Part shown: positions 1 through 64,000 of the stretch, piece by piece
Numbering within the stretch: the first letter of the stretch is position 1
Layout: every line of letters begins with the position of its first letter
Source of the DNA: Bacteroidaceae bacterium
GTDB taxonomy: Bacteria; Bacteroidota; Bacteroidia; Bacteroidales; Bacteroidaceae
NCBI GenBank assembly: GCA_017547585.1
Contig: JAFYPH010000062.1
Location: 1,593-65,592, forward strand
Length of the DNA: 64,000 bases
Reading direction: 5' to 3'
Notes under the pieces: generated by a model
Told to the model about the DNA's origin: nothing
The model's input: only the letters and a program-made list of their open reading frames with translations
Database searches by the model: none
Translations under genes and position numbers: made by a program

Positions 1-640
1 TCCATGTGCCGGTCCAGCCGATAGAGAGCATTGCTCCGCGACCTGCGTCGGTGGCGATGTTGAAGAAGGGAAAAGCATCAGTGTCGGACGAACGGCCGTT
101 CTTGGGCGAGAATGTGTAGTTCTTCCCGCTCTCGGGGGTGACAACGACGGGCGCAAAGTCGTGGCGCGAGCCGTTGCTGCCGCGTGCAGTGTACACGGTG
201 AAACTGTTGCCGCTTTTTGTTCCGAAAAGAATGTCCGAGGCCGATACATTCTTGATGTTCTTCGAGTTTTTGTCGCCCTTGTTGGTAAAGTGCAGCGTCC
301 ACTCTACAGCTTCAAAATCTGTGAAGCCTGTGGCGTCGCATCTGACCTCGATACCTTTGCCTCCCGGCTCGCTGTAAACTATTTCGTATTTTACAACATT
401 TGCCTCGTCGCTCGCCACTCTCTTTTTCGAGAAATTCCATTTGCGGATAAAGTTCTCGGAACTCTCCTCGCCGTATGTGAACGAGAATGGCGGCAGTTTA
501 CCTTTTGCAAACAGGTTGTCTATCCATTTTTGTGCGGTGGATGCCTTTTTCAGCGATACCTCCTGCTGTGCCTCCGTGCCCGACGGAAGGATAAATGCAA
601 GAAGAATAAGCGTAAGCTTCAGTAAATTAATGTGTTTCAT
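1..640 (-). CDS. Secreted glycoside hydrolase, GH36-like (alpha-galactosidase-type) N-terminal part; the gene runs off the window start
   Basis: Hand translation of the reverse strand from the ATG at 640 is open to base 1 (MKHINLLKLTLILLAFILPSG...). It has a signal peptide and ends ...KNGRSSDTDAFPFFNIATDAGRGAMLSIGWTGTW, which resembles the GH36 N-terminal beta-sandwich signature (G-x-SS...PF...SGNW-like). It is absent from the ORF track because it is truncated by the window edge. Confidence 0.5.
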   Translation of the reverse strand, partial: MKHINLLKLTLILLAFILPSGTEAQQEVSLKKASTAQKWIDNLFAKGKLPPFSFTYGEESSENFIRKWNFSKKRVASDEANVVKYEIVYSEPGGKGIEVRCDATGFTDFEAVEWTLHFTNKGDKNSKNIKNVSASDILFGTKSGNSFTVYTARGSNGSRHDFAPVVVTPESGKNYTFSPKNGRSSDTDAFPFFNIATDAGRGAMLSIGWTGTW

Positions 641-791
641 GTTGCGTGCGTTGAATTTATTTTCTTGTTGCGTTAGGTTTTTATTTCCTTGTGATGCGTA
701 AAATTAATTATTATTATTTGATTTTTCAAAAATGTCTCCAAAAACTCTTTCTAATTAATTATCCGATAATTGTTATTACGATTTTTTATTA

Positions 792-799
792 TATCTTTG
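792..799 (+). promoter_or_regulatory. Bacteroides-type -7 promoter box (TATCTTTG) for the GH2 gene
   Basis: Exact TAnnTTTG match 168 nt upstream of the ATG at 967, in the AT-rich divergent intergenic region 641-966. Confidence 0.45.
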
Positions 800-966
800 C
801 AATTGATTGCGAAGATAGGCTGCACTCGTTGCGATTGGAAATGAATTTCCCCTCACTCGTTGGCACTATCATTGCAAAGATAAACTTAGCGAAGATAGGC
901 TGCTTGAGCACCATTCGCGAAAATACTGAAGGGAATAATTTAATATTAACTTTAATAAAAAATACT

Positions 967-2805
967 ATGAGATTTATCAGTGCTTTATTTGCATTTGTGT
1001 TTGCTGCAACAATGTTTGCACAGACTTCAATTCCTCGTCCCGAGCATCCGCGTCCTCAGTTTGTACGCGACAGTTGGGTGAACCTTAACGGTACATGGTC
1101 ATATGTATTCGACTTTGGTGAGTCGGGTCTTACACGTGGCTTGCAGCGTTCAAAAGGTTTCGAGAATAACATCACAGTGCCTTTCTGCCCCGAGAGTAAA
1201 CTCTCTGGCGTAGAGTACAAGGACTTTATCAATTCAATGTGGTACCACCGTGCCGTTGAGATTCCCGCAGCATGGGACGGCAAGAAGATTATTCTTAACT
1301 TCGGCGGTGTTGACTACTTCAGCGCAATCTATGTAAACGGCTCACTCGCTGCACGTCACTGGGGTGGTTCTTCATCTTTCAGCGTAGATATTACAAGATA
1401 CGTGAAGGCTGGCGAGACAGCAAACGTTGTTGTTTGGGTGAAAGACGACCTTCGCTCAGGTGAGCAGACAGGTGGTAAGCAGTGTACAAACTACTACTCA
1501 AGCGGTTGCCACTATACACGTACAACAGGTATCTGGCAGACTGTATGGATGGAGGCTGTTGCTCCCACAGGTCTTCAGGAGGTATATGTAAAGCCCGACC
1601 TCGACAACGAGAGCTTCATCATGGAGCCCAAATTCTATGCACTCGAGAAAGGCTTGTCATTGAATATCAAAGTTAAGGATGGTAACAAGGTAGTTGCAAA
1701 GAAAAGCGCAAAGGCTACTTCTCCCATGACTGTTGTTGTTCCCGTGAAGAAGGCAAAGACATGGTCACCCGAGAATCCCTTCCTCTACGACCTCGAGTAC
1801 GAGGTAGTTGACGCCGAGGGTAACGTGGTTGATAAGGTTGTTGCTTATGCAGGTATGCGCAAAATCCACATTGAGGGCAACCGCATCTTCCTCAACAACG
1901 AGCCCCTTTATTTGCGTATGGTACTCGACCAGGGCTTCTACCCCGACGGTATCTGGACAGCTCCCACAGACGAGGCTCTCAAGAAAGACATCGAGCTCAG
2001 TATGAGCGTAGGCTTCAATAGCGCGCGTCTCCACCAGAAGGTGTTCGAGGAGCGTTTCCACTATTGGGCAGACAAACTCGGTTACCTCACATGGGGCGAG
2101 GCTGGAAGCTGGGGTGTAAACGTGAACAGCGAGGTTGCTGCACGTAACTTCCTCACAGAGTGGAAAGAGGTTGTTATTCGCGACCGCAACCACCCCTCAA
2201 TCATCACATGGACTCCCTTCAACGAGACATGGGGTCGTCCCAGCGGTTCAGAGGCTGCTCGTTTCCACGACAGACTTTTGAGCGACGTTTACGACCTTAC
2301 AAAGAGCCTCGACTATCGTCCTTGCCACGATACATCTGGTGGTTACCACGTGAAGACCGACATCTGGTCTTACCACAACTACGAGCAGGATGCTGCCAAG
2401 CTGAAAGAGAGACTCACAATCAAGAAAGAGGGTGAGGTGCCCACATTGAACATCGAGCGCGAGGCTAAATATAGCGGCCAGCCCTACTTGCTCGACGAGT
2501 ACGGTGGTATCAAATGGGTAGTTGGTAAGCAGTATGCTTCTAACACATGGGGTTACGGTACAGGTCCCAAGACTGTAGAGGAGTTCTACGAGCGTCTCGC
2601 AGCTTTGACCGACACTCTCCTCAGCTTCGACTACATGAGCGGTTATACATATACTCAGCTTACTGACGTTGAGCAGGAGCAGAATGGTGTATTCAACTAC
2701 GACCGTACAGCTAAATTCGATGCTGCTAAGCTCAAGGCTATCTTCGGTAAAGAGCCCGCTTGGTTCCAGGAGTTGAAAGCAAACTACAAAAAGAATAAGA
2801 AATAA
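967..2805 (+). CDS. Glycoside hydrolase family 2 (beta-galactosidase/beta-glucuronidase-like), secreted
   Basis: Internal start MRFISALFAFVFAATMFAQ (signal peptide) within ORF 691..2805. GH2 hallmarks: RPEHPRPQF...WxNLNGxW, GVDYFSAIYVNG, NSARLHQK, NHPSIITWTPFNE (acid/base region), LLDEYGG (nucleophile region). Confidence 0.85.
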   Translation: MRFISALFAFVFAATMFAQTSIPRPEHPRPQFVRDSWVNLNGTWSYVFDFGESGLTRGLQRSKGFENNITVPFCPESKLSGVEYKDFINSMWYHRAVEIPAAWDGKKIILNFGGVDYFSAIYVNGSLAARHWGGSSSFSVDITRYVKAGETANVVVWVKDDLRSGEQTGGKQCTNYYSSGCHYTRTTGIWQTVWMEAVAPTGLQEVYVKPDLDNESFIMEPKFYALEKGLSLNIKVKDGNKVVAKKSAKATSPMTVVVPVKKAKTWSPENPFLYDLEYEVVDAEGNVVDKVVAYAGMRKIHIEGNRIFLNNEPLYLRMVLDQGFYPDGIWTAPTDEALKKDIELSMSVGFNSARLHQKVFEERFHYWADKLGYLTWGEAGSWGVNVNSEVAARNFLTEWKEVVIRDRNHPSIITWTPFNETWGRPSGSEAARFHDRLLSDVYDLTKSLDYRPCHDTSGGYHVKTDIWSYHNYEQDAAKLKERLTIKKEGEVPTLNIEREAKYSGQPYLLDEYGGIKWVVGKQYASNTWGYGTGPKTVEEFYERLAALTDTLLSFDYMSGYTYTQLTDVEQEQNGVFNYDRTAKFDAAKLKAIFGKEPAWFQELKANYKKNKK

Positions 2806-2828
2806 TAGGTTTCTTTGAATATCCCTGA

Positions 2829-2862
2829 AAAGGTTGTCGGAGCACTCCGACAACCTTTTTTT
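2829..2862 (+). terminator. Rho-independent terminator after the GH2 gene
   Basis: Perfect hairpin aaggttgtcgga/tccgacaacctt with a 4-nt loop, followed by a T-run. Confidence 0.8.
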
Positions 2863-2915
2863 ATCTCCATTTTGCAAGTTTTTGCAAATTTTTTGGTGGT
2901 CGTGAGGAAAAATAG

Positions 2916-2923
2916 TACATTTG
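2916..2923 (+). promoter_or_regulatory. -7 promoter box (TACATTTG) for the gtrA-like operon
   Basis: TAnnTTTG match 59 nt upstream of the ATG at 2982. Confidence 0.4.
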
Positions 2924-2981
2924 TAAAATGTAGATTGCACTATTAGGCAATCTCGATAAATAGAAATACCGTATTAGGCAA

Positions 2982-3404
2982 ATGATATTCGAAAAGACAA
3001 ATAACACTCTCGTGCAGCTGTTCCGCTACGGCTTTGTGGCCGTGGGGGCATTTGCGGTCGATTATGGCTGTTATTTTCTGCTATCTTATGTGTTTGCCGT
3101 GCAGTATCTGGTGGCGGCGTTCGTTGGCTTTATTGCCGGAACGACCACCAATTATCTGATATCCAAATTTATGGTTTTTCAGGGCGAGCCAAAGTCGAGA
3201 ACTTCGGAGGTTTTTCTGGTGTTCCTGATAAGCGGCGTGGGGCTGCTGTGGCTCGAGCTTGGACTCTACGTGCTTACGGATATATACGGCGTACACTATC
3301 TTGTGTCGAAACTGATAATGACGGGAATTGTTTTTCTCTGGAACTTTTTCGCACGTAAATTTTTTATGTACTCAAAGTTTTTCAATATTTTGAAAGACTC
3401 CTAA
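2982..3404 (+). CDS. GtrA-family membrane protein (polyprenyl-phosphate-sugar translocation family)
   Basis: 140 aa with four hydrophobic segments. The N-terminal LVQLFRYGFVAVGAFAVDYG and C-terminal LWNFFARKFFMY are typical of the GtrA family. Confidence 0.8.
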   Translation: MIFEKTNNTLVQLFRYGFVAVGAFAVDYGCYFLLSYVFAVQYLVAAFVGFIAGTTTNYLISKFMVFQGEPKSRTSEVFLVFLISGVGLLWLELGLYVLTDIYGVHYLVSKLIMTGIVFLWNFFARKFFMYSKFFNILKDS

Positions 3405-3418
3405 TAAATGATTGAACG

Positions 3419-4453
3419 ATGAATTGTTATCTGATAACGGGCGGCGCCGGCTTTTTCGGCTCCATAATGAAGAAAATATTGCTTAATGGTGGCAACAGGG
3501 TTGTCAGCATCGACCTGCAGGGCGACGACCTTGTGGACGACAACTATATTGCATATAAAGGCGATATTAACGATGATGCCCTGATGGAGCGCATTTTCGA
3601 GGAGTATAAGTTCGATGCTATCTATCACTTTGCGGCGCTGCTTGCCCATGTGAAGAGCGAACTCAAGAACTTGTGGCGCGCCAATGTGGACGGCACGGCG
3701 AACGTAGCGAAATATGCAGCGAAATATGGTGTTCAGCGTGTAATCTTCACGTCGTCCAACTGCTTGTGGGCCCAGGACTTTACCCACAAGATTACCGAAG
3801 AGGAACTGCCCTGCCCGATAGAGATTTATGGAAAGTCGAAGCTCGAGGGCGAGAAGATACTCCTCGCTCACGATGAGTTTATTTCGATAATCTTCCGTTG
3901 CCCCACAATCATGGACGAGGGACGCTTGGGACTGCTTGGCATTCTCTACCAGTTTATCGACGAGAATCGTCGTCTGCCTATGGTGGGCAAGGGCGACAAC
4001 CACTACCAATTTATATACGCCAAAGATCTTGCGAATGCCTGTCTGCTGGCGCGCGACTACAATCGCAGCGATGTCTTTAACATCGGCTCGGACGACGTTA
4101 AGGATTTCCGCACCGTCTATCGCTACGTGATAGAGAAGGCCGGCTCAAAGTCGAAACTGATGTTCCTGCCCAAAGGACTGATGATTGCGGGAATGAAACT
4201 CTGCTTCGCTCTTGGAATCTCTCCGCTGGGCCCCTACCAGTATAAGATGATTGCCTCGAACTTCATATTCGACACTTCGAAAATAAAGCGCGAGCTTGGA
4301 TGGATGCCCACAAAGACCAACGAAGAGATGTTGCTGACTGCGTACAACTATTACCACAACAACAAGAAAGAGATTCTCAACCGCAAGGACGTCTCGGCCC
4401 ATTCGTCGGTGGCAAAGATGGGAGTAATTAGAATTATTAAATGGTTCTGCTAA
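3419..4453 (+). CDS. NAD-dependent epimerase/dehydratase (extended SDR) family protein
   Basis: N-terminal Rossmann motif ITGGAGFFGS; YGKSK catalytic YxxxK; 344 aa. Confidence 0.85.
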   Translation: MNCYLITGGAGFFGSIMKKILLNGGNRVVSIDLQGDDLVDDNYIAYKGDINDDALMERIFEEYKFDAIYHFAALLAHVKSELKNLWRANVDGTANVAKYAAKYGVQRVIFTSSNCLWAQDFTHKITEEELPCPIEIYGKSKLEGEKILLAHDEFISIIFRCPTIMDEGRLGLLGILYQFIDENRRLPMVGKGDNHYQFIYAKDLANACLLARDYNRSDVFNIGSDDVKDFRTVYRYVIEKAGSKSKLMFLPKGLMIAGMKLCFALGISPLGPYQYKMIASNFIFDTSKIKRELGWMPTKTNEEMLLTAYNYYHNNKKEILNRKDVSAHSSVAKMGVIRIIKWFC

Positions 4454-4462
4454 ACAAATAAT

Positions 4463-6043
4463 ATGGCCGAAGAAGGAAAAAAGATAGCGATTATTGTGGG
4501 AGCCGGTCCGGCCGGACTGACTGCCGCATACGAACTGTTGAAACATACAGATATTCACCCCATTGTGCTGGAGGCTACCGACGTTATCGGCGGAATCTCG
4601 CAGACGGTGAAGTATAAAGGGAACCGCATGGACATTGGTGGCCATCGTTTCTTCTCGAAGAACACCGCCATCATGGAGTGGTGGAACAATCTGATGCCTG
4701 TGCAGGGTGCTCCTTCTAAGGACGACATTCTCTTGGACAACAACGCAAAGCCGCTGCAGAAGGATGGCCCCGACCCGCAGAAAGAGGACAGGGTGATGCT
4801 CTACCGCGACCGCGTGTCGCGCATCTTTTTCCTGCGCAAATTCTTCGATTACCCCATTTCGCTCAAGTACTCAACATTTGCGAACATGGGCTTCAAGCGC
4901 ACGGTAAAGTCGGGCATCGGCTATATACGCTCGCAGTTCTCTAAACTGAAAGAGGACTCTCTCGAGAATTTCTACATTAACCGCTTTGGCCGCCCTCTCT
5001 ACGAGCTTTTCTTCGAAGGCTACACAGAGAAAGTGTGGGGCAAGCACCCCTCGAAGCTCGGCGCCGATTGGGGCAGCCAGCGAGTGAAAGGCCTCTCGGT
5101 ATACGCATTGCTCAAGGATGCATTCCTGAAGCCCTTCAGGGGCGACGATGTTTCGCAGAAGAAGGTCGAGACGTCGCTCATCGAGCAGTTCATCTACCCG
5201 AAATTCGGCCCCGGACAGCTTTGGGAGATTGTTGCCGACGACATCCGCGCAATGGGTGGCGAGGTCAGAATGAAGCACGAGGTGCGATGCGTGAATGTAG
5301 AGAAAGGAAAGGTGGTGTCAATCGATTGCCTCACTCCCGACAACACCATCATCAATGTGCCTTGCGACTATCTTTTCTCTACAATGCCGTTGAAGAATCT
5401 TGTGCCGTCGATACTTGGAATAGATGTTCCCGACGATGTTTATCAGATTGCCAAAGAGCTTCCCTACCGCGATTTTATCACAGTGGGCCTGTTGCTCGAC
5501 AAGATGAAGATAAAGAACGAGACAAAGATAAAGACCTATGCAGGACGCGTACCCGACACATGGATATACATTCAGGAGCGCGACGTACAGGTGGGCCGTC
5601 TGCAGGTGTTCAACAACTGGTCGCCCTATCTTGTCAAGGATTATGAAAATACAATGTTTGTCGGCCTCGAATATTTCTGCAACGAGGGCGACTGTATGTG
5701 GAGCATGTCCGACGAGGATTTTATTGCCATGGCAATAGACGAGCTTGTGAAGATTGACATTATCGACCGCGACGCGGTGCTCGACGCCACACGCGTGAAG
5801 ATAAAGAAAGCCTACCCTGCCTATTTTGGCAGCTACTATAAGCTCGACAAGGTGAAAGAGTTCCTCAATGGCATCGACAACCTCTACTGCCTGGGACGCA
5901 ACGGTCAGCATCGCTACAATAATATGGATCACTCGATGATGACAGCAATGGTGGCAGTAGACAATATAAAGAACGGCATCAGCGACAAGAGTGCCGTGTG
6001 GAACGTAAACACAGAGACAGAATATCACGAACAAAGACAATAA
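4463..6043 (+). CDS. NAD(P)/FAD-dependent oxidoreductase (amine-oxidase / UDP-galactopyranose-mutase-like fold)
   Basis: N-terminal dinucleotide-binding motif [15 protein letters not shown]...LE; C-terminal [15 protein letters not shown], typical of this flavoenzyme group; 526 aa. Confidence 0.75.
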
Positions 6044-6056
6044 AGGGGGATAGACT

Positions 6057-7943
6057 ATGGAAGGCATTGATGCACATTATGAGGAACTTATAGAAGACCG
6101 CGTCACCGAATTTTTTTACATGGTGCGCGACATCCTCACACCCGAGGAGATTGAGCGCGTGCGCGAAGCTTTTCTTTTTGCGCGAGCGGCCCACAAGAAT
6201 CAGAAACGAAAGACGGGCGAGCCTTATATTCTGCATCCGATAGCTGTGGCGCGCATTCTTGCCGTTGAGCTTGAAATTGGCGTTAATCCCATTATTGCAG
6301 CCTTCCTGCACGATGTTGTCGAGGATACAGACTACACAATCGAGGACATCAGCGAGAATTTCGGCAGCGACGTAGCCTTTCTTGTGGGCGCCGTTACCAA
6401 GCAGAAGAAAGAGACCTACGAGACCTCGAAGCAGGTGGATAACTTCAAGCAGATGCTCGACTCGGTGCACTACGACATCCGCGCACTGCTGTTGAAACTC
6501 GCCGACCGTCTGCACAATATGCGCACGCTCAGCAGCATGCGCCCCGACAAGCAGATGAAGATTGCCGGAGAGACAGACTATTTCTATGCTCCGCTGGCCA
6601 ACCGTCTGGGACTCCACAAGATAAAGACCGAGCTCGAAAACCTCTCTTTCCGCTTCCGCTGCCCCCGCGAGTTTGCAACACTCGCCGAGGCTCTGCGCAA
6701 AGAGCGCGCCGAGCGCGAAAAATACATCAACGGATTCATGCAGAATATCACCCGCGTGCTTGCCGCACACGGGCTCGACGTACGCACGCAGCTGCGCTAC
6801 CGTGCACCCTATAAAGTGTGGCGCAAGATGCACACGTCGGGCTGCGATTTTCATCATATAGACGATAAATACTATGTGAGAATCATCTACGGCGAGGTTC
6901 CGGGAATGTCCGAGAAAGATGTCAGCCTGAAAATATACTCAATCCTCACAGATGTCTACAAAGAGCGCCCCCACAGCGTCAACAACTATATTGATTCTCC
7001 CAAAGAGAATGGCTACCAGAGTTTCCATGTGAAGCTTCTGGGCGACAAAGGAGTGTGGGAAGAGGTGCACATTTCATCCGAGCGCATGGTTAAAAAGTCG
7101 CAGTTCGGATGCATCGCCGAGCGCTCCGAAGGAAACATCGTCAACTGGATAGAAAAGTTCAAGTCCGTGCTTCAGGATGTTGCCTGCCACGGAAAAGAGG
7201 TCGAGTATATGGAGGGCGTAACAATGTCCTTCTACAACGACGATATTATGGTGTACACTCCGCAGGGAATGTACGTTATTTTGCCCAAGAATGCCACGGC
7301 TCTCGACTTTGCATTCGAGATTCACTCGAACATTGGCAAGCACGCGCAGTATGCTAAGGTCAACGGCCGTCTCTGCTCGGTGAAGACCGTGCTTCGTCGC
7401 GGCGACTGTGTGGAGATTGGTACCAACGAGAATATAGAGCCTCGTCCCGACTGGCTCGACCACGTTGTCACCTATAAGGCCAAGCGCAACCTGCGCACGA
7501 TGCTCAACCGCCAGAAGAAAATATCCTATATACGTTGCCCCAACTGCCGTCCCCTGCCCGGTGACGAGGTTATAGGCTTCAAGGATCGTTTCGACAAGAT
7601 TACGCTCCATCGTCGCGACTGTCGTTCGGCCATACGTCAGGCCTCGCAGGATGGCGACGCCATAGTAGCTGTGAATTTCGAAGAGGATGGACACTTCCTC
7701 TATCCTGCCTGCATAAGCATCTATGCTATCGACCGCTACCATCTGCTCATCGATCTTGTCGATTGCATCACCAATATGCTGAAGCTGTCGATAAACTCCC
7801 TCTGCACCACCACCGAGGACGAAATTGTGAACTGCACCATTGAGTTCAACGTTCACTCTTCGCGCGAGCTCCACGAGGTTATAGAGCACATTGCTGCAAT
7901 CCCCGGAGTGGACGAGGTTAAGCAGAAATTCCTCGAAAGATAA
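6057..7943 (+). CDS. spoT: Bifunctional RelA/SpoT-family (p)ppGpp synthetase/hydrolase
   Basis: HD hydrolase motifs (HPIAVARIL, FLHDVVEDT), a synthetase region (YRAPYKVWRKM...ENGYQSFHV), a TGS domain (MVYTPQG...VNGRLCSVKTVLRRGDCVEI) and a C-terminal ACT-like region. Confidence 0.9.
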   Translation: MEGIDAHYEELIEDRVTEFFYMVRDILTPEEIERVREAFLFARAAHKNQKRKTGEPYILHPIAVARILAVELEIGVNPIIAAFLHDVVEDTDYTIEDISENFGSDVAFLVGAVTKQKKETYETSKQVDNFKQMLDSVHYDIRALLLKLADRLHNMRTLSSMRPDKQMKIAGETDYFYAPLANRLGLHKIKTELENLSFRFRCPREFATLAEALRKERAEREKYINGFMQNITRVLAAHGLDVRTQLRYRAPYKVWRKMHTSGCDFHHIDDKYYVRIIYGEVPGMSEKDVSLKIYSILTDVYKERPHSVNNYIDSPKENGYQSFHVKLLGDKGVWEEVHISSERMVKKSQFGCIAERSEGNIVNWIEKFKSVLQDVACHGKEVEYMEGVTMSFYNDDIMVYTPQGMYVILPKNATALDFAFEIHSNIGKHAQYAKVNGRLCSVKTVLRRGDCVEIGTNENIEPRPDWLDHVVTYKAKRNLRTMLNRQKKISYIRCPNCRPLPGDEVIGFKDRFDKITLHRRDCRSAIRQASQDGDAIVAVNFEEDGHFLYPACISIYAIDRYHLLIDLVDCITNMLKLSINSLCTTTEDEIVNCTIEFNVHSSRELHEVIEHIAAIPGVDEVKQKFLER

Positions 7944-7946
7944 AAA

Positions 7947-7977
7947 ATATAGGTCGCTTAATTTAAGCGACCTATAT
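7947..7977. terminator. Bidirectional terminator hairpin between spoT(+) and pstB(-)
   Basis: Perfect inverted repeat atataggtcgcttaa/ttaagcgacctatat, flanked by an A-run on one side and a T-run on the other. Confidence 0.8.
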
Positions 7978-7980
7978 TTT

Positions 7981-8748
7981 TTATCCCATCTTGCCTGTCA
8001 AATAGGCTTTTGTACGTTCGTCTGATGGTTTAGAGAACATCGCTTCTGTGTCACCGTACTCGACAAGCTCGCCAAGGTACATGAACATCGACTTCGAAGA
8101 TATACGCCTTGCTTGTCCCATATTATGGGTAACAATAAGAATGGTAACCTCCTTTTGCAATTCCAAAAGCAGTTCCTCGATGTGCTTTGTCGCAATGGGG
8201 TCGAGAGCAGATGTCGGCTCGTCCATCAGAAGAACATCGGGTTTCATCGCAAGGGCACGGGCGATGCACAATCGTTGCTGCTGACCGCCCGAGAGGAATG
8301 TACCTTTCTTGTTCAGCACATCCTTGACCTCGTCCCAAAGTGTCACGCTACGCAAGCAACGCTCTACGGTGACATCCTTTTCAGCCTTTGATAGTTTTAT
8401 GCCGTTCAATGTAAATCCGGATAACACATTATCGTAGATACTCATCGTCGGGAATGGTGCAGGCCGCTGGAATACCATACCCACACGACGGCGTACATCG
8501 ATAGGCTCCATCGCAAGGATATTTTCGCCATTAAGCAGTATTCCGCCATCCACACGGATATTTTGGTAGAGGTTGTGCATAAGATTTACAGCACGCAAGA
8601 GTGTCGATTTTCCGCAACCCGAAGGTCCCATAATTGCAGTGATTGTATTTCTCTCAATAGCAGCGGACACATACTTCACTGCCATCGTCTGCTTGGTATA
8701 TGATACACAAGTCTTCTTGAACTCCAATATAGGTGTTACTGATTCCAT
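7981..8748 (-). CDS. pstB: Phosphate ABC transporter ATP-binding protein PstB
   Basis: Walker A GPSGCGKST, signature LSGGQQQRLCIARA, Walker B LLMDEPTSALD; last gene of the pstSCAB order. Confidence 0.95.
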   Translation of the reverse strand: MESVTPILEFKKTCVSYTKQTMAVKYVSAAIERNTITAIMGPSGCGKSTLLRAVNLMHNLYQNIRVDGGILLNGENILAMEPIDVRRRVGMVFQRPAPFPTMSIYDNVLSGFTLNGIKLSKAEKDVTVERCLRSVTLWDEVKDVLNKKGTFLSGGQQQRLCIARALAMKPDVLLMDEPTSALDPIATKHIEELLLELQKEVTILIVTHNMGQARRISSKSMFMYLGELVEYGDTEAMFSKPSDERTKAYLTGKMG

Positions 8749-9602
8749 TTTTTTGCAAGATATTTAGATAACAAATTAAGGGTGAGTACGAACAACAAAA
8801 GGAAAAGCGATGCTCCCCAGATGAGTTCCTGTAGGTTTGGGTCGTTGAAGAATTCCCATATAAGCAATGGTACTGCCGAAATAGGCTTGTCTATAGAGAA
8901 GCGGATAAGCGAACAACCAAGTGCTGTAAACATCAACGGTGCAGTTTCGCCAATCACTCGTGAGATAGCCAGAAGAACTCCCGTAAATATACCTCCGAAA
9001 GCGGCAGGCAACTGAACTTTGAGCATTACACGGGCTTTGTTGCCACCCAACGCCAAGCCTGCCTCTTTAAGCGATGCAGGAAGAATCTTAAGAGTCTCTT
9101 CGGTCGAACGGATAATAAGCGGAAGCATCATAATGCAGAGTGCCACACTGCCGGCGATAGCCGAATAACCCTTCATGGGCACTACAATCCAGATATATGT
9201 GATGATACCGATAATCACCGAGGGCGTACCCTGCAAAAGGTCGGTCAAATAACTAACTACCTGTGCGAAACGGTTCTTACTATTCTCGGCAAGGAATGCA
9301 CCGCACAAGATGCCTACGGGAACGGCAACAATTACTGCCATTCCGAGCATTATCATTGTGCCGATAATACCATTGGCAATGCCGCCTGGAATGGGCTCTC
9401 CCGCTTCGATAGCTTTCATTGCCTTATATGCCGTGGGGGTTGGCTCGGTAAAGAACGACCACGAAAGCTGGTCGTAACCACGCAATAAAACTTCTCCCAA
9501 AATAGCAAGCAGAGGAACGGCCGTGAACGCTGCAAGAACGCATACACTCCACAGCATCAGTTTGTCTTTTGCCAAACGATTTTTTATTTTGAATGTAGTC
9601 AT
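8736..9602 (-). CDS. pstA: Phosphate ABC transporter permease PstA
   Basis: Multi-TM permease with an EAA-like loop (EETLKILPASLKEAGLALG); overlaps pstB by 13 nt. Confidence 0.9.
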   Translation of the reverse strand: MTTFKIKNRLAKDKLMLWSVCVLAAFTAVPLLAILGEVLLRGYDQLSWSFFTEPTPTAYKAMKAIEAGEPIPGGIANGIIGTMIMLGMAVIVAVPVGILCGAFLAENSKNRFAQVVSYLTDLLQGTPSVIIGIITYIWIVVPMKGYSAIAGSVALCIMMLPLIIRSTEETLKILPASLKEAGLALGGNKARVMLKVQLPAAFGGIFTGVLLAISRVIGETAPLMFTALGCSLIRFSIDKPISAVPLLIWEFFNDPNLQELIWGASLFLLLFVLTLNLLSKYLAKKWNQ

Positions 9603-9605
9603 AGA

Positions 9606-10463
9606 TTAAGATATTCTTGCACGTTTAATCATTATCTTTCCCACCATATTTATTGCCGCTGTTATAAGGAACAATATAAGGCCTATTGCAATGAGTGATG
9701 AGAGTCGCAGTCCATCGGCCTCGCCAAATTGGTTGGCAATGATTGATGCCATTGAGTTTCCGGTAGAGGTGATGGAATCGGGGATGTTATTTGTGTTTCC
9801 AATCAACATTGTCACAGTCATCGTCTCGCCCAATGCACGGCCGATGGCAAGCACATACGACGAGAAAATTCCCGAGCCCGCAACAGGGAACACCACCTTG
9901 CGGATAACCTCGGCACGCGTCGCTCCAAGGCTGTACGCACCCTCCTTAAGGTCATTCGGTACCATTTTTATGAATTCGGCACTGAGCGATGCGGCGTAAG
10001 GGATAATCATAATAGCCAAGACCAACGAGGCGGTGAGAATACCCGAACCCTGTTCCGAAATATCCAATGCCATTATAATCGGTCGCAAGGTGTAGAATCC
10101 CCACAGACCATAGATAATTGAGGGAATACCTGCCAATAGGTCTGTTACGGTGCTCAGTACGGCTGCGATCTTTGTTCCTTTAAAGTATTCTCCCACGAAT
10201 AATGCAACCGGAAGAGAAAAAGGAATACAGAATACAAGAGCCAACAAAGTAGTCATCAGCGTACCCGTAATGAAAGGCAACGCACCGTATTGTTCTGCAC
10301 CTTCAGTATAACTCCACTCCGAAGAGGTGAGAAACTTGAAGAATCCGAAATACTCAAAAGCATCGTACGCGTCAGTGACGAGAGCGTAGATAACACCCCC
10401 GCACACTGTCGGTACAATCAATGCAGCTATGAATAGAATTACTCTGTATATTTTATCGTTCAT
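9606..10463 (-). CDS. pstC: Phosphate ABC transporter permease PstC
   Basis: Multi-TM permease with the loop PNDLKEGAYSLGATRAEV; located between pstS and pstA. Confidence 0.9.
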   Translation of the reverse strand: MNDKIYRVILFIAALIVPTVCGGVIYALVTDAYDAFEYFGFFKFLTSSEWSYTEGAEQYGALPFITGTLMTTLLALVFCIPFSLPVALFVGEYFKGTKIAAVLSTVTDLLAGIPSIIYGLWGFYTLRPIIMALDISEQGSGILTASLVLAIMIIPYAASLSAEFIKMVPNDLKEGAYSLGATRAEVIRKVVFPVAGSGIFSSYVLAIGRALGETMTVTMLIGNTNNIPDSITSTGNSMASIIANQFGEADGLRLSSLIAIGLILFLITAAINMVGKIMIKRARIS

Positions 10464-10472
10464 AAAACTCTG

Positions 10473-11534
10473 TTATTGCAGTATAGCTGTTCCGTCAAAT
10501 GTAACAGTCTTCAGGTTCTTGAGGCTCAATTCCTTTGCCTTTTCAGGAAGCGGTGCGTAGTGAACTTCAGAAGTAATCTTTTGTGCATCGTCGGAGAGAA
10601 TATACTGCAAAAGGTCGAGTGTAGCGACTGCCTGTTCCTTTGAGCGGTCAGAGTAATTCTGCTCCTTGTAGATAATCATCCAAGTGAAGGTAGAGATAGG
10701 ATAAGCTCCTGCCGCATCGGAATTGGTAATTGAGCAACGTGTGTCCGCAGGAATCTCACCAGAAGCGGCTGCAGAGATACTTGCAGCTGTAGGCTCAACA
10801 ATCTCGCCACGCTGGTTCTGAATCTTTGCGTATGCAATCTTCTGTGCAAAGGCATACTCCGAGCCTACATAACCGATAGAGTTCTTTGTCTGCTTGACTA
10901 CACCAGCAACACCTGGGTTACCCTTTGCAGCCTGTCCCGATGGGAAGTTTACAGACTTGCCTGCACCGAATTTTTCTTTCCACATAGGGCTCACCTTTGT
11001 CAAGTAGTCGGTGAATACGAATGTAGTACCCGAGCCGTCTGAACGGAATACAGGGATGATGGCCTCGGCAGGGAGCTCTACACCAGGATTGAGTGCAGCC
11101 AAACGCTCATCGTTCCACATCTTGATATTGCCTGCAAAGATATCAGCGATAAGATCGCCTGAAAGGTTAAGGTTGTTTACACCATCAAGGTTGTAGGCAA
11201 GAACCACTGCTCCCATACAAGTAGGTACATGAATTACTGCGTTCATATCTGACATTTCCTTGTCGGAAAGGAAAGCATCACTACCCGCAAAATCCACAAT
11301 CTTGTCGCGCAGGTTACGTACACCGCCACCTGAACCGATACCGCCGTATGCTACGGCATCGCCATTAACCTGTGCAAACTCTTCGAACACCACATTGTAG
11401 AAAGGAAGAGGGAATGTTGCACCTGCTCCAGAAAGTTCCTGAGCCTTACGACCTTCGCTTGTTGCATTACCACCACAAGATACTGCTACTATAGCTAGTA
11501 TCAATGTCATTACTGATGAAAAAATCTTTTTCAT
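10473..11534 (-). CDS. pstS: Phosphate-binding lipoprotein PstS
   Basis: Lipoprotein signal MKKIFSSVMTLILAIVAVSCGG; PstS-type motifs GAGATFPLPFY, FRSDGSGTT. Confidence 0.9.
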   Translation of the reverse strand: MKKIFSSVMTLILAIVAVSCGGNATSEGRKAQELSGAGATFPLPFYNVVFEEFAQVNGDAVAYGGIGSGGGVRNLRDKIVDFAGSDAFLSDKEMSDMNAVIHVPTCMGAVVLAYNLDGVNNLNLSGDLIADIFAGNIKMWNDERLAALNPGVELPAEAIIPVFRSDGSGTTFVFTDYLTKVSPMWKEKFGAGKSVNFPSGQAAKGNPGVAGVVKQTKNSIGYVGSEYAFAQKIAYAKIQNQRGEIVEPTAASISAAASGEIPADTRCSITNSDAAGAYPISTFTWMIIYKEQNYSDRSKEQAVATLDLLQYILSDDAQKITSEVHYAPLPEKAKELSLKNLKTVTFDGTAILQ

Positions 11535-11558
11535 ATTGTTCTTTATTAAAGTGTGTTA

Positions 11559-12539
11559 TTAAAAACCAAAATAGCAATTTACATATGCCGAATATTCATT
11601 TTTTGCTCCATCGGCCTTGGGCATACTCATTCTGAAGTTAGGAGCAACCTTCACATATTTACCCAATTTAAATTGGGCACCGAGGATAGCTGCTTGTTCA
11701 TCCTTTGCTTTGTTCCAGTCGTTCTTTGAATCGAGGTCATCGAAACGCGCATAAACGTCGGCCGTTTTTGATAATTTTGTCGATGCCATCAGCGAGTATC
11801 CACTTTGGTCGGCGCCATCTTTGTGCGATGCGTTCTGCATGTAGTTGTATTCTGCTCCGATGCTGAAACTCTCGCATTTGTAACCAATGAACGCAGCCAT
11901 GTTCTTAACGTCCTCTTTGCCAGCCTCACTGCCTTCGTTCAATCCTCCGTACAGACGTATATTAAGGCCTTTAAGCGGGGTGAGAGTAACGCCTACACCG
12001 TAGTTTAATCCATCGTTTTTCTGAATTTTCTTATAGCCCTCGCCGTTTACTATAATAGCATCAGCTGATACCCAATCGGCAAATTTGTAGGCAACCGAAA
12101 GACCCAGGTCGGCACTGTTTCCGAATTTATATTGGTCTTGGAATGACTTCATAATGTAACGATAGCCCCAGAATTTCTCTTGAAAATTGAACTGTGTAGT
12201 CGAAATAAGACCTCCGTTCAATGTTAGGTCTCCTGTTTTCCACGAAACCATTGCATTCTTAATATAAGCAATGCGTTGATAGTCGCTGACATCTGAAGAC
12301 TTTCCAATATCCATTACTCCTTTTACGGACAGCTCTCTGTTTAGTTTGTATTCGTAGCCCAGATAGCTGCGCTCCAGTTCGAAACCTCTGTCGTCGTTGT
12401 TGCCTCCAAAGCCGGAGTGAAAGTTTCCGAACATCTGCACGATTGCTTTTCCTTTAACTTCTTCGCTTTTGACATCCTGCGCTTGCGCAGCGATGCCCAT
12501 GCAGGCCAAAATTCCTGCCAAGATTACTTTTCTTTTCAT
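11559..12539 (-). CDS. Outer-membrane beta-barrel porin linked to the pst operon
   Basis: Signal peptide ending AQAQ, alternating amphipathic beta-strand pattern, C-terminal aromatic residue (…NCYFGF). First gene of the co-directional pst cluster. Confidence 0.65.
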   Translation of the reverse strand: MKRKVILAGILACMGIAAQAQDVKSEEVKGKAIVQMFGNFHSGFGGNNDDRGFELERSYLGYEYKLNRELSVKGVMDIGKSSDVSDYQRIAYIKNAMVSWKTGDLTLNGGLISTTQFNFQEKFWGYRYIMKSFQDQYKFGNSADLGLSVAYKFADWVSADAIIVNGEGYKKIQKNDGLNYGVGVTLTPLKGLNIRLYGGLNEGSEAGKEDVKNMAAFIGYKCESFSIGAEYNYMQNASHKDGADQSGYSLMASTKLSKTADVYARFDDLDSKNDWNKAKDEQAAILGAQFKLGKYVKVAPNFRMSMPKADGAKNEYSAYVNCYFGF

Positions 12540-12778
12540 TGTCGTTTTTTGTGTTTAAATTTGACACTGCAAAAGTATCGGCATTTGATTTCAAAAATAT
12601 TTCAAAGAAAATGCACTTTTGTTAAAGTGGATGTAACCTGTATGAAACATACCTCATAGCCGGACGATTCCTGTTTTCACCATCGTCTGATGAAAATATT
12701 ACATTTTTATTAAATGTCATTCTGCATAGTATCAGACTCGATTATTCTCTTTATTTTTGCATAAATAATTAAGGTAAT

Positions 12779-13474
12779 ATGGCTGAACGTATATTGATAG
12801 TAGACGACGAAGAGACTCTGTGCGAGGTTCTTAAACTCAATCTCGAAAATGAGGGCTATGATGTTGATATTGCCTTCAGTGCCGAGCAGGCTCTCACGCT
12901 CGACCTTAAAAGCTATTCGCTCATTCTTCTCGACATTATGATGGGCGAAATAAGCGGAATAAAAATGGCCAAGATGATGAAGGCCGATGTTACTACCGCC
13001 GGCGTTCCCATTATCTTCTGCACGGCGCGCGACACAGAGGATGACATGGTCATGGGGCTGAATATCGGTGCCGACGACTATATTGTAAAGCCTTACACTG
13101 TGCGCAACGTCATTGCGCGCGTGAAGAGTGTGCTGCGCCGCACGGCCGGCCACAAAGGCGGTGCTCCCGCTGCCGAGCAGTCGAATACCTTGCAGGTCGA
13201 GGGGCTGCTGCTTGACCTTGAATTCAAACGCTGTATCGTAGACGGCGTCGAGGTTAAGCTTGCGCGCAAAGAATTCGAGCTTCTTGCCTACCTCATTTCG
13301 CACCGTGGAAAAATATGCTCGCGCGAGCAGATTCTCAGCAGGGTGTGGAGCGACGAGGTTGTGGTGCTCGACCGCACGATAGATGTTAATATCACCCGTC
13401 TGCGTTCCAAGATTGGTGCGTACGGCTCGTATATTGTAACGCGTTCAGGTTTCGGCTATGGCTTCCGTGATTAA
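12779..13474 (+). CDS. OmpR/PhoB-family response regulator
   Basis: Receiver domain (ILIVDDEE...LLDIMMGE) plus a winged-helix output (LARKEFELLAYL...GFGYGF). Divergent from pst, so PhoB-like by context. Confidence 0.85.
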   Translation: MAERILIVDDEETLCEVLKLNLENEGYDVDIAFSAEQALTLDLKSYSLILLDIMMGEISGIKMAKMMKADVTTAGVPIIFCTARDTEDDMVMGLNIGADDYIVKPYTVRNVIARVKSVLRRTAGHKGGAPAAEQSNTLQVEGLLLDLEFKRCIVDGVEVKLARKEFELLAYLISHRGKICSREQILSRVWSDEVVVLDRTIDVNITRLRSKIGAYGSYIVTRSGFGYGFRD

Positions 13475-14894
13475 ATTATCCTACCATAAGCGTCTCTTTT
13501 TGATGCTGCTCGCCTTTTCGTGGACAATCATCCTGTGCTTCGTGGGCTTTCAATATCTGCGCGAAAAGCAGTATAAGTCCGAGTTTCTCAATGCTCAGCT
13601 GCAATTATACAACAGCCATCTTGTGAGGGCAATAGAGAGTGGCGCCTCGGCCGAAGAGTTTATTGCGTCGCACGAGGCTCCTTTCGACGAATTGCGAATA
13701 TCGATAATCGCCCATTCGGGTGCGGTGGTGTACGACAATATGCTCTCTCTCGACTCTCTCGACAACCACAGCCGTCGCCCCGAGGTTGCCGCGGCATTGA
13801 AAAGTGGTGCCGCCTATAATATAGGGCGACTCTCGGCGAGTGACGGACGCGAATATTTCTACTCGGCCATGCGAGGCGAAAAGATGGTGGTGCGCACAGC
13901 GATTCCCTATTCTGCTTCGCTGCGCGAACTTCTTGAGGCTGACCGCACGTTCCTTGGAATCATGATGGCTGTCAGTCTGGCGATGAGCGTGCTTGCATTT
14001 TTGGGCACCCGACGCTTGGGAAAGAACATCGAGCGTCTGAACCGTTTCGCCGAGAAGGCCGAAAAGGGAGAGCCTTTCGATGATGATAAGATGTTCCCCA
14101 ACGACGAGCTTGGCTCAATCTCGAATCACATTGTACAGCTCTACAAGCAGTGGCAGCAGACGATAAAGGACAGGGATATTGCCCACGAGGCGGCGTTGCG
14201 CGAAGAGCAAGAGAAGATACGCATCAAGCGACAGCTTACAAACAATATCAACCACGAGCTCAAGACTCCGGTTGCCTCTATGCAGGTGTGTCTCGAGACG
14301 TTGCTGTCGGGCATCAATCTGAGCGAGGAGAAGAGGCTCGAGCTTATTGAAAGATGTTACACGAACAACGAACGTCTGCGTCGATTGTTGAGCGAGGCTT
14401 CGCTCATCACCCGCATGGAGGATGGCAGCCAGCTTATCGATAAAGAGTCTGTTATTGTGAACAATATTATCGACGAGATTGCCGAGGAGCTGCAAATTAT
14501 GCCCGAAGAGGAGCGTTTCGACCTCCACGTCGATTTTGACGAGCCTGTTATTGTGGGCGGCAACCCCTCGCTTATTGTCTCAATCTTCCGCAACCTTACA
14601 GAGAATGCCATTGCCTATTCGGGCGGAAAGAATATCTATATTTCATTGATAGAGAATAACGAGAGTCTGTGCCGCATCCGTTTCGAGGACGATGGCTGCG
14701 GTGTCGATGACAAGCATCTTTCGCGCCTCTTCGAGAGATTCTATCGCGTGGACAAAGGGCGCTCCCGCCAGATTGGTGGCACCGGCCTTGGCCTTGCCAT
14801 CGTGAAGCATGCGGTGCAGTTCCACGGCGGTACCATTATTGTCTCCAACCGTCCGGGTGGGGGATTGCGATTCGACTTTTTCCTTAGAAAATAG
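13458..14894 (+). CDS. Sensor histidine kinase (PhoR-like by context)
   Basis: Two TM segments, H-box NHELKTPV, N/G boxes (NLTENAIAYS, GGTGLGLAIVKH). Overlaps the regulator gene by 17 nt. Confidence 0.85.
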   Translation: MASVIKLSYHKRLFLMLLAFSWTIILCFVGFQYLREKQYKSEFLNAQLQLYNSHLVRAIESGASAEEFIASHEAPFDELRISIIAHSGAVVYDNMLSLDSLDNHSRRPEVAAALKSGAAYNIGRLSASDGREYFYSAMRGEKMVVRTAIPYSASLRELLEADRTFLGIMMAVSLAMSVLAFLGTRRLGKNIERLNRFAEKAEKGEPFDDDKMFPNDELGSISNHIVQLYKQWQQTIKDRDIAHEAALREEQEKIRIKRQLTNNINHELKTPVASMQVCLETLLSGINLSEEKRLELIERCYTNNERLRRLLSEASLITRMEDGSQLIDKESVIVNNIIDEIAEELQIMPEEERFDLHVDFDEPVIVGGNPSLIVSIFRNLTENAIAYSGGKNIYISLIENNESLCRIRFEDDGCGVDDKHLSRLFERFYRVDKGRSRQIGGTGLGLAIVKHAVQFHGGTIIVSNRPGGGLRFDFFLRK

Positions 14895-14903
14895 ATGGTG
14901 CAT

Positions 14904-14951
14904 AAAAATAGCAAGAGTGTACGGAACTTCCCGTACACTCTTGCTATTTTT
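14904..14951. terminator. Bidirectional terminator between the histidine kinase (+) and the GH78-like gene (-)
   Basis: 21-bp perfect stem aaaaatagcaagagtgtacgg / ccgtacactcttgctattttt with a 6-nt loop and A/T runs on both sides. It overlaps the stop codon of the minus-strand gene. Confidence 0.85.
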
Positions 14952-17145
14952 ATAGTGCTATTTTGTGTGTGCCTGCCGCAACCTTTTTTATGCTGCCGTC
15001 ACGCATTACAACTTCGGCGCTTGTGCCCTCGGGAACTTTCAGCTTCAGCTTGATGTTGCCGCCCTTGCGCTTCAACGAAACTTCAATCTTGCCGTAGATT
15101 GTCTCCAGCGAGGCTGCCGCTTCGTTCAGGTTGCCCATCCTCGGCGCCACCCTGAATGTGCGGAATGCGGGGCTCGTGGGTGCGATTCCGCATATTTTCT
15201 GGCTCAATATTGTCAGCGGGCCGCCGCTCCATGCGTGGTTGATGGTGCCGCCGCCGAAGCCGTCGTTACCGATGCCCCACCCCTCGAACAGGGTAGTGTA
15301 GTCATAGGCGAGCATATTTTTGTAGCGCTTTTTCATTCTGTCGATTGCGCATTTCTCCTCGCCCATAATGCACAGTGCTTCGAGCACATATTTCTCCATA
15401 TAGGGGCTCGCGTGGTACTCCTCGCCGAGCAATTTTGTAATCACGGGGTATTTCTCTTTGCGCGCGAGGCCCGAGACTACCGCCATTGCCTGTGCACGGT
15501 CGTCGGTGGCTCTTGTGTAGGCGGGGTTTCTGTATGCGGCTCCGTTCCAGAAACGTCTGTCGAAGGATGCTTCCATCCTCTCCATCATTCGTGTGCAGAG
15601 TGCTGCATCCTCGCTCTTGCCAAGCATCTGCGCAAACTCTCTCTCGGCCTTCAGGGCAAGATAGTACCAGCAGCAGGTGAGTACGTGAAGGTCGATGTTG
15701 CTGCCCCAGTCGCCCCAGCTCCAGTCGCCGTGGCGCACAAAGGGAATGCCGTCGCCGTCCGTCTGCCACACTTCGTGCAGGTAGCGGTGCAGTCCGTCGT
15801 AAATTTCGGCAACAAAGCTGCTGTCGCCACTATAAAAATAGTGCGTGTAGAATCCGTACCAGCCTACCGAGGCGAGCATCTGCAGGGGAAGCTCTTTGTT
15901 CCACGTGGTTGCGGGCATTGGCGAGAAGATGACTCCATCCTCGCGCTGCCATTTTATAAGCTCGCGTATGCCTTTCGAGGCCAGTTTATGGGCCGAGGGC
16001 GAGAGGGCGTAGAATGTCTCGCCAAGCTCGTTCACTTCGTCGCCCCACCACTGTGCGCGCTCGCGGTCGGGGCAGTCCATATATGTGTCGCGCATGGTTA
16101 CGTAGAGGGTGCGCGCCGAGCGTTTCCACAATTCATTCAGGAAGGGGTCGTCGCACAGGAAAGAGCCCGAAAACTCAGTATTGTAGCCTGTCTCGCGATA
16201 TTTTACGTCGATAATCTCAACGCCTTCGGGGAGAATGTAGTAAATTTCGTGGCCGTTCATCCATCCGTAGCTCTCGTACTCCTGCGTGCCGTCGCAGGTA
16301 ATATATTCGGCGCGCACATTGATGTCCGAGCCGCCGCGGTAGTTGTCGGTGGTAATATGGATGGTCTTTCCCGCCTCGGCCTTCACCTTTAGATAGGGGG
16401 TTACGTGGCAGTTGTAAGGCAGACGGCAGAAGAGTGTGTCGCCGTCGGGCGATTTTCGTGTCGCTGCATATTTTTTCATCCCGTAGTCCTTCCACTGGGG
16501 GATGGGGCGCTCCACAGCCTTGCCGAAGGGTGCGTCGCCGCTATTGGCAATTATTGCAGCCTTTTGCATGAAACTGTCTTCGAATTTATTCGTCTGCCAG
16601 CCTTCTATCTTTTCGCGTGCGTCGAAGCGGATGTTGCTCTCGGGCAGGCGGAAATTTGGGTGGGGCGCTTCGGTGCTTTTGTAGGCTGTGTAGACTGCCG
16701 CCTTCCAGCTGTCGTCGCTTTTTATCGTTTCTTCATCTATCTGTGCATCGAAGTAAAGGCCGCCCTTGCCGCTATTGTGGTGGCTGAAGCCTCCTTTGCC
16801 GAAAAACCATGTGAGCACGGCAATGCTGTTCTCGCCCTTTTTCAGATAGTTGGCAATGTCCACAATGTCGCAGTAGTGGTCGCCGGGGGCGGGGCCGCGC
16901 TTCAGACTGCCCTCGAACACCGCCAGCCTGCCGTTTATCCACAGCCAATATTTGCTGTCGGCGGCTATTCGTGCCAGGGCCTTGTCGGGCTTTCTGTCGA
17001 GAACTATCTTCTTGCGGAAAATCTGCCACATATTTTCACTGTGGTTGCAGTTGGCTGCGCATATCCATTTGCCGTCGTTGTCTGCTGCCTGTATGCAGAT
17101 GTTGAGCGCAAGCAGGCAAAAAATAAGCAGTAGGGCTCTTTTCAT
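14950..17145 (-). CDS. Alpha-L-rhamnosidase-like glycoside hydrolase (GH78-type six-hairpin domain), secreted
   Basis: Signal peptide MKRALLLIFCLLALNICIQA. Contains the MDCPDRERAQWWGD motif characteristic of GH78 catalytic domains and an N-terminal rhamnosidase-like domain (ARIAADSKYWLWINGRL). Confidence 0.7.
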   Translation of the reverse strand: MKRALLLIFCLLALNICIQAADNDGKWICAANCNHSENMWQIFRKKIVLDRKPDKALARIAADSKYWLWINGRLAVFEGSLKRGPAPGDHYCDIVDIANYLKKGENSIAVLTWFFGKGGFSHHNSGKGGLYFDAQIDEETIKSDDSWKAAVYTAYKSTEAPHPNFRLPESNIRFDAREKIEGWQTNKFEDSFMQKAAIIANSGDAPFGKAVERPIPQWKDYGMKKYAATRKSPDGDTLFCRLPYNCHVTPYLKVKAEAGKTIHITTDNYRGGSDINVRAEYITCDGTQEYESYGWMNGHEIYYILPEGVEIIDVKYRETGYNTEFSGSFLCDDPFLNELWKRSARTLYVTMRDTYMDCPDRERAQWWGDEVNELGETFYALSPSAHKLASKGIRELIKWQREDGVIFSPMPATTWNKELPLQMLASVGWYGFYTHYFYSGDSSFVAEIYDGLHRYLHEVWQTDGDGIPFVRHGDWSWGDWGSNIDLHVLTCCWYYLALKAEREFAQMLGKSEDAALCTRMMERMEASFDRRFWNGAAYRNPAYTRATDDRAQAMAVVSGLARKEKYPVITKLLGEEYHASPYMEKYVLEALCIMGEEKCAIDRMKKRYKNMLAYDYTTLFEGWGIGNDGFGGGTINHAWSGGPLTILSQKICGIAPTSPAFRTFRVAPRMGNLNEAAASLETIYGKIEVSLKRKGGNIKLKLKVPEGTSAEVVMRDGSIKKVAAGTHKIAL

Positions 17146-17263
17146 ATTATCGAGTGTATACTATCGGTTACGGTTGTATAATGAGTGTAGTCTATTTTAG
17201 CAATACGCATGTTGCAAAGATAGAAAAATATTGCTAAATTTGCTGTAAAGAACAAATATGTGC

Positions 17264-17409
17264 TGCACTCGCTGTGAAAATACTCAAACAAGTTTGATAT
17301 TTTTCGCTCGTTTGTTCATATATTTGAGGTAAACTCGAACATAGCTTGCACTCGCTGTGAAAATACTCAAACAAGTTTGATATTTTTCGCTCGTTTGTTC
17401 ATATATTTG
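17264..17409 (+). repeat. Perfect 63-bp direct repeat (17264-17326 and 17347-17409), each copy ending in a TATATTTG -7 box
   Basis: Base-by-base comparison: tgcactcgctgtgaaaatactcaaacaagtttgatatttttcgctcgtttgttcatatatttg occurs twice with a period of 83 bp. An internal TTTG lies 22 nt upstream of each -7 box. Confidence 0.95.
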
Positions 17410-17442
17410 CACAATACTGCAAATGCAGGTTACAAGCAAAAA

Positions 17443-17877
17443 ATGGCAGAGAAAAGAAAGAGAAACAATAAAAAGGTGCGTATCATTAATTTAGGTAAGA
17501 TACGCGACAAGCGCGGCAACCTTTCGGTTGTCGAGTCGGGAATCTCTCTGCCTTTTGAGATTGCGCGCACCTATTGGGTGTACGATGTTCCCGGAGGCGA
17601 GGCGCGTCAGGGACACGCATACTACAAGAGCGAGGAGTTTATAATTGCACTTTCGGGCAGTTTCGACCTTTTGGTGGACGATGGCAACGAGCGTACAACC
17701 TTTCATCTTGACCAATGCAACAAGGGAGTCTATATTCCCTCGGGCACGTGGCGCCATCTGCTGAATTTTGCAACGAATTCCATTGCGCTGGTGATAACCT
17801 CAACCGCCTATAGCCCCAAAGATTATATTCGCGACTACGATGCGTTTGTTGAACTTAAAAAGAGCCAAGCACTATGA
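17443..17877 (+). CDS. FdtA/WxcM-like sugar 3,4-ketoisomerase cupin (variant active-site motif GHAY)
   Basis: Start taken at MAEKRKRNNKK (33 nt after the second -7 box). Motifs DKRGNLSVVE...PFEIARTYWVYDVPGGEARQGHAY fit the WxcM-like/FdtA family. Confidence 0.75.
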   Translation: MAEKRKRNNKKVRIINLGKIRDKRGNLSVVESGISLPFEIARTYWVYDVPGGEARQGHAYYKSEEFIIALSGSFDLLVDDGNERTTFHLDQCNKGVYIPSGTWRHLLNFATNSIALVITSTAYSPKDYIRDYDAFVELKKSQAL

Positions 17878-18293
17878 AAGAGACTACCATAGACGATTGT
17901 CGCATAATAGAGCTTGGACGCCATCATGGAGCGAAGGGCAACCTCACCGAGGTCGAGAATGGCAAGGTGGCGGGCTTCGACACCGAGCGTGTCTTTTTCA
18001 TCTATGATATTCCCGGCGGAGCCTCGCGTGGCGGCCATGCTCACAAGACTCTGCGCGAGCTTATAGTGGCCGCGTCGGGCAGCTTCGACGTCTATGTGAA
18101 CGACGGCACCCGCGAACGCACGTTCCATCTTAACCGCCCCTCGCAGGCACTGCTGCTCTCGGCGGGCGTATGGGAAGAGCTCCGCGACTTTTCGAGCGGA
18201 GCGGTGGCTCTGGTGCTTGCCTCGCAACATTATGATGGCGAGGACTATATTCGCGATTTTGAACAGTTTATTGATTATAAGAAAGAACAATGA
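17874..18293 (+). CDS. FdtA/WxcM-like sugar 3,4-ketoisomerase cupin (canonical GHAH motif)
   Basis: 139 aa; [10 protein letters not shown]...[19 protein letters not shown]; 4-nt overlap with the preceding gene. Confidence 0.8.
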
Positions 18294-19390
18294 TAACCTA
18301 CCTCCCGCTTAAACAGATTACCGCCTCCTACGAGCCGCAGATAGGCGACGCTGTGCGTCGCGTGGTCGAGCGCGGATGGTTCCTCTTGGGCGAGGAGTGT
18401 GCCGCATTCGAGAAAGAGTATGCTGCCTATATTGGCAACAAGCACTGCGTGGCGTGCGGCAACGGCTACGATGCCCTGTGGCTCATCCTCAGAGCCTACC
18501 GCCTGATGGGGGTGCTGAACGATGGCGACGAGGTTCTTGTTCCCGCAAACACCTTCATTGCGTCGGTGCTTGCAATCACCAACAATAATCTTGTGCCTGT
18601 GTTTGTGGAGCCCGATGCTGCTACCTACCTTGTGGGCGAGCGCGAACTGCGTGCGGCTGTTACTCCCCGATGCAAGGCCTATATGATGGTGCATCTTTAC
18701 GGGCAGTGTGCCTACAGCGATGCGATAGGCGATTTTTGCCGCGAGAGGGGAATAAAGATTATCGAGGATAATGCTCAGGCTCATGGCTGTCTGTATGGTG
18801 GCGAGCGTCGCACAGGCTCTTTGGGCGACGCGGCCGGACACAGTTTCTACCCGGGCAAGAATCTGGGCTCCCTGGGCGATGCGGGTGCGGTGACCACCAA
18901 CGACGATGCGCTCTTGGAGACTATCCTTTCGTTGCACAACTACGGCAGCCGACAGAAATATATACACACTCACGAGGGAGTGAACAGCCGCATGGACGAG
19001 ATTCAGGCTGCGGTGCTTCGCGTGAAACTGCGTCGCCTCGACGAGGACAATGCTCGCCGCCAGACTATTGCCGTAAGATACATTGCCGAAATAAAAAATC
19101 CTATGGTGCGCTTGCCGTGGGTGGGCGATTCTGCTGCGCACGTCTTTCACATATTCCCACTGATGTCCGCCGTGCGCAATGAATTGCAGCAGCATCTATC
19201 CTCGCTCGGAATTCAGACACAGATACACTATCCTGTGCCGCCCCACAAGCAAGAGTGCTATGCGCAGTGGAACAGCCTTTCGCGTCCCGTTGCCGAGCAA
19301 CTTTCGGCCGAAGAATTGAGCCTTCCCCTGCACCCTCTGCTCACCGACGACGAGGTTGAGAAAATAATTGCAGCGGTCAACAGTTTCTGA
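18290..19390 (+). CDS. DegT/DnrJ/EryC1/StrS-family PLP-dependent sugar aminotransferase
   Basis: 366 aa; family motifs [31 protein letters not shown] (PLP lysine region); 4-nt overlap with the upstream gene. Confidence 0.9.
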
Positions 19391-19429
19391 TTCCCTTTTC
19401 CGCTCACGCGGTAATAAAATAGGAAAAAA

Positions 19430-19461
19430 TTTGTATTTCCCGCCAAAAGGGCTTATCTTTG
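19430..19461 (+). promoter_or_regulatory. Promoter of tRNA-Gln (TTTG -33 box, 20-nt spacer, TATCTTTG -7 box)
   Basis: TTTG at 19430-19433 and TATCTTTG at 19454-19461. The mature tRNA 5' end lies 33 nt downstream. Confidence 0.55.
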
Positions 19462-19493
19462 CACAGCTTTTCCAAAAGAAGGCAACAGAGGAT

Positions 19494-19564
19494 TGTCCTA
19501 TGGTGTAATGGTAGCACAACAGGTTTTGGTTCTGTTTGTCGAGGTTCGAATCCTCGTGGGACAA
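19494..19564 (+). tRNA. tRNA-Gln (anticodon TTG)
   Basis: Hand-folded cloverleaf. Acceptor tgtccta/tgggaca (one G-U pair), D arm gtgt...agcac, anticodon stem acagg/tctgt (one G-U pair) with loop ttTTGgt, T arm cgagg-ttcgaat-cctcg. No encoded CCA. Confidence 0.9.
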
Positions 19565-19571
19565 CAACAAA

Positions 19572-19598
19572 AAAGTCGAGCATTGCTCGACTTTTTTG
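19572..19598 (+). terminator. Rho-independent terminator after tRNA-Gln
   Basis: Hairpin gtcgagc-att-gctcgac followed by tttttt. Confidence 0.8.
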
Positions 19599-19649
19599 TT
19601 GTTTATATCAATGCTTTTTCTTTAGAAAATATAATGTCTCGCACTTTGG

Positions 19650-21671
19650 ATGTTTAAAAATTATATTTATTTTTGTTGCCATAAGTTTCGTCTTTGGTCT
19701 ATTATAGGCTCCAACGTGAGAAGAAAAATATATATAATCGGGATATTTCTTGCCCTTTTCTCCTGCACCGAAGAGATTGACAAGAGCAACCGTTACACCT
19801 TCACAGGTGAGACGGTTGCCGATTATTTGCAGAATAGAAGCGATAAGTATTCGCATTTCATAAGTCTGCTTGAGCGAGCCAACCTTTTGGGGTTGTTATC
19901 AACTTACGGACAATATACGCTTTTCCTTCCAAACAATGATGCGGTTGAAAAATACATTCAAGAGAAAGACAGCATATATTGGGCAACAAAAGATACAGAT
20001 GCTCCTGTATGGACGGGAGTAACCTCGCCACTCGTCAAGGAATTGAGTGATTCGATGATAAATGTAATTGCCCGCACCCATCTTATCGAGGGTAATTACC
20101 AGACAGCCAAATTCGACGACGGGGCATTGCCCAGCTGGAATTTCAACGACAGATATTTGGGCGTCTCGTACGAGGGCACAGAGGAGAGTTTTCATATAAA
20201 AATAAACAGTTGTGCGGCCATCATCGGCAGCGACAATATGGTAGAAAATGGAGTCGTACACATTGTCGACAATGTGATTGAAGAGACGAACAACTATCTG
20301 CCAACACACATTGCTAAATATAGTTTCTTCTCTCTTTTTAGCGAAGCGCTGAAAGAAACGCATTTCGGCGACTCACTGCTGCAATATATGGATGTACACT
20401 ATCAACCGCTTAATATCGAGGATTGTCCGCAAAAGAGATATTACAAATACACAGGATTTATAGAGACTGACGAAGTTTTCAACGCAAACGGAATCTTCAC
20501 TCTCGCCGACCTCAAGGTCTTCGCCGAAAAATGGTACGGGACAGAGGATAGAGAAGATTGTACAAGCCCGAGCAATGCCCTCTACAAGTTCATAGCCTAC
20601 CACTTTTTGCCACGCGAGCTTACTTACAACAAAGTAATTCCCTTACAGATAAGTTACCTAACATTAAATTACCCCCTCGCCGAGCTTATTGCCCCCGGAC
20701 ACGACTGCTACGACTATTTCGAGACTATGATGGGCAAGTTGATGAAAGTAGTAAAGCCGTTAGGCAGCACTGACGGAGCATGGGTCTACATTAACCGGCC
20801 CAAAGAAGGTAAAGTCTATAACAACGAAATGCGCAGGCATCTGAATGTTCGCCTCATTGAGCCTACAGAGTTTACGCAGTCAAGAGAGGAGTATTCTCGT
20901 TTCAACCCAATTGCGATGAACGGAGTGATACAACCAATAGACAAAATTCTCGTTTACGACGAGGACGAAATGGCGGGAAATATATTAAACGAACGTATGC
21001 GTTTCGATTTTGGCACATTGCTACCCGAACTTTCGGGCAACAATATAAGGTACACTACATTTCAATCAAATATTCCATTTGCATATTGCAAAAATATAAA
21101 AAACAATTCCAACCATTCGACTCATTTAAGTTATGAACTAAATAGTTGGAACTATATGGCAGACCAATTTTATCAAACGGACTTATTTGATATTTCATTT
21201 CGTTTGCCACCGGTACCGCAGAAAACATACGAAATTCGTTTAAGTATCAATATTATTAATTTCGAAGACAAAAGATTGTGGCCCGGAGTTTTACAGCCAT
21301 ACATTGATGGGAAAGTATGTTCGTTGCCGATAGATCTCACTGTTAATAACAATTCTTTAACATGGGTAGACGACGCAGATACACAAGATAATGGAATAGA
21401 ATTTGACAAATATTTACGCAGTATAGGATTTATGAAGGGACCGGACTCATACAACATATATGGAAAATTTGAAATGGTCCCTGCGCGTACAATAAACAAT
21501 TATTTTCGTAGAATTATTGCTAAGGCTCATTTAACCGAGGGTGAGCATTGGATACGTTTAAAATTGCTTTCGCAAGGTGCGGAGATAAAAAATGTATTTT
21601 CGTTGGACTATATTGAGCTTGTGCCACTGCACATTATAAACGACCCAACAAAGCCCGAGGATAGGCACTAA
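19650..21671 (+). CDS. Fasciclin (FAS1) domain-containing lipoprotein with a large uncharacterised C-terminal region
   Basis: FAS1 signatures: TFTGETVADYL...YTLFLPNNDAVEKYI...NGVVHIVDNVI. A GTG at 19726 would give a cleaner lipoprotein signal (VRRKIYIIGIFLALFSC) and may be the true start. Confidence 0.7.
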   Translation: MFKNYIYFCCHKFRLWSIIGSNVRRKIYIIGIFLALFSCTEEIDKSNRYTFTGETVADYLQNRSDKYSHFISLLERANLLGLLSTYGQYTLFLPNNDAVEKYIQEKDSIYWATKDTDAPVWTGVTSPLVKELSDSMINVIARTHLIEGNYQTAKFDDGALPSWNFNDRYLGVSYEGTEESFHIKINSCAAIIGSDNMVENGVVHIVDNVIEETNNYLPTHIAKYSFFSLFSEALKETHFGDSLLQYMDVHYQPLNIEDCPQKRYYKYTGFIETDEVFNANGIFTLADLKVFAEKWYGTEDREDCTSPSNALYKFIAYHFLPRELTYNKVIPLQISYLTLNYPLAELIAPGHDCYDYFETMMGKLMKVVKPLGSTDGAWVYINRPKEGKVYNNEMRRHLNVRLIEPTEFTQSREEYSRFNPIAMNGVIQPIDKILVYDEDEMAGNILNERMRFDFGTLLPELSGNNIRYTTFQSNIPFAYCKNIKNNSNHSTHLSYELNSWNYMADQFYQTDLFDISFRLPPVPQKTYEIRLSINIINFEDKRLWPGVLQPYIDGKVCSLPIDLTVNNNSLTWVDDADTQDNGIEFDKYLRSIGFMKGPDSYNIYGKFEMVPARTINNYFRRIIAKAHLTEGEHWIRLKLLSQGAEIKNVFSLDYIELVPLHIINDPTKPEDRH

Positions 21672-21740
21672 AAGAGAAACGGAATTTTACTTTTTATGGA
21701 ATGGGAATATTGGTAATAAAAATGTTACGGCCATAAAATA

Positions 21741-21773
21741 AATTACCCATTCTAAAAAAATAGGATGGGTAAT
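21741..21773 (-). terminator. Probable terminator of the GHL10-GNAT operon
   Basis: Inverted repeat aattacccat / atgggtaatt, with a T-rich tract downstream on the minus strand. Confidence 0.5.
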
Positions 21774-21797
21774 TGTAGTAATTATCTATTGCGACTT

Positions 21798-22244
21798 TCA
21801 GTCGCTGAATTTTATTGAGTATACATTTGTCTCTTTGGGCGAGAAGCCTGCCGAGCGGTAGAGGGCGTTAGCCGCTACGCGCGAGGGGCGCGAGGTGAGC
21901 ATCAGAGTGGCCTTGGGGCGGTTGTTGCGCACATACTCTATTGCGTGCTCCACAAGGGTGCGGCCGAAGGAACGGCCACGCTGCGAGGCGTCCACAACTA
22001 CATCTTCTATCCACATTTTGCAGCCTGTGGGCGAGAGTGCACTGCACAAGGTGAGCATTCCCACGATGCTGCCTTCTGCCTGCAGCAGAAAAAGATGCGT
22101 GCCTTCGCATGCTGTCAGGCTCTGCAGGGTGTCGAGGGTGAATATGTGCTGCGACGAGGACAGCTGCGGCAACAAATTGCGTATGGCCGCTGCGTACTCC
22201 TCTTTGGGCTCGGTAACCTCGAAAATGTGATACTCTTTCTTCAT
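21798..22244 (-). CDS. GNAT-family N-acetyltransferase
   Basis: 148 aa; acetyl-CoA binding motif VVVDASQRGRSFGRTLV and ...ANALYRSAGF. Confidence 0.85.
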   Translation of the reverse strand: MKKEYHIFEVTEPKEEYAAAIRNLLPQLSSSQHIFTLDTLQSLTACEGTHLFLLQAEGSIVGMLTLCSALSPTGCKMWIEDVVVDASQRGRSFGRTLVEHAIEYVRNNRPKATLMLTSRPSRVAANALYRSAGFSPKETNVYSIKFSD

Positions 22245-23744
22245 TTAGAATTTTACTTTCAGTTTCTTGCCCTTCGACTCATTCTGTGTGCGGTCGAGTG
22301 CGGTGACAACGTATGTGTATTTTCCGCTCAGGCCTTTGGGCAGATGGTAGAAGGTGTTGGGGGTGATTGCCACGATGTTGGCCGAGTTTTCGAGGTTGAC
22401 TTTTTCGCCGGGCGCGAAGCAATAGACTACGTAGTTTGTTACCTTGTCCATTGCCTTTGTCTTTTCCTTGTTGGGTGTCAGCCACACGAGAATGTCGCCA
22501 TACTGGGTGCTCATCTTTTTAATGCCTTTAATCTTCTTGGGGGCCTTGTTGTCGATGAACTTGTATTTGGGCATCAGGGCAGGGTTGCTGTGATAGTATT
22601 GCTCGAGAACTTCGCGGTAGTGGCCCACATTCTTTGCTGCCGACGCTGCGTCCCACAGACACGAGCCCTGTACGGCAGGCAGTGAACGCTGCAGTGCGAA
22701 CTTCGCAGGCTGCTGATGGCGGTTGCTGTTTTTGTGGTCGGCGGCTCTCACGGTGCGGTTAACATCCTGGCCAATGTAGAGGGGGCGGTTGGATGCATGC
22801 TGTGCCCACCATTTTACGAGTGTCTCGTAGTCGGCGGCTGTGTGGCCAATCTCCCAATATACTTGGGGAATGCAGTAGTCTACCCAGCCTTCGTTTATCC
22901 AGTGGATGACGTCAGCATAGAGGTCGTCGTAGCTCTGAAGGCCCTTTGTGTCGCTGCCTTTGGGCGAGCTTGCAATGTTGCGGTAGATGCCGAAGGGCGA
23001 AACGCCGAACTTCACCCAGGGCTTTGTTTCGCGCACGGTCTTGTGCATCTGCCATATAAGGCGATTGACATTGTCGCGTCTCCAGTCGCCTTTGTTGGCA
23101 ATGCCGCGCTTGTCACGGCGGTAGAATGCCTCGTCGTCGAACTGTTTGCCGCCCGCAGGGTAGGGGTAGAAGTAGTCGTCAATGTGGAATCCGTCTACGT
23201 CGTAGCGCGAAACGATGTCTTTGACGATTGTACATATCCAGTCGCGGTTCTCCTGCAACGAGGGGTTGAAGAACAACTGCGAGTCGTAGCTGATGAAGCG
23301 CTCGGGGTGCTTGCTACCCTGATGCTTTTCGTTAAGCTTGTGTGTGGTCTTTGTTCGTGCACGGTAGGGGTTTATCCATGCGTGAAGCTCCATGCCTCGC
23401 GCGTGTGCCTCGCCTACCATCCACTCCAACGGGTCCCATCCGGGGTCTTTGCCCTGTGTGCCTGTGAGGAAACGGCTCCAAGGCTCGTAGGATGACCTGT
23501 AAAGAGCATCGCCCTCGACGCGCACCTGGAAGATAATAGCGTTGATATTGGCCTTCTTAAGCTCGTTGAGCATGTTGGTAAGGTAGCCTTTCATCTCTTG
23601 CGAGTCCATTCCAAGGAATTGACCGTTTACGGCCTGTATCCATGCTCCGCGGAACTCGCGTTTGGGGTTTTTCACTTCGGCGGTTGCGACGGTGCACATC
23701 AGCGCCATTAATAAGCACAAGCAGATTCTATGTAAATATCTCAT
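22245..23744 (-). CDS. Glycosyl-hydrolase-like family 10 (GHL10/YngK-type) protein, secreted
   Basis: Start taken at MRYLHRICLCLLMALMCTVATA (ATG 23744); the track start at 23780 is a TTG. REFRGAWI..., NAIIFQVRVEGDALY and DGFHIDDYFYP match the GHL10 TIM-barrel family. The stop abuts the GNAT start. Confidence 0.75.
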   Translation of the reverse strand: MRYLHRICLCLLMALMCTVATAEVKNPKREFRGAWIQAVNGQFLGMDSQEMKGYLTNMLNELKKANINAIIFQVRVEGDALYRSSYEPWSRFLTGTQGKDPGWDPLEWMVGEAHARGMELHAWINPYRARTKTTHKLNEKHQGSKHPERFISYDSQLFFNPSLQENRDWICTIVKDIVSRYDVDGFHIDDYFYPYPAGGKQFDDEAFYRRDKRGIANKGDWRRDNVNRLIWQMHKTVRETKPWVKFGVSPFGIYRNIASSPKGSDTKGLQSYDDLYADVIHWINEGWVDYCIPQVYWEIGHTAADYETLVKWWAQHASNRPLYIGQDVNRTVRAADHKNSNRHQQPAKFALQRSLPAVQGSCLWDAASAAKNVGHYREVLEQYYHSNPALMPKYKFIDNKAPKKIKGIKKMSTQYGDILVWLTPNKEKTKAMDKVTNYVVYCFAPGEKVNLENSANIVAITPNTFYHLPKGLSGKYTYVVTALDRTQNESKGKKLKVKF

Positions 23745-23956
23745 ATTGATAATTATTATTCTGTAATATTTATACTGCAAAGATAGTGCAAACGAGTGTA
23801 ACGCAAGCTTGCTTGCAAGTTACAAAATGAGTGTAGCCTATTTTCGCGGTATTTTAATACCGCAAAGATAGCCTCTTTTGCTTATTTTTCCAATTTAGCG
23901 TTGTCCCTTTAATACTATTTCTCTATTATTTGGATTGTGGGTGCGAAAAAAAACTG

Positions 23957-23964
23957 TAACTTTG
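23957..23964 (+). promoter_or_regulatory. -7 promoter box (TAACTTTG) for uvrA
   Basis: TAnnTTTG match 31 nt upstream of the ATG at 23995. Confidence 0.45.
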
Positions 23965-23994
23965 CTCGATTCTTTCATTAAATAGCTTTAGGCG

Positions 23995-26781
23995 ATGGCA
24001 GACAGAGACAATATAATAATACGCGGTGCGCGCGTGAATAATCTCAAGAACGTGGATGTTGATATTCCTCGTGGCAAACTTGTTGTTATTACCGGCCTTT
24101 CGGGCTCGGGAAAATCGTCGTTGGCGTTCGACACACTATACGCCGAGGGACAGCGTCGCTACGTTGAGTCTCTTTCGTCCTATGCGCGTCAGTTTCTGGG
24201 ACAGATGAACAAGCCCGAGTGCAATTTCATAAAGGGCATTCCTCCCGCCATTGCCATTGAGCAAAAGGTGAATAACCGCAACCCCCGTTCGACTGTTGGT
24301 ACTTCGACCGAGATTTACGAGTATATGAAGCTGCTCTACGCACGTGTGGGAAAGACCTTCTCGCCTGTGAGCGGAAAGCTCGTGAAAAAGCAGACTCCCG
24401 AGGATCTTGTTGCCTGTATGCTCGCCCACGACGAGGGGGCGCGCTTCCTGCTGCTCTCGCCCATAGAGCTGCGCAAAGGACGCAGTGTCGAGGAGCAGCT
24501 TACCGTTTATATGCAGCAGGGCTTCACTCGATTGTATGTCAACGGCGAGGTTGTGCGCATCGAGGATTATTCTCCCAAGAAAAAGGACAAACTCTATCTG
24601 CTCATCGACCGTCTGACGGCGAGCAGTGCACAAGAGACTACCGTACGTCTGCTCGACTCGGCCGAGACAGCCTTCTACGAGGGCAACGGTTCGTGTGCAA
24701 TGAAATTCCTCGACGAGGAGCAGATGCACACTTTCAGCATACGCTTCGAGGCCGACGGCATCGAGTTCGAAGAGCCCACCGAGCAGATGTTCTCTTTCAA
24801 TTCTCCCATAGGCGCCTGCCCCGATTGCGAGGGCTTTGGACGCATTGTGGGCATCGACGAGAATCTTGTTGTTCCCAACAAGTCTCTGAGCGTCTACGAC
24901 GGTGCGGTATTCTGTTGGCGCGGCGAGAAGATGGGCGAGTGGAAGACTCTCTTCTGCCACCATGCTCCGGCCGACGATTTTCCCATCTTCGAGCCCTACT
25001 ACAATCTCACGCCCGAACAGCGTGACTATCTGTGGCACAAAGGCCCATATATTCCCGAATACGACGAGCGCATCTGCATCGACAACTTTTTCGAAATGGT
25101 GCGCGAGAATCAATATAAGATACAGTACCGTGTGATGCTCGCACGTTACCGCGGAAAGCCCATCTGCCCCACGTGCAACGGCACGCGCCTGAAGCGCGAG
25201 GCGGGCTATGTGAAGGTGGGCGGCAAGAGCATTGCCGAGCTTGTGGAACTGCCAATCACACGACTGAAAGAGTTTTTCGACAATCTTGTCCTCGAGGGCA
25301 ACGACGCCACTGTGGCGCGACGCATCCTCGCCGAGATTACCGGACGCATAGATTGTCTCATAGATGTAGGCCTCGGCTATCTGACACTCAATCGATTGAG
25401 TAATACTCTCTCGGGCGGCGAGAGCCAGCGCATCAATCTTGTAACCTCGCTCGGAAGCTCGCTTGTGGGCTCGCTCTACATTCTCGACGAGCCCAGCATA
25501 GGCCTGCACAGCCGCGACACGGAGCGTCTGATAAAGGTGCTGCGCCGTCTGCAGCAGCTGGGAAACACGGTGGTGGTTGTGGAGCACGACGAGGATATTA
25601 TCCGCGCCGCCGACTACATTATCGACGTTGGCCCCAAGGCTGGACGTCTGGGTGGCGAGATTGTCTATTGCGGAGACATGAAAGAGCTTGACCCGAACAG
25701 CAAAAGCTACACTGTGAAATATCTTTTGGGGCTCGACGAGATTCCTGTTCCCCGTCACCGCCGCACGTCGCGCAATTTTATTACAATAAAAGGTGCGCGC
25801 GAGAATAACCTCAAGGGCATAGACGTGAATATTCCGCTCAATGTGCTGACGGTTGTCAGCGGAGTGAGCGGCTCGGGAAAGTCCACCCTTGTGCGCGACA
25901 TTCTCTATCGTTCGCTGCAGCGACAGTTTGGCGAGGGAAGCGACTCCCCCGGACAGTGTGACGGCATCGAGGGCGCACTCAAGCTCATAAAGGCTGTGGA
26001 GTTTGTCGACCAGAATCCCATAGGAAAATCCTCGCGCTCGAATCCCGTAACCTACCTCAAAGCCTACGACGAAATACGACAGCTTTACGCCCGCCAGCCT
26101 CTTGCCAAGCAGATGGGCTACACTGCCGGATACTTCTCTTTCAATTCCGATGGCGGACGTTGCGAGGAGTGTAAGGGCGAGGGCACAATAACCGTGGAAA
26201 TGCAGTTCATGGCTAACATGAAACTGCAGTGCGAGGCGTGCCACGGCAAGCGTTTCAAGGCCGAGACACTCGAAGTGAAATTCCACGACAAGAGTGTTTA
26301 CGATGTTCTCGAAATGACTGTGAACGAGGCTATAGAGTTCTTCGAGAAATATGAGCAGCACACTATTGTCGCGCGTCTGCGTCCGTTGCAGGATGTGGGC
26401 CTCGGCTACATTAAGCTGGGACAGTCGTCGTCGACGCTCTCGGGTGGCGAGAATCAGCGTGTGAAACTTGCCTACTATCTGAGCCTTGCGAATGCCAATC
26501 CCACGCTCTTCATCTTCGACGAGCCCACAACCGGACTCCACTTCCACGACATTAAGAAACTGCTCGACTCGTTCGACCGCCTTGTGGCGCGCGGACACAC
26601 GCTTGTAATCATCGAACACAATCTTGACGTTATAAAATGCGCCGACTATCTTATCGACCTTGGCCCTGACGGTGGCGAGGATGGCGGCCGCGTGGTTGCC
26701 GAAGGCACTCCCGAAGAGGTTGCCAAGAATCCCGCCTCGGCAACGGGTGTCTACCTGAAAGAGAAACTCGGCGTAAAGTAG
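23995..26781 (+). CDS. uvrA: Excinuclease ABC subunit A
   Basis: 928 aa; two ABC ATPase modules ([23 protein letters not shown]; [16 protein letters not shown]) and zinc-finger Cys clusters ([24 protein letters not shown]...CEACHGKR). Confidence 0.95.
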
Positions 26782-26826
26782 TTTTTTTACTATTATTGAT
26801 AACTTTACGTCCATCGACGATGAATA

Positions 26827-26866
26827 GACAAAAGGCCTTTGCCAGCGGCAAAGGCCTTTTGTTGTC
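26827..26866 (+). terminator. Rho-independent terminator after uvrA
   Basis: Hairpin of about 16 bp, acaaaaggcctttgcc-agc-ggcaaaggccttttgt, followed by a T-rich sequence. Confidence 0.85.
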
Positions 26867-27084
26867 GCTTGCTTATATTAGTTAAAATAAGAGAGTTTGT
26901 GTGTAAATATTTAACTGTCAGCCGAAAAAAGAATTCTATACTTCATATTGAGAAATTGAAACATTTTTTAACGTAAGTTTGTGTTGTTTATAAAAAATGC
27001 ATATATTCGCAAGCATAACTCCCTTTCTTATAAAGAGAACGGTGTTTTTGTAAAGAATTATTAATTATTGAAATTTTTATTATT

Positions 27085-27450
27085 ATGGGATTTTGGGGAT
27101 GGTTGATTACAATAGTGATCGTAGTTATTGTCTGCCGTTTGTTACGTGCGATGTTTAGAGCAGTAGATTGGATTGTTTATATTCTTCTTTTCGGCTCTGC
27201 TATTTATGCTGGTATATATAATGAGTCTTTTTGGGCAGGATTTCTGGCGGCTGTAATCGGAGCGATTGCTGCGCGATTCTTCTTTGGTATTGGCTCCGGA
27301 ACAGAGGTTTACAAGTTTGGCAATAAATATACTTTGACTTGTAGAGAGTGTGGCTACCACGATCTTGAAATTGTGGCACACACTGACGAGGGTGTTATTG
27401 TACGATGCGTAAGATGTAAAGACGAAAGTCACCACAAACTGAATCATTGA
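27085..27450 (+). CDS. Hypothetical small membrane protein with a C-terminal zinc ribbon (3 predicted TM segments plus CxxC-x18-CxxC)
   Basis: MGFWGWLITIVIVVIVC..., two more hydrophobic segments, then CRECGYHDLEIVAHTDEGVIVRCVRC. Low-GC coding region. No family recognised. Confidence 0.6.
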   Translation: MGFWGWLITIVIVVIVCRLLRAMFRAVDWIVYILLFGSAIYAGIYNESFWAGFLAAVIGAIAARFFFGIGSGTEVYKFGNKYTLTCRECGYHDLEIVAHTDEGVIVRCVRCKDESHHKLNH

Positions 27451-27485
27451 TTGCAGTATTCTAAATTCAAATATCACCTTTTGCG

Positions 27486-28313
27486 ATGAATAAAATAGTT
27501 ACCTGGGGAATATATTTCTGTGTCATATTGCTCTGCTTGTTAATTGTTCTTATCGACAAAATATCTTTCCCATCGACCGATATTTCCGATGGACTGATTA
27601 CAATTGTCAGTGCATTTGTGGGAATTCTTATTACAATGACTGTGACGTCGACATTGCTTAACGACCAGAGCAAGGCCGAAAGTCTGAAAGAGAGGAATGT
27701 CAAGCATTTTGAAAAGAAACAGGAAACCTATCATCAGTTTCTGGGTGAATTGTCGAATATAATCATTGGACTGACCAAACGCAGTCTGTCGGGAGACAAA
27801 AGTGCAGCCTATGAGAATATAGAATCCTTTGAAAAATTGATATTTCAGTTCGGCTACTTACGCATACATATGGGTGAGGAAAAATTCAGTCAGGTTATGA
27901 CTAAGACCACAGAAATGTTGGATGTTTACCATAGAAATGAACTGACAAAAAAGTATAGAGAGGATATTGTAGAAAATAATTACCGCCGTTCCGAGGCTCT
28001 CAATCATGCATTGCACGAACTGATGCAGTGTGTGGCAAATAATCTGTTTGAAATCTCTACTATACTGAACGATGATATGTATTACGAACCAGTTTGCAAG
28101 GGAATGAAAAATCAATTCAGTGACAATATTAAAAATTTGTTGGAGACCACCGGATTGAAGCCAAATGGAGTGCCATTGCCTGCAGCAGAACCAAATGGGG
28201 AAGTTGTTCCAGTGATAGCCGCATCAAATGCAGAGACTGTGAAACTCGAGGCGATGGAAACGACTCCTAAAAGTCGGCAGTATAGTAAACGACGTAAAAG
28301 GAAAAATAAGTAA
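27486..28313 (+). CDS. Hypothetical membrane-anchored protein (2 N-terminal TM segments, helical domain of about 200 aa, basic tail)
   Basis: 275 aa; TM segments IVTWGIYFCVILLCLLIVLI and GLITIVSAFVGILITMTVTSTLL; C-terminal KRRKRKNK. 32 G+C in the first 100 nt (hand count). No family recognised. Confidence 0.6.
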   Translation: MNKIVTWGIYFCVILLCLLIVLIDKISFPSTDISDGLITIVSAFVGILITMTVTSTLLNDQSKAESLKERNVKHFEKKQETYHQFLGELSNIIIGLTKRSLSGDKSAAYENIESFEKLIFQFGYLRIHMGEEKFSQVMTKTTEMLDVYHRNELTKKYREDIVENNYRRSEALNHALHELMQCVANNLFEISTILNDDMYYEPVCKGMKNQFSDNIKNLLETTGLKPNGVPLPAAEPNGEVVPVIAASNAETVKLEAMETTPKSRQYSKRRKRKNK

Positions 28314-28335
28314 TAACCGATAAATTTTTATCTTT

Positions 28336-28698
28336 ATGGAAATAGTACTTTATATTATTGGCGGCATTGTGCTTCTTGCCATTTTGATGGAAACCGGTAT
28401 TCTCTCGGAGTTTATAACCATGATTGTTTCGGTGCTTATGGGAATGGGCCTCGGCGCATTGATAGGCTGGTTGGCTGCGGACAATTCTTCGGCTGGCTCG
28501 GAAATAGGAGCATGGATTGCTTTTGGCCTCTATTTGCTTTCTTGCATAGTTCGTATCATTTGGCCCGACGAGTCGGAGTGGATAGAGCTAGACGCCGGTG
28601 GCAATGTGCTGTCGAAAAATAAACTGTCGACCCGCGGCGGTGGCATCGCCGGCATTGTAATGTTGATAATTGTTGTTTGCCTTAGGGCTTGTGCCTAA
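28336..28698 (+). CDS. Hypothetical small integral membrane protein (about 4 TM segments)
   Basis: 120 aa, almost entirely hydrophobic segments. Lies 22 nt after the preceding gene. Confidence 0.55.
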   Translation: MEIVLYIIGGIVLLAILMETGILSEFITMIVSVLMGMGLGALIGWLAADNSSAGSEIGAWIAFGLYLLSCIVRIIWPDESEWIELDAGGNVLSKNKLSTRGGGIAGIVMLIIVVCLRACA

Positions 28699-28719
28699 TA
28701 ACTAATAAAATTAGATAAT

Positions 28720-28998
28720 ATGGGTTTTTTAGATTTTTTGCTTGGTGACAAATGTGAGTACTGCGGTAGCAGGTCTCTCAAGGTGCATAATCGTTTCAAA
28801 ACTCCACGTGGTGAATTTCGTATTTTGGCATGCGAAAGTTGCCGACGCGTATATTTGGACAAGACAGGGGATATTCCAAAGTGTTGGAAATGCGGTACCC
28901 GACAGACATTGCTGGGACGCAATGAGTATAATGTGATTCTGCCAAAGTGCCCCAATTGTGGATACGTGTACGATGGCTACGATTACGACGAAGATTAA
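28720..28998 (+). CDS. Hypothetical double zinc-ribbon protein
   Basis: 92 aa with four CxxC pairs (CEYC...CESC, CWKC...CPNC) and an acidic tail DGYDYDED. The N-terminus MGFLDFLLG resembles that of the 27085 gene product. Confidence 0.6.
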   Translation: MGFLDFLLGDKCEYCGSRSLKVHNRFKTPRGEFRILACESCRRVYLDKTGDIPKCWKCGTRQTLLGRNEYNVILPKCPNCGYVYDGYDYDED

Positions 28999-29024
28999 TA
29001 ATTACAAAATTAAATCTAACGACT

Positions 29025-31097
29025 ATGAAAAAGATGTTTGGTATTTTGTTGGCCTGCATGCCGTTTGCAGGGGCCTTTGCGCAAATGAACAATGCGTACA
29101 AAGAGATTGAAGAACTTGAGGTTACTGCAAAGTATATTTCGCCCGTTTCTCTGTTGGGCGAGCCAATGTCTATGCGTCGTATTCCTCAATCGGTGTCTGT
29201 GATTAATCCCACACGCATAAAGGAGATGAACATCACCACCATCGACCAGGCAATGCAGTATGTGACGGGTGTTACAACCATCGCAAATGACAATATGCGC
29301 AGCCAATATAAGTCGAGAGGCTACAATATGAGTATAATGACCGACGGACTGCCTGCGTATAACTCTTTATCTGTTTCCCATCAGTTCGATCTTTCATTCT
29401 TTGAGCAGATTGAGGTGCTGAGAGGTGTTTCGGGCATATTGCAGGGTGTTCCCGATGGCCAGTCGCTGGGCGGAGTCATCAATCTTGTGAAGAAAAAGAC
29501 AAAGTTGCAGAATGAGTTTGTTTCCAACGTCAGTGTAGGCTCGTGGAACAATCATCGTCTGGAATTCGATTATAATACCAAGCTTACAAAGGATGGAAAG
29601 CTGAGAAGCAGATTTGCGGCATTTGTCAATAACAGGGAGTTTTTCTACGACCGTTCGGCAATGTACAAGAGCGGTGCTTATGGAGTGATCGATTGGGACG
29701 CTACAAACACCACCACACTCTCTCTTTCTTACGCTTACCAGAAATCAAAGGGTGACGTGCTCTACAATGGATTGCCCGCGTTGAGAGAGACCTCGTCGGA
29801 CAACAGCCGTAACCATCTTCCCGTTGGTCGCTCTTATAATCCCACCCCCGATTGGGACTACACAATGTGGGAGACTCACGAAGTGATGCTGTCGCTCGAC
29901 CAGCAGTTGGCCGATAATTGGAACATGAAGGCCAAGATGGGTCTAAGATGGCAGAATCAGGAGAATAAGTATGGCTTTGCGGGTACCGTTACCAAGGCCG
30001 ACAGCTCTTCGAACTATCTGCGTGGATATAATGACGAGAGCCTTCCCAGAATAGTGTCGGCTGTGGATTTCTCGGGCAAATTCATGCTCTTCGACAAGGT
30101 GCAGAATATTTTCGTGGGAGCGAATTTCGAGAATTTCATCGATGACAAGAAATATATTAGCGCATACTACAAGACAAAGTTTGGCAACATCCATTCTGTT
30201 CCCGATTTCGAGATTCCCTATGCCAATCTGAATCGTTCGAAGATGAGAGTGCGTCAGGGTGGTATCTATACTCAGTTGAGGCTTGCTCTTCTTGACAACC
30301 TTAACGTGAATCTGGGTGGTAGGATGAGCTCGGTATTTGCAAGCATGTACAATTTCAAAGACTCTAAATGGGTGGATGCTGTAACCGAGGAGCACCGATT
30401 CACTCCTTTTGCGGGCATTACCTTCGACCCCATAGACGAACTTACTCTGTATGCAAGCTATTCAAGCATTTTCGTTCCTCAGACAGAGCGCCGCGAGGAT
30501 AATTCAATGCTCGACCCTCGTACGGGCTTCCAATATGAGGCGGGTGCAAAGACCGAACTTCTCGACGATCGTCTCACAGGAAATGTAGCCTTCTTCTATT
30601 TGCAGGATGATGGTCGTGCATACAAGGTGAGCCCCGCTCCTGCCTATGTGAACGGCGGAAGAGTAGAAAATAAGGGTGTCGAGGTTGAATTGAACGCATT
30701 TCCCTATAAGGGATTGGAACTCTCGGCAACATACACCTATCTTGACACAGAAATAACAAAGTCGGCCGATGGCGATGAGGGATTGGCATTCAGCCCCGTA
30801 GAGCCCGAACATTCGTTCAAGTTCTTTGCTGCTTATCGTTTCGACAATGGTCTTGCGATTGGTGGTAATGTGATGTCTTTCAGCCGCAGCTATGCTTCTG
30901 TACTCACTCCCGAACGCGACCAGAAGCCTTACTCGTTGCTCAACGCTTTTGTCTCTTATGAGATGAACAAGAACATTGCTCTCTATTTCAATTGTAACAA
31001 TATTACCGATTGTGTATATTATTCACGATTGGGAGGTAATGGCGACTTCTACGGCGACCCGAGAAACTTTACTTTGACTGCAAGATGTTCATTCTAG
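29025..31097 (+). CDS. TonB-dependent outer-membrane receptor (siderophore-receptor type)
   Basis: Start taken at MKKMFGILLACMPFAGAFAQ. Plug-domain motifs (SVSVINPTRIKEMNITTIDQAMQYVTGV, IEVLRGVSGILQG) and a C-terminal barrel ending ...TLTARCSF. Confidence 0.85.
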   Translation: MKKMFGILLACMPFAGAFAQMNNAYKEIEELEVTAKYISPVSLLGEPMSMRRIPQSVSVINPTRIKEMNITTIDQAMQYVTGVTTIANDNMRSQYKSRGYNMSIMTDGLPAYNSLSVSHQFDLSFFEQIEVLRGVSGILQGVPDGQSLGGVINLVKKKTKLQNEFVSNVSVGSWNNHRLEFDYNTKLTKDGKLRSRFAAFVNNREFFYDRSAMYKSGAYGVIDWDATNTTTLSLSYAYQKSKGDVLYNGLPALRETSSDNSRNHLPVGRSYNPTPDWDYTMWETHEVMLSLDQQLADNWNMKAKMGLRWQNQENKYGFAGTVTKADSSSNYLRGYNDESLPRIVSAVDFSGKFMLFDKVQNIFVGANFENFIDDKKYISAYYKTKFGNIHSVPDFEIPYANLNRSKMRVRQGGIYTQLRLALLDNLNVNLGGRMSSVFASMYNFKDSKWVDAVTEEHRFTPFAGITFDPIDELTLYASYSSIFVPQTERREDNSMLDPRTGFQYEAGAKTELLDDRLTGNVAFFYLQDDGRAYKVSPAPAYVNGGRVENKGVEVELNAFPYKGLELSATYTYLDTEITKSADGDEGLAFSPVEPEHSFKFFAAYRFDNGLAIGGNVMSFSRSYASVLTPERDQKPYSLLNAFVSYEMNKNIALYFNCNNITDCVYYSRLGGNGDFYGDPRNFTLTARCSF

Positions 31098-31104
31098 GAG
31101 AGGG

Positions 31105-32793
31105 ATGGATGGATTTCAGCACATAAAATTATCCAAGTCCGAGATTCGCGACTGCTGGCAACTGATAAAGCCGTGGTGGGTGTCCGAGGAGAAATGGGTG
31201 GCCAGGGGATTGTTCTTTCTTGTCTTTCTTCTGGACATGTCCATTGTTGCTGTAGGTGCGTGGCTCACCTATTGGAACAAGAATTTTTTCAATGCCTTCA
31301 CCGACTACAATCTTGACCTTGTTTGGAAACTGATGCTGCAGGCGCTTCTCATTGCTGTCTGCGGCATTGCTGCCGAGGCTTTGAGGACGTGGTTTTACCA
31401 GACTTTGCAGATGAGGTGGCGCAAATGGATAACTAATGTGTATCTTAAGAAATGGCTGAACGATGCTACTTTCTACCACATAGAGAATAACCAATGGGTG
31501 GATAATGCCGACCAGCGTATATCCGAGGATCTGAAGGAGATGACAGAGATGAGTCTGCATCTTACTTTGGGCTTTTTCTCGAATATAGTGAATCTTGTGA
31601 CATTCTCGCTCATCATATGGGAGATTTCGGGCACTCTTTCGTTCATGCTCTTCGGGCTGCAGGTGAATATTCCCGGCTATATGCTGTGGGTGTCAATCAT
31701 CTATGCCTTGTGTGCCTCTATTGTCATTGAGCGACGAGGCAAGAAGATGGTTGCTGTGGAGTATGAGCAGCAGGTGCGCGAGTCGGATTTCCGTTTCCAA
31801 ATGATGAGGATACGTGAAAATAGTGCCCAGATTGCCATAAGCAATGGCGAAAAGTCGGAGCAGAGAATGCTTAAAAGGCTTTTTGCGAAGATAGAGAGAA
31901 ACTGGGATTCCTATAAGCAATATACAAGGAGAATTACTATTATAGAGAAGGGTTACACTGAATTTGGAATTCTTCTTGCCTATTTGATAATAATTCCCCG
32001 CTATTTTGCAAAAGAGATTACTTTGGGCTCTATTATGCAGCTTACCATGAGCTTTACAAAGGTGAGGGTGGGCTTTGCGTGGTTCATCTTCCAATATAAA
32101 CGTCTGGCGTCGCTGCGTTCAATGTGCCATCGCTTGAGCGAATTCTACAACTTTATGAACATCGATTATGCGCGTAACATCAACTTCAGAAAAAGTGAGG
32201 ATGGGGCGCTGAAGGTCGATGGACTGAAGCTGTCGTTGCGTTCGGGACGTGTGATTACATCTGTTCCAAAACTGCAGATAGAGCCCGGTAGCCGTTGGCT
32301 CATCAGAGGAAATTCGGGCGCCGGAAAAACCACATTCCTAAAGGCTCTTGCGGGAATATGGCAGTATGGCGAGGGCACGGTGCATCTTCCCGACTCGAAG
32401 ATGCTTTTCCTGCCCCAAGAGCCCTATATGCCGTTGGACTCTTTGCGTGCGGCCTTGTGCTACCCCGAGTTGCCCGAGACATTTTCCGATGCCGAGTGCT
32501 CTGCTGTGCTCGAAAAGTGCGGCCTTAAACAGTATATTGCGAACTTGGATGATGAGGATATTACATGGAGCCGCAAGCTCTCTCCCGGTGAAAAACAGCG
32601 CTTGGCATTTGCCAAATGTCTGCTCATAAAGCCCGACTTTCTCTTTATGGACGAGGCGACGTCGGCATTGGATAACCGCCTCGAGGGGATGCTTTTCGAG
32701 AAATTGCTGGAGGAGCTTCCCTCTACGGCGATAGTGAGCGTTGCCCATCGTCTGACGGTGGATAAGTATCACGATCAGATATTGACAATCTGA
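31105..32793 (+). CDS. Fused ABC transporter permease/ATPase of the YddA / SbmA-BacA-like type
   Basis: 562 aa. N-terminal membrane domain of about 6 TM segments, C-terminal NBD (GNSGAGKTT, LSPGEKQRLAFAK, LFMDEATSALD). Starts 7 nt after the receptor gene. Confidence 0.8.
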   Translation: MDGFQHIKLSKSEIRDCWQLIKPWWVSEEKWVARGLFFLVFLLDMSIVAVGAWLTYWNKNFFNAFTDYNLDLVWKLMLQALLIAVCGIAAEALRTWFYQTLQMRWRKWITNVYLKKWLNDATFYHIENNQWVDNADQRISEDLKEMTEMSLHLTLGFFSNIVNLVTFSLIIWEISGTLSFMLFGLQVNIPGYMLWVSIIYALCASIVIERRGKKMVAVEYEQQVRESDFRFQMMRIRENSAQIAISNGEKSEQRMLKRLFAKIERNWDSYKQYTRRITIIEKGYTEFGILLAYLIIIPRYFAKEITLGSIMQLTMSFTKVRVGFAWFIFQYKRLASLRSMCHRLSEFYNFMNIDYARNINFRKSEDGALKVDGLKLSLRSGRVITSVPKLQIEPGSRWLIRGNSGAGKTTFLKALAGIWQYGEGTVHLPDSKMLFLPQEPYMPLDSLRAALCYPELPETFSDAECSAVLEKCGLKQYIANLDDEDITWSRKLSPGEKQRLAFAKCLLIKPDFLFMDEATSALDNRLEGMLFEKLLEELPSTAIVSVAHRLTVDKYHDQILTI

Positions 32794-32820
32794 ACACCAT
32801 AGGGCAGTATAATCAAATAA

Positions 32821-32853
32821 AAAAGGTCTTTGCCATTCGGCAAAGACCTTTTT
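32821..32853. terminator. Bidirectional terminator between the ABC gene (+) and ilvC (-)
   Basis: Hairpin aaaaggtctttgcc-attc-ggcaaagacctttt, flanked by A and T runs. Confidence 0.85.
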
Positions 32854-32874
32854 GCGTATAATGCTTTTCTGCAA

Positions 32875-33930
32875 TTACTTCGCGGGGGTGTCGTTCTCGG
32901 GACGGAGCTGACGAACAACCACAGCTGTACGCCACATTTCGCTCTCGCGAAGAGCTTTCAACTCCTCGTTGAGTTTCTCGCGGTAGTCGGGCTGTGAGTT
33001 TGAGTCGATTGAACGCTGAGCCTCTTTACCAGTCTTAACTGAATCGTAGAGCTGGTACATAACAGGCTTGATAGCATCGTGGAAAGGAGTCATCCAGTCG
33101 AGAGCACCACGCTGTGCTGTTGTTGAACAGTTAGCGTACATCCAGTCCATACCGTTCTTAGCGAAGAGGGGCATCAAAGACTGTGTAAGCTCCTCAACTG
33201 TCTCGTTGAATGCCTCAGAAGGTGTGTGGCCATTCTCGCGCAATACCTCGTACTGTGCAAGGAGAAGACCCTGGATAGCACCCATCAAAGAACCACGCTC
33301 ACCTGTGAGGTCAGAAACAGCCTCGCGCTGGAATGTTGTCTCGAACATGTAACCTGAGCCGATACCGATACCGAATGCGAGTACGCGCTCCATTGCGCGG
33401 CCTGTAGCATCCTGATAGATAGCGTATGAAGAGTTCAAGCCGCGACCCTCGAGGAACATTGTACGCAATGATGTACCTGAACCCTTGGGAGCAACCATGA
33501 TTACGTCGATGTCAGCGGGAGGAACAATACCTGTTCTGTCGCTCCAGTTGATACCGAAACCGTGTGAGAAGTAGAGAGCCTTACCTGCTGTAAGGTAGGG
33601 TTTTACGCTGGGCCATACTGCAATCTGAGCAGCGTCTGACAAAAGAAGACATACGATAGTACCCTTCTCTGCAGCCTCCTCGATAGAGAAGAGTGTCTCA
33701 CCGGGAACCCAACCGTCTTTAACGGCTTTCTCATATGTTTTTCCCTCACGCTGACCAACGATTACGTTGAAACCGTTGTCGCGCAAGTTGCAAGCCTGAC
33801 CGGGGCCCTGTACGCCGTAGCCGAGCACTGCGATTGTTTCGTTTTTCAATACCTCGCGAGCTTTCTCAAGAGAAAACTCTTTTGAAGTCATCACATTTTC
33901 GAGGACTCCACCAAAATTCAATTCTGCCAT
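32875..33930 (-). CDS. ilvC: Ketol-acid reductoisomerase
   Basis: 351 aa; GYGVQGPGQACNLRDNG Rossmann motif, typical class I KARI sequence; last gene of the ilv cluster. Confidence 0.95.
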   Translation of the reverse strand: MAELNFGGVLENVMTSKEFSLEKAREVLKNETIAVLGYGVQGPGQACNLRDNGFNVIVGQREGKTYEKAVKDGWVPGETLFSIEEAAEKGTIVCLLLSDAAQIAVWPSVKPYLTAGKALYFSHGFGINWSDRTGIVPPADIDVIMVAPKGSGTSLRTMFLEGRGLNSSYAIYQDATGRAMERVLAFGIGIGSGYMFETTFQREAVSDLTGERGSLMGAIQGLLLAQYEVLRENGHTPSEAFNETVEELTQSLMPLFAKNGMDWMYANCSTTAQRGALDWMTPFHDAIKPVMYQLYDSVKTGKEAQRSIDSNSQPDYREKLNEELKALRESEMWRTAVVVRQLRPENDTPAK

Positions 33931-33962
33931 AATGTTTTTTTATTTTTAAAAGTTTTTATTTA

Positions 33963-34514
33963 TTATCTGTTTATGCCTTTGCGCTTGGCATCTTCGTTGA
34001 AGAGCTGCTCGCTAAGGTCTTCGTTGTAGTCTCTTGTGATTGCCACGCGGCCCGATTTTACATACTGCAACAGGCACTGCTCGGCAACAAATTCTTTGTA
34101 GAGGGTTACAATCTCCTCGGTCTTTCCGGTCTTCTCGACAAGCACGTACGATGCGTTGATTTCGAGTACGCGGGCGTTGTTGTGACGGATGATTTTAGAT
34201 ACCTGCTTGTTGTTCAGCATCTTGGGGGTAGAGATTTTGTAAAGCGCAACCTCTTGCATGAAAATCTCTTTGTCTGTGTAGTAGTCTGCTTTTACTACGT
34301 CGATTCTCTTTTCTATGCGTTTGGCTACCTTTTTAATGGTTTCTTCCTCGGCCCACAGGGTGATTGTGTAGCGGTGCACGCCCTCGATTGACGACGATGA
34401 TACGTTCAGTGTCTCGATGTTCATCTGACGGCGTGTGAACTCAGCGGTAACCTGATTCAAGAGACCCGCAATATTCTCGGAATATACAATTAATGTAAAT
34501 AATTTTTTCTCCAT
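33963..34514 (-). CDS. ilvN: Acetolactate synthase small (regulatory) subunit
   Basis: 183 aa; N-terminal ACT domain (LIVYSENIAGLLNQVTAEFTRRQMNIETLNVS); located after ilvB. Confidence 0.9.
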   Translation of the reverse strand: MEKKLFTLIVYSENIAGLLNQVTAEFTRRQMNIETLNVSSSSIEGVHRYTITLWAEEETIKKVAKRIEKRIDVVKADYYTDKEIFMQEVALYKISTPKMLNNKQVSKIIRHNNARVLEINASYVLVEKTGKTEEIVTLYKEFVAEQCLLQYVKSGRVAITRDYNEDLSEQLFNEDAKRKGINR

Positions 34515-34540
34515 AGTAGTGTCTTTATGAATCAGATTTT

Positions 34541-36235
34541 TTATTCAAATACCATTTCGTTTACCGATGCTCCCGGAGGGGTCATGGGCATGATGTTCTC
34601 CTCTTCCATCACTGCTACGTGCAACAGGAATGCTCCTTTTGTCTCGAGCATCTCTTTTATTGCGTCGTCGAGCTCGGCTCTGTCGCTCACTGTGCGCGAG
34701 GGGATGTTGTAGGCTTCGGCTATCTTATTGTAGTCGGGGTTCAGCATGGGTGTCCACGAGTAGCGTCTGTTGAAGAACATCTCCTGCCACTGGCGTACGT
34801 TGCCAAGATAGTTGTTGTTCAGAAGAATCATCTTGACGGGTGAACCCTGCTCCATGATGGTGCCGAACTCCTGAATGTTCATCTGCAATCCGCCGTCGCC
34901 GCTGAACACGCATACTGTTCTCTCGGGTGCGCCGAATGTGGCTCCGATGGCTGCGGGGAGTCCGAATCCCATTGTTCCAAGGCCACCGGAAGTGATTACG
35001 CTGTGGGGCTTTGTGAACTTGAAGTATCTGCACGACATCATCTGATTCTGGCCAACGTCGGTTACGAGGATGGCGCTGTTGCCTGTTGCCTCGCTGACGC
35101 GACGTGCAACCTCACCCATTCTGATGGGGCCGCCGTTGGGGCTGATTGCGGGACGGATGGCCTTCTCTTCCTCGATGGCTGCATAGTCGGCGAAGCTGTC
35201 AATCCACTCTTTGCGGTCGACGTTCTCGAGCAGTGCAGTGATAAGGGGCAGTGTCTCTTTGCAGTCGCCAATTACGGGAATGTCTGCGTGGACGTTCTTG
35301 TTTATCTCCGAGGGGTCGATGTCCAGATGTATCACCTTTGCCTGCTTTGCGTATGTTGACACAAGGCCTGTTACGCGGTCGCTGAAGCGCATTCCCACAG
35401 CTATCAATACGTCGCAGTTGTTGGTATTGACGTTGGGGCCCAGGTTACCGTGCATTCCCAACATTCCCATGTTCAACGGGTGGTCGCTGGGGAGTGCCGA
35501 GAGTCCCAAAAGTGTTCTTCCGACGGGAAGGTTGGCCTTCTCGATGAAGTTTTTAAGCTCTTCGTTGGCGTTGGCAAGCTCCACGCCCTGTCCCACGAGT
35601 ACCAAAGGACGTGCCGCGCGGTTGATGAGCTCGGCTGCCTCGGCGATAGCCTTTTCGTCGGGCTTGGGGTAGGGAACATAGCTTCTGATGAAATCTACCT
35701 TTGTGGGCTCGAATGCAACCTTCGAGGTCTGTGCGTTCTTGCAAAAGTCGAGCACTACGGGGCCGGGACGACCGGTGCGTGCAATGTAGAATGCGCGTGA
35801 CACTGCCCAGGCAATGTCCTCGGCGCTTCTTATCTGGTAGCTCCATTTAGCGATGGGCTGTGTAACACCCACGAGGTCAACCTCTTGGAAAAAGTCTGTT
35901 CCAAGAACCGATGACATCACCTGTCCTGCGATGAGCACTACGGGGGTGCTGTCGAGCATCGCATCGGCAATGCCTGTGAGGGTGTTTGTGGCGCCGGGAC
36001 CGCTTGTAACTATACATACTCCGACTTTGCCCGATGAACGTGCGTAGCCCTGAGCGGCGTGAAGTGCTCCCTGCTCGTGACGCACAAGAACCTGTTTGAA
36101 ATCCTCTTTGTGGTCGTACAGTGCATCAAACACCGGCATTATTGAACCGCCGGGATAGCCAAAGATGGTGTCTACCTGCTCGTTCATCAGTGAACGCATC
36201 AAGGCTTCTGCACCTCTGATAATTTCCTTTTCCAT
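34541..36235 (-). CDS. ilvB: Acetolactate synthase large subunit (biosynthetic type)
   Basis: 564 aa; ThDP-enzyme motifs GYPGGSIMPVFDAL, GPGATN, GDGGLQMNIQE. Confidence 0.95.
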   Translation of the reverse strand: MEKEIIRGAEALMRSLMNEQVDTIFGYPGGSIMPVFDALYDHKEDFKQVLVRHEQGALHAAQGYARSSGKVGVCIVTSGPGATNTLTGIADAMLDSTPVVLIAGQVMSSVLGTDFFQEVDLVGVTQPIAKWSYQIRSAEDIAWAVSRAFYIARTGRPGPVVLDFCKNAQTSKVAFEPTKVDFIRSYVPYPKPDEKAIAEAAELINRAARPLVLVGQGVELANANEELKNFIEKANLPVGRTLLGLSALPSDHPLNMGMLGMHGNLGPNVNTNNCDVLIAVGMRFSDRVTGLVSTYAKQAKVIHLDIDPSEINKNVHADIPVIGDCKETLPLITALLENVDRKEWIDSFADYAAIEEEKAIRPAISPNGGPIRMGEVARRVSEATGNSAILVTDVGQNQMMSCRYFKFTKPHSVITSGGLGTMGFGLPAAIGATFGAPERTVCVFSGDGGLQMNIQEFGTIMEQGSPVKMILLNNNYLGNVRQWQEMFFNRRYSWTPMLNPDYNKIAEAYNIPSRTVSDRAELDDAIKEMLETKGAFLLHVAVMEEENIMPMTPPGASVNEMVFE

Positions 36236-36259
36236 TTTGGTTATCTTTGTTTACGGTTA

Positions 36260-38062
36260 TTAATCAATTATTCTCACACCGCCCTTGTCGGCCGAGCTTA
36301 CCATGTTGGCGTATGCCTTCAGGCTCTTGGGGATTACTCTGTCGCGTGTCATGGGGAACATTTCACGCGCGGCAAGCTCCTCGTCGCTCAGTTTAACGTT
36401 GATTGCGCGGTTGGGAATGTCAATCTCTATGATGTCGCCATCGCGCAGCTTGCCTACGTTGCCGCCGGCTGCTGCCTCGGGAGAGATGTGGCCGATGCTC
36501 AAGCCCGATGTTCCGCCGCTGAAACGGCCGTCGGTGATGAGGGCGCACTCTTTGCCCAGATGGCGCGATTTTATGTATGAAGTGGGGTAGAGCATCTCCT
36601 GCATTCCGGGGCCGCCTTTGGGGCCTTCGTAGATGATGACTACCACGTCGCCGGCCTGCACCTTTCCGCCGAGGATGCCCTCAACGGCTGCGTCCTGCGA
36701 GTCGAATACCTTTGCGGTACCTGTGAATTTGAGGATGCTCTCGTCGACACCAGCTGTCTTTACAACGCAACCATCCTGTGCGATGTTTCCGAAGAGTATC
36801 GCAAGGCCGCCGTCCTTTGAATAGGCATGCTCGAGGTCGCGGATGCAACCGTTTGCGCGGTCTTTGTCGAGCGACTCCCATGTTGAGCTCTGCGAGCCCA
36901 TTACGTTGCTGAATGTATTTGCGGGGGCTGTGCCGTAGATGCGTGCAGCCTCGTCGTCGATTGTCTCGCCCAGGATGCTGTATTTTGCAATGTCCTCGCC
37001 CAAGGTTGCTCCGTCCACACGCTTAACATCTGTGTAGAGAAGGCCGCCCTTTGCGAGCTCGCCCAAGATTCCAAGGATACCTCCGGCGCGTCCGCAGTCC
37101 TCGACACTGTATTTTGCAGTGTTGGGTGCGAGCTTGCACAGACAGGGTACCACGCGGCTCAGCTTGTCGATGTCCTCCATCTTGAAGTCCACGCCTGCCT
37201 CCTGCGCTACGGCGAGAAGGTGAAGGATGGTGTTTGTAGAGCCACCCATGGCAATGTCGAGTGTCATTGCGTTGAGGAAGGCCTCGCGTGTGGCAATGCT
37301 CTTGGGAAGCACGCTCTCGTCGCCCTGCTCGTAGTATTTGTATGCATTCTCTACGATGAGCTTGGCAGCGTCTTTCATCAGCTGCTCACGGTTAGTGTGT
37401 GTGGCAAGAATTGTGCCGTTGCCGGGCAACGAAAGGCCGATGGCCTCGGTGAGTGCGTTCATACTGTTCGCTGTGAACATTCCCGAGCAGCATCCGCAAC
37501 CGGGGCACGAGCGCTTCTCAACCTCGGCAAGCTCTTCGTCCGACACTGAAGTGTCTGCGCCTTTTACCATTGCCGAAATAAGGTCGAGCTTCTCGCCTTT
37601 GTATTTTCCGGCCTCCATGGGACCACCCGATACAAAGACGGTGGGGATGTTCAGGCGCATAGATGCCATGAGCATTCCCGGGGTAATCTTGTCGCAGTTA
37701 GAGATACATACAAGCGCGTCCACCTTGTGGGCGTTGCACATGTACTCGACGCTGTCGGCGATGATGTCACGCGAAGGCAATGAATAGAGCATTCCGTCGT
37801 GTCCCATCGCAATTCCGTCGTCGATGGCTATAGTGTTGAACTCAGCCGCATAGCAGCCGAGCTTTTCAATCTCTTTTTTTACAAGCTGTCCCGCCTCGTG
37901 CAGGTGAGTGTGTCCGGGAACAAGCTGTGTGAAGGAGTTTGCAATGGCAATGATGGGCTTGCCGAACATCTCACGTTTCATTCCGTTGGCAATCCACAGA
38001 GCTCTAGCTCCTGCCATTCTTCTGCCCTCGGTGCATTGTGCACTGCGTAATTTGTTTTTCAT
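36260..38062 (-). CDS. ilvD: Dihydroxy-acid dehydratase
   Basis: 600 aa; IlvD/Edd motifs ([43 protein letters not shown]). Confidence 0.95.
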
Positions 38063-38076
38063 AACTTTTTTATATC

Positions 38077-38109
38077 AAAAAAAACCTTTCTCAATCAATG
38101 AGAAAGGCC
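38077..38109 (-). terminator. Attenuator terminator in the ilv leader
   Basis: On the minus strand: cctttctca-ttgat-tgagaaagg followed by eight T. It ends 15 nt before the ilvD ATG and lies downstream of the leader peptide. Confidence 0.65.
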
Positions 38110-38148
38110 TGTTATTTATATTTATAAATGCACAGCCACTCTCTCCCA

Positions 38149-38208
38149 TTAATTTGATAGGATAACCACCACGTTAAGTAGTAAAGTTGAAGAGTTGCCT
38201 GTAATCAT
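38149..38208 (-). CDS. ilv operon leader peptide, 19 aa (MITGNSSTLLLNVVVILSN)
   Basis: Hand translation of the reverse strand gives ATG...TAA. Eight of nine consecutive residues (LLLNVVVIL) are Leu/Val/Ile. It sits between a -7 box (38242-38249) and the attenuator hairpin. Too short for the ORF track. Confidence 0.6.
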   Translation of the reverse strand: MITGNSSTLLLNVVVILSN

Positions 38209-38241
38209 ACTTCTATGAATTTGGGTTCTTAAAAATGTACG

Positions 38242-38249
38242 CAAATATA
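38242..38249 (-). promoter_or_regulatory. -7 promoter box (TATATTTG on the minus strand) of the ilv leader/operon
   Basis: The plus strand reads caaatata. The leader ATG is 34 nt downstream of the box. Confidence 0.5.
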
Positions 38250-38434
38250 CTCTCTTTTTTTAGTATGACAAAAGAATCATGATAAAAATCGGCTTTTGCG
38301 GACAAAAAGAATGCTTTTTAATAAGGTAAAAGAGCTATTTTGATGTTTTTTTGAACTTTTTCGCCTATTTCGGTTTTATTTCAGAATTGGTGTTGAAATT
38401 TGTATCAGACAAAAACAATTAAACAATTAAGATT

Positions 38435-38875
38435 ATGAGAACATTATTGGTAGCCGTTATTTTGGCTTTTTCTACAGGAGTTGCAGTGGTCAATGCAGAT
38501 AATGACAGAGTGGTAACAAAAAATGCTCTTCCCGCAAAAGCGCAGGCTTTCATCGCCGAGTATTTCGCCGGAAAGGATATTGTTGCAGCAAAAGAGGAAC
38601 GCGAGTTCAGAGTGAATAGTTTCGAGGTTCTTCTCACGGACGGAATAAAGTTGGAATTCTACAAGAATGGTGCGTGGAAAGAGGTAGATTGCCGCAACAA
38701 TGCAGTGCCTGCGGGTATCGTTCCTGCGAAGATAACATCTTATGTGAATGTACATTACCCGGGAACGAATATTGTGAAAATAGATTTCGACAAATACGAT
38801 TACGAGGTTAATCTCTCCAATGGTCTTGAGCTTACTTTCAACAAAAGATTCAAGATTGTGGATGTTGACAATTGA
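38435..38875 (+). CDS. PepSY-like (putative beta-lactamase-inhibitor-like) periplasmic protein
   Basis: 146 aa with a signal peptide. Repeated LP.KA..FI...F...I......EV.L.DG..LEF module, typical of the Bacteroidetes PepSY-like family. Confidence 0.7.
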   Translation: MRTLLVAVILAFSTGVAVVNADNDRVVTKNALPAKAQAFIAEYFAGKDIVAAKEEREFRVNSFEVLLTDGIKLEFYKNGAWKEVDCRNNAVPAGIVPAKITSYVNVHYPGTNIVKIDFDKYDYEVNLSNGLELTFNKRFKIVDVDN

Positions 38876-38908
38876 TAAATTTGAATAACTGATAATATGG
38901 AACTTTAA

Positions 38909-38944
38909 GAGGCTGGTTTTCGACGATGGGCGAAAATCAGCCTC
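38909..38944. terminator. Strong hairpin between the PepSY-like gene (+) and the radical-SAM gene (-)
   Basis: 14-bp stem gaggctggttttcg / cgaaaatcagcctc (one G-U pair). It overlaps the last codons and stop of the minus-strand gene. The T-tracts are weak, so terminator function is uncertain. Confidence 0.4.
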
Positions 38945-39623
38945 CAACGCCTAAGTCTGTATTGTTCAGCAGAATCTCGGCCTTCGTCGAGCGCTCGGCC
39001 TCGTGGTAAATATTATTTATGAACCAGTGGGCAAGCTCGTCGTCGCGCTTGACGTCGGTGCTGTTGTTGCAGAATACGTTTATGCTGTAGTACTCAAATA
39101 GTTTCTCGGCTTTTTGAATGTCGCTGATGATGCGCTCGCGGCTCTCGCCCTCGGTGCAGCATAGCAGGCAGACGCCTTGAAAATATTTTGCAACATCTTC
39201 GGCCGTCACGCTCTCGGGCACGCCTTTGTTCCATCGTTTGCGTTGCTTGCCGTCGAAGCTCTCGATGCCGCAGCGGAACTTCACCTTCAGCGGGGCAAAA
39301 TAGTCGGCAAACTCGGCGAGGCGGTGGCGGTACATATAGTGCATTTCGAACCACAGAGTGTTGATGTTCTTCTCTGTGGCCACCTTTTTTATCAGCTTCA
39401 GCGTGTCGGCGTCAAGCTCGAGGCCCGACCCCGAATTTATAATGTCGAGAATGCCGTAACAGCCTGTCACTTTGCTCAATACCTCTTCGTTCAGCCTGTA
39501 TGGATTTTCGCTTGTGTCAGCGTGGTAGTCGCAGAAAGTGCATCTTCCCCATCGGCAGCCGCGGCCCTGCAGCAGCACAAATTCGCGCGGCATTTTTGTG
39601 TGAATCACAGAGTAGCGTTCCAT
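38937..39623 (-). CDS. Small radical-SAM-type enzyme with a CX4CX2C cluster motif
   Basis: 228 aa; FVLLQGRGCRWGRCTFCDY near the N-terminus, a GSG-containing segment (IINSGSGLE), and a fold length consistent with a partial TIM barrel. Starts 2 nt after the stop of the YhhQ-like gene. Confidence 0.65.
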   Translation of the reverse strand: MERYSVIHTKMPREFVLLQGRGCRWGRCTFCDYHADTSENPYRLNEEVLSKVTGCYGILDIINSGSGLELDADTLKLIKKVATEKNINTLWFEMHYMYRHRLAEFADYFAPLKVKFRCGIESFDGKQRKRWNKGVPESVTAEDVAKYFQGVCLLCCTEGESRERIISDIQKAEKLFEYYSINVFCNNSTDVKRDDELAHWFINNIYHEAERSTKAEILLNNTDLGVGG

Positions 39624-39625
39624 GC

Positions 39626-40297
39626 TCAGAAACTGTTTCTGTATTTTTTAAGCAAATGGATTGCAGCGTAGGCCATGGGGGTGCCCATCGTTGCCTCGAT
39701 TATAAGTTTACCGAAATATTGGAAAAGCAGCATCATTATAAGCTCGCGTGTGGATACTACTCCTGCAAATGCAATGAGTACAAACGGCAGTGTGTCAAAA
39801 AGATAGCCCACCATTGAACTTCCTATTGTTCTCACCCACAGACGCTTGCCTTTCATGCGCTCCTTTATCTTCTCCATCACCCATGCGTTTGAAAGTTCGC
39901 CCAGCAGAAAGCCCGCCAGCGAGCCGAGTACTATGCGCGGAACGTACGAGAAAATGTGGTTGTAGGCGTTTGCTGTCTCCGAAAGATATTCGGGCGATGG
40001 CAGCCACACTCCAATCTGCGTGCACACTACAAGAATGATGTTGCAGCAGAATGTTGCCCAGATTACGCGCTTCGCCGTGCGGAATCCCCACAGCTCCGTG
40101 AGTACGTCGCCCAGCATATAAGCGAAAGGAAAGGTGATTGTACCTGCGTCAAAGTAGAAGAGGTCGGCGAGGCCGATTACTTTGACAGCCATGATGTTAG
40201 AAACTAAATAGAGCGTTACGAAAAGCGCAGTGACTATCATCAGCGCATTTCCGCCTGTTGCTCGGTTTTTTGAAGGGTTGTCCGATACCTTATGCAT
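39626..40297 (-). CDS. yhhQ: YhhQ/VUT-family queuosine-precursor transporter
   Basis: 223 aa with about 6 TM segments. Family motifs ITFPFAYMLGDVLTELWG and SSMVGYLFDTLPFVLIAF. Confidence 0.8.
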   Translation of the reverse strand: MHKVSDNPSKNRATGGNALMIVTALFVTLYLVSNIMAVKVIGLADLFYFDAGTITFPFAYMLGDVLTELWGFRTAKRVIWATFCCNIILVVCTQIGVWLPSPEYLSETANAYNHIFSYVPRIVLGSLAGFLLGELSNAWVMEKIKERMKGKRLWVRTIGSSMVGYLFDTLPFVLIAFAGVVSTRELIMMLLFQYFGKLIIEATMGTPMAYAAIHLLKKYRNSF

Positions 40298-40319
40298 AAT
40301 GTCTTTTGTTTTTCGCCTG

Positions 40320-40327
40320 CAAAATTA
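40320..40327 (-). promoter_or_regulatory. -7 promoter box (TAATTTTG on the minus strand) for yhhQ and the radical-SAM gene
   Basis: The plus strand reads caaaatta, 23 nt upstream of the yhhQ ATG. Confidence 0.45.
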
Positions 40328-40356
40328 ATGTAACTGCGGTGGAGAACAAAATAAAA

Positions 40357-41253
40357 TTACCTCTTTTTCTCGTAGACTCTAAAGTCGGCAAGGTCGATGC
40401 TTTCGTCCTTGATGCCGTTGTCGGGGCGGTCGTTGCCGTCTCTCATCTTGCGGCCGTAGCTGCGGTAGAGTCCGAATTTGTTGCGTATGTTCGTCGCTCC
40501 CGTGCGCCAAAGGTCGATGCCTTTGAACTTTTTGTCTATTAATATCTTGCCGTCGCTCATGCGCTTCATCTTTATTTTGAACGCGCCATCGTGCTTGTAG
40601 TGCATTTCTGTGGTTACCTCTATCCACTGCCCCTCAAAGTCGCTCAGCGGAAGGTTGTCGACGAGCACTCCTCGGCTGCTCTCGCGTGTGTCGCCTGTGT
40701 GTATCACCTGAATGCGGCGGTTGCTGCCATCCTTGTTGCAGCGGGTGCTTATCGTTATCAGCGGCGCGCCGTTGTTGCCCTCCTGTGCCTTCAGCTGGTG
40801 AATGTGGCAGAATTTTGTGCTTGCGCGGAATCCTGTGGGCAGTCGGAACTTCCATTTGAGAATCTGTCTCTCGCCGATGTTTCCGTTCAGGTGACGCCAC
40901 CGCTCGGCTGTCAGACTTTTCATTTCGTTGCGCTGGCGGTCTTCTTTCTTTCCTCTGTCACCGTCAAGATGTTCAGCATTAGCATGAATGGAGAAACGGA
41001 AAATATACTCTCCAAGCTCTTCGTCGAAAATAACTTCGCAGTGTGTGGCATCGGGGTGGTCGTTGGGCGAAATATTCGGGTGCTCTGTGTAGTTCCATCC
41101 TGCGCGGCCCATCAGTCTGTTAATCTCTTTGTGGTCTTTCCCCATCAGGCTTTCGTCGGCCCGAAGCGAACTTTTCAGGCTGTATCTGTTTGTGCTGCAC
41201 GATGCGCACAGGCATATTATCGACAGAATACCTATAATATATATGTTTCTCAT
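40357..41253 (-). CDS. Lipoprotein with a concanavalin-like polysaccharide-lyase-type domain
   Basis: Lipobox ICLCASCS. The pattern HIHQLKAQEGNNGAPLITIS..., WIEVTTEMHYKHDGAFKIKMKR and KFGLYRS resembles the heparin-lyase-I-like Polysacc_lyase family. Confidence 0.5.
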   Translation of the reverse strand: MRNIYIIGILSIICLCASCSTNRYSLKSSLRADESLMGKDHKEINRLMGRAGWNYTEHPNISPNDHPDATHCEVIFDEELGEYIFRFSIHANAEHLDGDRGKKEDRQRNEMKSLTAERWRHLNGNIGERQILKWKFRLPTGFRASTKFCHIHQLKAQEGNNGAPLITISTRCNKDGSNRRIQVIHTGDTRESSRGVLVDNLPLSDFEGQWIEVTTEMHYKHDGAFKIKMKRMSDGKILIDKKFKGIDLWRTGATNIRNKFGLYRSYGRKMRDGNDRPDNGIKDESIDLADFRVYEKKR

Positions 41254-41299
41254 TTTTCGGACTTTTTAATTACTAACGTCCCAAATACTCTTTTTATTA

Positions 41300-41331
41300 T
41301 TTGTGCTTGTTGATATCTATTGCTACTTTTG
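41300..41331 (+). promoter_or_regulatory. Consensus Bacteroides promoter (TTTG, 20-nt spacer, TACTTTTG) for the WYL regulator gene
   Basis: TTTG at 41300-41303 and TACTTTTG at 41324-41331. The ATG is 22 nt downstream. Confidence 0.55.
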
Positions 41332-41353
41332 CCGAAGAAGAGAAAAATGAATC

Positions 41354-42262
41354 ATGGATCAGCCGAAGATTGAGCGTTTGCTACGATTGATAAAGTTGTT
41401 GACGGGTAACGTCAACTATACTGTCGACGAGATTGCCCGCAAATTGGAAATGTCGCGTCGCACAGTCTATCGCTATATAGACACTCTAAAGTCGGCGGGC
41501 TTTGTTATCCGCCGCGTGGACGACTCCTTCCATATGCTCAAAGAGAATCATCGTCTCGATGATATTGACAAGCTCGTGCACTTCAGCGAGGAAGAGGGCG
41601 CGCTTGTGAATCGTCTCATCGACGGGCTCGACGACACTAATATGCTCAAGCTCAATCTGCGAAAAAAGCTGGCGGCTGTCTACAATTTTACCTCGCTTGC
41701 CGATTGTGTAGTAAAAAAAGATAGTGTGACAAACACTCACGAGCTTATTTCGGCCATCGAGGGGCGCAGACAGGTGGTGCTGCGCCGTTACTCGTCGTCG
41801 AACAAGGGTGACGTGCGCGACAGGGTGGTGGAGCCTTTCGAGTTTACAACCAACTATATACAGGTGTGGTGCTACGAGCCGCTGACGCGCATGAACAAGC
41901 TCTTCCGCGTTTCGCGCATAGGCTCGGTCGAGGTTACCGACGCTGCGTGGGAGTTCGAGAGTGAACACCGCAGCGCAAAGATGGACATTTTCCGCACCGG
42001 CGGCAGCGAGGGCAAGCGCGTGCAGCTGGAGCTGGGAGTGATGGCGAAGAATCTTCTGCTCGAAGAGTATCCTCTCGCCGTGCGCGACCTTTCGCCCATT
42101 CCCGGTACAGAGCGCTGGTTGCTCGACACTGTTGTCTATCGTTACGAGGGTGTGGGACGTTTCGTCATCGGCCTTGCCAACGATATTGTCATCCGCGAGG
42201 GCGACGGCCTCAAAGATTATCTGCGCGAGTTTGTTGCCGACCACTGCAAGGCTCTATTTTAA
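41354..42262 (+). CDS. HTH plus WYL-domain transcriptional regulator
   Basis: N-terminal HTH (ERLLRLIKLL...YTVDEIARKLEMSRRTVYRYIDTLKSAGF). Central WYL-type segment (VVLRRYSSS...RVVEPFEFTTNYIQVWCYEP...KLFRVSRI). C-terminal extension. Confidence 0.8.
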   Translation: MDQPKIERLLRLIKLLTGNVNYTVDEIARKLEMSRRTVYRYIDTLKSAGFVIRRVDDSFHMLKENHRLDDIDKLVHFSEEEGALVNRLIDGLDDTNMLKLNLRKKLAAVYNFTSLADCVVKKDSVTNTHELISAIEGRRQVVLRRYSSSNKGDVRDRVVEPFEFTTNYIQVWCYEPLTRMNKLFRVSRIGSVEVTDAAWEFESEHRSAKMDIFRTGGSEGKRVQLELGVMAKNLLLEEYPLAVRDLSPIPGTERWLLDTVVYRYEGVGRFVIGLANDIVIREGDGLKDYLREFVADHCKALF

Positions 42263-42269
42263 TATATGA

Positions 42270-42428
42270 TGCGTTCCCGCACAGATTACACAGTATGTTA
42301 ACAGCAACTACCCCAATGTGAATATCCAGCAGATAGAGCGCGACAGAGTGGATTACGAATTGAGACTCTCCAACCGTCTGGAGCTTACATTCGATACAAA
42401 ATTCAACATCATCGACATTGACGATTAG
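42270..42428 (+). pseudogene. 3' remnant of a PepSY-like gene (last ~50 codons, no start codon)
   Basis: An open frame begins right after an in-frame TGA and encodes ...VPAQITQYVNSNYPNVNIQQIERDRVDYELRLSNRLELTFDTKFNIIDIDD. That is 28/50 identical (hand alignment) to the C-terminus of the 38435-38875 product. It is followed by its own terminator. Confidence 0.75.
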
Positions 42429-42468
42429 TCTGTCAGCGTGACAAGAATATTAAAGAAAAGCTACTTAC

Positions 42469-42505
42469 AATCGATGGCAGGCATCAGTCTGCCATCGATT
42501 TTTTG
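42469..42505 (+). terminator. Rho-independent terminator belonging to the PepSY-like remnant
   Basis: 12-bp perfect stem aatcgatggcag / ctgccatcgatt followed by a T-run. Confidence 0.8.
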
Positions 42506-42622
42506 TCTGATTTTCCCTAAGAGAAGAGAAAATGATAATATTTTTGATGATTTTTTGTTTTGTGTCAAGAGTTGTCACAAGGCGGGGGTAATTTTGCATC
42601 GTAAACATAAAAAAACAGTGCT

Positions 42623-42841
42623 ATGAACGAAGTGAATTTTATCAATTATCTTTTACTTGCATTTTTTGTTGCGGGTACATTCTATGTTGCATCTATTGTA
42701 GCTAAAGAGGTTTGCGACGATTTTTCGCGCTATTTGAAGCCCGTGAAGAGACTCATGCGCCGCCAGCTGTCGCGCCTGATGCACGATGCTTCATCTTTCT
42801 TGCGCTATTTTTCTTTGCGTCTCTATCGCGAAAAGTGTTAA
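42623..42841 (+). CDS. Hypothetical small membrane protein (1 TM segment plus an Arg-rich tail)
   Basis: 72 aa; TM segment INYLLLAFFVAGTFYVASIV. Preceded by a TAATTTTG -7 box at 42589-42596. Confidence 0.45.
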   Translation: MNEVNFINYLLLAFFVAGTFYVASIVAKEVCDDFSRYLKPVKRLMRRQLSRLMHDASSFLRYFSLRLYREKC

Positions 42842-42918
42842 TTCTGCAAAGTGAATCGTTCGATTCTGTTGCATCTTCGCAGGCAGAATTGTAAAATGAA
42901 TATATAAAGATATTGCTT

Positions 42919-43332
42919 ATGTTTGGCTTTTGGGGGAACGAAAAAAAAAGGGGCGAGACGGCTCTCTCGTTGAGCTTCTTCGACAGGGACAATAAGAAAG
43001 TTTACGAGGTTTCGTACGAGAGTTGCGAGTTCAACGACTATGCGCGTGTGAAGGTGCTCGAGGGCTATTGCGAGAAGATGAATATGCGCTTCAAGCATTG
43101 GTTGCCCAACAACCGCTTCGACTCTCTGGTGGGGCACGCACTGCGCAACGGATTCTTTTCGTTGAAGCCTCTTTACGAGGGTGACGTCAAGGATAATCAC
43201 AAATATGTGCTGTCGCTCAGTGTCGATGGGAAGCGGCGCGAGGTTGTCGACAGCTACGGTGCTGCGCCCCGCTGGTTGCGCGAGTTCGAGGTTATGCTTA
43301 TGAACGAGTGTATTGCCGCCGAGGGGGCGTAA
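42919..43332 (+). CDS. Hypothetical protein (137 aa)
   Basis: ORF 42913..43332 begins with TTG, so the ATG at 42919 (MFGFWGNEKKRG...) was chosen. No recognisable motif; codon usage is like the surrounding genes. Confidence 0.5.
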   Translation: MFGFWGNEKKRGETALSLSFFDRDNKKVYEVSYESCEFNDYARVKVLEGYCEKMNMRFKHWLPNNRFDSLVGHALRNGFFSLKPLYEGDVKDNHKYVLSLSVDGKRREVVDSYGAAPRWLREFEVMLMNECIAAEGA

Positions 43333-43398
43333 CCTTCGAGAGCCGGCAAACAAATTCTCTGTTTCGAATGTTTATTGCAATAAAATAGTTGTAGTATT

Positions 43399-44388
43399 AT
43401 GAAGAAACTAAGAATTACGGTTTTTGCCGACCCTGTGTGTACATGGTGTTGGGGCAGTGTGCCTGTGTTGCGGGCGCTTGAGTATCGCCTCGGGAAAAAT
43501 GTGGAGATTGAGTATGTGATGTGCGGAATGATAGAGGATATTCGCTCTTTTGTCAACCGACGTCTGCAGATTGGTGGCGACACGGCCCTCTCTAACAGAA
43601 ATATGATGAAGGCGTGGCTCGAGGCTTCTGTCGTTCATGGAATGCCCGTGCAGGAGCATGGCTTTCATCTTTTCTCCGATGCGCACCCCTCGACCTTCCC
43701 GCAGAATATTGCCTATGTGGCTGCGAAACTATGCCTCGCCGATGAGGGGGGCGACCTTGCGCGTGCCAACCGCTATCTGCGACGCGTGCAGCAGGCGACT
43801 GCGCTCGAGGCGATACAGACTTCGCGCGTGGAGATTCTTGCCGACCTTGCGGCTGTCGAGGGCTTCGACCCCGAGGAGTTTGCGCAGACGATGGATAGCG
43901 ACGCGGCGAAAAAGGCTTTTGCCGACGACCGCGAACGTGCGCGCCTTTTTGACGTGAAGGAGTTCCCAACCTTTTTACTCGAATATTCGGGTCGCGAGTC
44001 TGTTCTTCGCGGCTACACTACATACAATGCTTTTGTGAAAGAGATTCTCGCTCTCGGTGGCGGCGAGATTCCCGCCCGCCTGCTCAAGCAGTCGGGCAGC
44101 GAGGCAGACAGCCACGCTCCTACAATAAAGAATGTGAAGAGCTTCGTGCAGCACTATAAGAGCGTCTTTCCCGTGGAGATTGCCACAGCCTTTTCTCTTG
44201 TGCGCCGCAGCGGCCGCTCGGCTGTGAATATAGAGTCCTATGAGCAGCTGCCCGACATTGTCGATGAACTGCTGAAGAGCGGCGAAATAGGAATGGCGCC
44301 TGTCGGCAACAGCTTCAAGCTCTTCGACCTTAAAGAGCCTGCAAATACTTCGCGTGAGCGCATGAGCGAACTGCACCACGCTTGGTAA
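43399..44388 (+). CDS. DsbA-family thioredoxin-fold protein with a C-terminal extension
   Basis: ITVFADPVCTWCWG (CxxC in DsbA-like context); 329 aa, about 100 aa longer than a minimal DsbA domain. Confidence 0.7.
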   Translation: MKKLRITVFADPVCTWCWGSVPVLRALEYRLGKNVEIEYVMCGMIEDIRSFVNRRLQIGGDTALSNRNMMKAWLEASVVHGMPVQEHGFHLFSDAHPSTFPQNIAYVAAKLCLADEGGDLARANRYLRRVQQATALEAIQTSRVEILADLAAVEGFDPEEFAQTMDSDAAKKAFADDRERARLFDVKEFPTFLLEYSGRESVLRGYTTYNAFVKEILALGGGEIPARLLKQSGSEADSHAPTIKNVKSFVQHYKSVFPVEIATAFSLVRRSGRSAVNIESYEQLPDIVDELLKSGEIGMAPVGNSFKLFDLKEPANTSRERMSELHHAW

Positions 44389-44394
44389 ATTCCA

Positions 44395-45906
44395 TTATAC
44401 TTCCATTATTTTCCACGCTGACGTCAGAGCATCTACGATGTCTCCTGCCGTCAATGCTGTGTGGCCGTTGCGTTCGGCGGCAATGTCTCCCGCGAGGCCG
44501 TGAATGTAGACTGCGATGCGTGCGGCGCTCGTCGAGTCGTAGCCGCGTGCAAGGAGTGCAAGCACAATGCCCGTGAGTGTGTCGCCGCTGCCTGCGGTTG
44601 CCATTCCCGGGTTTCCGGTGCTGTTGAAAAAGATGTTTCCGTCGGGGCTACACACTGCCGTGTATGCTCCTTTCAGTATGATGCAGATGTTGCATTTCTG
44701 TGCAAGCTCGGTGGCGGCTGCAAGCTGCTCTTCGCGGCTTTTTACTCCCCCTGCGAGGCGGGCAAACTCTCCCGGGTGCGGGGTTATTATGCTGCCGGCG
44801 GGCAGCTGCTCCAATGCTTCGGGATTTTTTGCTATTATATTAAGAGCATCGGCGTCAAGCACCATCGGCTCTCGGTTGTCGTTTATCAGTTGCAGCAGCG
44901 CCTTTTCTGTCGCGGCGGCTGTTCCAAGGCCGGGGCCGACAGCTACGGCTGTGTAGCGTTCAATGTTTGGCGGAGTACACAGATGGCTCTCGCCACCATC
45001 GGGCAGTGTCATTGCCTCGGGCACGGCCGTCTGCAGTATGGTATTGTTGCATTGTGGGGTAGCGACCGAGAGCAGTCCCACGCCCGAGCGCAGGGTGGCT
45101 CTTGCCGAGAGAACAGCCGCTCCGGCCATTCCCCGCGAGCCTGCCACGAGCAGTGCGTGCCCATAGTCGCCCTTGTGCGAGAATTTTCTACGGGCGGACA
45201 GCATTGCTGCAATTTCGGCTCTTTCTGTGTAGAAGAGATTGCTTTTTTGCTCCTCGATGGCACGGCTGTTCAGCCCGATGTCCAGGATGTGCCACTCTCC
45301 TGTGAATTGGTCGTTCGCAGGCATCAGAAACGAGAGCTTGGGGAACTGCAGCGTCAGCGTAGTGTGGGCGCGTACAATGTTATCGGTGTCGAAACTGCCG
45401 TTGCTCTCGCCGTGCAGTCCCGAGGGAATGTCTATGGCTACCCTCGTCGCCGAGCAGCTGTTGATGAAGCGTATCGCCCGGGCGAAGATTCCTTCGGCGG
45501 GCTTGTTGAGGCCGCTGCCGAAAATGCCGTCCACGATGATGCTATTTTCCGGTAGCGTGGGCGCTGTAAATTCATTGCCGAGTATGTTTATGGGCGTTGC
45601 GCACCTTCTCAATCTTTCAAGATTCTCTGCGCAGTCGGGCGACAGCCTGCCTTTGGGGTCGAGCAGCCACACTTCGCCCTTTTCGCCGGCCTCTTCGAGC
45701 ATGCGGGCAATGGCGAGTGCGTCGCCTCCGTTGTTGCCCGGTCCGGCAAAGATGGCAAAAAAGTTACCCTCTCCGCCGAATCTCTGCAAGATTGCATCGG
45801 TGAGTGTTCGCGCCGCGCGCTCCATAAGGTCAATCGAGGCGATGGGCTCGTAACGCATGGTGTCCGAGTCTATCTGCCGTATCTGCTCAGTCCTGAAAAT
45901 CTTCAT
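44395..45906 (-). CDS. nnr: Bifunctional NAD(P)H-hydrate epimerase / ADP-dependent dehydratase
   Basis: Start taken at MKIFRTEQIRQID. N-terminal YjeF_N (GPGNNGGDALAIAR) and C-terminal carbohydrate-kinase-like domain (GPGLG..., GNPGMATAGSGDTLTG). Confidence 0.9.
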   Translation of the reverse strand: MKIFRTEQIRQIDSDTMRYEPIASIDLMERAARTLTDAILQRFGGEGNFFAIFAGPGNNGGDALAIARMLEEAGEKGEVWLLDPKGRLSPDCAENLERLRRCATPINILGNEFTAPTLPENSIIVDGIFGSGLNKPAEGIFARAIRFINSCSATRVAIDIPSGLHGESNGSFDTDNIVRAHTTLTLQFPKLSFLMPANDQFTGEWHILDIGLNSRAIEEQKSNLFYTERAEIAAMLSARRKFSHKGDYGHALLVAGSRGMAGAAVLSARATLRSGVGLLSVATPQCNNTILQTAVPEAMTLPDGGESHLCTPPNIERYTAVAVGPGLGTAAATEKALLQLINDNREPMVLDADALNIIAKNPEALEQLPAGSIITPHPGEFARLAGGVKSREEQLAAATELAQKCNICIILKGAYTAVCSPDGNIFFNSTGNPGMATAGSGDTLTGIVLALLARGYDSTSAARIAVYIHGLAGDIAAERNGHTALTAGDIVDALTSAWKIMEV

Positions 45907-46040
45907 TTTTGTGCCCTTTTTGTTTACGCAGGCAAATATAGAATGTTTTTTTATTCCCAAGATTGCCTTTTGGGTAAAAACTGTTTTTTTTGTACTGTTT
46001 GTTCATTATCTTCGCGGCGGAAATAGAGTATCCGTAAAGA

Positions 46041-46742
46041 ATGAATGCAATAAGGACGATAGCTATATTTTGTTGCCTTTTTACACTCCTCTCCTTTGAC
46101 GTGAATGCCCAGTCTGCGGTTGCTGCGGGCGACAGCGTGGTATATGCGAAAAGCGGAAAGAGAGTGATATTGGGAACGCACAACAGCGCCACAAGCGGAA
46201 AAACTGTCTGGTGGCAGCGCCTCTTTTCGTGGGCAATCAGCCCCACCTCACGCTGCCAGACAAAGAGTATCGAGGAGCAGCTGCTTGGCGGGGTGCGTCT
46301 TTTCAATCTTCAGGTGTGCCGTTACAAGGGCGAGTGGCACATTTCTCACGGGTTGAGCATCTACGAAGAGAAACTATTCGATGTTCTCGACCAGATGAAG
46401 AAATACAAAGGCATTGTCTTTCAGCTCTATCTGGACAAGAATTTTTTTGTGGGGCAGGATGAAGAGGCCTTTCTCGACCTTGTGGAAGATATTAAAGAGG
46501 AGTATTGCTCGCCCGACTTTATAATGCATATGGCGTGGATAGAGGGTACGGATAAATACCCTCACAAGACCGAATATAAGCTGAAGATAGAGGAACACTA
46601 TTGGACGTCGACGTGGGCCGAGCGATTCGCGGGCTCGTGGGTAGAGAAACTCCCGCTGCCGAAGTCTCACGCAAAGAAATATAATGATAGCTACATTGAG
46701 AATTGCAAGGCCGACTATCTGATGCTCGACTTTTTCGAGTGA
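46041..46742 (+). CDS. Secreted PLC-like phosphodiesterase (PI-PLC X-domain-like)
   Basis: Signal peptide. ILGTHNSATSG and GVRLFNLQV...WHISHG resemble the two catalytic-His regions of bacterial PI-PLC X domains. Confidence 0.5.
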   Translation: MNAIRTIAIFCCLFTLLSFDVNAQSAVAAGDSVVYAKSGKRVILGTHNSATSGKTVWWQRLFSWAISPTSRCQTKSIEEQLLGGVRLFNLQVCRYKGEWHISHGLSIYEEKLFDVLDQMKKYKGIVFQLYLDKNFFVGQDEEAFLDLVEDIKEEYCSPDFIMHMAWIEGTDKYPHKTEYKLKIEEHYWTSTWAERFAGSWVEKLPLPKSHAKKYNDSYIENCKADYLMLDFFE

Positions 46743-46860
46743 TTGTGCGAAAAGCCGGACACTATATTTGCCCGGGCCGAGCAAATATCAAAAATATTTC
46801 TTTGTCGGTTGTGTGGCAATGGCTACCTTTACAGAGTGAAAATTTTAAATGACGATAAAT

Positions 46861-47535
46861 ATGAGAAAAACAGTAAGTTTGTTGTTGCTCGTGGCAACAA
46901 TTTTGTTTGGCAGTTGCGCGCCTAAAGATGGTGACGCAAAGGTGGTGATGGAGACTACCGCCGGAACTATGGAGTTTATTCTTTATGGCGAGACTCCCAA
47001 GCATCGTGACAATTTCATCAAGCTCGCAGGAGAGCAGTATTTCGATTCGTTGCTCTTCCATCGTGTGATAAAGGACTTTATGATTCAGGGAGGCGACCCC
47101 GATTCAAAATATGCTCCGGCGGGTGCGCGTCTGGGCGAGGGTGGTCCCGACTACCGTCTCGATGCAGAGTTTAACCCCCAGCTGCTTCACAAGCGCGGAG
47201 CGTTGGCTGCTGCTCGTGAGGGCGACGCAGTGAATCCCATGAAGCGCTCGTCGGCGAGTCAATTTTATGTAGTGTGGGGAAAAATCTACACTCCTCAGGA
47301 GATTGAGTCCATGAGCCGCAGAATGAAAGAGGTGGGCCTCGGCGAGCTTTCACCCGAGCAGAAAGAGCTCTACTCGACCGTGGGCGGTACCCCCTTCCTC
47401 GACGGACAGTATACTGTCTTTGGCGAGATTACAAAGGGTCTCGAGGTTGTCGATAAGATACAGAATGTAGCTACCGACGCCAACGACCGTCCTTTGGAGG
47501 ATGTAAGAATATTGAGCGTAAAAGTTATCGAATAA
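46861..47535 (+). CDS. Cyclophilin-type peptidyl-prolyl cis-trans isomerase, lipoprotein
   Basis: Start taken at MRKTVSLLLLVATILFGSC; an alternative ATG lies at 46849. Motifs FHRVIKDFMIQGGDP, SQFYVV, YTVFGEI. Confidence 0.9.
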   Translation: MRKTVSLLLLVATILFGSCAPKDGDAKVVMETTAGTMEFILYGETPKHRDNFIKLAGEQYFDSLLFHRVIKDFMIQGGDPDSKYAPAGARLGEGGPDYRLDAEFNPQLLHKRGALAAAREGDAVNPMKRSSASQFYVVWGKIYTPQEIESMSRRMKEVGLGELSPEQKELYSTVGGTPFLDGQYTVFGEITKGLEVVDKIQNVATDANDRPLEDVRILSVKVIE

Positions 47536-47536
47536 T

Positions 47537-47989
47537 ATGCTGAACGTTGGCGATAAAGTGCCCGATTTTCTCGGCAAGGACGAGACGGGGCGCGAGGTGC
47601 GTGTGAGCGATTTTGCAGGCAAGAGGCTTGTAGTCTATTTCTACCCCAAAGACAGCACTCCCGGCTGTACGGCCGAGGCCTGTTCGCTGCGCGACGGCCT
47701 CGACGAGCTTGCGGCTGCGGGCTACGCGGTTGTGGGAGTGAGTGCCGATAGCGAGGCGTCGCATCAGCGTTTCAAGCTCAAGCAGCAGTTGAACTTCCCG
47801 CTGATAGCCGATGTTGACAAGGCTCTCATCAAGCAGTTTGGCGCGTGGGGCGAGAAGAAGATGGCCGGCCGAGTGTACGACGGAATCCTGCGCACCACAT
47901 TCGTGATTTCGGCTGACGACTGCACCGTGGAGCGTGTAATTACAAAGGTCGACACAAAAAATGCGGCCCGTCAGTTGTTGCAGGGGTAA
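47537..47989 (+). CDS. bcp: Thioredoxin-dependent peroxiredoxin Bcp
   Basis: 150 aa; YFYPKDSTPGCTAEA peroxidatic Cys motif. Confidence 0.9.
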   Translation: MLNVGDKVPDFLGKDETGREVRVSDFAGKRLVVYFYPKDSTPGCTAEACSLRDGLDELAAAGYAVVGVSADSEASHQRFKLKQQLNFPLIADVDKALIKQFGAWGEKKMAGRVYDGILRTTFVISADDCTVERVITKVDTKNAARQLLQG

Positions 47990-48064
47990 ATTTTATATAT
48001 ACGAACTTTTTGAGGGTATCGATATTTGTAGTATCTTCGCACGCTCAAAAAATGAATAGTAGTT

Positions 48065-48106
48065 GGTTGCAGAGCCCCGAGGCTCTGCAACCGCTCTCTT
48101 TTTTCT
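48065..48106 (+). terminator. Rho-independent terminator after bcp
   Basis: Hairpin ggttgcagagcc-ccga-ggctctgcaacc, followed a few nt later by a T-run. Confidence 0.8.
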
Positions 48107-48141
48107 TTGTGGGAATAACAAATTATTAAAATATTTACATT

Positions 48142-49053
48142 ATGATTTTTAGTTCTATTTTAGCGCAGGCGGCTGCCGCTTCGGACAGCATTGCAATCAG
48201 TGCCGAGAGCATGCAGGCTGCCATTGCTTCTCTTTCGGGATTGACAGTTGCCGAGATTGTCGAGTATCTTGTGAATGCAGGCCTCACATTGGGTAGCAAA
48301 ATTATCCAGATTGTATTAATCTGGATCGTGGGCCGTTGGCTCTCTAAGCGCCTCGTTTCTATGCTCAAGAATATGATGGCCAAGAAAAAGACCGATGCCT
48401 CTATTCAGACTTTCCTTGTGAGCTTCATTGACATTGTGGTGCTTATTATTCTTCTGATAATCATTATCAGCGTGGTTGGAATCGACACCTCTTCGTTTGT
48501 GGCACTTTTTGCATCGGCCGGTGTTGCCATAGGTATGGCCCTCAGCGGAACATTGCAGAACTTCGCAGGTGGAGTAATGGTGCTTCTTTTCCGTCCCTAC
48601 AAGGTTGGTGACTTTATCGAGGCTCAGGGACAGGCGGGTGTCGTAAAGGAGATTCAGATTTTCAATACTCTCATCCAGACAGGTGACAACCGCATTATCA
48701 TCGTTCCCAACGGTCCTCTTTCGACAGGCATCATCAACAACTACTCTCGCGAGAAGACTCGTCGTATTGACCTTTCGTACTCAATCTCTTATGGTGACGA
48801 CTACGAGCTTGCCAAGAGCGTGCTTCTCGACATTATCGGCAAGGACGAGCGCATTGCAAAGACTCCCGCTCCTTTCGTTGAGCTTGGCTCGTTGGGTGCA
48901 AGCTCTATAGATATTACAGTGCGTGTGTGGTGCAACGCTGCCGATTATTGGGCAATCTATTTTGACATGAACAAGACTGTCTACAAGACCTTCCCCGAGA
49001 AGGGCTTGAACTTCCCCTTCAATACAATGACTGTGGAGATGAAGAAGGCCTAA
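48142..49053 (+). CDS. Small-conductance mechanosensitive channel (MscS family)
   Basis: 303 aa with 3 TM segments. Conserved pore/beta domain: LQNFAGGVMVLLFRPYKVGDFIE...GVVKEIQIFNT...DNRIIIVPNG. Confidence 0.9.
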   Translation: MIFSSILAQAAAASDSIAISAESMQAAIASLSGLTVAEIVEYLVNAGLTLGSKIIQIVLIWIVGRWLSKRLVSMLKNMMAKKKTDASIQTFLVSFIDIVVLIILLIIIISVVGIDTSSFVALFASAGVAIGMALSGTLQNFAGGVMVLLFRPYKVGDFIEAQGQAGVVKEIQIFNTLIQTGDNRIIIVPNGPLSTGIINNYSREKTRRIDLSYSISYGDDYELAKSVLLDIIGKDERIAKTPAPFVELGSLGASSIDITVRVWCNAADYWAIYFDMNKTVYKTFPEKGLNFPFNTMTVEMKKA

Positions 49054-49074
49054 TCTTTCTTCTATCGAGTGAAA

Positions 49075-49110
49075 ATGGAGCCGTCCCTGCGGGTGCGGCT
49101 CCATTTTTTT
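49075..49110 (+). terminator. Rho-independent terminator after the MscS gene
   Basis: Stem atggagccg / cggctccat followed by ttttttt. Confidence 0.7.
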
Positions 49111-49187
49111 ATAAATATTCGTTAATGTGGGGGGCAGCTACGCAATTTTACACTATATTTACGCAGCTATTAATAATTATCTGTATT

Positions 49188-50138
49188 ATGAAGAGAGGAA
49201 CTTATGCGATTGGTGCAGGCCTTGTGGCTCTGTTTGTTGCCGGACTTTTGATTTTTGCCTTCAAGGCTTGTGGCTTTTCTGTCAATGGAATTTCCGAGGG
49301 CGACGAAGCTGCGCTGAATGATACTGTGCGTGTGTGCGAGAATTTGACCTATGGTGGCAAAGAGAGAAATGTTTTTGACCTATACATTCCTGCGGGGGCC
49401 GACAAAAGAGAGGAGCATGCTCTTATTCTCTTTCTGCACGGTGGTTCGTGGACGTCGGGCGACAAGGCCTCTATGGCCGACGATTGCCGTTTCTTTGCCG
49501 AGCGTGGCTACGTTACCGCTACCATGAACTACTCTTTCCTGAATATGATGGGCGAAGAGAAGGTCGATTTTACCACCATGATGACCGAGATTGCGACGGC
49601 TCTTTCGGCTATCAAAGGCTACGCGGCTGCGCAGGGAGTGAACGTGACGAAGGTTGCTCTTTCGGGCTATTCGGCCGGAGCGCATCTTGCTCTTCTCTAT
49701 ACTTACAGCATGGCCGGCCATTCGCCTCTGCCGGTGCTCTTTGTACATTCAAAGGCGGGCCCTGCCGATTTTCGCACCTTCTCACCCTCGTCGTCCGATG
49801 TTCAGGATTTTATGGCTAAAATGGGTGTCGGCAGCGATGAAAAGTCTGTCGAGGAACTTCTGAAGAACGAAAAGGTTGTGGCGATGATACAGGCTGTCTC
49901 TCCTGTCTTTTATGTGAAGGGTGGGGCGGCGCCTGCCATTCTTTCCTATGGCCGTCAGGATGGTCTTGTAGTGTGGGGAAATGTTGCGTCTATGATGAAC
50001 GTTCTTGATGCAAACGTTGTTGATTATAAGCTGATTGAGTATCCTAATTCGGGACACGGCCTCGACAAAGACGCAGATAGTGCTCAGCGCTCCGTTGATG
50101 CGATGCTTGATTATGCAAAGAAATATTTTGGATATTAA
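49188..50138 (+). CDS. Alpha/beta hydrolase (esterase/lipase type)
   Basis: Start taken at MKRGTYAIGAGLVALF (membrane anchor or signal). Oxyanion LFLHGGSW and nucleophile elbow GYSAGA. Confidence 0.8.
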   Translation: MKRGTYAIGAGLVALFVAGLLIFAFKACGFSVNGISEGDEAALNDTVRVCENLTYGGKERNVFDLYIPAGADKREEHALILFLHGGSWTSGDKASMADDCRFFAERGYVTATMNYSFLNMMGEEKVDFTTMMTEIATALSAIKGYAAAQGVNVTKVALSGYSAGAHLALLYTYSMAGHSPLPVLFVHSKAGPADFRTFSPSSSDVQDFMAKMGVGSDEKSVEELLKNEKVVAMIQAVSPVFYVKGGAAPAILSYGRQDGLVVWGNVASMMNVLDANVVDYKLIEYPNSGHGLDKDADSAQRSVDAMLDYAKKYFGY

Positions 50139-50142
50139 GCTT

Positions 50143-50559
50143 ATGACACTCAAAGAATTTATATCAAAAGGCGACAGATTCGCGGCGAATGCCGGCGCCA
50201 AGCTTGTAACCGTGAAAGATGGTTACGCAATGTCGCAGATGGTTGTCACCAAAGAGCATCTTAATGCGGGCGGAGTCTGTCAGGGTGGTGCTATTTTCAC
50301 TCTTGCCGACGTTGCGCTTGCTGCTGTTACAAACTCCAATTTTCAGCTCACTTTCGCCATCGATTCCTCTATCTTCTACCACCGTTCGGCGATGCTCGGC
50401 GACCTGCTCACTGCCGAGGCGGTTGCTGTCTCGCGTCATCCGAAAATCCCATATTGCGAGGTTAAGGTAAAGAATCAGGATGATGTTCTTATTGCCTCTT
50501 TTCAGGCTACCTGCTACAATAAGCGTGTGCCGCTCGAGGGGGTGGATGCTCTTGAGTAA
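50143..50559 (+). CDS. PaaI-family hotdog-fold thioesterase
   Basis: Start taken at MTLKEFISKGDRF. NAGGVCQGGAIFTLADVA is typical of PaaI/YbgC-like thioesterases. Confidence 0.8.
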   Translation: MTLKEFISKGDRFAANAGAKLVTVKDGYAMSQMVVTKEHLNAGGVCQGGAIFTLADVALAAVTNSNFQLTFAIDSSIFYHRSAMLGDLLTAEAVAVSRHPKIPYCEVKVKNQDDVLIASFQATCYNKRVPLEGVDALE

Positions 50560-50567
50560 CAGCGTGA

Positions 50568-51206
50568 TTATTCTTGTGTGAATTCTATTCCGCAGCTTTT
50601 GCAGTTGCGCTCGATGGCGGCTGCAAGCTCCTCGGTTGAGATTCCTAAAATCGTGGCAATGTTATTATAGTGTAGGGCGAGCGGGGCGCAATCTTCGTCG
50701 CGTTCAATGAACAGCCTGTCGATGGGGGTGCTCAAAAGGCTCTCTCTGTTGAATTTCGTGCCGTAGGAGAGGAAGAACCCCTCGGCCAGATATTGCCGCG
50801 CCTGTTCGGGCTTTCCGCGGAATCCGTGAACTATCCACGCTTGCGTGGGGCGGCGCTCTTTGTGCAGACGCATGATAATCTCCTGCCCCTTTACAATGTG
50901 CAGTATCAGCGGCTTTTGCAGTTGCTCCGAAAGTTCAATGTGGGCTTTCAGAATCTCTGTCTGCGTCTCTATCGTGGCCTTGCTGCCCACAGTGTCGATG
51001 CCGCACTCTCCGATGGCTTTTACATTTTCCATGCGCGCCAGCCTTGCAATCTCCTGCATCTTTTGCCCGCACTCTGCGTCGATGTTCCACGGGTGCAGCC
51101 CGACGGAAATGTTCTTTTCCTCAACGTTGTGCCCGTCGGTGCAGCTTAGGATGAAAAGATTGCCGTCATTGTCTCTGTGGTGAGTGTGCAGGTCTATGAG
51201 TCTCAT
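50568..51206 (-). CDS. TatD-family metal-dependent hydrolase
   Basis: MRLIDLHTHH..., IGECGID, VHGF: the TatD-related motif series. Confidence 0.8.
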   Translation of the reverse strand: MRLIDLHTHHRDNDGNLFILSCTDGHNVEEKNISVGLHPWNIDAECGQKMQEIARLARMENVKAIGECGIDTVGSKATIETQTEILKAHIELSEQLQKPLILHIVKGQEIIMRLHKERRPTQAWIVHGFRGKPEQARQYLAEGFFLSYGTKFNRESLLSTPIDRLFIERDEDCAPLALHYNNIATILGISTEELAAAIERNCKSCGIEFTQE

Positions 51207-51216
51207 GAGCGAAGCT

Positions 51217-51253
51217 ATTTTAAAAGAGAGAGCACCAAGAATGGTGCTCTCTG
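51217..51253 (-). terminator. Rho-independent terminator after the GH27 gene
   Basis: On the minus strand: agagagcacca-ttct-tggtgctctct followed by a T-rich tract. Confidence 0.6.
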
Positions 51254-51260
51254 TCTGTAT

Positions 51261-52907
51261 TTACTGCTTGATAATGTAGGGCTTGTCTACAATCTTCTCT
51301 TCGGTGTTGGGGGGCGACACAATCAGCAGCGAGCATCCGTGGGGAGCAATCTCCTCCTCGTATCTGTCGCGGGGGCCGATTTTTGCAACGTCCTTCTGAC
51401 GCCATACGTCGCGCACGGTAATCTCCTTGCTCCACAATCCCAATGTACGGGGGGTGAATCCTATCTTCTGGGGCTTTGTAGAGGTGTTGAAAAGACCTAC
51501 TGCCAAATTGCCATTCTCGAGGATTTTTACATAAACAACGTAACCGTCGCCTCTGAAGTAGGGAACGCCGCGCATGCCCAAGGGGTCCTGACAGATGTCG
51601 TTAACCTCGTAGTTGCAGAGCAGGCTCAATGTAAAGTCGTCCATCTGTGCAATGTCGCAGCCGATGAGGAAGGGTGACGAGAAGAGTGCCCACAAAGAGA
51701 TGTGTGTGTACTGCTCGTCGGGTGTCAGACGTGTGTAGTGCAGGTTGGGGCCCCAGCCTACCATTCCCACTACGAGCATGTCCGCGTCGGCCCAGTGGCC
51801 GGGGCCGCTGAATGCGGGCCAACGATCCTGCGGGCCGAAGCCGATGCGCACGATGCTGCTCCATGTGTCGAAAATATCATCGGTGGTGCGCCAGCACTGT
51901 GTAAGTTTGGACCATGTGCGTGCCATTGCAAAGGGGTCCGAGCCCGAAATGCTCAGCGCAATGTCGCGGCCGGTTGCGCGCAGCGCGTCGGCCATCTCCT
52001 TTGTGTAGTAGTAGTCGTTGGGGTTCCAGTCGTACTTAAGATAGTCGATGCCCCAGTCGGCCCACTGCTTCGCATCCTGCTCGGCAAATGAGTATGCTCC
52101 ATGGTAGCGGAAGTAACCGCTGTGAAGCTTCTTGTTGGGGTCTTCGAGCTTGTAATTCTCGTCGCAAACGCCCTTCTCTATCCATTCGTATTTTCCTTCG
52201 GGGTTGTCACACTGTGTACCAATGTGGCCCAAATATGTGCACACCCAAGGAGCCGAGTAGATTCCGGCCTTAAGACCCATTCCGTGGATGGTGTCCACAA
52301 GGCCTTTGATGTCCTCGAACTTCTTGTTGGGCTGAATGGCATTGTATTTTCCGCCGCGGATGCCCTGCCATCCGTCGTCGATGTTAATGTATGTGTAGCC
52401 GTAGTTTGCAAGGCCTTTGTCGACCATTGCTTTTGCCGAACTGAGCACCTTCTCTTGGCTGACGCTCTTGCCCCAGCAGTTCCAGCTGTTCCAGCCCATG
52501 GGGGGTGTCAGCAGAATATCCTCGCCGACAACGATGCGCAGGTCGCGCTCGGCCTCACCCAATGTGTTCTTTGCGCGCAGGGTTACATTGTATGTGCCCT
52601 CTTTTTTGAGAACTCCGGTGATGATACCTGTCTTCTCGTCGAGCTTCAGTCCTTTGGGCAGTCCCTCGGCCGAGAAGGTCATGGGACGGATACCCGTTGC
52701 GGCTATCGTGTAGCGGAACTCTGCCTTGGGGCGCACTCCGAATACGCGCGCGCTGTTGATGCGCGGGGTGTTGGGCGCGGGGGGCGTCAGAATGTACTTT
52801 GAATTGTCGGGGGCTGTCGCTTTTTTCTCTTGCGCGACAGACTGCTGCGGCAATATTGCCGCCACCATCAGCAGTGCAATCAAAAATTTGGCTGTGTAAT
52901 TTTTCAT
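51261..52907 (-). CDS. Alpha-galactosidase, GH27, with an N-terminal Ig-like domain
   Basis: Start taken at MKNYTAKFLIALLMVAAILPQQSVAQ. PPMGWNSWNCWG, YINIDDGWQ and DYLKYDW are GH27 signatures. A putative Ig domain (FRYTIAATG...GLPKGLKLDEKTGIITG) precedes them. Confidence 0.9.
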   Translation of the reverse strand: MKNYTAKFLIALLMVAAILPQQSVAQEKKATAPDNSKYILTPPAPNTPRINSARVFGVRPKAEFRYTIAATGIRPMTFSAEGLPKGLKLDEKTGIITGVLKKEGTYNVTLRAKNTLGEAERDLRIVVGEDILLTPPMGWNSWNCWGKSVSQEKVLSSAKAMVDKGLANYGYTYINIDDGWQGIRGGKYNAIQPNKKFEDIKGLVDTIHGMGLKAGIYSAPWVCTYLGHIGTQCDNPEGKYEWIEKGVCDENYKLEDPNKKLHSGYFRYHGAYSFAEQDAKQWADWGIDYLKYDWNPNDYYYTKEMADALRATGRDIALSISGSDPFAMARTWSKLTQCWRTTDDIFDTWSSIVRIGFGPQDRWPAFSGPGHWADADMLVVGMVGWGPNLHYTRLTPDEQYTHISLWALFSSPFLIGCDIAQMDDFTLSLLCNYEVNDICQDPLGMRGVPYFRGDGYVVYVKILENGNLAVGLFNTSTKPQKIGFTPRTLGLWSKEITVRDVWRQKDVAKIGPRDRYEEEIAPHGCSLLIVSPPNTEEKIVDKPYIIKQ

Positions 52908-53021
52908 ATTTTTATTTGTTGATTTTTTGTTGTCTGTAGCCAGTGTGTTTACACTCTTTTGCAAAGCTATAAATTTATTTTAAAATAAAGAGTGTAAAAG
53001 AAAATTGTTTTTGCATTTAAC

Positions 53022-53058
53022 AAAAAAATCCTGCCCGACATTGTCGAGCAGGATTTTA
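53022..53058 (-). terminator. Rho-independent terminator after rpsO
   Basis: Stem atcctgc/gcaggat with a T-run on the minus strand. Confidence 0.65.
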
Positions 53059-53079
53059 AAGTTGCTTTTGCGCGATAGA

Positions 53080-53349
53080 TTATCGACGCAAGCCCAATTT
53101 TGCAATGATAGCACGGTAGCGCTCGATGTCGCGATCCTTCAAGTATTTGAGGAGCGCACGACGCTTACCTACCAACATTGTCAAAGCTCTCTGTGTACTA
53201 TAATCTTTACGGTTAGCTTTGAGGTGTTCCGTCAAATGGGCAATACGGTACGAAAACAACGCTATCTGGCTCTCTGCAGAACCTGTATCAGTGTTAGACT
53301 TTCCGTAAGTACCAAAGATCTCTTGTTTTTTAGCTGCATCTAAATACAT
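53080..53349 (-). CDS. rpsO: 30S ribosomal protein S15
   Basis: 89 aa from MYLDAAKKQEIF...; TGSAESQIALFSYRIAHLTEHLKANRKD is a canonical S15 sequence. Confidence 0.95.
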   Translation of the reverse strand: MYLDAAKKQEIFGTYGKSNTDTGSAESQIALFSYRIAHLTEHLKANRKDYSTQRALTMLVGKRRALLKYLKDRDIERYRAIIAKLGLRR

Positions 53350-53519
53350 AGACATTTTGTTTTTTAAGTGTATAACTTTGTTTTTTAGCGGCGCAAAGGT
53401 ACGCATAATTTTTGAAAATGCAATCATTTGGCACTCTTTTTCTTCAAAAAGAATTTCAGGGTGCCTATTTTCTTCTTATACTTCTATAATAAATAGGGGA
53501 ATTTTCCGATATTTTGTTG

Positions 53520-53527
53520 TACCTTTG
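53520..53527 (+). promoter_or_regulatory. -7 promoter box (TACCTTTG) for typA
   Basis: TAnnTTTG match 23 nt upstream of the typA ATG. Confidence 0.45.
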
Positions 53528-53550
53528 CAGACGAATTTAGAATAAAAAGT

Positions 53551-55347
53551 ATGCAGGAAATTAGAAACATTGCCATTATTGCACACGTCGATCATGGTAA
53601 GACCACTCTGGTGGACAAAATGATGCTCGCGGGCAATCTGTTGAAAGAGCAGGACAACGATGCTCTCACACTCGATAACAACGACCTTGAGCGCGAGCGT
53701 GGAATCACCATTCTCTCGAAAAACGTCTCTATAGAATATAAAAACACCAAGATTAATATTATCGACACTCCGGGACACTCTGACTTTGGTGGAGAGGTGG
53801 AGCGTGTACTCAATATGGCCGACGGCTGCCTGTTGCTTGTGGATGCCTTCGAGGGTCCCATGCCTCAGACACGTTTCGTGCTGCAGAAGGCTCTCCAGAT
53901 TGGCCTCAAGCCCATCGTGGTTGTCAACAAGGTGGACAAACCCAACTGCCGCCCCGACGAGGTGCACGAAATGGTGTTCGACCTTATGTTCTCGCTCGAC
54001 GCTACCGAGGAGCAGCTTGACTTCCCTGTAATCTTCGGCTCGGCAAAGAACAACTGGATGAGCAAGGACTGGCGCAACCAGACTGACAGCATCATTCCTC
54101 TGCTCGATGCAATTATCGAGCATATTCCCGCTCCCGAGAAGAACGAGGGTACTCCCCAGATGCTCATTACTTCGCTCGACTATTCGCCCTATACGGGCCG
54201 TATAGCCATTGGTCGCATTCATCGTGGCGAGCTCAACGAGGGTAGCAATATGACTCTTGTTAATCGCAACGGCGAACAGACAAAGGTAAAAATCAAAGAA
54301 TTGCATACTTTCGAGGGCCTCGGCCGTCGTCGCGCACAGAGTGTTGGTTGTGGCGATATTTGCGCCATCGTAGGTCTCGAGAAGTTCGAGATTGGCGACA
54401 CTATCTGCGACTTCGAGAATCCCGAGCCTCTGCCTCCCATCAGCATCGACGAGCCTACAATGAGTATGCTCTTCACCATAAACGACTCGCCCTTCTTCGG
54501 TAAAGAGGGTAAGTTCGTAACTTCGCGCCACATTCAGGAGCGCCTCGACAAAGAGCTTGACAAGAACCTTGCTCTGCGCGTGAGCAAGTCTCCCGAGGAG
54601 GATGCGTGGACAGTATTCGGCCGCGGAGTGCTTCACCTCTCGGTGCTCATTGAGACTATGCGTCGCGAGGGCTACGAGCTTCAGGTGGGTCAGCCTCAGG
54701 TAATCTACAAAGAGATTAACGGCGAGCGTTGCGAGCCTGTCGAGGAGCTTACAATCAACGTGCCCAGCGACTATTCGAGCAAGATGATAGACATGATTAC
54801 CCGCCGTAAGGGAGAAATGACCTCTATGGAGGCTCAGGGCGAGCGCGTGAACATTGAGTTCAACATTCCTTCGCGAGGAATCATCGGATTGCGTACAAAT
54901 ATCCTCACCGCATCGGCCGGCGAGGCTATAATGGCTCACCGTTTCAAAGAGTACCAGCCCTACAAGGGCGATATCGAGCGTCGCGTGAACGGCTCTATGG
55001 TGGCAATGGAGAGCGGAACAGCGTTTGCTTATGCTATCGACAAACTGCAGGAGCGCGGACGTTTCTTCATCAATCCTCAGGATGAGGTCTACGCAGGTCA
55101 GGTAGTGGGCGAGCACGTACACGATAATGACCTTGTGATTAATGTAACAAAGAGCAAGAAACTTACAAATATGCGTGCGAGCGGCTCGGACGACAAGGTG
55201 CGCATCGTGCCTCCCGTAGTATTCTCGCTCGAAGAGGCGCTCGAATACATTAAGGAGGATGAGTACGTAGAGGTTACTCCCAAGTCTATGCGCATGCGCA
55301 AGATTATCCTCGACGAAATTGAACGCAAAAGAGCAAATAAAGTATGA
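53551..55347 (+). CDS. typA: Translational GTPase TypA/BipA
   Basis: IRNIAIIAHVDHGKTTLVD, DTPGHSDF, NKVD G-motifs; 598 aa. Confidence 0.95.
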   Translation: MQEIRNIAIIAHVDHGKTTLVDKMMLAGNLLKEQDNDALTLDNNDLERERGITILSKNVSIEYKNTKINIIDTPGHSDFGGEVERVLNMADGCLLLVDAFEGPMPQTRFVLQKALQIGLKPIVVVNKVDKPNCRPDEVHEMVFDLMFSLDATEEQLDFPVIFGSAKNNWMSKDWRNQTDSIIPLLDAIIEHIPAPEKNEGTPQMLITSLDYSPYTGRIAIGRIHRGELNEGSNMTLVNRNGEQTKVKIKELHTFEGLGRRRAQSVGCGDICAIVGLEKFEIGDTICDFENPEPLPPISIDEPTMSMLFTINDSPFFGKEGKFVTSRHIQERLDKELDKNLALRVSKSPEEDAWTVFGRGVLHLSVLIETMRREGYELQVGQPQVIYKEINGERCEPVEELTINVPSDYSSKMIDMITRRKGEMTSMEAQGERVNIEFNIPSRGIIGLRTNILTASAGEAIMAHRFKEYQPYKGDIERRVNGSMVAMESGTAFAYAIDKLQERGRFFINPQDEVYAGQVVGEHVHDNDLVINVTKSKKLTNMRASGSDDKVRIVPPVVFSLEEALEYIKEDEYVEVTPKSMRMRKIILDEIERKRANKV

Positions 55348-56411
55348 GAAACATTGCGATTGTAGCATCCATATTGCTTGCACTGCTTGCATCGTGTGCG
55401 GGTGGTGAGGCCTATTATAATATCAGCGGCGCCGGCGTTGAGGCGGGCGACACGCTGTACCTCTATGGCCTCGACCGTCGCTACGAATATATGGATACTA
55501 TTCTTGCCGATGAAGAGGGTGCTTTCGATTATGATGTTTACGCCGATACGGTGTTCCCTTTGAGTCTGCTGATGCCTTCGGGCAAGGCCATTCTGCTTTT
55601 CGCCGAGCCTGCAACTGCGGCAACGGTTGTCCCCGACAGCGTGCAGCAGGGAAAATGGATGGTGAAGGGTGGCCGCTTGCAGCATCTGTATGACAGCATG
55701 GCTGCGCGCATAGAGAGCCTGCCTCTTGCCAAACGTTTCGAGGAGATTGACAGCTTTGTGCGTCGCGACCCGATGAACGAGGTTAACATTATGCTGTGGA
55801 GACGCTACCTTGTAGAGTCGCCCAAGCCCGAAATGCGCAACATGCGCAGTGTCGCCAATCTCTTTGGCGGCAGACTGAACGACGATGATTATGTTGAAGA
55901 TTTTCAGGAGCTTGTAGACAAGAAACGCTCGTTGGCGACAGTAATATATTCGTCGGTGCCTGTGTTCAACTTTGTTGCAATCGACGACTCTACAAAAATA
56001 TCAAATGCCCGATACAGAGAGAAATTCCTTGTGCTCAACTTCTGGGCTTCGTGGGATTCCCTCTCGTGTGAGCGCATGAAGCAGATGAGCAGCATGTACG
56101 TACGTTTCAAGGCCGATGAGCTTATGATGCTTAACGTGTCGCTCGACCACGATACGGCGCAGTGGCGCCAAAAGGTGCTTGCCGACTCTATCCTCGGCGA
56201 CAATGTGTGCGACCTTAAAATGTGGGACAATATTCTTGTAAAAAGATACGACGTCAACAGCTTGCCCTATTCCGTGCTTGTGAATCCGCAGCTGCTGAAC
56301 ATCAGCTACGATACGAATCCCGAGAAACTCGACGCGTCGCTGGATTCCATCATGGGTGTTTATAAAAAGAATAAAGAGACGAGCGACAAACGCCGTAAAA
56401 AGAAAAAATAG
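55344..56411 (+). CDS. Thioredoxin-fold (TlpA/AhpC-like) lipoprotein with a degenerate active-site motif
   Basis: Lipobox LLASCAG. The C-terminal thioredoxin-like domain reads FLVLNFWASWDSLSCERM, where TlpA proteins have WCxxC. The ATGA start overlaps the typA stop. Confidence 0.65.
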   Translation: MRNIAIVASILLALLASCAGGEAYYNISGAGVEAGDTLYLYGLDRRYEYMDTILADEEGAFDYDVYADTVFPLSLLMPSGKAILLFAEPATAATVVPDSVQQGKWMVKGGRLQHLYDSMAARIESLPLAKRFEEIDSFVRRDPMNEVNIMLWRRYLVESPKPEMRNMRSVANLFGGRLNDDDYVEDFQELVDKKRSLATVIYSSVPVFNFVAIDDSTKISNARYREKFLVLNFWASWDSLSCERMKQMSSMYVRFKADELMMLNVSLDHDTAQWRQKVLADSILGDNVCDLKMWDNILVKRYDVNSLPYSVLVNPQLLNISYDTNPEKLDASLDSIMGVYKKNKETSDKRRKKKK

Positions 56412-56420
56412 ATTCGCTGA

Positions 56421-57959
56421 ATGTTAGTAAAGGTGTATGCGGCAGCATTGCAGGGGGTAAATGCCATACAGGTTACCATCGAAGTGAACGCGCTTCGCGG
56501 TATCCGCTTTTTCCTTGTGGGCCTGCCCGACAATGCCGTGAAAGAGAGTCACGAACGCATAAGGTCGGCACTCGAATTCAACGGACTGAAATTCCCAAGC
56601 AAACAGATTGTCGTAAATATGGCCCCGGCGGACATACGCAAAGAGGGCTCGGCCTACGACCTTCCCATAGCCATTGGAATCCTTGCGGCCGATGGGGTAG
56701 TGTCGGCCGAACGCCTGGGCAAATATATGATAATGGGAGAGCTTGGCCTCGACGGAGGACTCGTGCCCATAAAAGGAGCGCTGCCCATTGCACTGAAGGC
56801 TGCCGAGAGTGGCTACGAGGGTGTCATCCTGCCCGCCGAAAATGCAGCCGAGGCAGCCGTCGTCGGAGATATTAAAGTGTACGCCGCCGAAAATCTGATG
56901 CAGGTGATACGCTTCCTCAACGGCGAGGAGGGAATGACCTCCTACACTATGGACGTCGAGCGAGAATTCTACTCGCGACAGAGTAATTTTGAATTTGATT
57001 TTTCCGAGGTGCGCGGACAAGAGAGCGTGAAGCGTGCCTTCGAGGTTGCCGCCGCCGGCGGACACAACCTTATAATGATAGGCCCTCCCGGTAGCGGAAA
57101 GTCGATGATGGCCAAGAGACTGCCCTCGATACTGCCTCCGCTGACACTGCAGGAGAGTCTCGAAACAACAAAGATACACTCGGTGAGCGGATGCCTGACG
57201 GGTGGCGCGTCGCTCATTACGCAGCGTCCGTTCCGCAGCCCCCACCACACAATATCCTCTGTGGCACTCGTCGGTGGCGGCGCCAATCCCAAGCCCGGCG
57301 AAATTTCACTCGCCCACAATGGAGTGCTTTTCCTCGACGAGCTTCCCGAATTCAACAGAAGCGTCCTCGAGGTTATGCGCCAGCCGCTCGAAGACAGGAA
57401 AATATCCGTCGCACGAGCAAACTACAAAGTAGACTACCCCGCGGGAGTGATGTTCGTGGCCTCCATGAACCCCTGCCCATGCGGCTACTATAATCATCCG
57501 ACGAAGGCCTGTGTGTGCAACCCCGGACAGGTGCAGCGCTACCTTAACCGCATAAGTGGTCCGCTGCTTGATCGCATTGACCTGCAGATTGAGATTGTTC
57601 CCGTACCCTTCGAGAAAATCTCCGACGCGCGCGAGGGCGAGCCCAGCGCAGCCATCCGCGAGCGTGTGATTGCCGCCCGCAAGATACAGGAGGAACGCTT
57701 CAAGAACGAAGAGGGAATATACTGCAACGCACAGATGACCCCCAGACTGTCGAGCCGTTACGCGGTTATCGACGACACCTGCCGCACGCTGCTGCGTACG
57801 GCCATGAATCGCTTCAACCTCTCGGCGCGCGCGTACGATAGAATCGTAAAGGTGGCCCGCACCATCGCCGACCTCGAGGCGAGCGAGAATATACAGAGCC
57901 ACCATATTGCCGAGGCAATAGGCTACCGCAACCTCGACCGCGAAAGTTGGGGAGTGTAG
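56421..57959 (+). CDS. comM: YifB/ComM-family Mg-chelatase-like AAA+ ATPase
   Basis: N-terminal Lon-protease-like domain, Walker A GPPGSGKSM, GVLFLDELPEF, C-terminal ChlI-like domain; 512 aa. Confidence 0.9.
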   Translation: MLVKVYAAALQGVNAIQVTIEVNALRGIRFFLVGLPDNAVKESHERIRSALEFNGLKFPSKQIVVNMAPADIRKEGSAYDLPIAIGILAADGVVSAERLGKYMIMGELGLDGGLVPIKGALPIALKAAESGYEGVILPAENAAEAAVVGDIKVYAAENLMQVIRFLNGEEGMTSYTMDVEREFYSRQSNFEFDFSEVRGQESVKRAFEVAAAGGHNLIMIGPPGSGKSMMAKRLPSILPPLTLQESLETTKIHSVSGCLTGGASLITQRPFRSPHHTISSVALVGGGANPKPGEISLAHNGVLFLDELPEFNRSVLEVMRQPLEDRKISVARANYKVDYPAGVMFVASMNPCPCGYYNHPTKACVCNPGQVQRYLNRISGPLLDRIDLQIEIVPVPFEKISDAREGEPSAAIRERVIAARKIQEERFKNEEGIYCNAQMTPRLSSRYAVIDDTCRTLLRTAMNRFNLSARAYDRIVKVARTIADLEASENIQSHHIAEAIGYRNLDRESWGV

Positions 57960-58168
57960 CGACGCAAGTTCGACAATTCTGGCGGCAGATAATCGGGCGA
58001 AGTGCATACGAAGTTTGCACCGCACGGGATGCCAAAAAGAAAGGATTGTCAAAGTTGGGGGGTGTAGCGACACAAGTTCGACAATCCTGGCGGCAGATAG
58101 TCGGGTGAAGTGCAGACGAAGTTTGCACCGCACGGGATGCCAAAAAGAAAGGATTGTCAAAGTTGGGG
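57943..58168. repeat. 108-bp tandem repeat, 2.1 copies (57943-58050, 58051-58158, partial 58159-58168)
   Basis: Hand alignment gives 102/108 identical between the two full copies. Copy 1 begins within the last five codons of comM and includes its TAG stop. Confidence 0.95.
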
Positions 58169-58228
58169 AAATTAGCAGGGTCGTCAGGCAATTGTAAAAT
58201 GAAAGAATAACATAAAAAATATAATAAA

Positions 58229-59650
<1,422 letters not shown>

Positions 59651-59672
59651 CATAGGACTCTTGAATTTTGCA

Positions 59673-60260
59673 ATGACAAAATCAAAGACAATCTGTGTGT
59701 ATTGCGCATCGAGCAGCCGGGTGGCAAGCCTCTATACTGAGGCTGCCACCCGGCTGGGCTCGTTGATTGCGCGTGCGGGAATGACACTCGTCACGGGTGC
59801 CGGTTGTCAGGGGCTCATGCGCGCCGTCGAGGATGGTGCGCTGGACGAAGGCGGCAAGGCCATTGGAGTAATCCCCCGTTTCATGATAGACGCAGGGTGG
59901 CAGCATCCGGCACTCACAGAGCTGCGCGTCACCGAGAATATGCACGAGCGCAAACAGCTTATGGCCGACCTCTCCGACGCGGTGGTTGCGCTACCCGGCG
60001 GTTGCGGCACCATGGAAGAGCTGCTCGAAATAATCACATGGAAGCAGTTGGGCCTCTATCTGAATCCCATTGTCATTCTCAACGTGGGTGGCTACTACGA
60101 CCATCTTATCAAGCAGCTTGAGCATGCTGTTGAGGAGCATTTTATGGGTGAGATTCACAGCAAAATATGGAGCGTGGCATCTACCCCCGAAGAGGTTCTT
60201 GACATCATCGAGGCTACCCCTGCGTGGGACGCTTCCATAAGAAAATACGCAGCACTATGA
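59673..60260 (+). CDS. LOG-family nucleotide phosphoribohydrolase (TIGR00730-type)
   Basis: Start taken at MTKSKTICVYCASS. PGGCGTMEEL and GYYD motifs. Confidence 0.85.
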   Translation: MTKSKTICVYCASSSRVASLYTEAATRLGSLIARAGMTLVTGAGCQGLMRAVEDGALDEGGKAIGVIPRFMIDAGWQHPALTELRVTENMHERKQLMADLSDAVVALPGGCGTMEELLEIITWKQLGLYLNPIVILNVGGYYDHLIKQLEHAVEEHFMGEIHSKIWSVASTPEEVLDIIEATPAWDASIRKYAAL

Positions 60261-60952
60261 CAGGCACGCCTATCCCCTATTTCTTTGGAAACGACAATCT
60301 GTTGCTTGCGATGTTCCTGCTGAATCTTCTGGGAATATCGTATGTCTTTATTCTCAACGGCGATAGTATATTCCAACGAATAAAAAGTCTATTTTATTAC
60401 AGTCGCAACAGCAAGCCCTACAACAATCAGACGCACATCAATCGTTTCTGCAACGTAATTCTTTACCTGCAGGTGGTGCTCTTCTGCTCGGTGATGGCCT
60501 TTGCCGCGCTCAAATACAACCACGGGGTGGTGGATGCCGGCAGCAGCTACATCTGCTGGGGAATATATATGCTGCTGTTTGCAGTTGTAGTCTTTGCCAA
60601 ACGCCTGATATACGATATTGTAAATGCAATTCTCTTCACTCCGCAACAGACGCGCGAATGGAGAAATTCATATTTCTTTACAATGCAGTTGTCGGGCTTC
60701 ATGCTGTTCCCTCTGGTGCTTGCAATACTCATAATGCCGCATGTTCCGCACAGAGTGTACACTGTGTACCTGGCTGTTACCGCGATAATTTGTTTATTAA
60801 TGTTAATAAGCAGGTGCAAAAAACTTATTTTTATGCAAAAAAACGGTTTTTTGGATATTGTTTTGTACCTTTGCGAGCTTGAAATCTTGCCCACGGCGGT
60901 AATTTTAAAAGCAATAAATGAACTGAACGAATTTTTAACGATAAATTTTTAG
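60257..60952 (+). CDS. Multi-pass membrane protein (DUF4271-like by context)
   Basis: The ATGA start overlaps the LOG stop. About 6 hydrophobic segments. Position just upstream of the hemD-like gene is typical for Bacteroidetes DUF4271 genes. Confidence 0.6.
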   Translation: MTGTPIPYFFGNDNLLLAMFLLNLLGISYVFILNGDSIFQRIKSLFYYSRNSKPYNNQTHINRFCNVILYLQVVLFCSVMAFAALKYNHGVVDAGSSYICWGIYMLLFAVVVFAKRLIYDIVNAILFTPQQTREWRNSYFFTMQLSGFMLFPLVLAILIMPHVPHRVYTVYLAVTAIICLLMLISRCKKLIFMQKNGFLDIVLYLCELEILPTAVILKAINELNEFLTINF

Positions 60953-60956
60953 GACA

Positions 60957-61703
60957 TTGAAGGTAAATAAGATTCTGGTGTCACAGCCAAAACCGACAAC
61001 GGAAAAGTCTCCCTATTTCGATATTGCGGAAAAGCACCGTGTGCAGATAGATTTCCGCTCTTTCATTAAGGTGGAGGGATTGACTGCGAAAGAATTCAGA
61101 CAGCAAAAAGTCTCTATTCCCGGACACACGGCTATCGTGTTCTTATCACGTCATGCTATTGACTACTTTTTTACATTGTGCAAAGATTTGCGTGTAACCA
61201 TTCCCGATGATATGAAGTATTTCTGTCTCTCGGAGACAATTTCTTTGTACATCCAGAAGTATGTGCAGTATCGCAAGAGAAAAGTATTCTTTGGCAACGG
61301 ACATATTCAGGACCTTGCTCCTTTGTTTGCGAAACATAAGAACGAGCGTTACTTTGTGCCTATGTCCAACCTTAATAACGACGAACTTTGCAAGATGTTC
61401 GACGCTTATGGCATTGAGCACTCTCAGGCTGAAATGTATCGCACGGTAAGCAACGACTTCGATCCCGAATTTATCGATCAGTATGACATGCTTATCTTCT
61501 TCAGCCCTCACGGAATTGAGTCGTTGTTCAAGAATGTACCCAACTTCGAGCAGGGCGACAAGCTCATTGCTTGCTTCGGAAAGGTTACTGCCGATGCTAT
61601 CCGCAATGCGGGTCTGCGTCTCGACCTCGAGGCTCCCACAGTGGAGGCTACTTCGATGACTGCTGCCCTCGACCAGTACCTTGCAAAAATTCAGAAACAG
61701 TAA
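60957..61703 (+). CDS. hemD: Uroporphyrinogen-III synthase-like (HemD family) protein
   Basis: 248 aa with an apparent TTG start. ILVSQPKP...SPYFDI...FRSFIKVEG...AIVFLSRHAIDYFF is the conserved Bacteroidetes HemD-like N-terminus. Confidence 0.7.
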   Translation: MKVNKILVSQPKPTTEKSPYFDIAEKHRVQIDFRSFIKVEGLTAKEFRQQKVSIPGHTAIVFLSRHAIDYFFTLCKDLRVTIPDDMKYFCLSETISLYIQKYVQYRKRKVFFGNGHIQDLAPLFAKHKNERYFVPMSNLNNDELCKMFDAYGIEHSQAEMYRTVSNDFDPEFIDQYDMLIFFSPHGIESLFKNVPNFEQGDKLIACFGKVTADAIRNAGLRLDLEAPTVEATSMTAALDQYLAKIQKQ

Positions 61704-61719
61704 AAAGAGACAGATTATA

Positions 61720-61757
61720 GGCTACCCTGTTATTCGAGCATAATAGGGTAGCTTTTT
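61720..61757 (+). terminator. Rho-independent terminator after the hemD-like gene
   Basis: Stem gctaccct / agggtagc followed by ttttt. Confidence 0.7.
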
Positions 61758-61837
61758 GTTTAAGAAGCTGTTCGAAATTTCTTTCACGAAAAACTATGAG
61801 CGTGAATTTGGGCAGTTTCTAAAAATGTGTCGAGAAG

Positions 61838-62233
61838 ATGGAAAAGAACAATAAATTTACGAAAAGTGAGCGCCTGTCGCGCAAGGCTGTTATTGACCGA
61901 CTGTACGCCGAGGGGCGTTCGGTGGCGGCTTTCCCCCTGCGTGCCGTCTATCTTCCCCTCGAGCCCGAAGAGGGCGAGCCCACTGTTTCCATACTCATTG
62001 CCGTTTCTAAAAAACGTTTCCGTCACGCTGTCGACCGCAACCTCGTCAAGCGTCGTTTGCGCGAGGCCTATCGTCTGAACAAGCATCCTTTTGCCGAGGC
62101 GTTGCAGCAGAAGGGGTGTCGCATGGCAGTGGCCATCCTCTATCTTGACAAGCAGCACCATTCGTTCGTTAATCTGCAGGCGCGCCTGAAAAAACTCATG
62201 CAGGCGATAATCACAAAAGAGTTTGAGCAATGA
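61838..62233 (+). CDS. rnpA: Ribonuclease P protein component
   Basis: 131 aa, basic. The region [22 protein letters not shown] is the RNR-type motif of RnpA. Confidence 0.85.
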
Positions 62234-62451
62234 GACGCTTCTTTGTGTGGCTGCTGATTCTTCCAATAAAATTCTATCAGCGCTGCATCTCCCCAATGAC
62301 TCCTCCGTCGTGTCGTTTCACGCCCACCTGTTCGCAATATGCAATAGAGGCCCTGCGCAAGCATGGAGTCTTTAAAGGACTCTACCTTGCTGTGCGACGC
62401 ATTCTGCGCTGCCACCCGTGGGGCGGCTCGGGTTACGACCCCGTTCCCTGA
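62230..62451 (+). CDS. yidD: Membrane protein insertion efficiency factor YidD
   Basis: 73 aa; YQRCISP...[14 protein letters not shown]...HG...G..L...RILRCHPW is a canonical YidD sequence. 4-nt overlap with rnpA. Confidence 0.9.
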
Positions 62452-62454
62452 AAG

Positions 62455-64000
62455 TTATTTTATTATTACTCCAAACTCGGCAACCGTGTATGTTCCGCTG
62501 TTGTCGGTAGTCTCTGTCGGCTCAATCTTTATGAAGCGGACGTTGCGCGCGCTCGCGAATCTTATATTCTGCGCAGTGGGGTTGTTGCGGATGTTCTCGA
62601 ACTCTCTGTCGCCGCCATCCTGCTCCCACGTTTCGCCGTCGAGGCTTGTGTATAAGCGATACTTTGTAATTGTACCCTCGCCATTCACTTTACCGGCAGG
62701 GACGTATGCGAATCCTTTGATGTTTTTTGTCTCTGTGAGGTCGATGGTCAGCGGTTGCATATCCTTGCTTCTCCAGACGGTCTCAATGTCGTTGTCGAAT
62801 ATTCTTCGGCCGTCGTTGCCGGGTGTCGCCCACGCTGACGAAGAGAAATATTCTTTGGCATTGTTACTGTTGGCGCCAAGCTCGGGACACATAAAGAGTC
62901 CCGTGCGCAGAATTTCGGCTGTGCGGCGGCTCTCTTCGATGGTGATGCGTAGCTCTTCGGCGGTAGTCTCCGAGAAGCGCAGCAGGCGCTTGTAGCCGAT
63001 GGTTGTTCCTCGGCCGACGGTTATCCACTGCCCGTCGATGAGAAGCTCCACCTTGAATTTCTCTACACGCTGTCCTTTGGCAATATTCTCCTGCAACATC
63101 ACACAGTTTATTTTCGTGCCATCCTTTATCCTATAGGTGACGCTTTCGCCTGCATTAATCTTCTTTACTCTGCTACCGCCCTTTACAAAATCCTCGGCAA
63201 AGGCGTTGCGCAGATAGTCGCCAAACTCCTTCAGACGCACCGAGTCGGTGGGGTGTACCTTTCCTTCGGTTGTCGGGGGAATGTTCAGCAGCAGCGAAGA
63301 GTTGCTGCCCACCGATGAGAAATAGATGTCCACGAGGTTTTTTAGTGAGCGCACGTAGTTATTCTGGCTCTCGTGGTAGAACCATCCTGGACGAATGGAA
63401 ACATCGGTCTCCGATGCGTACCAGAAGAGCTCTTTGGCGTTTGCGATGAGGTCGCGGCTGCCAAGGTCGCGGCTCGTCTCGTCAATCTTGAGCTCTTTTC
63501 TTATCTCTTCGGAGTTTCCATATACTTTGGGTGCGAGCGGTGTTACGTTCCACTCCGACTCGCGGCCTTTGCCACTCTCGTTGCCCACCCAGCGGATGTC
63601 GTCGCCGCAGATGGCTGTCACCGCCTCGGGCTGCAGACGGTGGATAGTCTCTGTCACCGCCTTCCAGTCGTACACCTGTACCTTGCCGTTGGGGCCTTCG
63701 CCGCATGCTCCGTCGAACCACACTTCGCTCACTTCGCCATACTCTGTGAGCAGCTCCGTCAGCTGGTTGATGAAGTATTTGTTGTACTCGGGCGAGTCGC
63801 CGTAAGAGGGTGCGTTTCTGTCCCAGGGCGACAGATAGACTCCGAACTTGATGCCGTGCTTGCGGCAGGCGTCGCTAATCTCCTTTACAATGTCTCCCTT
63901 GTAGGGCGAGTTTTTCACGCTGTGCTCGGTAAACTTCGAGGGCCACAGACAGAATCCATCGTGGTGCTTGCAGGTGAGAATGATGAGCTTGAAGCCTCCG
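62455..64000 (-). CDS. Alpha-L-fucosidase (GH29) with a C-terminal F5/8 type C (discoidin) domain; the N-terminus lies beyond the window end
   Basis: The reverse-strand frame stays open past the track start. Bases 63919-64000 encode ...GGFKLIILTCKHHDGFCLWPSKFTEHSV, a GH29 signature. Downstream are WFDGA and a C-terminal discoidin-like domain. Confidence 0.85.
   Translation of the reverse strand, partial: GGFKLIILTCKHHDGFCLWPSKFTEHSVKNSPYKGDIVKEISDACRKHGIKFGVYLSPWDRNAPSYGDSPEYNKYFINQLTELLTEYGEVSEVWFDGACGEGPNGKVQVYDWKAVTETIHRLQPEAVTAICGDDIRWVGNESGKGRESEWNVTPLAPKVYGNSEEIRKELKIDETSRDLGSRDLIANAKELFWYASETDVSIRPGWFYHESQNNYVRSLKNLVDIYFSSVGSNSSLLLNIPPTTEGKVHPTDSVRLKEFGDYLRNAFAEDFVKGGSRVKKINAGESVTYRIKDGTKINCVMLQENIAKGQRVEKFKVELLIDGQWITVGRGTTIGYKRLLRFSETTAEELRITIEESRRTAEILRTGLFMCPELGANSNNAKEYFSSSAWATPGNDGRRIFDNDIETVWRSKDMQPLTIDLTETKNIKGFAYVPAGKVNGEGTITKYRLYTSLDGETWEQDGGDREFENIRNNPTAQNIRFASARNVRFIKIEPTETTDNSGTYTVAEFGVIIK

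Follow-up and report, generated by a model that had tools for sequence, protein, structure and literature searches.

The region downstream of uvrA in the 64-kb stretch of DNA analysed here (the window) raises the question of whether four small genes, termed A to D, form a system of their own or belong to a larger unit. A preliminary description had presented them as a cassette of four genes, and their arrangement was reproduced in every coordinate: A (27085..27450), B (27486..28313), C (28336..28698) and D (28720..28998) all lie on the forward strand, with gaps of 35, 22 and 21 nt between them. The unit does not end at D, however. A TonB-dependent receptor gene (29025..31097, + strand) follows after 26 nt and an ABC transporter gene (31105..32793, + strand) after a further 7 nt, and these two gaps hold neither a terminator nor a usable spacer. 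RNA folding placed strong hairpins only before A and after the ABC transporter gene, and none between D and the receptor gene. The upstream boundary is the uvrA terminator (26827..26863, + strand), a perfect 17-bp hairpin with a dG of -30.4 kcal/mol (z = -6.1, 0/200 shuffles as stable); the downstream boundary is a bidirectional terminator assigned to neither strand (32820..32853), a 15-bp hairpin between the ABC transporter gene and the convergent ilvC with a dG of -31.7 kcal/mol (z = -5.4, 0/200 shuffles as stable). As the hairpins flank only the six-gene block and no break follows D, the four-gene cassette is an operon cut in half, A to D being the promoter-proximal part of a six-gene unit that spans positions 27085-32793.

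Gene A was said to follow the strong uvrA terminator immediately, which is right about the terminator but loose about the distance, since a spacer of about 220 nt with 28% G+C lies in between. The sole forward-strand match to TAnnTTTG between the terminator and A is a candidate Bacteroidetes-type -7 promoter element, TAAGTTTG (26974..26981, + strand), about 104 nt 5' of the ATG of A; it is a consensus match only, and motifs of this type are enriched across the window, with 57 matches vs 35 expected. A second -7-like motif, TATATTTG (28850..28857, + strand), is found by pattern match only within D, 168 nt 5' of the receptor ATG, and is a possible internal promoter of the receptor gene. No riboswitch was detected by an Rfam scan of the leader and the operon, and when the sequences 5' of nine loci carrying the receptor/ABC pair were screened for a common operator or Fur box, the best sites still had 6-8 mismatches of 19, in AT-rich DNA.

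The last two genes encode proteins of recognisable families. The receptor (690 aa) consists of a signal peptide, a plug that starts at residue 51 right after it (Pfam Plug, 53.6 bits) and a barrel (159.3 bits), and it is a member of the TonB-dependent siderophore receptors as defined by TIGR01783 (311 bits, cutoff 223.5). The solved structures nearest to it are FptA, FhuE and FpvA, and its scores lie far below the cutoffs of the equivalog-level models for FhuE, FauA, FoxA and FhuA. It is not a FecIRA-type transducer, as it has no N-terminal signalling extension and the unit contains no sigma or anti-sigma gene. Energising proteins of the ExbB/TonB type and signalling as by FecR were also rejected, since the domains that either would require are absent. 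The ABC protein (562 aa) carries ABC_membrane_2 (PF06472, 139 bits), SbmA_BacA (PF05992, 97 bits) and ABC_tran (PF00005, 66 bits) in one chain, which makes it an SbmA/BacA-type transporter with a fused ATPase, as in YddA and Rv1819c; its best PDB match is 6TQE (Rv1819c, E = 9e-72, residues 92-560). From family precedent and the adjacency of a TonB-dependent receptor we infer the direction and the kind of substrate of this route, in which the ABC protein would import peptides or hydrophilic compounds to the cytoplasm.

The proteins encoded by the four small genes had been described as matching no recognisable family, and this holds after searches of families, folds and the PDB, which offer no explanation for A, B or C and only a generic zinc ribbon for D. 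A is a putative inner-membrane protein of 121 aa in which hydrophobic segments fitting three TM helices precede a C-terminal zinc-ribbon-like domain (C86xxC89-x18-C108xxC111), an architecture proposed from the beginning and confirmed by mapping of TM segments and cysteines as well as by an AF2 model (three helices plus a five-strand beta domain, pLDDT 63.5). The two CxxC knuckles, about 18-22 residues apart as in zinc-ribbon or rubredoxin-like four-Cys domains, are kept in the relatives of A; all four cysteines are invariant in an alignment of six family members with a mean column identity of 76%, and the ribbon domain is predicted to face the cytoplasm. B (275 aa) is composed of a 2-TM N-terminal hairpin, an all-helical bundle which extends to about residue 221 and bears the signatures FEKKQETY and QFGYLRIHM, and a disordered basic tail ending in KRRKRKNK, again as first described. 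The tail is lineage-specific and confined to two close relatives, and the bundle is presumed to be cytoplasmic; in the AF2 model of B the pLDDT is 73 overall and about 90 in the core.

Scans of Pfam, NCBIfam, PADLOC and PHROGs returned no curated family above cutoff for A and nothing above cutoff for B or C, Foldseek searches of the AF2 models of A and B against the PDB and BFVD gave nothing at E <= 0.001, and PDB sequence and profile searches with A, B and D yielded no match. The top fold matches, all non-significant, are the zinc ribbons of eIF2-beta, Rpp21 and NrdR for A and generic four-helix bundles for B, the best of these being chemoreceptor ligand-binding domains (E > 0.4). A word-indexed search found relatives of B in 29 protein clusters, an exhaustive profile search gave 452 relatives, and a scan of species representatives found one copy per genome. 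A Pfam scan of ten longer or more divergent B relatives, together with the neighbours of two of them (L012, L013), revealed no informative domain. One longer relative, in Treponema (L012), adjoins an AbiEii toxin gene.

C and D are far more restricted. C (120 aa), correctly described as a 4-TM protein in that it has about four hydrophobic segments, had no relative outside its own 90% cluster in the database search; its sole distant relative, at L005:753-1100 (38% identity, E = 1e-11), adjoins an A-like remnant upstream of a B-led cluster of radical-SAM (rSAM) genes. D (92 aa) is indeed a soluble protein with two zinc-ribbon or rubredoxin-like CxxC...CxxC modules and an acidic tail, as its four CxxC motifs (C12, C38, C55, C77), its C-terminal YDGYDYDED and the lack of any TM segment confirm. 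The one curated model for which it scores above cutoff is zf-ChsH2, a generic zinc ribbon of the rubredoxin-like kind (25.8 bits vs a cutoff of 23.2), and it matches many other zinc-ribbon models below threshold, including the DVU_1557 redox protein and rubrerythrin-type models. No relative of D was found in L001-L013, viral contigs or phage records, so that D is apparently an orphan. The idea that the architecture of A recurs in C and D as two separate genes is an analogy with no counterpart in the sequences: A and C, like A and D, are not detectably similar (BLASTP E > 1), and the "split copy of A" was rejected. The MGF(W/L) start that A and D share is real but amounts to three residues.

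The preliminary description was to be refuted if the cassette proved not to be conserved as a unit, and this is the case: only the window and identical copies from other samples (L018, L019, in which C and D are 100% identical to those of the window) hold A to D together; the A family recurs in 4 protein clusters and B in the 29 mentioned above, against one distant relative of C and none found of D. What is conserved is the association with transport. All comparator loci lie on contigs of MAGs or metagenomes and represent only a few lineages. Receptor orthologues with 65-73% identity occur in 10 other loci, and receptor and ABC genes are adjacent in all 10 loci that reach beyond the receptor gene, with accessory genes in varying positions. 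B is present at every locus with a receptor at least 71% identical to that of the window (L001, L006-9, L020, L021, L024), in three gene orders (A-B-C-D-R-ABC, 59aa-A-R-ABC-B and B-R-ABC, R being the receptor), and its adjacency to the pair is kept across at least four chromosomal contexts. A accompanies B and the receptor/ABC pair in three lineages (the window, L001 and L009/L020). The divergent pairs of L022 and L023 (65-67% identity) have neither A nor B, which makes A and B dispensable accessories. In L009 a cobalamin riboswitch lies 4.5 kb upstream of the module, from which it is separated by three genes and about 550 nt; it belongs to other genes and was rejected as a regulator of the module.

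The second context in which A and B recur is RiPP biosynthesis. In six loci (L002-5, L010, L011), B has a 29-aa Cys-rich precursor (…GCCDQCGGCQCNN) on one side and five PapB/SCIFF-like rSAM/SPASM maturases on the other, and it is translationally coupled to the first of these maturases through a 4-nt gap or an overlap. Across the six loci the precursor is 96-100% identical, as compared to 48-70% for B and 58-86% for the maturases. Bil-like E1/E2 genes were seen upstream of some of these clusters. In L025/26, A stands at the head of arrays whose maturases belong to this family too (33-38% identity) and whose precursor, of 28 aa, is a matching one, so that A- and B-linked clusters share a precursor family of 28-29 aa that ends in GCCDxC(x)GGCxCNN; in L014-16 it heads a different multi-rSAM cluster, and in L017 a cluster of the rSAM+YcaO type whose precursor has 46 aa. 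In biosynthesis-type loci of every precursor type, the enzyme gene that comes first after A encodes a radical-SAM protein, with a short precursor ORF intervening in L026. The three precursor types are unrelated, yet A is equally conserved beside each of them, and its tree does not track context; recognition of a specific peptide explains this less well than a generic role or a positional association within a variable island would. Between A and the first rSAM gene of L014 and L017 there are 92-102 nt, and in these loci A may belong with its upstream neighbours (a 59-aa protein, DUF4177-like, YidD-like and SH3-TM) rather than with the rSAM genes. Other small membrane genes always accompany A, and integrase genes are near it in L001 and L025/26.

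The two contexts are not seen together. A tblastn search of the 64-kb window with more than 30 cluster proteins and precursors found only A and B, a regular-expression search of the window for GCCD-type or Cys-rich C-terminal peptides gave nothing credible, and precursor motif and maturases are absent from all uptake-type loci. Conversely, the receptor/ABC pair was not found within 10 kb of any biosynthesis-type locus, nor was an exporter seen in these loci, though a secreted product would need one. The small membrane protein placed beside precursor or maturases, as a handling or immunity protein would be, is a feature of A and B homologues and not of the window copies, and the only link between uptake and biosynthesis is the A and B families that both have in common. 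Among the Bacteroidales RiPP clusters curated in one survey, none was found to encode a homologue of a known immunity protein (PMC10352776).

We consider it somewhat probable (roughly 55%) that the six genes form an import operon for a RiPP-type compound and that A and B handle this compound, or protect from it, at the inner membrane. The conserved core would carry out import across the envelope, with the siderophore-type TonB-dependent receptor in the outer membrane and the fused-ATPase SbmA/BacA-type transporter in the inner membrane. A and B would be inner-membrane accessory proteins with cytoplasmic soluble domains. The organism, which would be a non-producer at least within the 64 kb, would import a Cys-rich RiPP with thioether crosslinks, or else a peptide-like metallophore related to it, that neighbouring bacteria make; B, specific to the GCCD-type RiPP family, and A, as a generic factor, might receive, sequester or neutralise the compound at the cytoplasmic face of the membrane, and would do the same job in producer cells. 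C and D would be lineage-specific additions, D probably being a soluble four-Cys metal-binding partner. A bolder version, which is possible but should be read as tentative, is that A and B are two undescribed inner-membrane families that couple physically to a dedicated TonB-receptor/YddA-type importer. They would serve as "gate and guard", or in salvage, for a new RiPP family, Cys-rich and heavily thioether-crosslinked (core GCCDxCGGCxCNN, with five Cys and as many as five maturases), whose members pass between gut Bacteroidales. A or B would then be part of the biosynthetic cluster in producers and lie beside the importer in non-producers, which would either use the peptide as a public good or need to withstand it.

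Other explanations of the locus differ in how much of this evidence they can accommodate. The low G+C content had been taken as a sign of horizontal acquisition, and the make-up of the cassette had been likened to that of abortive-infection, toxin-immunity or envelope-signalling modules. The hand-counted values per 100 nt (32 at 27486-27585, 41 at 28720-28819, 65 at 26641-26740 and 50 at 29157-29256) are exact and the composition is unusual, the cassette, at 41.1% G+C where the window averages 49.5% (sd 3.7), being in the lowest 2.4% of same-sized windows. B, however, is 7-10 points below its neighbours in every genome examined, and because it is equally depressed in each, low G+C is not decisive for recent transfer. 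A self-contained four-gene anti-phage, abortive-infection or toxin-antitoxin module would be in line with the small membrane proteins and zinc ribbons common in such systems, the occurrence of longer B relatives in variable regions, including the one beside AbiEii, the Bil-like genes upstream of some B-led clusters, and the two contigs classed as viral by IMG/VR on which A was found; these look like an integrase-bearing element with a RiPP cluster. It is nonetheless very improbable: A to D never occur together outside one strain; PADLOC-DB v2 has no match for A, B or C and only a weak one for D (E = 0.004 to part of HEC-08, in the zinc-finger region); a PHROGs scan of A to D gave nothing; and searches of viral contigs and of phage and plasmid records did not turn up B, those of phage and plasmid records did not turn up A, and those of viral contigs and phage records, as noted, did not turn up D. 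The genes around the cassette in the window, uvrA on one side and the receptor, ABC and ilvC genes on the other, do not include any for defence, and the conserved partners are transport or biosynthesis genes. Toxin immunity survives in an altered form, as A and B may protect from or handle a RiPP. B, with or without A, could also be a membrane-tethered sensor or regulator of the imported or nascent peptide that controls the adjacent operon by autoinduction or in a quorum-type manner. Ranthipeptides have been linked to signalling, and the four-helix-bundle cytoplasmic domain of B with its non-significant fold matches to chemoreceptor ligand-binding domains, the basic tail of the window lineage, the position of B at the 5' end of both operon types and its single copy per genome would all suit a sensor. 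We regard this as improbable, since B has no DNA-binding, kinase or other output domain, the tail is found in two close relatives only, the fold matches have E > 0.4, and neither a transducer extension of the receptor nor a sigma or anti-sigma gene is present.

A redox or metal relay is no more probable than a sensor: here the four-Cys domains of A and D would bind iron like rubredoxins and pass electrons to radical-SAM enzymes in biosynthetic clusters or, in the uptake operon, to the imported ligand, whose metal would be released reductively or whose disulfides would be reduced. This would account for the radical-SAM gene that always comes first after A, for the conservation of A independently of context, for the CxxCG and CPxCG knuckles and the rubredoxin-like best matches of D (zf-ChsH2, DVU_1557, rubrerythrin-type), and for the siderophore-type receptor. 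The same knuckles, however, define ordinary zinc ribbons, to which the top, if non-significant, fold matches of A belong; A is above threshold for no rubredoxin family, D was not found in the comparator loci searched (L001-L013), and B, which has no cofactor motif, is left unexplained. Unlikely, but deserving more weight, is an ordinary xenosiderophore or corrinoid uptake operon in which A to D are fast-evolving small ORFs in a variable slot and the recurrence with rSAM genes reflects a shared island or hot-spot position and not function. The receptor is a bona fide member of the siderophore subfamily, Rv1819c-type transporters import cobalamin, and L009 has its cobalamin riboswitch; the pairs of L022 and L023 do without A or B, C and D are essentially orphans, and the small membrane genes and integrases around A, together with the independence of its sequence from context, fit a variable slot. 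Against a siderophore or corrinoid, no riboswitch or Fur box was found in the window leader, and three genes and about 550 nt part the L009 riboswitch from the module. Against a purely positional recurrence, B has stayed next to the receptor/ABC pair in all three gene orders and in at least four chromosomal contexts, the rSAM loci show translational coupling of B with the first maturase, and A and B, unrelated to each other and found in one operon here, each lead elsewhere to the same rare precursor family.

Import of a RiPP by such a pair of proteins has precedents. Microcin J25 is taken up through FhuA and SbmA. The RiPP phazolicin is imported by BacA (bioRxiv 10.1101/2022.04.27.489825). The window operon shares with these cases an inner-membrane RiPP transporter of the SbmA/BacA family and an outer-membrane TonB-dependent receptor of the ferric-hydroxamate or siderophore group, but SbmA and BacA have no ATPase domain, whereas the window protein has one; immunity to microcin J25 and phazolicin is provided by exporters or target-protecting proteins, none of which resembles A or B. 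Closer in this respect is the entry of the RiPP ubonodin into Burkholderia, shown experimentally to depend on the siderophore receptor PupB and YddA (bioRxiv 10.1101/2022.03.09.483586), as this route also combines a siderophore-type TonB-dependent receptor with an SbmA-like transporter that has its own ATPase domain. PupB and YddA are, however, unlinked housekeeping genes hijacked by the toxin, while the window pair lies in one operon with A and B, and in another phylum. Receptor genes beside a fused ABC transporter gene, in variable gene order, are known from the Fus and YddB/YddA systems (PMC5095587), and the linkage is likewise kept through rearrangement in FusABCD of Pectobacterium, in YddB-YddA-PqqL of E. 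coli and in the loci described here. In contrast to these systems, the window unit has no M16 periplasmic protease (no peptidase domain is present) and no dedicated TonB, its receptor is of the FptA/FhuE type, and its accessories are A to D.

The mycobacterial Rv1819c of Mycobacterium tuberculosis (PDB 6TQE/6TQF) has the same SbmA/BacA-like membrane domain with a fused ATPase but no TonB-dependent receptor as a partner. Its substrates are cobalamin and bleomycin. A TonB-dependent importer tied to a RiPP, as in the window, is further found in methanobactin operons, and strains not known as producers may scavenge methanobactin and keep the importers (PMC3621798). The MbnBC maturases and their precursors are unrelated to those of the A- and B-linked clusters, though, and the methanobactin importer is encoded inside the biosynthetic operon, unlike the loci described here, in which uptake and biosynthesis genes are never seen together and A and B are the sole link.

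Radical-SAM RiPP clusters are the commonest predicted natural-product loci in gut Bacteroidales, and the sensing, uptake and tolerance of their products are barely known. Should A and B owe both associations to position alone, the operon is one for siderophore-type uptake of the ordinary kind, accompanied by small orphan genes. If the operon does import a RiPP and protect from it, it would be the first dedicated operon of this kind described in Bacteroidales. A true connection of the importer to RiPP clusters through A and B would open to genomic study the matching of peptides with the strains that respond to them and the natural role of SbmA/YddA-type transporters, a long-standing question, and it would define a small gene set with which RiPP-mediated competition or sharing in the gut can be probed.

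The predicted transcription unit comprises six genes rather than four. The four small co-directional ORFs, all on the + strand, lie exactly where the preliminary description had placed them, at 27085-27450 (gene A, 121 aa), 27486-28313 (gene B, 275 aa), 28336-28698 (gene C, 120 aa) and 28720-28998 (gene D, 92 aa), with spacings of 35, 22 and 21 nt. The uvrA terminator described before them is indeed strong: its hairpin (26827-26863) has a perfect stem of 17 bp, with z = -6.1. A TonB-dependent receptor gene (29025-31097, +) starts 26 nt after D, with no hairpin at the D-receptor junction, and 7 nt after the receptor follows the gene of an ABC protein (31105-32793, +). A bidirectional terminator with a 15-bp hairpin (32820-32853, z = -5.4) lies between the ABC gene and the convergent ilvC. 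The sole Bacteroidetes-type match between the uvrA terminator and A is a candidate -7 element at 26974, which fits the consensus TAnnTTTG. Inside D, 168 nt upstream of the receptor ATG, the -7-like motif TATATTTG (28850-28857) was found by pattern match and may serve as an internal promoter, from which the receptor and ABC genes could be transcribed independently of A-D. The receptor and the ABC protein are unexceptional representatives of families already known. The former is of the siderophore subfamily (TIGR01783 at 311 bits vs a cutoff of 223.5), with FptA, FhuE and FpvA as its nearest structures; the latter joins an SbmA/BacA-like membrane domain to an ATPase and has Rv1819c as its nearest solved structure (E = 9e-72). 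On the opposite strand, an 892-aa ORF (24136-26814) lies antisense to nearly the whole of uvrA and was rejected as a gene, being a shadow ORF of the kind expected opposite the GC3-rich uvrA (GC3 = 0.67).

The initial sketches of the four proteins were borne out. In A, three hydrophobic helices precede C86xxC89-x18-C108xxC111. B opens with two TM segments, continues with a helical domain and ends in a KRRKRKNK tail. About four TM segments are present in C, and D is soluble with an acidic tail and four CxxC motifs. A, B and C match no curated family model, in line with the claim that no known family could be recognised, and these three are annotated as hypothetical proteins in the source Bacteroidaceae MAG; in the curated-family scan D rose above cutoff only for a generic rubredoxin-like zinc-ribbon model. 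The proposed likeness of A to C and D was lost, as A is without detectable similarity to either.

B is conserved across the TM hairpin and the helical core, with invariant FEKKQ-TY and QF-YLR-HM motifs, and its long tail is confined to the window lineage. AF2 models B as an all-helical bundle (pLDDT ~90 in the core), for which neither the PDB (best E = 0.47) nor BFVD (best E = 0.19) gave a significant match; the distribution of charge points to a cytoplasmic N-terminus and a cytoplasmic helical domain. Within the 90% cluster of the window B (P0007-P0015), most members have 261 aa instead of 275 aa, a difference of 14 residues that probably sits in the variable tail. B relatives are rare, with 29 among 5.8 billion clustered proteins and an occurrence in only 6 of ~185,000 species-representative genomes, and an exhaustive profile search with B gave 452 representatives. 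Many of these have 370-560 aa, with extra C-terminal regions also devoid of known domains; such longer members of the superfamily (e.g. P0065-P0137) share the 2-TM hairpin and an IFEKKQE-YH-FL signature and occur in Treponema, Prevotellaceae and other organisms (e.g. L012:9977-11113 and L013:5951-7117, in comparison loci fetched from other genomes and metagenomes, each with local coordinates). The Treponema relative has an AbiEii toxin gene two genes away. For A, which has three other protein clusters, the mean column identity is 76%, with no change at any of the four ribbon cysteines; the modelled structure consists of three helices and a small beta domain, and the fold search gave no significant match, the top ones being zinc ribbons. 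C has no relative outside its own cluster in the clustered-protein search and one distant relative (38% identity, E = 1e-11) in the local search of the fetched loci, and none was found for D in the fetched loci searched, viral contigs or phage records.

The four genes do not form a conserved unit, as had been supposed. All four occur together only in identical copies from other samples (L018, L019), which sit at the same uvrA/ilvC site as the window. Recurrence was mapped by local tblastn over all fetched loci, MAG and metagenome contigs from few lineages with +/-10 kb viewed around each, and two kinds of neighbourhood emerged: an uptake type with the receptor/ABC pair (about five B lineages and three A lineages) and a biosynthesis type with radical-SAM (rSAM) clusters (three lineages each for B and A). 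In a neighbour-joining tree, A sequences are not grouped by context, and the biosynthesis-type B copies form one weak clade.

In uptake-type loci the pair is always adjacent, with receptor orthologues 65-73% and ABC orthologues 66-76% identical, and B is present at every locus whose receptor is at least 71% identical. The gene order is A-B-C-D-receptor-ABC in the window, 59-aa gene-A-receptor-ABC-B in L001, L009 and L020, and B-receptor-ABC in L006-8, L021 and, to the extent of its contig, L024. Two more divergent receptor/ABC pairs (L022, L023) lack A and B beside them. The chromosomal settings vary (uvrA/ilvC, rho/dnaN, integrase/rpmA). A single-TM protein of 44-59 aa (MAKDGDI(I/V)D..LG...) is encoded directly upstream of A or A-like genes in loci of both types (L001:2569-2748, L009:5617-5787, L020:541-711, L004/L005:77-213, L014:2612-2737); in the window, no such protein is encoded ahead of A. 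L009 has a cobalamin riboswitch (966-1156, 104.8 bits) at a distance of 4.5 kb upstream of its A-receptor-ABC-B module; three surface-protein-like genes come after the riboswitch, and behind them is a gap of ~550 nt. Since B12 is a substrate of Rv1819c-type transporters, the riboswitch hints weakly at a corrinoid link, in one lineage only.

In biosynthesis-type loci the partners are peptide maturation genes. In L002-5, L010 and L011, B lies between the gene of a 29-aa peptide, MLTKVFKVKDT[KN]TNAYGCCDQCGGCQCNN, and five tandem rSAM/SPASM genes, which match PapB ranthipeptide and SCIFF maturases best, all far under the equivalog cutoffs. Across these loci the peptide is 96-100% identical while B (48-70%) and the maturases (58-86%) have diverged, which argues that the peptide is a genuine precursor. 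A heads a separate multi-rSAM cluster in L014-16 and an rSAM+YcaO cluster in L017, with a 46-aa precursor ending CAGCFGCGLGCSGTVG. On two IMG/VR contigs (L025, L026), A heads an rSAM/SPASM array 33-38% identical to the B-led maturases, and a 28-aa precursor, MKIVKVKKAHAKAAGCCDCFGGGCRCNN, is located between A and the array. These recurrent neighbourhoods imply that A and B, unrelated but co-operonic in the window, each lead in other loci to the same rare family of ribosomal peptides (RiPPs).

This candidate cluster family (L010:9811-17884, L002-5, L011, L026:6596-10727), here called GCCD-type, is apparently undescribed. Its precursors of 28-29 aa end in GCCDxC(x)GGCxCNN, with five Cys. Behind them come three to five tandem PapB/SCIFF-like rSAM/SPASM maturases; the clusters also encode a conserved ~176-aa protein without known domain and, in L010/L011, an M42 aminopeptidase. 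Five Cys and five maturases would suggest one crosslink per enzyme. No exporter was seen in the biosynthesis-type loci. A DUF805b RNA motif (RF02914; 42-49 bits vs a gathering score of 35.6) precedes the putative precursor ORF by ~20 nt in six loci and two precursor families (L002:6754-6788, L004:6774-6808, L010:9754-9788, L011:9754-9788, L017:4497-4533, L026:6537-6574); at L014:2743-2777 it lies ahead of a DUF4177-like small gene. The window has no such RNA, which may serve in Bacteroidales as a leader of small peptide genes that are strongly expressed. Directly upstream of the B-led cluster, a conserved set (L010:6178-9034, L004/L005:3184-6040, L011) encodes 315-aa, 140-aa and 67-aa proteins and a ThiF/E1-like protein of 411 aa. 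The anti-phage 6A-MBL cap2_3 model gives weak matches to this set, whose make-up is like that of a bacterial ubiquitin-like (Bil-type) conjugation module.

The G+C values counted by hand were exact in all four cases, and the cassette, at 41.1% vs a window mean of 49.5%, is among the lowest 2.4% of same-sized windows. This had been taken as a sign of horizontal acquisition, which does not follow: B is 7-10 G+C points lower than its neighbours in every genome examined, in hosts of 33% and of 50% G+C alike, so that the low G+C is largely intrinsic to these genes. Mobility of the whole module is plausible in view of the varied chromosomal contexts, the integrase adjoining the L001 module (37% G+C vs 55% in the flank) and the integrase-bearing element with the A-led cluster of L025/L026. 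The first 5000 nt of these two contigs, classed as viral by IMG/VR, hold a 402-aa gene resembling an integrase and a handful of small phage-like genes; downstream follow an SH3-TM protein, a 153-aa-family protein, A, the precursor and the rSAM cluster, an arrangement which suggests carriage of the RiPP cluster on an integrative element. Elsewhere in the window, the second lowest-G+C stretch (19250-21700, ~40%) begins beside a tRNA gene (19494-19564), contains the gene of a 673-aa fasciclin-domain protein (19650-21671) and may be an insertion at the tRNA.

For the core pair of receptor and ABC protein, several precedents exist. To enter the cell, the RiPP ubonodin uses PupB, a siderophore receptor, at the outer membrane and YddA at the inner one, the latter being an SbmA-like ABC protein that includes an ATPase domain (bioRxiv 10.1101/2022.03.09.483586), and phazolicin, also a RiPP, is imported by BacA (bioRxiv 10.1101/2022.04.27.489825). 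In the Fus and YddB/YddA/PqqL systems a receptor is genetically linked to a fused ABC transporter in shuffled gene order (PMC5095587), and methanobactin operons pair a RiPP with its own TonB-dependent importer (PMC3621798). The window operon is therefore read, with a probability of about 0.55, as serving to import a RiPP-type compound that A and B would handle or neutralise at the inner membrane. The receptor/ABC pair would carry the compound inward, A and B would act on it at the cytoplasmic face as inner-membrane partners, and in producer cells they would do the same job. A harmful compound, with the operon providing "gate and guard" immunity, would explain protection-like genes beside an entry gate. 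A useful compound, as in metallophore or cofactor salvage, would explain the lack of an exporter in biosynthesis-type loci.

Other readings have to be considered as well. An ordinary siderophore or corrinoid uptake operon, in which A-D are small orphans, unrelated to it, that occupy a variable slot, is unlikely, and lower still stand two readings of equal weight, a rubredoxin-like redox relay made up of A and D and a role of B as a membrane-tethered sensor or regulator, both of which are doubtful. A stand-alone defence, abortive-infection or toxin-antitoxin system, the direction taken by the preliminary description, is very improbable and essentially unsupported: PADLOC gives no meaningful match and PHROG none, B is absent from the viral contigs and plasmid records searched and A from the phage records, and the partner genes belong to transport or biosynthesis. 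By the corresponding tests, the window operon is not a RiPP biosynthetic cluster, a FecIRA-type transducer or any catalogued defence system; neither the precursor motif nor maturases or YcaO were found in the window or in any uptake-type locus. It also differs from a protease-associated import system, whose defining M16 protease is missing from it. What is new is the attachment of two uncharacterised membrane-protein families both to this importer and to radical-SAM RiPP clusters, and no description of membrane-protein families common to the two was found in the literature. A survey of Bacteroidales RiPP clusters found recognisable immunity genes absent from those it curated (PMC10352776). The locus points to a connection, not described before, of RiPP biosynthesis with a dedicated uptake route in gut Bacteroidales.

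Follow-up and report, generated by a model that had tools for sequence, protein, structure and literature searches.

A yhhQ-queL gene pair in a Bacteroidales genome as a probable two-gene operon for indirect queuine salvage

Layout of the yhhQ-queL locus

Two adjacent genes on the minus strand of the window (the whole 64-kb stretch of DNA that was analysed) encode a putative queuosine-precursor transporter of the YhhQ family (QPTR, Vut_1) and a 228-aa protein of the radical-SAM type (Table 1). The TGA stop codon of yhhQ is followed by the dinucleotide GC and then by the ATG of queL, leaving the 2-nt spacer between the two genes that the initial annotation had reported. The affiliation of the upstream gene with the YhhQ/VUT family, which had been proposed at the same time, is borne out by the matches of its product to PF02592 (E 3.5e-47, 161 bits against a cut-off of 27.2) and to TIGR00697 (119 bits against a cut-off of 51).

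Table 1. Coordinates of the genes and sequence features at the yhhQ-queL locus (positions in the window)
Feature	Position	Strand	Basis
yhhQ / QPTR (Vut_1), putative queuosine-precursor transporter, 223 aa	39626..40297	-	PF02592, TIGR00697
queL, radical-SAM queuine lyase orthologue, 228 aa	38937..39623	-	6P78 homology, AlphaFold/Foldseek
CRWGRCTFC codons (Cys23, Cys28, Cys31), CX4CX2C [4Fe-4S]/SAM cluster motif	39531..39557	-	direct sequence reading
Gene junction TGAGCATG: yhhQ stop, 2-nt spacer, queL start	39621..39628	-	direct sequence reading
TAATTTTG, match to Bacteroidetes -7 promoter box	40320..40327	-	motif match only

Within the 59-nt intergenic gap ahead of yhhQ, the octamer TAATTTTG lies 22 nt upstream of the ATG and fits TAnnTTTG. 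The -7 box assigned to the pair in the initial annotation is therefore present as a motif match, but this single instance is weak evidence alone because the window holds 57 such matches compared to 35 expected by chance; backing for it comes from related loci, 18 of 28 of which carry a TAnnTTTG box no more than 120 nt upstream of yhhQ. We infer that yhhQ and queL are transcribed from this box. A search of window positions 38000-42000 gave no Rfam match at E <= 1, whether to a preQ1 riboswitch or to any other family, no preQ1 riboswitch reached the gathering score in 20 related loci, and scans for sigma-70 promoters and terminators around the yhhQ-queL pair gave nothing exceeding chance.

Beyond the gap, a gene for a 298-aa polysaccharide-lyase-like lipoprotein (40357-41253) separates yhhQ from an HTH-WYL regulator (both within window positions 40357-42262). 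The regulator gene is divergent and directly adjoins yhhQ in the two closest relatives (loci L011 and L012, at distances of ~70 and ~185 nt), and it is not present in the remaining 21 congener loci. Either the lipoprotein gene was inserted in this genome or else it was lost in L011 and L012.

Sequence, fold and conserved residues of the 228-aa protein

The queuine lyase QueL is described in two reports as regenerating preQ1 from queuine for a canonical bTGT, which constitutes indirect salvage (PMC11130926; 10.1101/2023.12.05.570228), and the same reports cite Yuan et al. 2019 for the proteins of Clostridium spiroforme (PDB 6P78) and C. difficile (CD1684). When solved structures were searched with the 228-aa ORF, 6P78 ('Queuine lyase') was the single strong match (E 6e-49), and the alignment runs end to end, from residues 1-227 of the query to residues 23-250 of the 6P78 chain. 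An AlphaFold model of the ORF, built with a 23-sequence alignment as input, attained a pLDDT of 96.2, and Foldseek aligned this model to 6P78, the C. spiroforme enzyme solved with SAM and queuine bound, at TM 0.94, with an RMSD of 1.6 Å and ~39% identity. By contrast, the folds of SuiB, LipA, MoaA, Elp3 and MiaB matched the model at TM ~0.5-0.6 only (E >= 1e-4), with the next-best match at ~0.55. The comparison with queuine lyase and with Elp3-type folds that had been proposed for this ORF thus sided with the lyase.

We considered the possibility that the ORF instead represents an unrelated radical-SAM family (RaSEA, Elp3/YhcC-like or RiPP maturase) whose proximity to yhhQ is incidental. The curated models point weakly in this direction, since the best NCBIfam match is RaSEA TIGR01210 (31 bits) and the ORF also matches PF04055 (Radical_SAM, 22 bits), but both matches remain far under their cut-offs (the equivalog cut-off of 212 bits and 29.5 bits, respectively). 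The direct match to 6P78, the poor agreement with the Elp3, SuiB, LipA and MoaA folds and the recurrence of the yhhQ linkage across lineages (see below) all argue against such a family, and we consider it exceedingly unlikely: rather than clustering with unrelated radical-SAM proteins, the ORF matches QueL both in sequence and in fold, which effectively refutes this reading. No Pfam or NCBIfam model puts a name to these QueL proteins, and their source labels are 'radical SAM protein' or 'hypothetical protein'.

The cluster motif CRWGRCTFC, at residues 23-31 of the ORF, had been read correctly as CX4CX2C in the initial annotation, but its interpretation as a deviation does not stand. The equivalent motif of 6P78 is CIWGKCSFC; C23, C28 and C31, along with K133, are invariant in a diverse alignment of 23 family members (alignment A1), and the three cluster cysteines are also invariant in all 28 Bacteroidales copies. 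Because it is invariant in the diverse alignment and present in 6P78, the CX4CX2C spacing is a signature of the QueL family and no anomaly. The family is a compact one, comprising 328 cluster representatives out of 1.84 billion at E <= 0.001. Its Bacteroidales clade retains 36 of 40 strongly conserved positions and shows clade-wide changes at four near-invariant ones (T122S, L131W, G156C and Q160D/E), with Q160 replaced by D or E in each of the 28 copies. Judged by sequence and modelled structure, the 228-aa ORF is a full-length orthologue of the known queuine lyase QueL and no new enzyme, and the protein would be predicted to convert queuine to preQ1.

Gene linkage, queuosine pathway and transporter subgroups

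Of 24 other species of the genus, 23 were found to carry queL, each with yhhQ immediately upstream. An evenly drawn sample of 300 other Bacteroidales genomes yielded queL in only four, which come from three other families and have genomes of 2.0-2.1 Mb; yhhQ adjoins it in all four, and queC was found in none of them. The yhhQ linkage is consequently not confined to this genome: the pair is adjacent in 28/28 Bacteroidales genomes with queL, at a junction spacing of -8 to +4 nt and often with the overlap ATGGATAG (8 nt), and the genes that flank the pair differ among congeners. Outside the order, six cases among QueL relatives with 40-45% identity were informative. In four of them a Vut_1 gene is the neighbour, with both gene orders represented, while queL stands alone in the remaining two. 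On the basis of this recurrent linkage across lineages, the yhhQ-queL pairing appears to be a general feature of the QueL family. The type of transporter, which had been highlighted as differing from that of C. difficile, is therefore no peculiarity of this locus, as pairing of QueL with YhhQ and not with the ECF component QrtT is common in the family.

The initial annotation had also suggested that the ORF be examined for co-occurrence with yhhQ and with the absence of preQ0/preQ1 synthesis genes. As to yhhQ, the association is complete in the 28 Bacteroidales genomes in which queL was found, as yhhQ lies beside queL in each of them. The queC-less pattern is likewise present, and in the sister genus of the same family queC is present and queL is not, but confinement of queL to genomes that lack queC is statistically not strong because most of the order sample (224/301) is without queC anyway, with queC found in the other 77 genomes.

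The genome itself is a MAG of 2.26 Mb in 65 contigs, and since it is only 85% complete (84.9%), missing pathway genes are given as not found rather than as absent. Near-complete congeners lessen the concern about incompleteness: none of five congeners, each 94-98% complete, has queC above cut-off, and none of five queL-bearing genomes (three of them congeners, the others from different families) has queF above cut-off. Genes for tgt, queA (three copies) and queG (one copy) are present on contigs other than that of the window, and none of the three occurs within the 64-kb window, in line with their reported absence from the neighbourhood of the pair. The yhhQ gene of the window is the sole Vut_1 gene found in the genome. 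Searches for queC returned only 26-bit partial matches in larger PP-loop-type ORFs and no true queC, and neither queF, queD and queH nor a QueK-family nucleoside hydrolase were found in the 85% complete MAG; Qng1 (PF10343) had no match either, though the control likewise gave no match anywhere. The TGT of this genome keeps Cys158 (in DEC) and Ala232-Val233 (in LAVGE), as in the preQ1-type TGT of Z. mobilis. These residues separate bacterial preQ1 enzymes from queuine-type enzymes. Taken together, the gene set of the genome corresponds to indirect queuine salvage as it has been published.

The three queA copies encode full-length QueA proteins (PF02547; G000:C44:19503-20546, C17:50257-51435 and C8:108597-109826; L005-L007). 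Their scores are 395, 332 and 322 bits, and the corresponding ORFs are 356, 413 and 448 aa long. Two queA copies appear in gut Bacteroidales rows of Dataset S1 of PMC11130926.

The same data bear on whether the enzyme acts on queuine itself. One alternative is a lyase of the QueL family whose substrate is now another 7-deazaguanine (e.g. epoxyqueuine, glycosylated queuine or the nucleoside), in which case the salvage step carried out by the pair would be related to the known one but distinct from it. Such a shift could account for the clade's own substitutions at the four near-invariant positions, including the replacement of Q160 in all 28 copies, for the identity of only ~39% to 6P78, and for the fact that no QueK or Qng1 hydrolase that would free queuine from the nucleoside was found (with the reservation about the Qng1 control noted above). 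Against this, the backbone of the model is nearly superimposable on that of queuine-bound 6P78, 36 of the 40 conserved positions are retained and the downstream genes are those of the standard preQ1 route, and we therefore regard a shifted substrate as very unlikely.

Among characterised QPTRs, that of E. coli carries preQ0/preQ1 (PMC5372724) and that of C. trachomatis carries queuine (10.1101/2023.12.05.570228). The YhhQ encoded in the window scores only 53 bits against the E. coli-type model NF008406, whose cut-off is 252, and its N-terminal motif MxKVSxNPxKNR recurs in 28 related loci. The queL-linked YhhQ proteins constitute their own subgroup within the order, with 73-78% identity among queL-bearing genomes, 53-56% identity to the copies in three genomes in which queL was not found, and no more than 41% identity to all other YhhQ copies of the order, including the commoner type, which is encoded directly beside queC in at least 16 queC-bearing genomes. 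This split would be in keeping with a queL-linked YhhQ that prefers another substrate than the remaining copies do, plausibly queuine. The three genomes with copies at 53-56% identity (G204 and G318 of family f44 and G205 of family f45) could harbour an intermediate subgroup or reflect decay of the cassette. The queC-adjacent YhhQ copies (e.g. at G156:C2:586805-588272 and G276:C1:3114733-3116008) are 29-37% identical to the YhhQ of the window.

A further alternative is that YhhQ imports preQ1/preQ0, as in E. coli, and that QueL only recycles queuine that arises intracellularly or enters otherwise, the two genes being merely co-expressed functions of the Q pathway. TIGR00697 indeed names the family merely as queuosine precursor transporter and, because YhhQ also adjoins queC in the order, the family is not inherently queuine-specific. 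On the other hand, the queL-linked YhhQ forms a subgroup separate from the queC-linked type, its tight and conserved coupling to queL in 28 loci speaks for one substrate stream common to both, no hydrolase that makes queuine intracellularly was found (QueK; for Qng1 the control was also without match), and imported preQ0 would be useless without queF, which was not found here. Import of preQ1/preQ0 uncoupled from QueL thus seems highly improbable to us.

Proposed indirect queuine salvage and comparison with known systems

The identities of the two genes, their conserved coupling and the fold of the enzyme are established in this analysis. As the best explanation for them we favour, with considerable confidence, an operon of two genes that serves indirect queuine salvage. 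YhhQ, as a QPTR family member, would import the free base queuine and possibly preQ1 too; QueL, a radical-SAM enzyme with a [4Fe-4S] cluster bound by the CX4CX2C motif, would cleave the cyclopentenediol moiety off queuine to yield preQ1; the canonical preQ1-type TGT would put preQ1 into tRNAs with GUN anticodons; and QueA followed by QueG would complete queuosine. The core idea of the initial annotation, a queuine/preQ salvage pair, is thereby upheld. The analogous or new step that it put forward finds no support, given the orthology of the ORF to QueL (E 6e-49, TM 0.94).

With regard to the history of the pair, a quick, unrooted ML tree placed all Bacteroidales QueL proteins in one clade (SH-aLRT 95), with copies from other families branching among those of this genus. 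The gene for the nearest outside representative (P0121) adjoins spoIIIA genes, which points to a spore-forming Firmicute as its host. The tree pattern and the variable flanks together hint at lateral spread of a cassette and, because the tree is quick and unrooted, we make no claim on the donor nor a firm one on the direction of transfer. In six congeners (L026, L027, L029, L031, L032 and L033) a tRNA-Arg(ACG) gene precedes the pair by ~50-130 nt. Since tRNA genes are common integration sites, this position fits a mobile cassette; a link of the neighbouring tRNA gene to Q-tRNAs was ruled out, as the tRNA is tRNA-Arg(ACG). It is conceivable, though in our estimation doubtful, that the pair is a self-contained, laterally mobile Bacteroidales cassette from Firmicutes-like donors that was acquired by small-genome lineages not making preQ0, that its YhhQ subgroup is a queuine-specific importer and that the clade-wide QueL substitutions (notably Q160 to D/E) adapt the enzyme to a queuine-type substrate that differs somewhat.

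Irrespective of its history, yhhQ-queL is an ordinary, poorly annotated operon that joins the known QueL to a YhhQ-type importer. Its value lies mainly in annotation and ecology, and it reveals neither a new enzyme nor a new pathway. The pair should let a small-genome gut member of the Bacteroidales that is unable to make preQ1 recycle queuine for tRNA queuosine. With the ORF named as QueL, this genus stands out, together with a few further small-genome Bacteroidales, as dependent on gut queuine. Other Bacteroidales in the samples searched more often make preQ0 themselves, and the PMC11130926 supplement lists queC in 304/354 oral Bacteroidales genomes. The pair also offers a clean natural system for asking whether a YhhQ subgroup is queuine-specific.

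Compared to the characterised QueL, the enzyme described here is alike in its length class (~230 aa), the CX4CX2C motif, the full-length alignment (E 6e-49) and the fold (TM 0.94), as well as in its genomic setting, a genome in which queC, queD and queF were not found and a canonical TGT is present. It differs in sequence (~39% identity, with four clade-specific changes at conserved positions) and in its host, a member of the Bacteroidales, an order in which QueL was found in only 4/300 other sampled genomes. In C. difficile, queK, qrtT and queL form one operon (PMC11477304). That preQ1-I riboswitch-queK-qrtT-queL arrangement resembles the present locus in combining a transporter and QueL in one operon for preQ1 salvage from queuine, whereas the transporter is a YhhQ/QPTR protein here and the ECF S-component QrtT there, the search of the present genome yielded no queuosine hydrolase of the QueK type, and the locus is without a preQ1 riboswitch. 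With the YhhQ of E. coli (PMC5372724) and the queC-linked YhhQ of the order the transporter shares the Pfam family PF02592, but it is set apart from the former by its NF008406 score (53 bits versus the cut-off of 252) and from the latter by an identity of at most 41%. Lastly, direct salvage in Chlamydia trachomatis, which combines a queuine-transporting YhhQ with a queuine-type TGT (10.1101/2023.12.05.570228), is similar in the queuine import by a YhhQ-family protein that we propose here. By contrast, the TGT of the present genome is of the preQ1 type (Cys158, Ala232, Val233) and, because it keeps these residues, queuine would first have to be converted by QueL, that is, by the indirect route.
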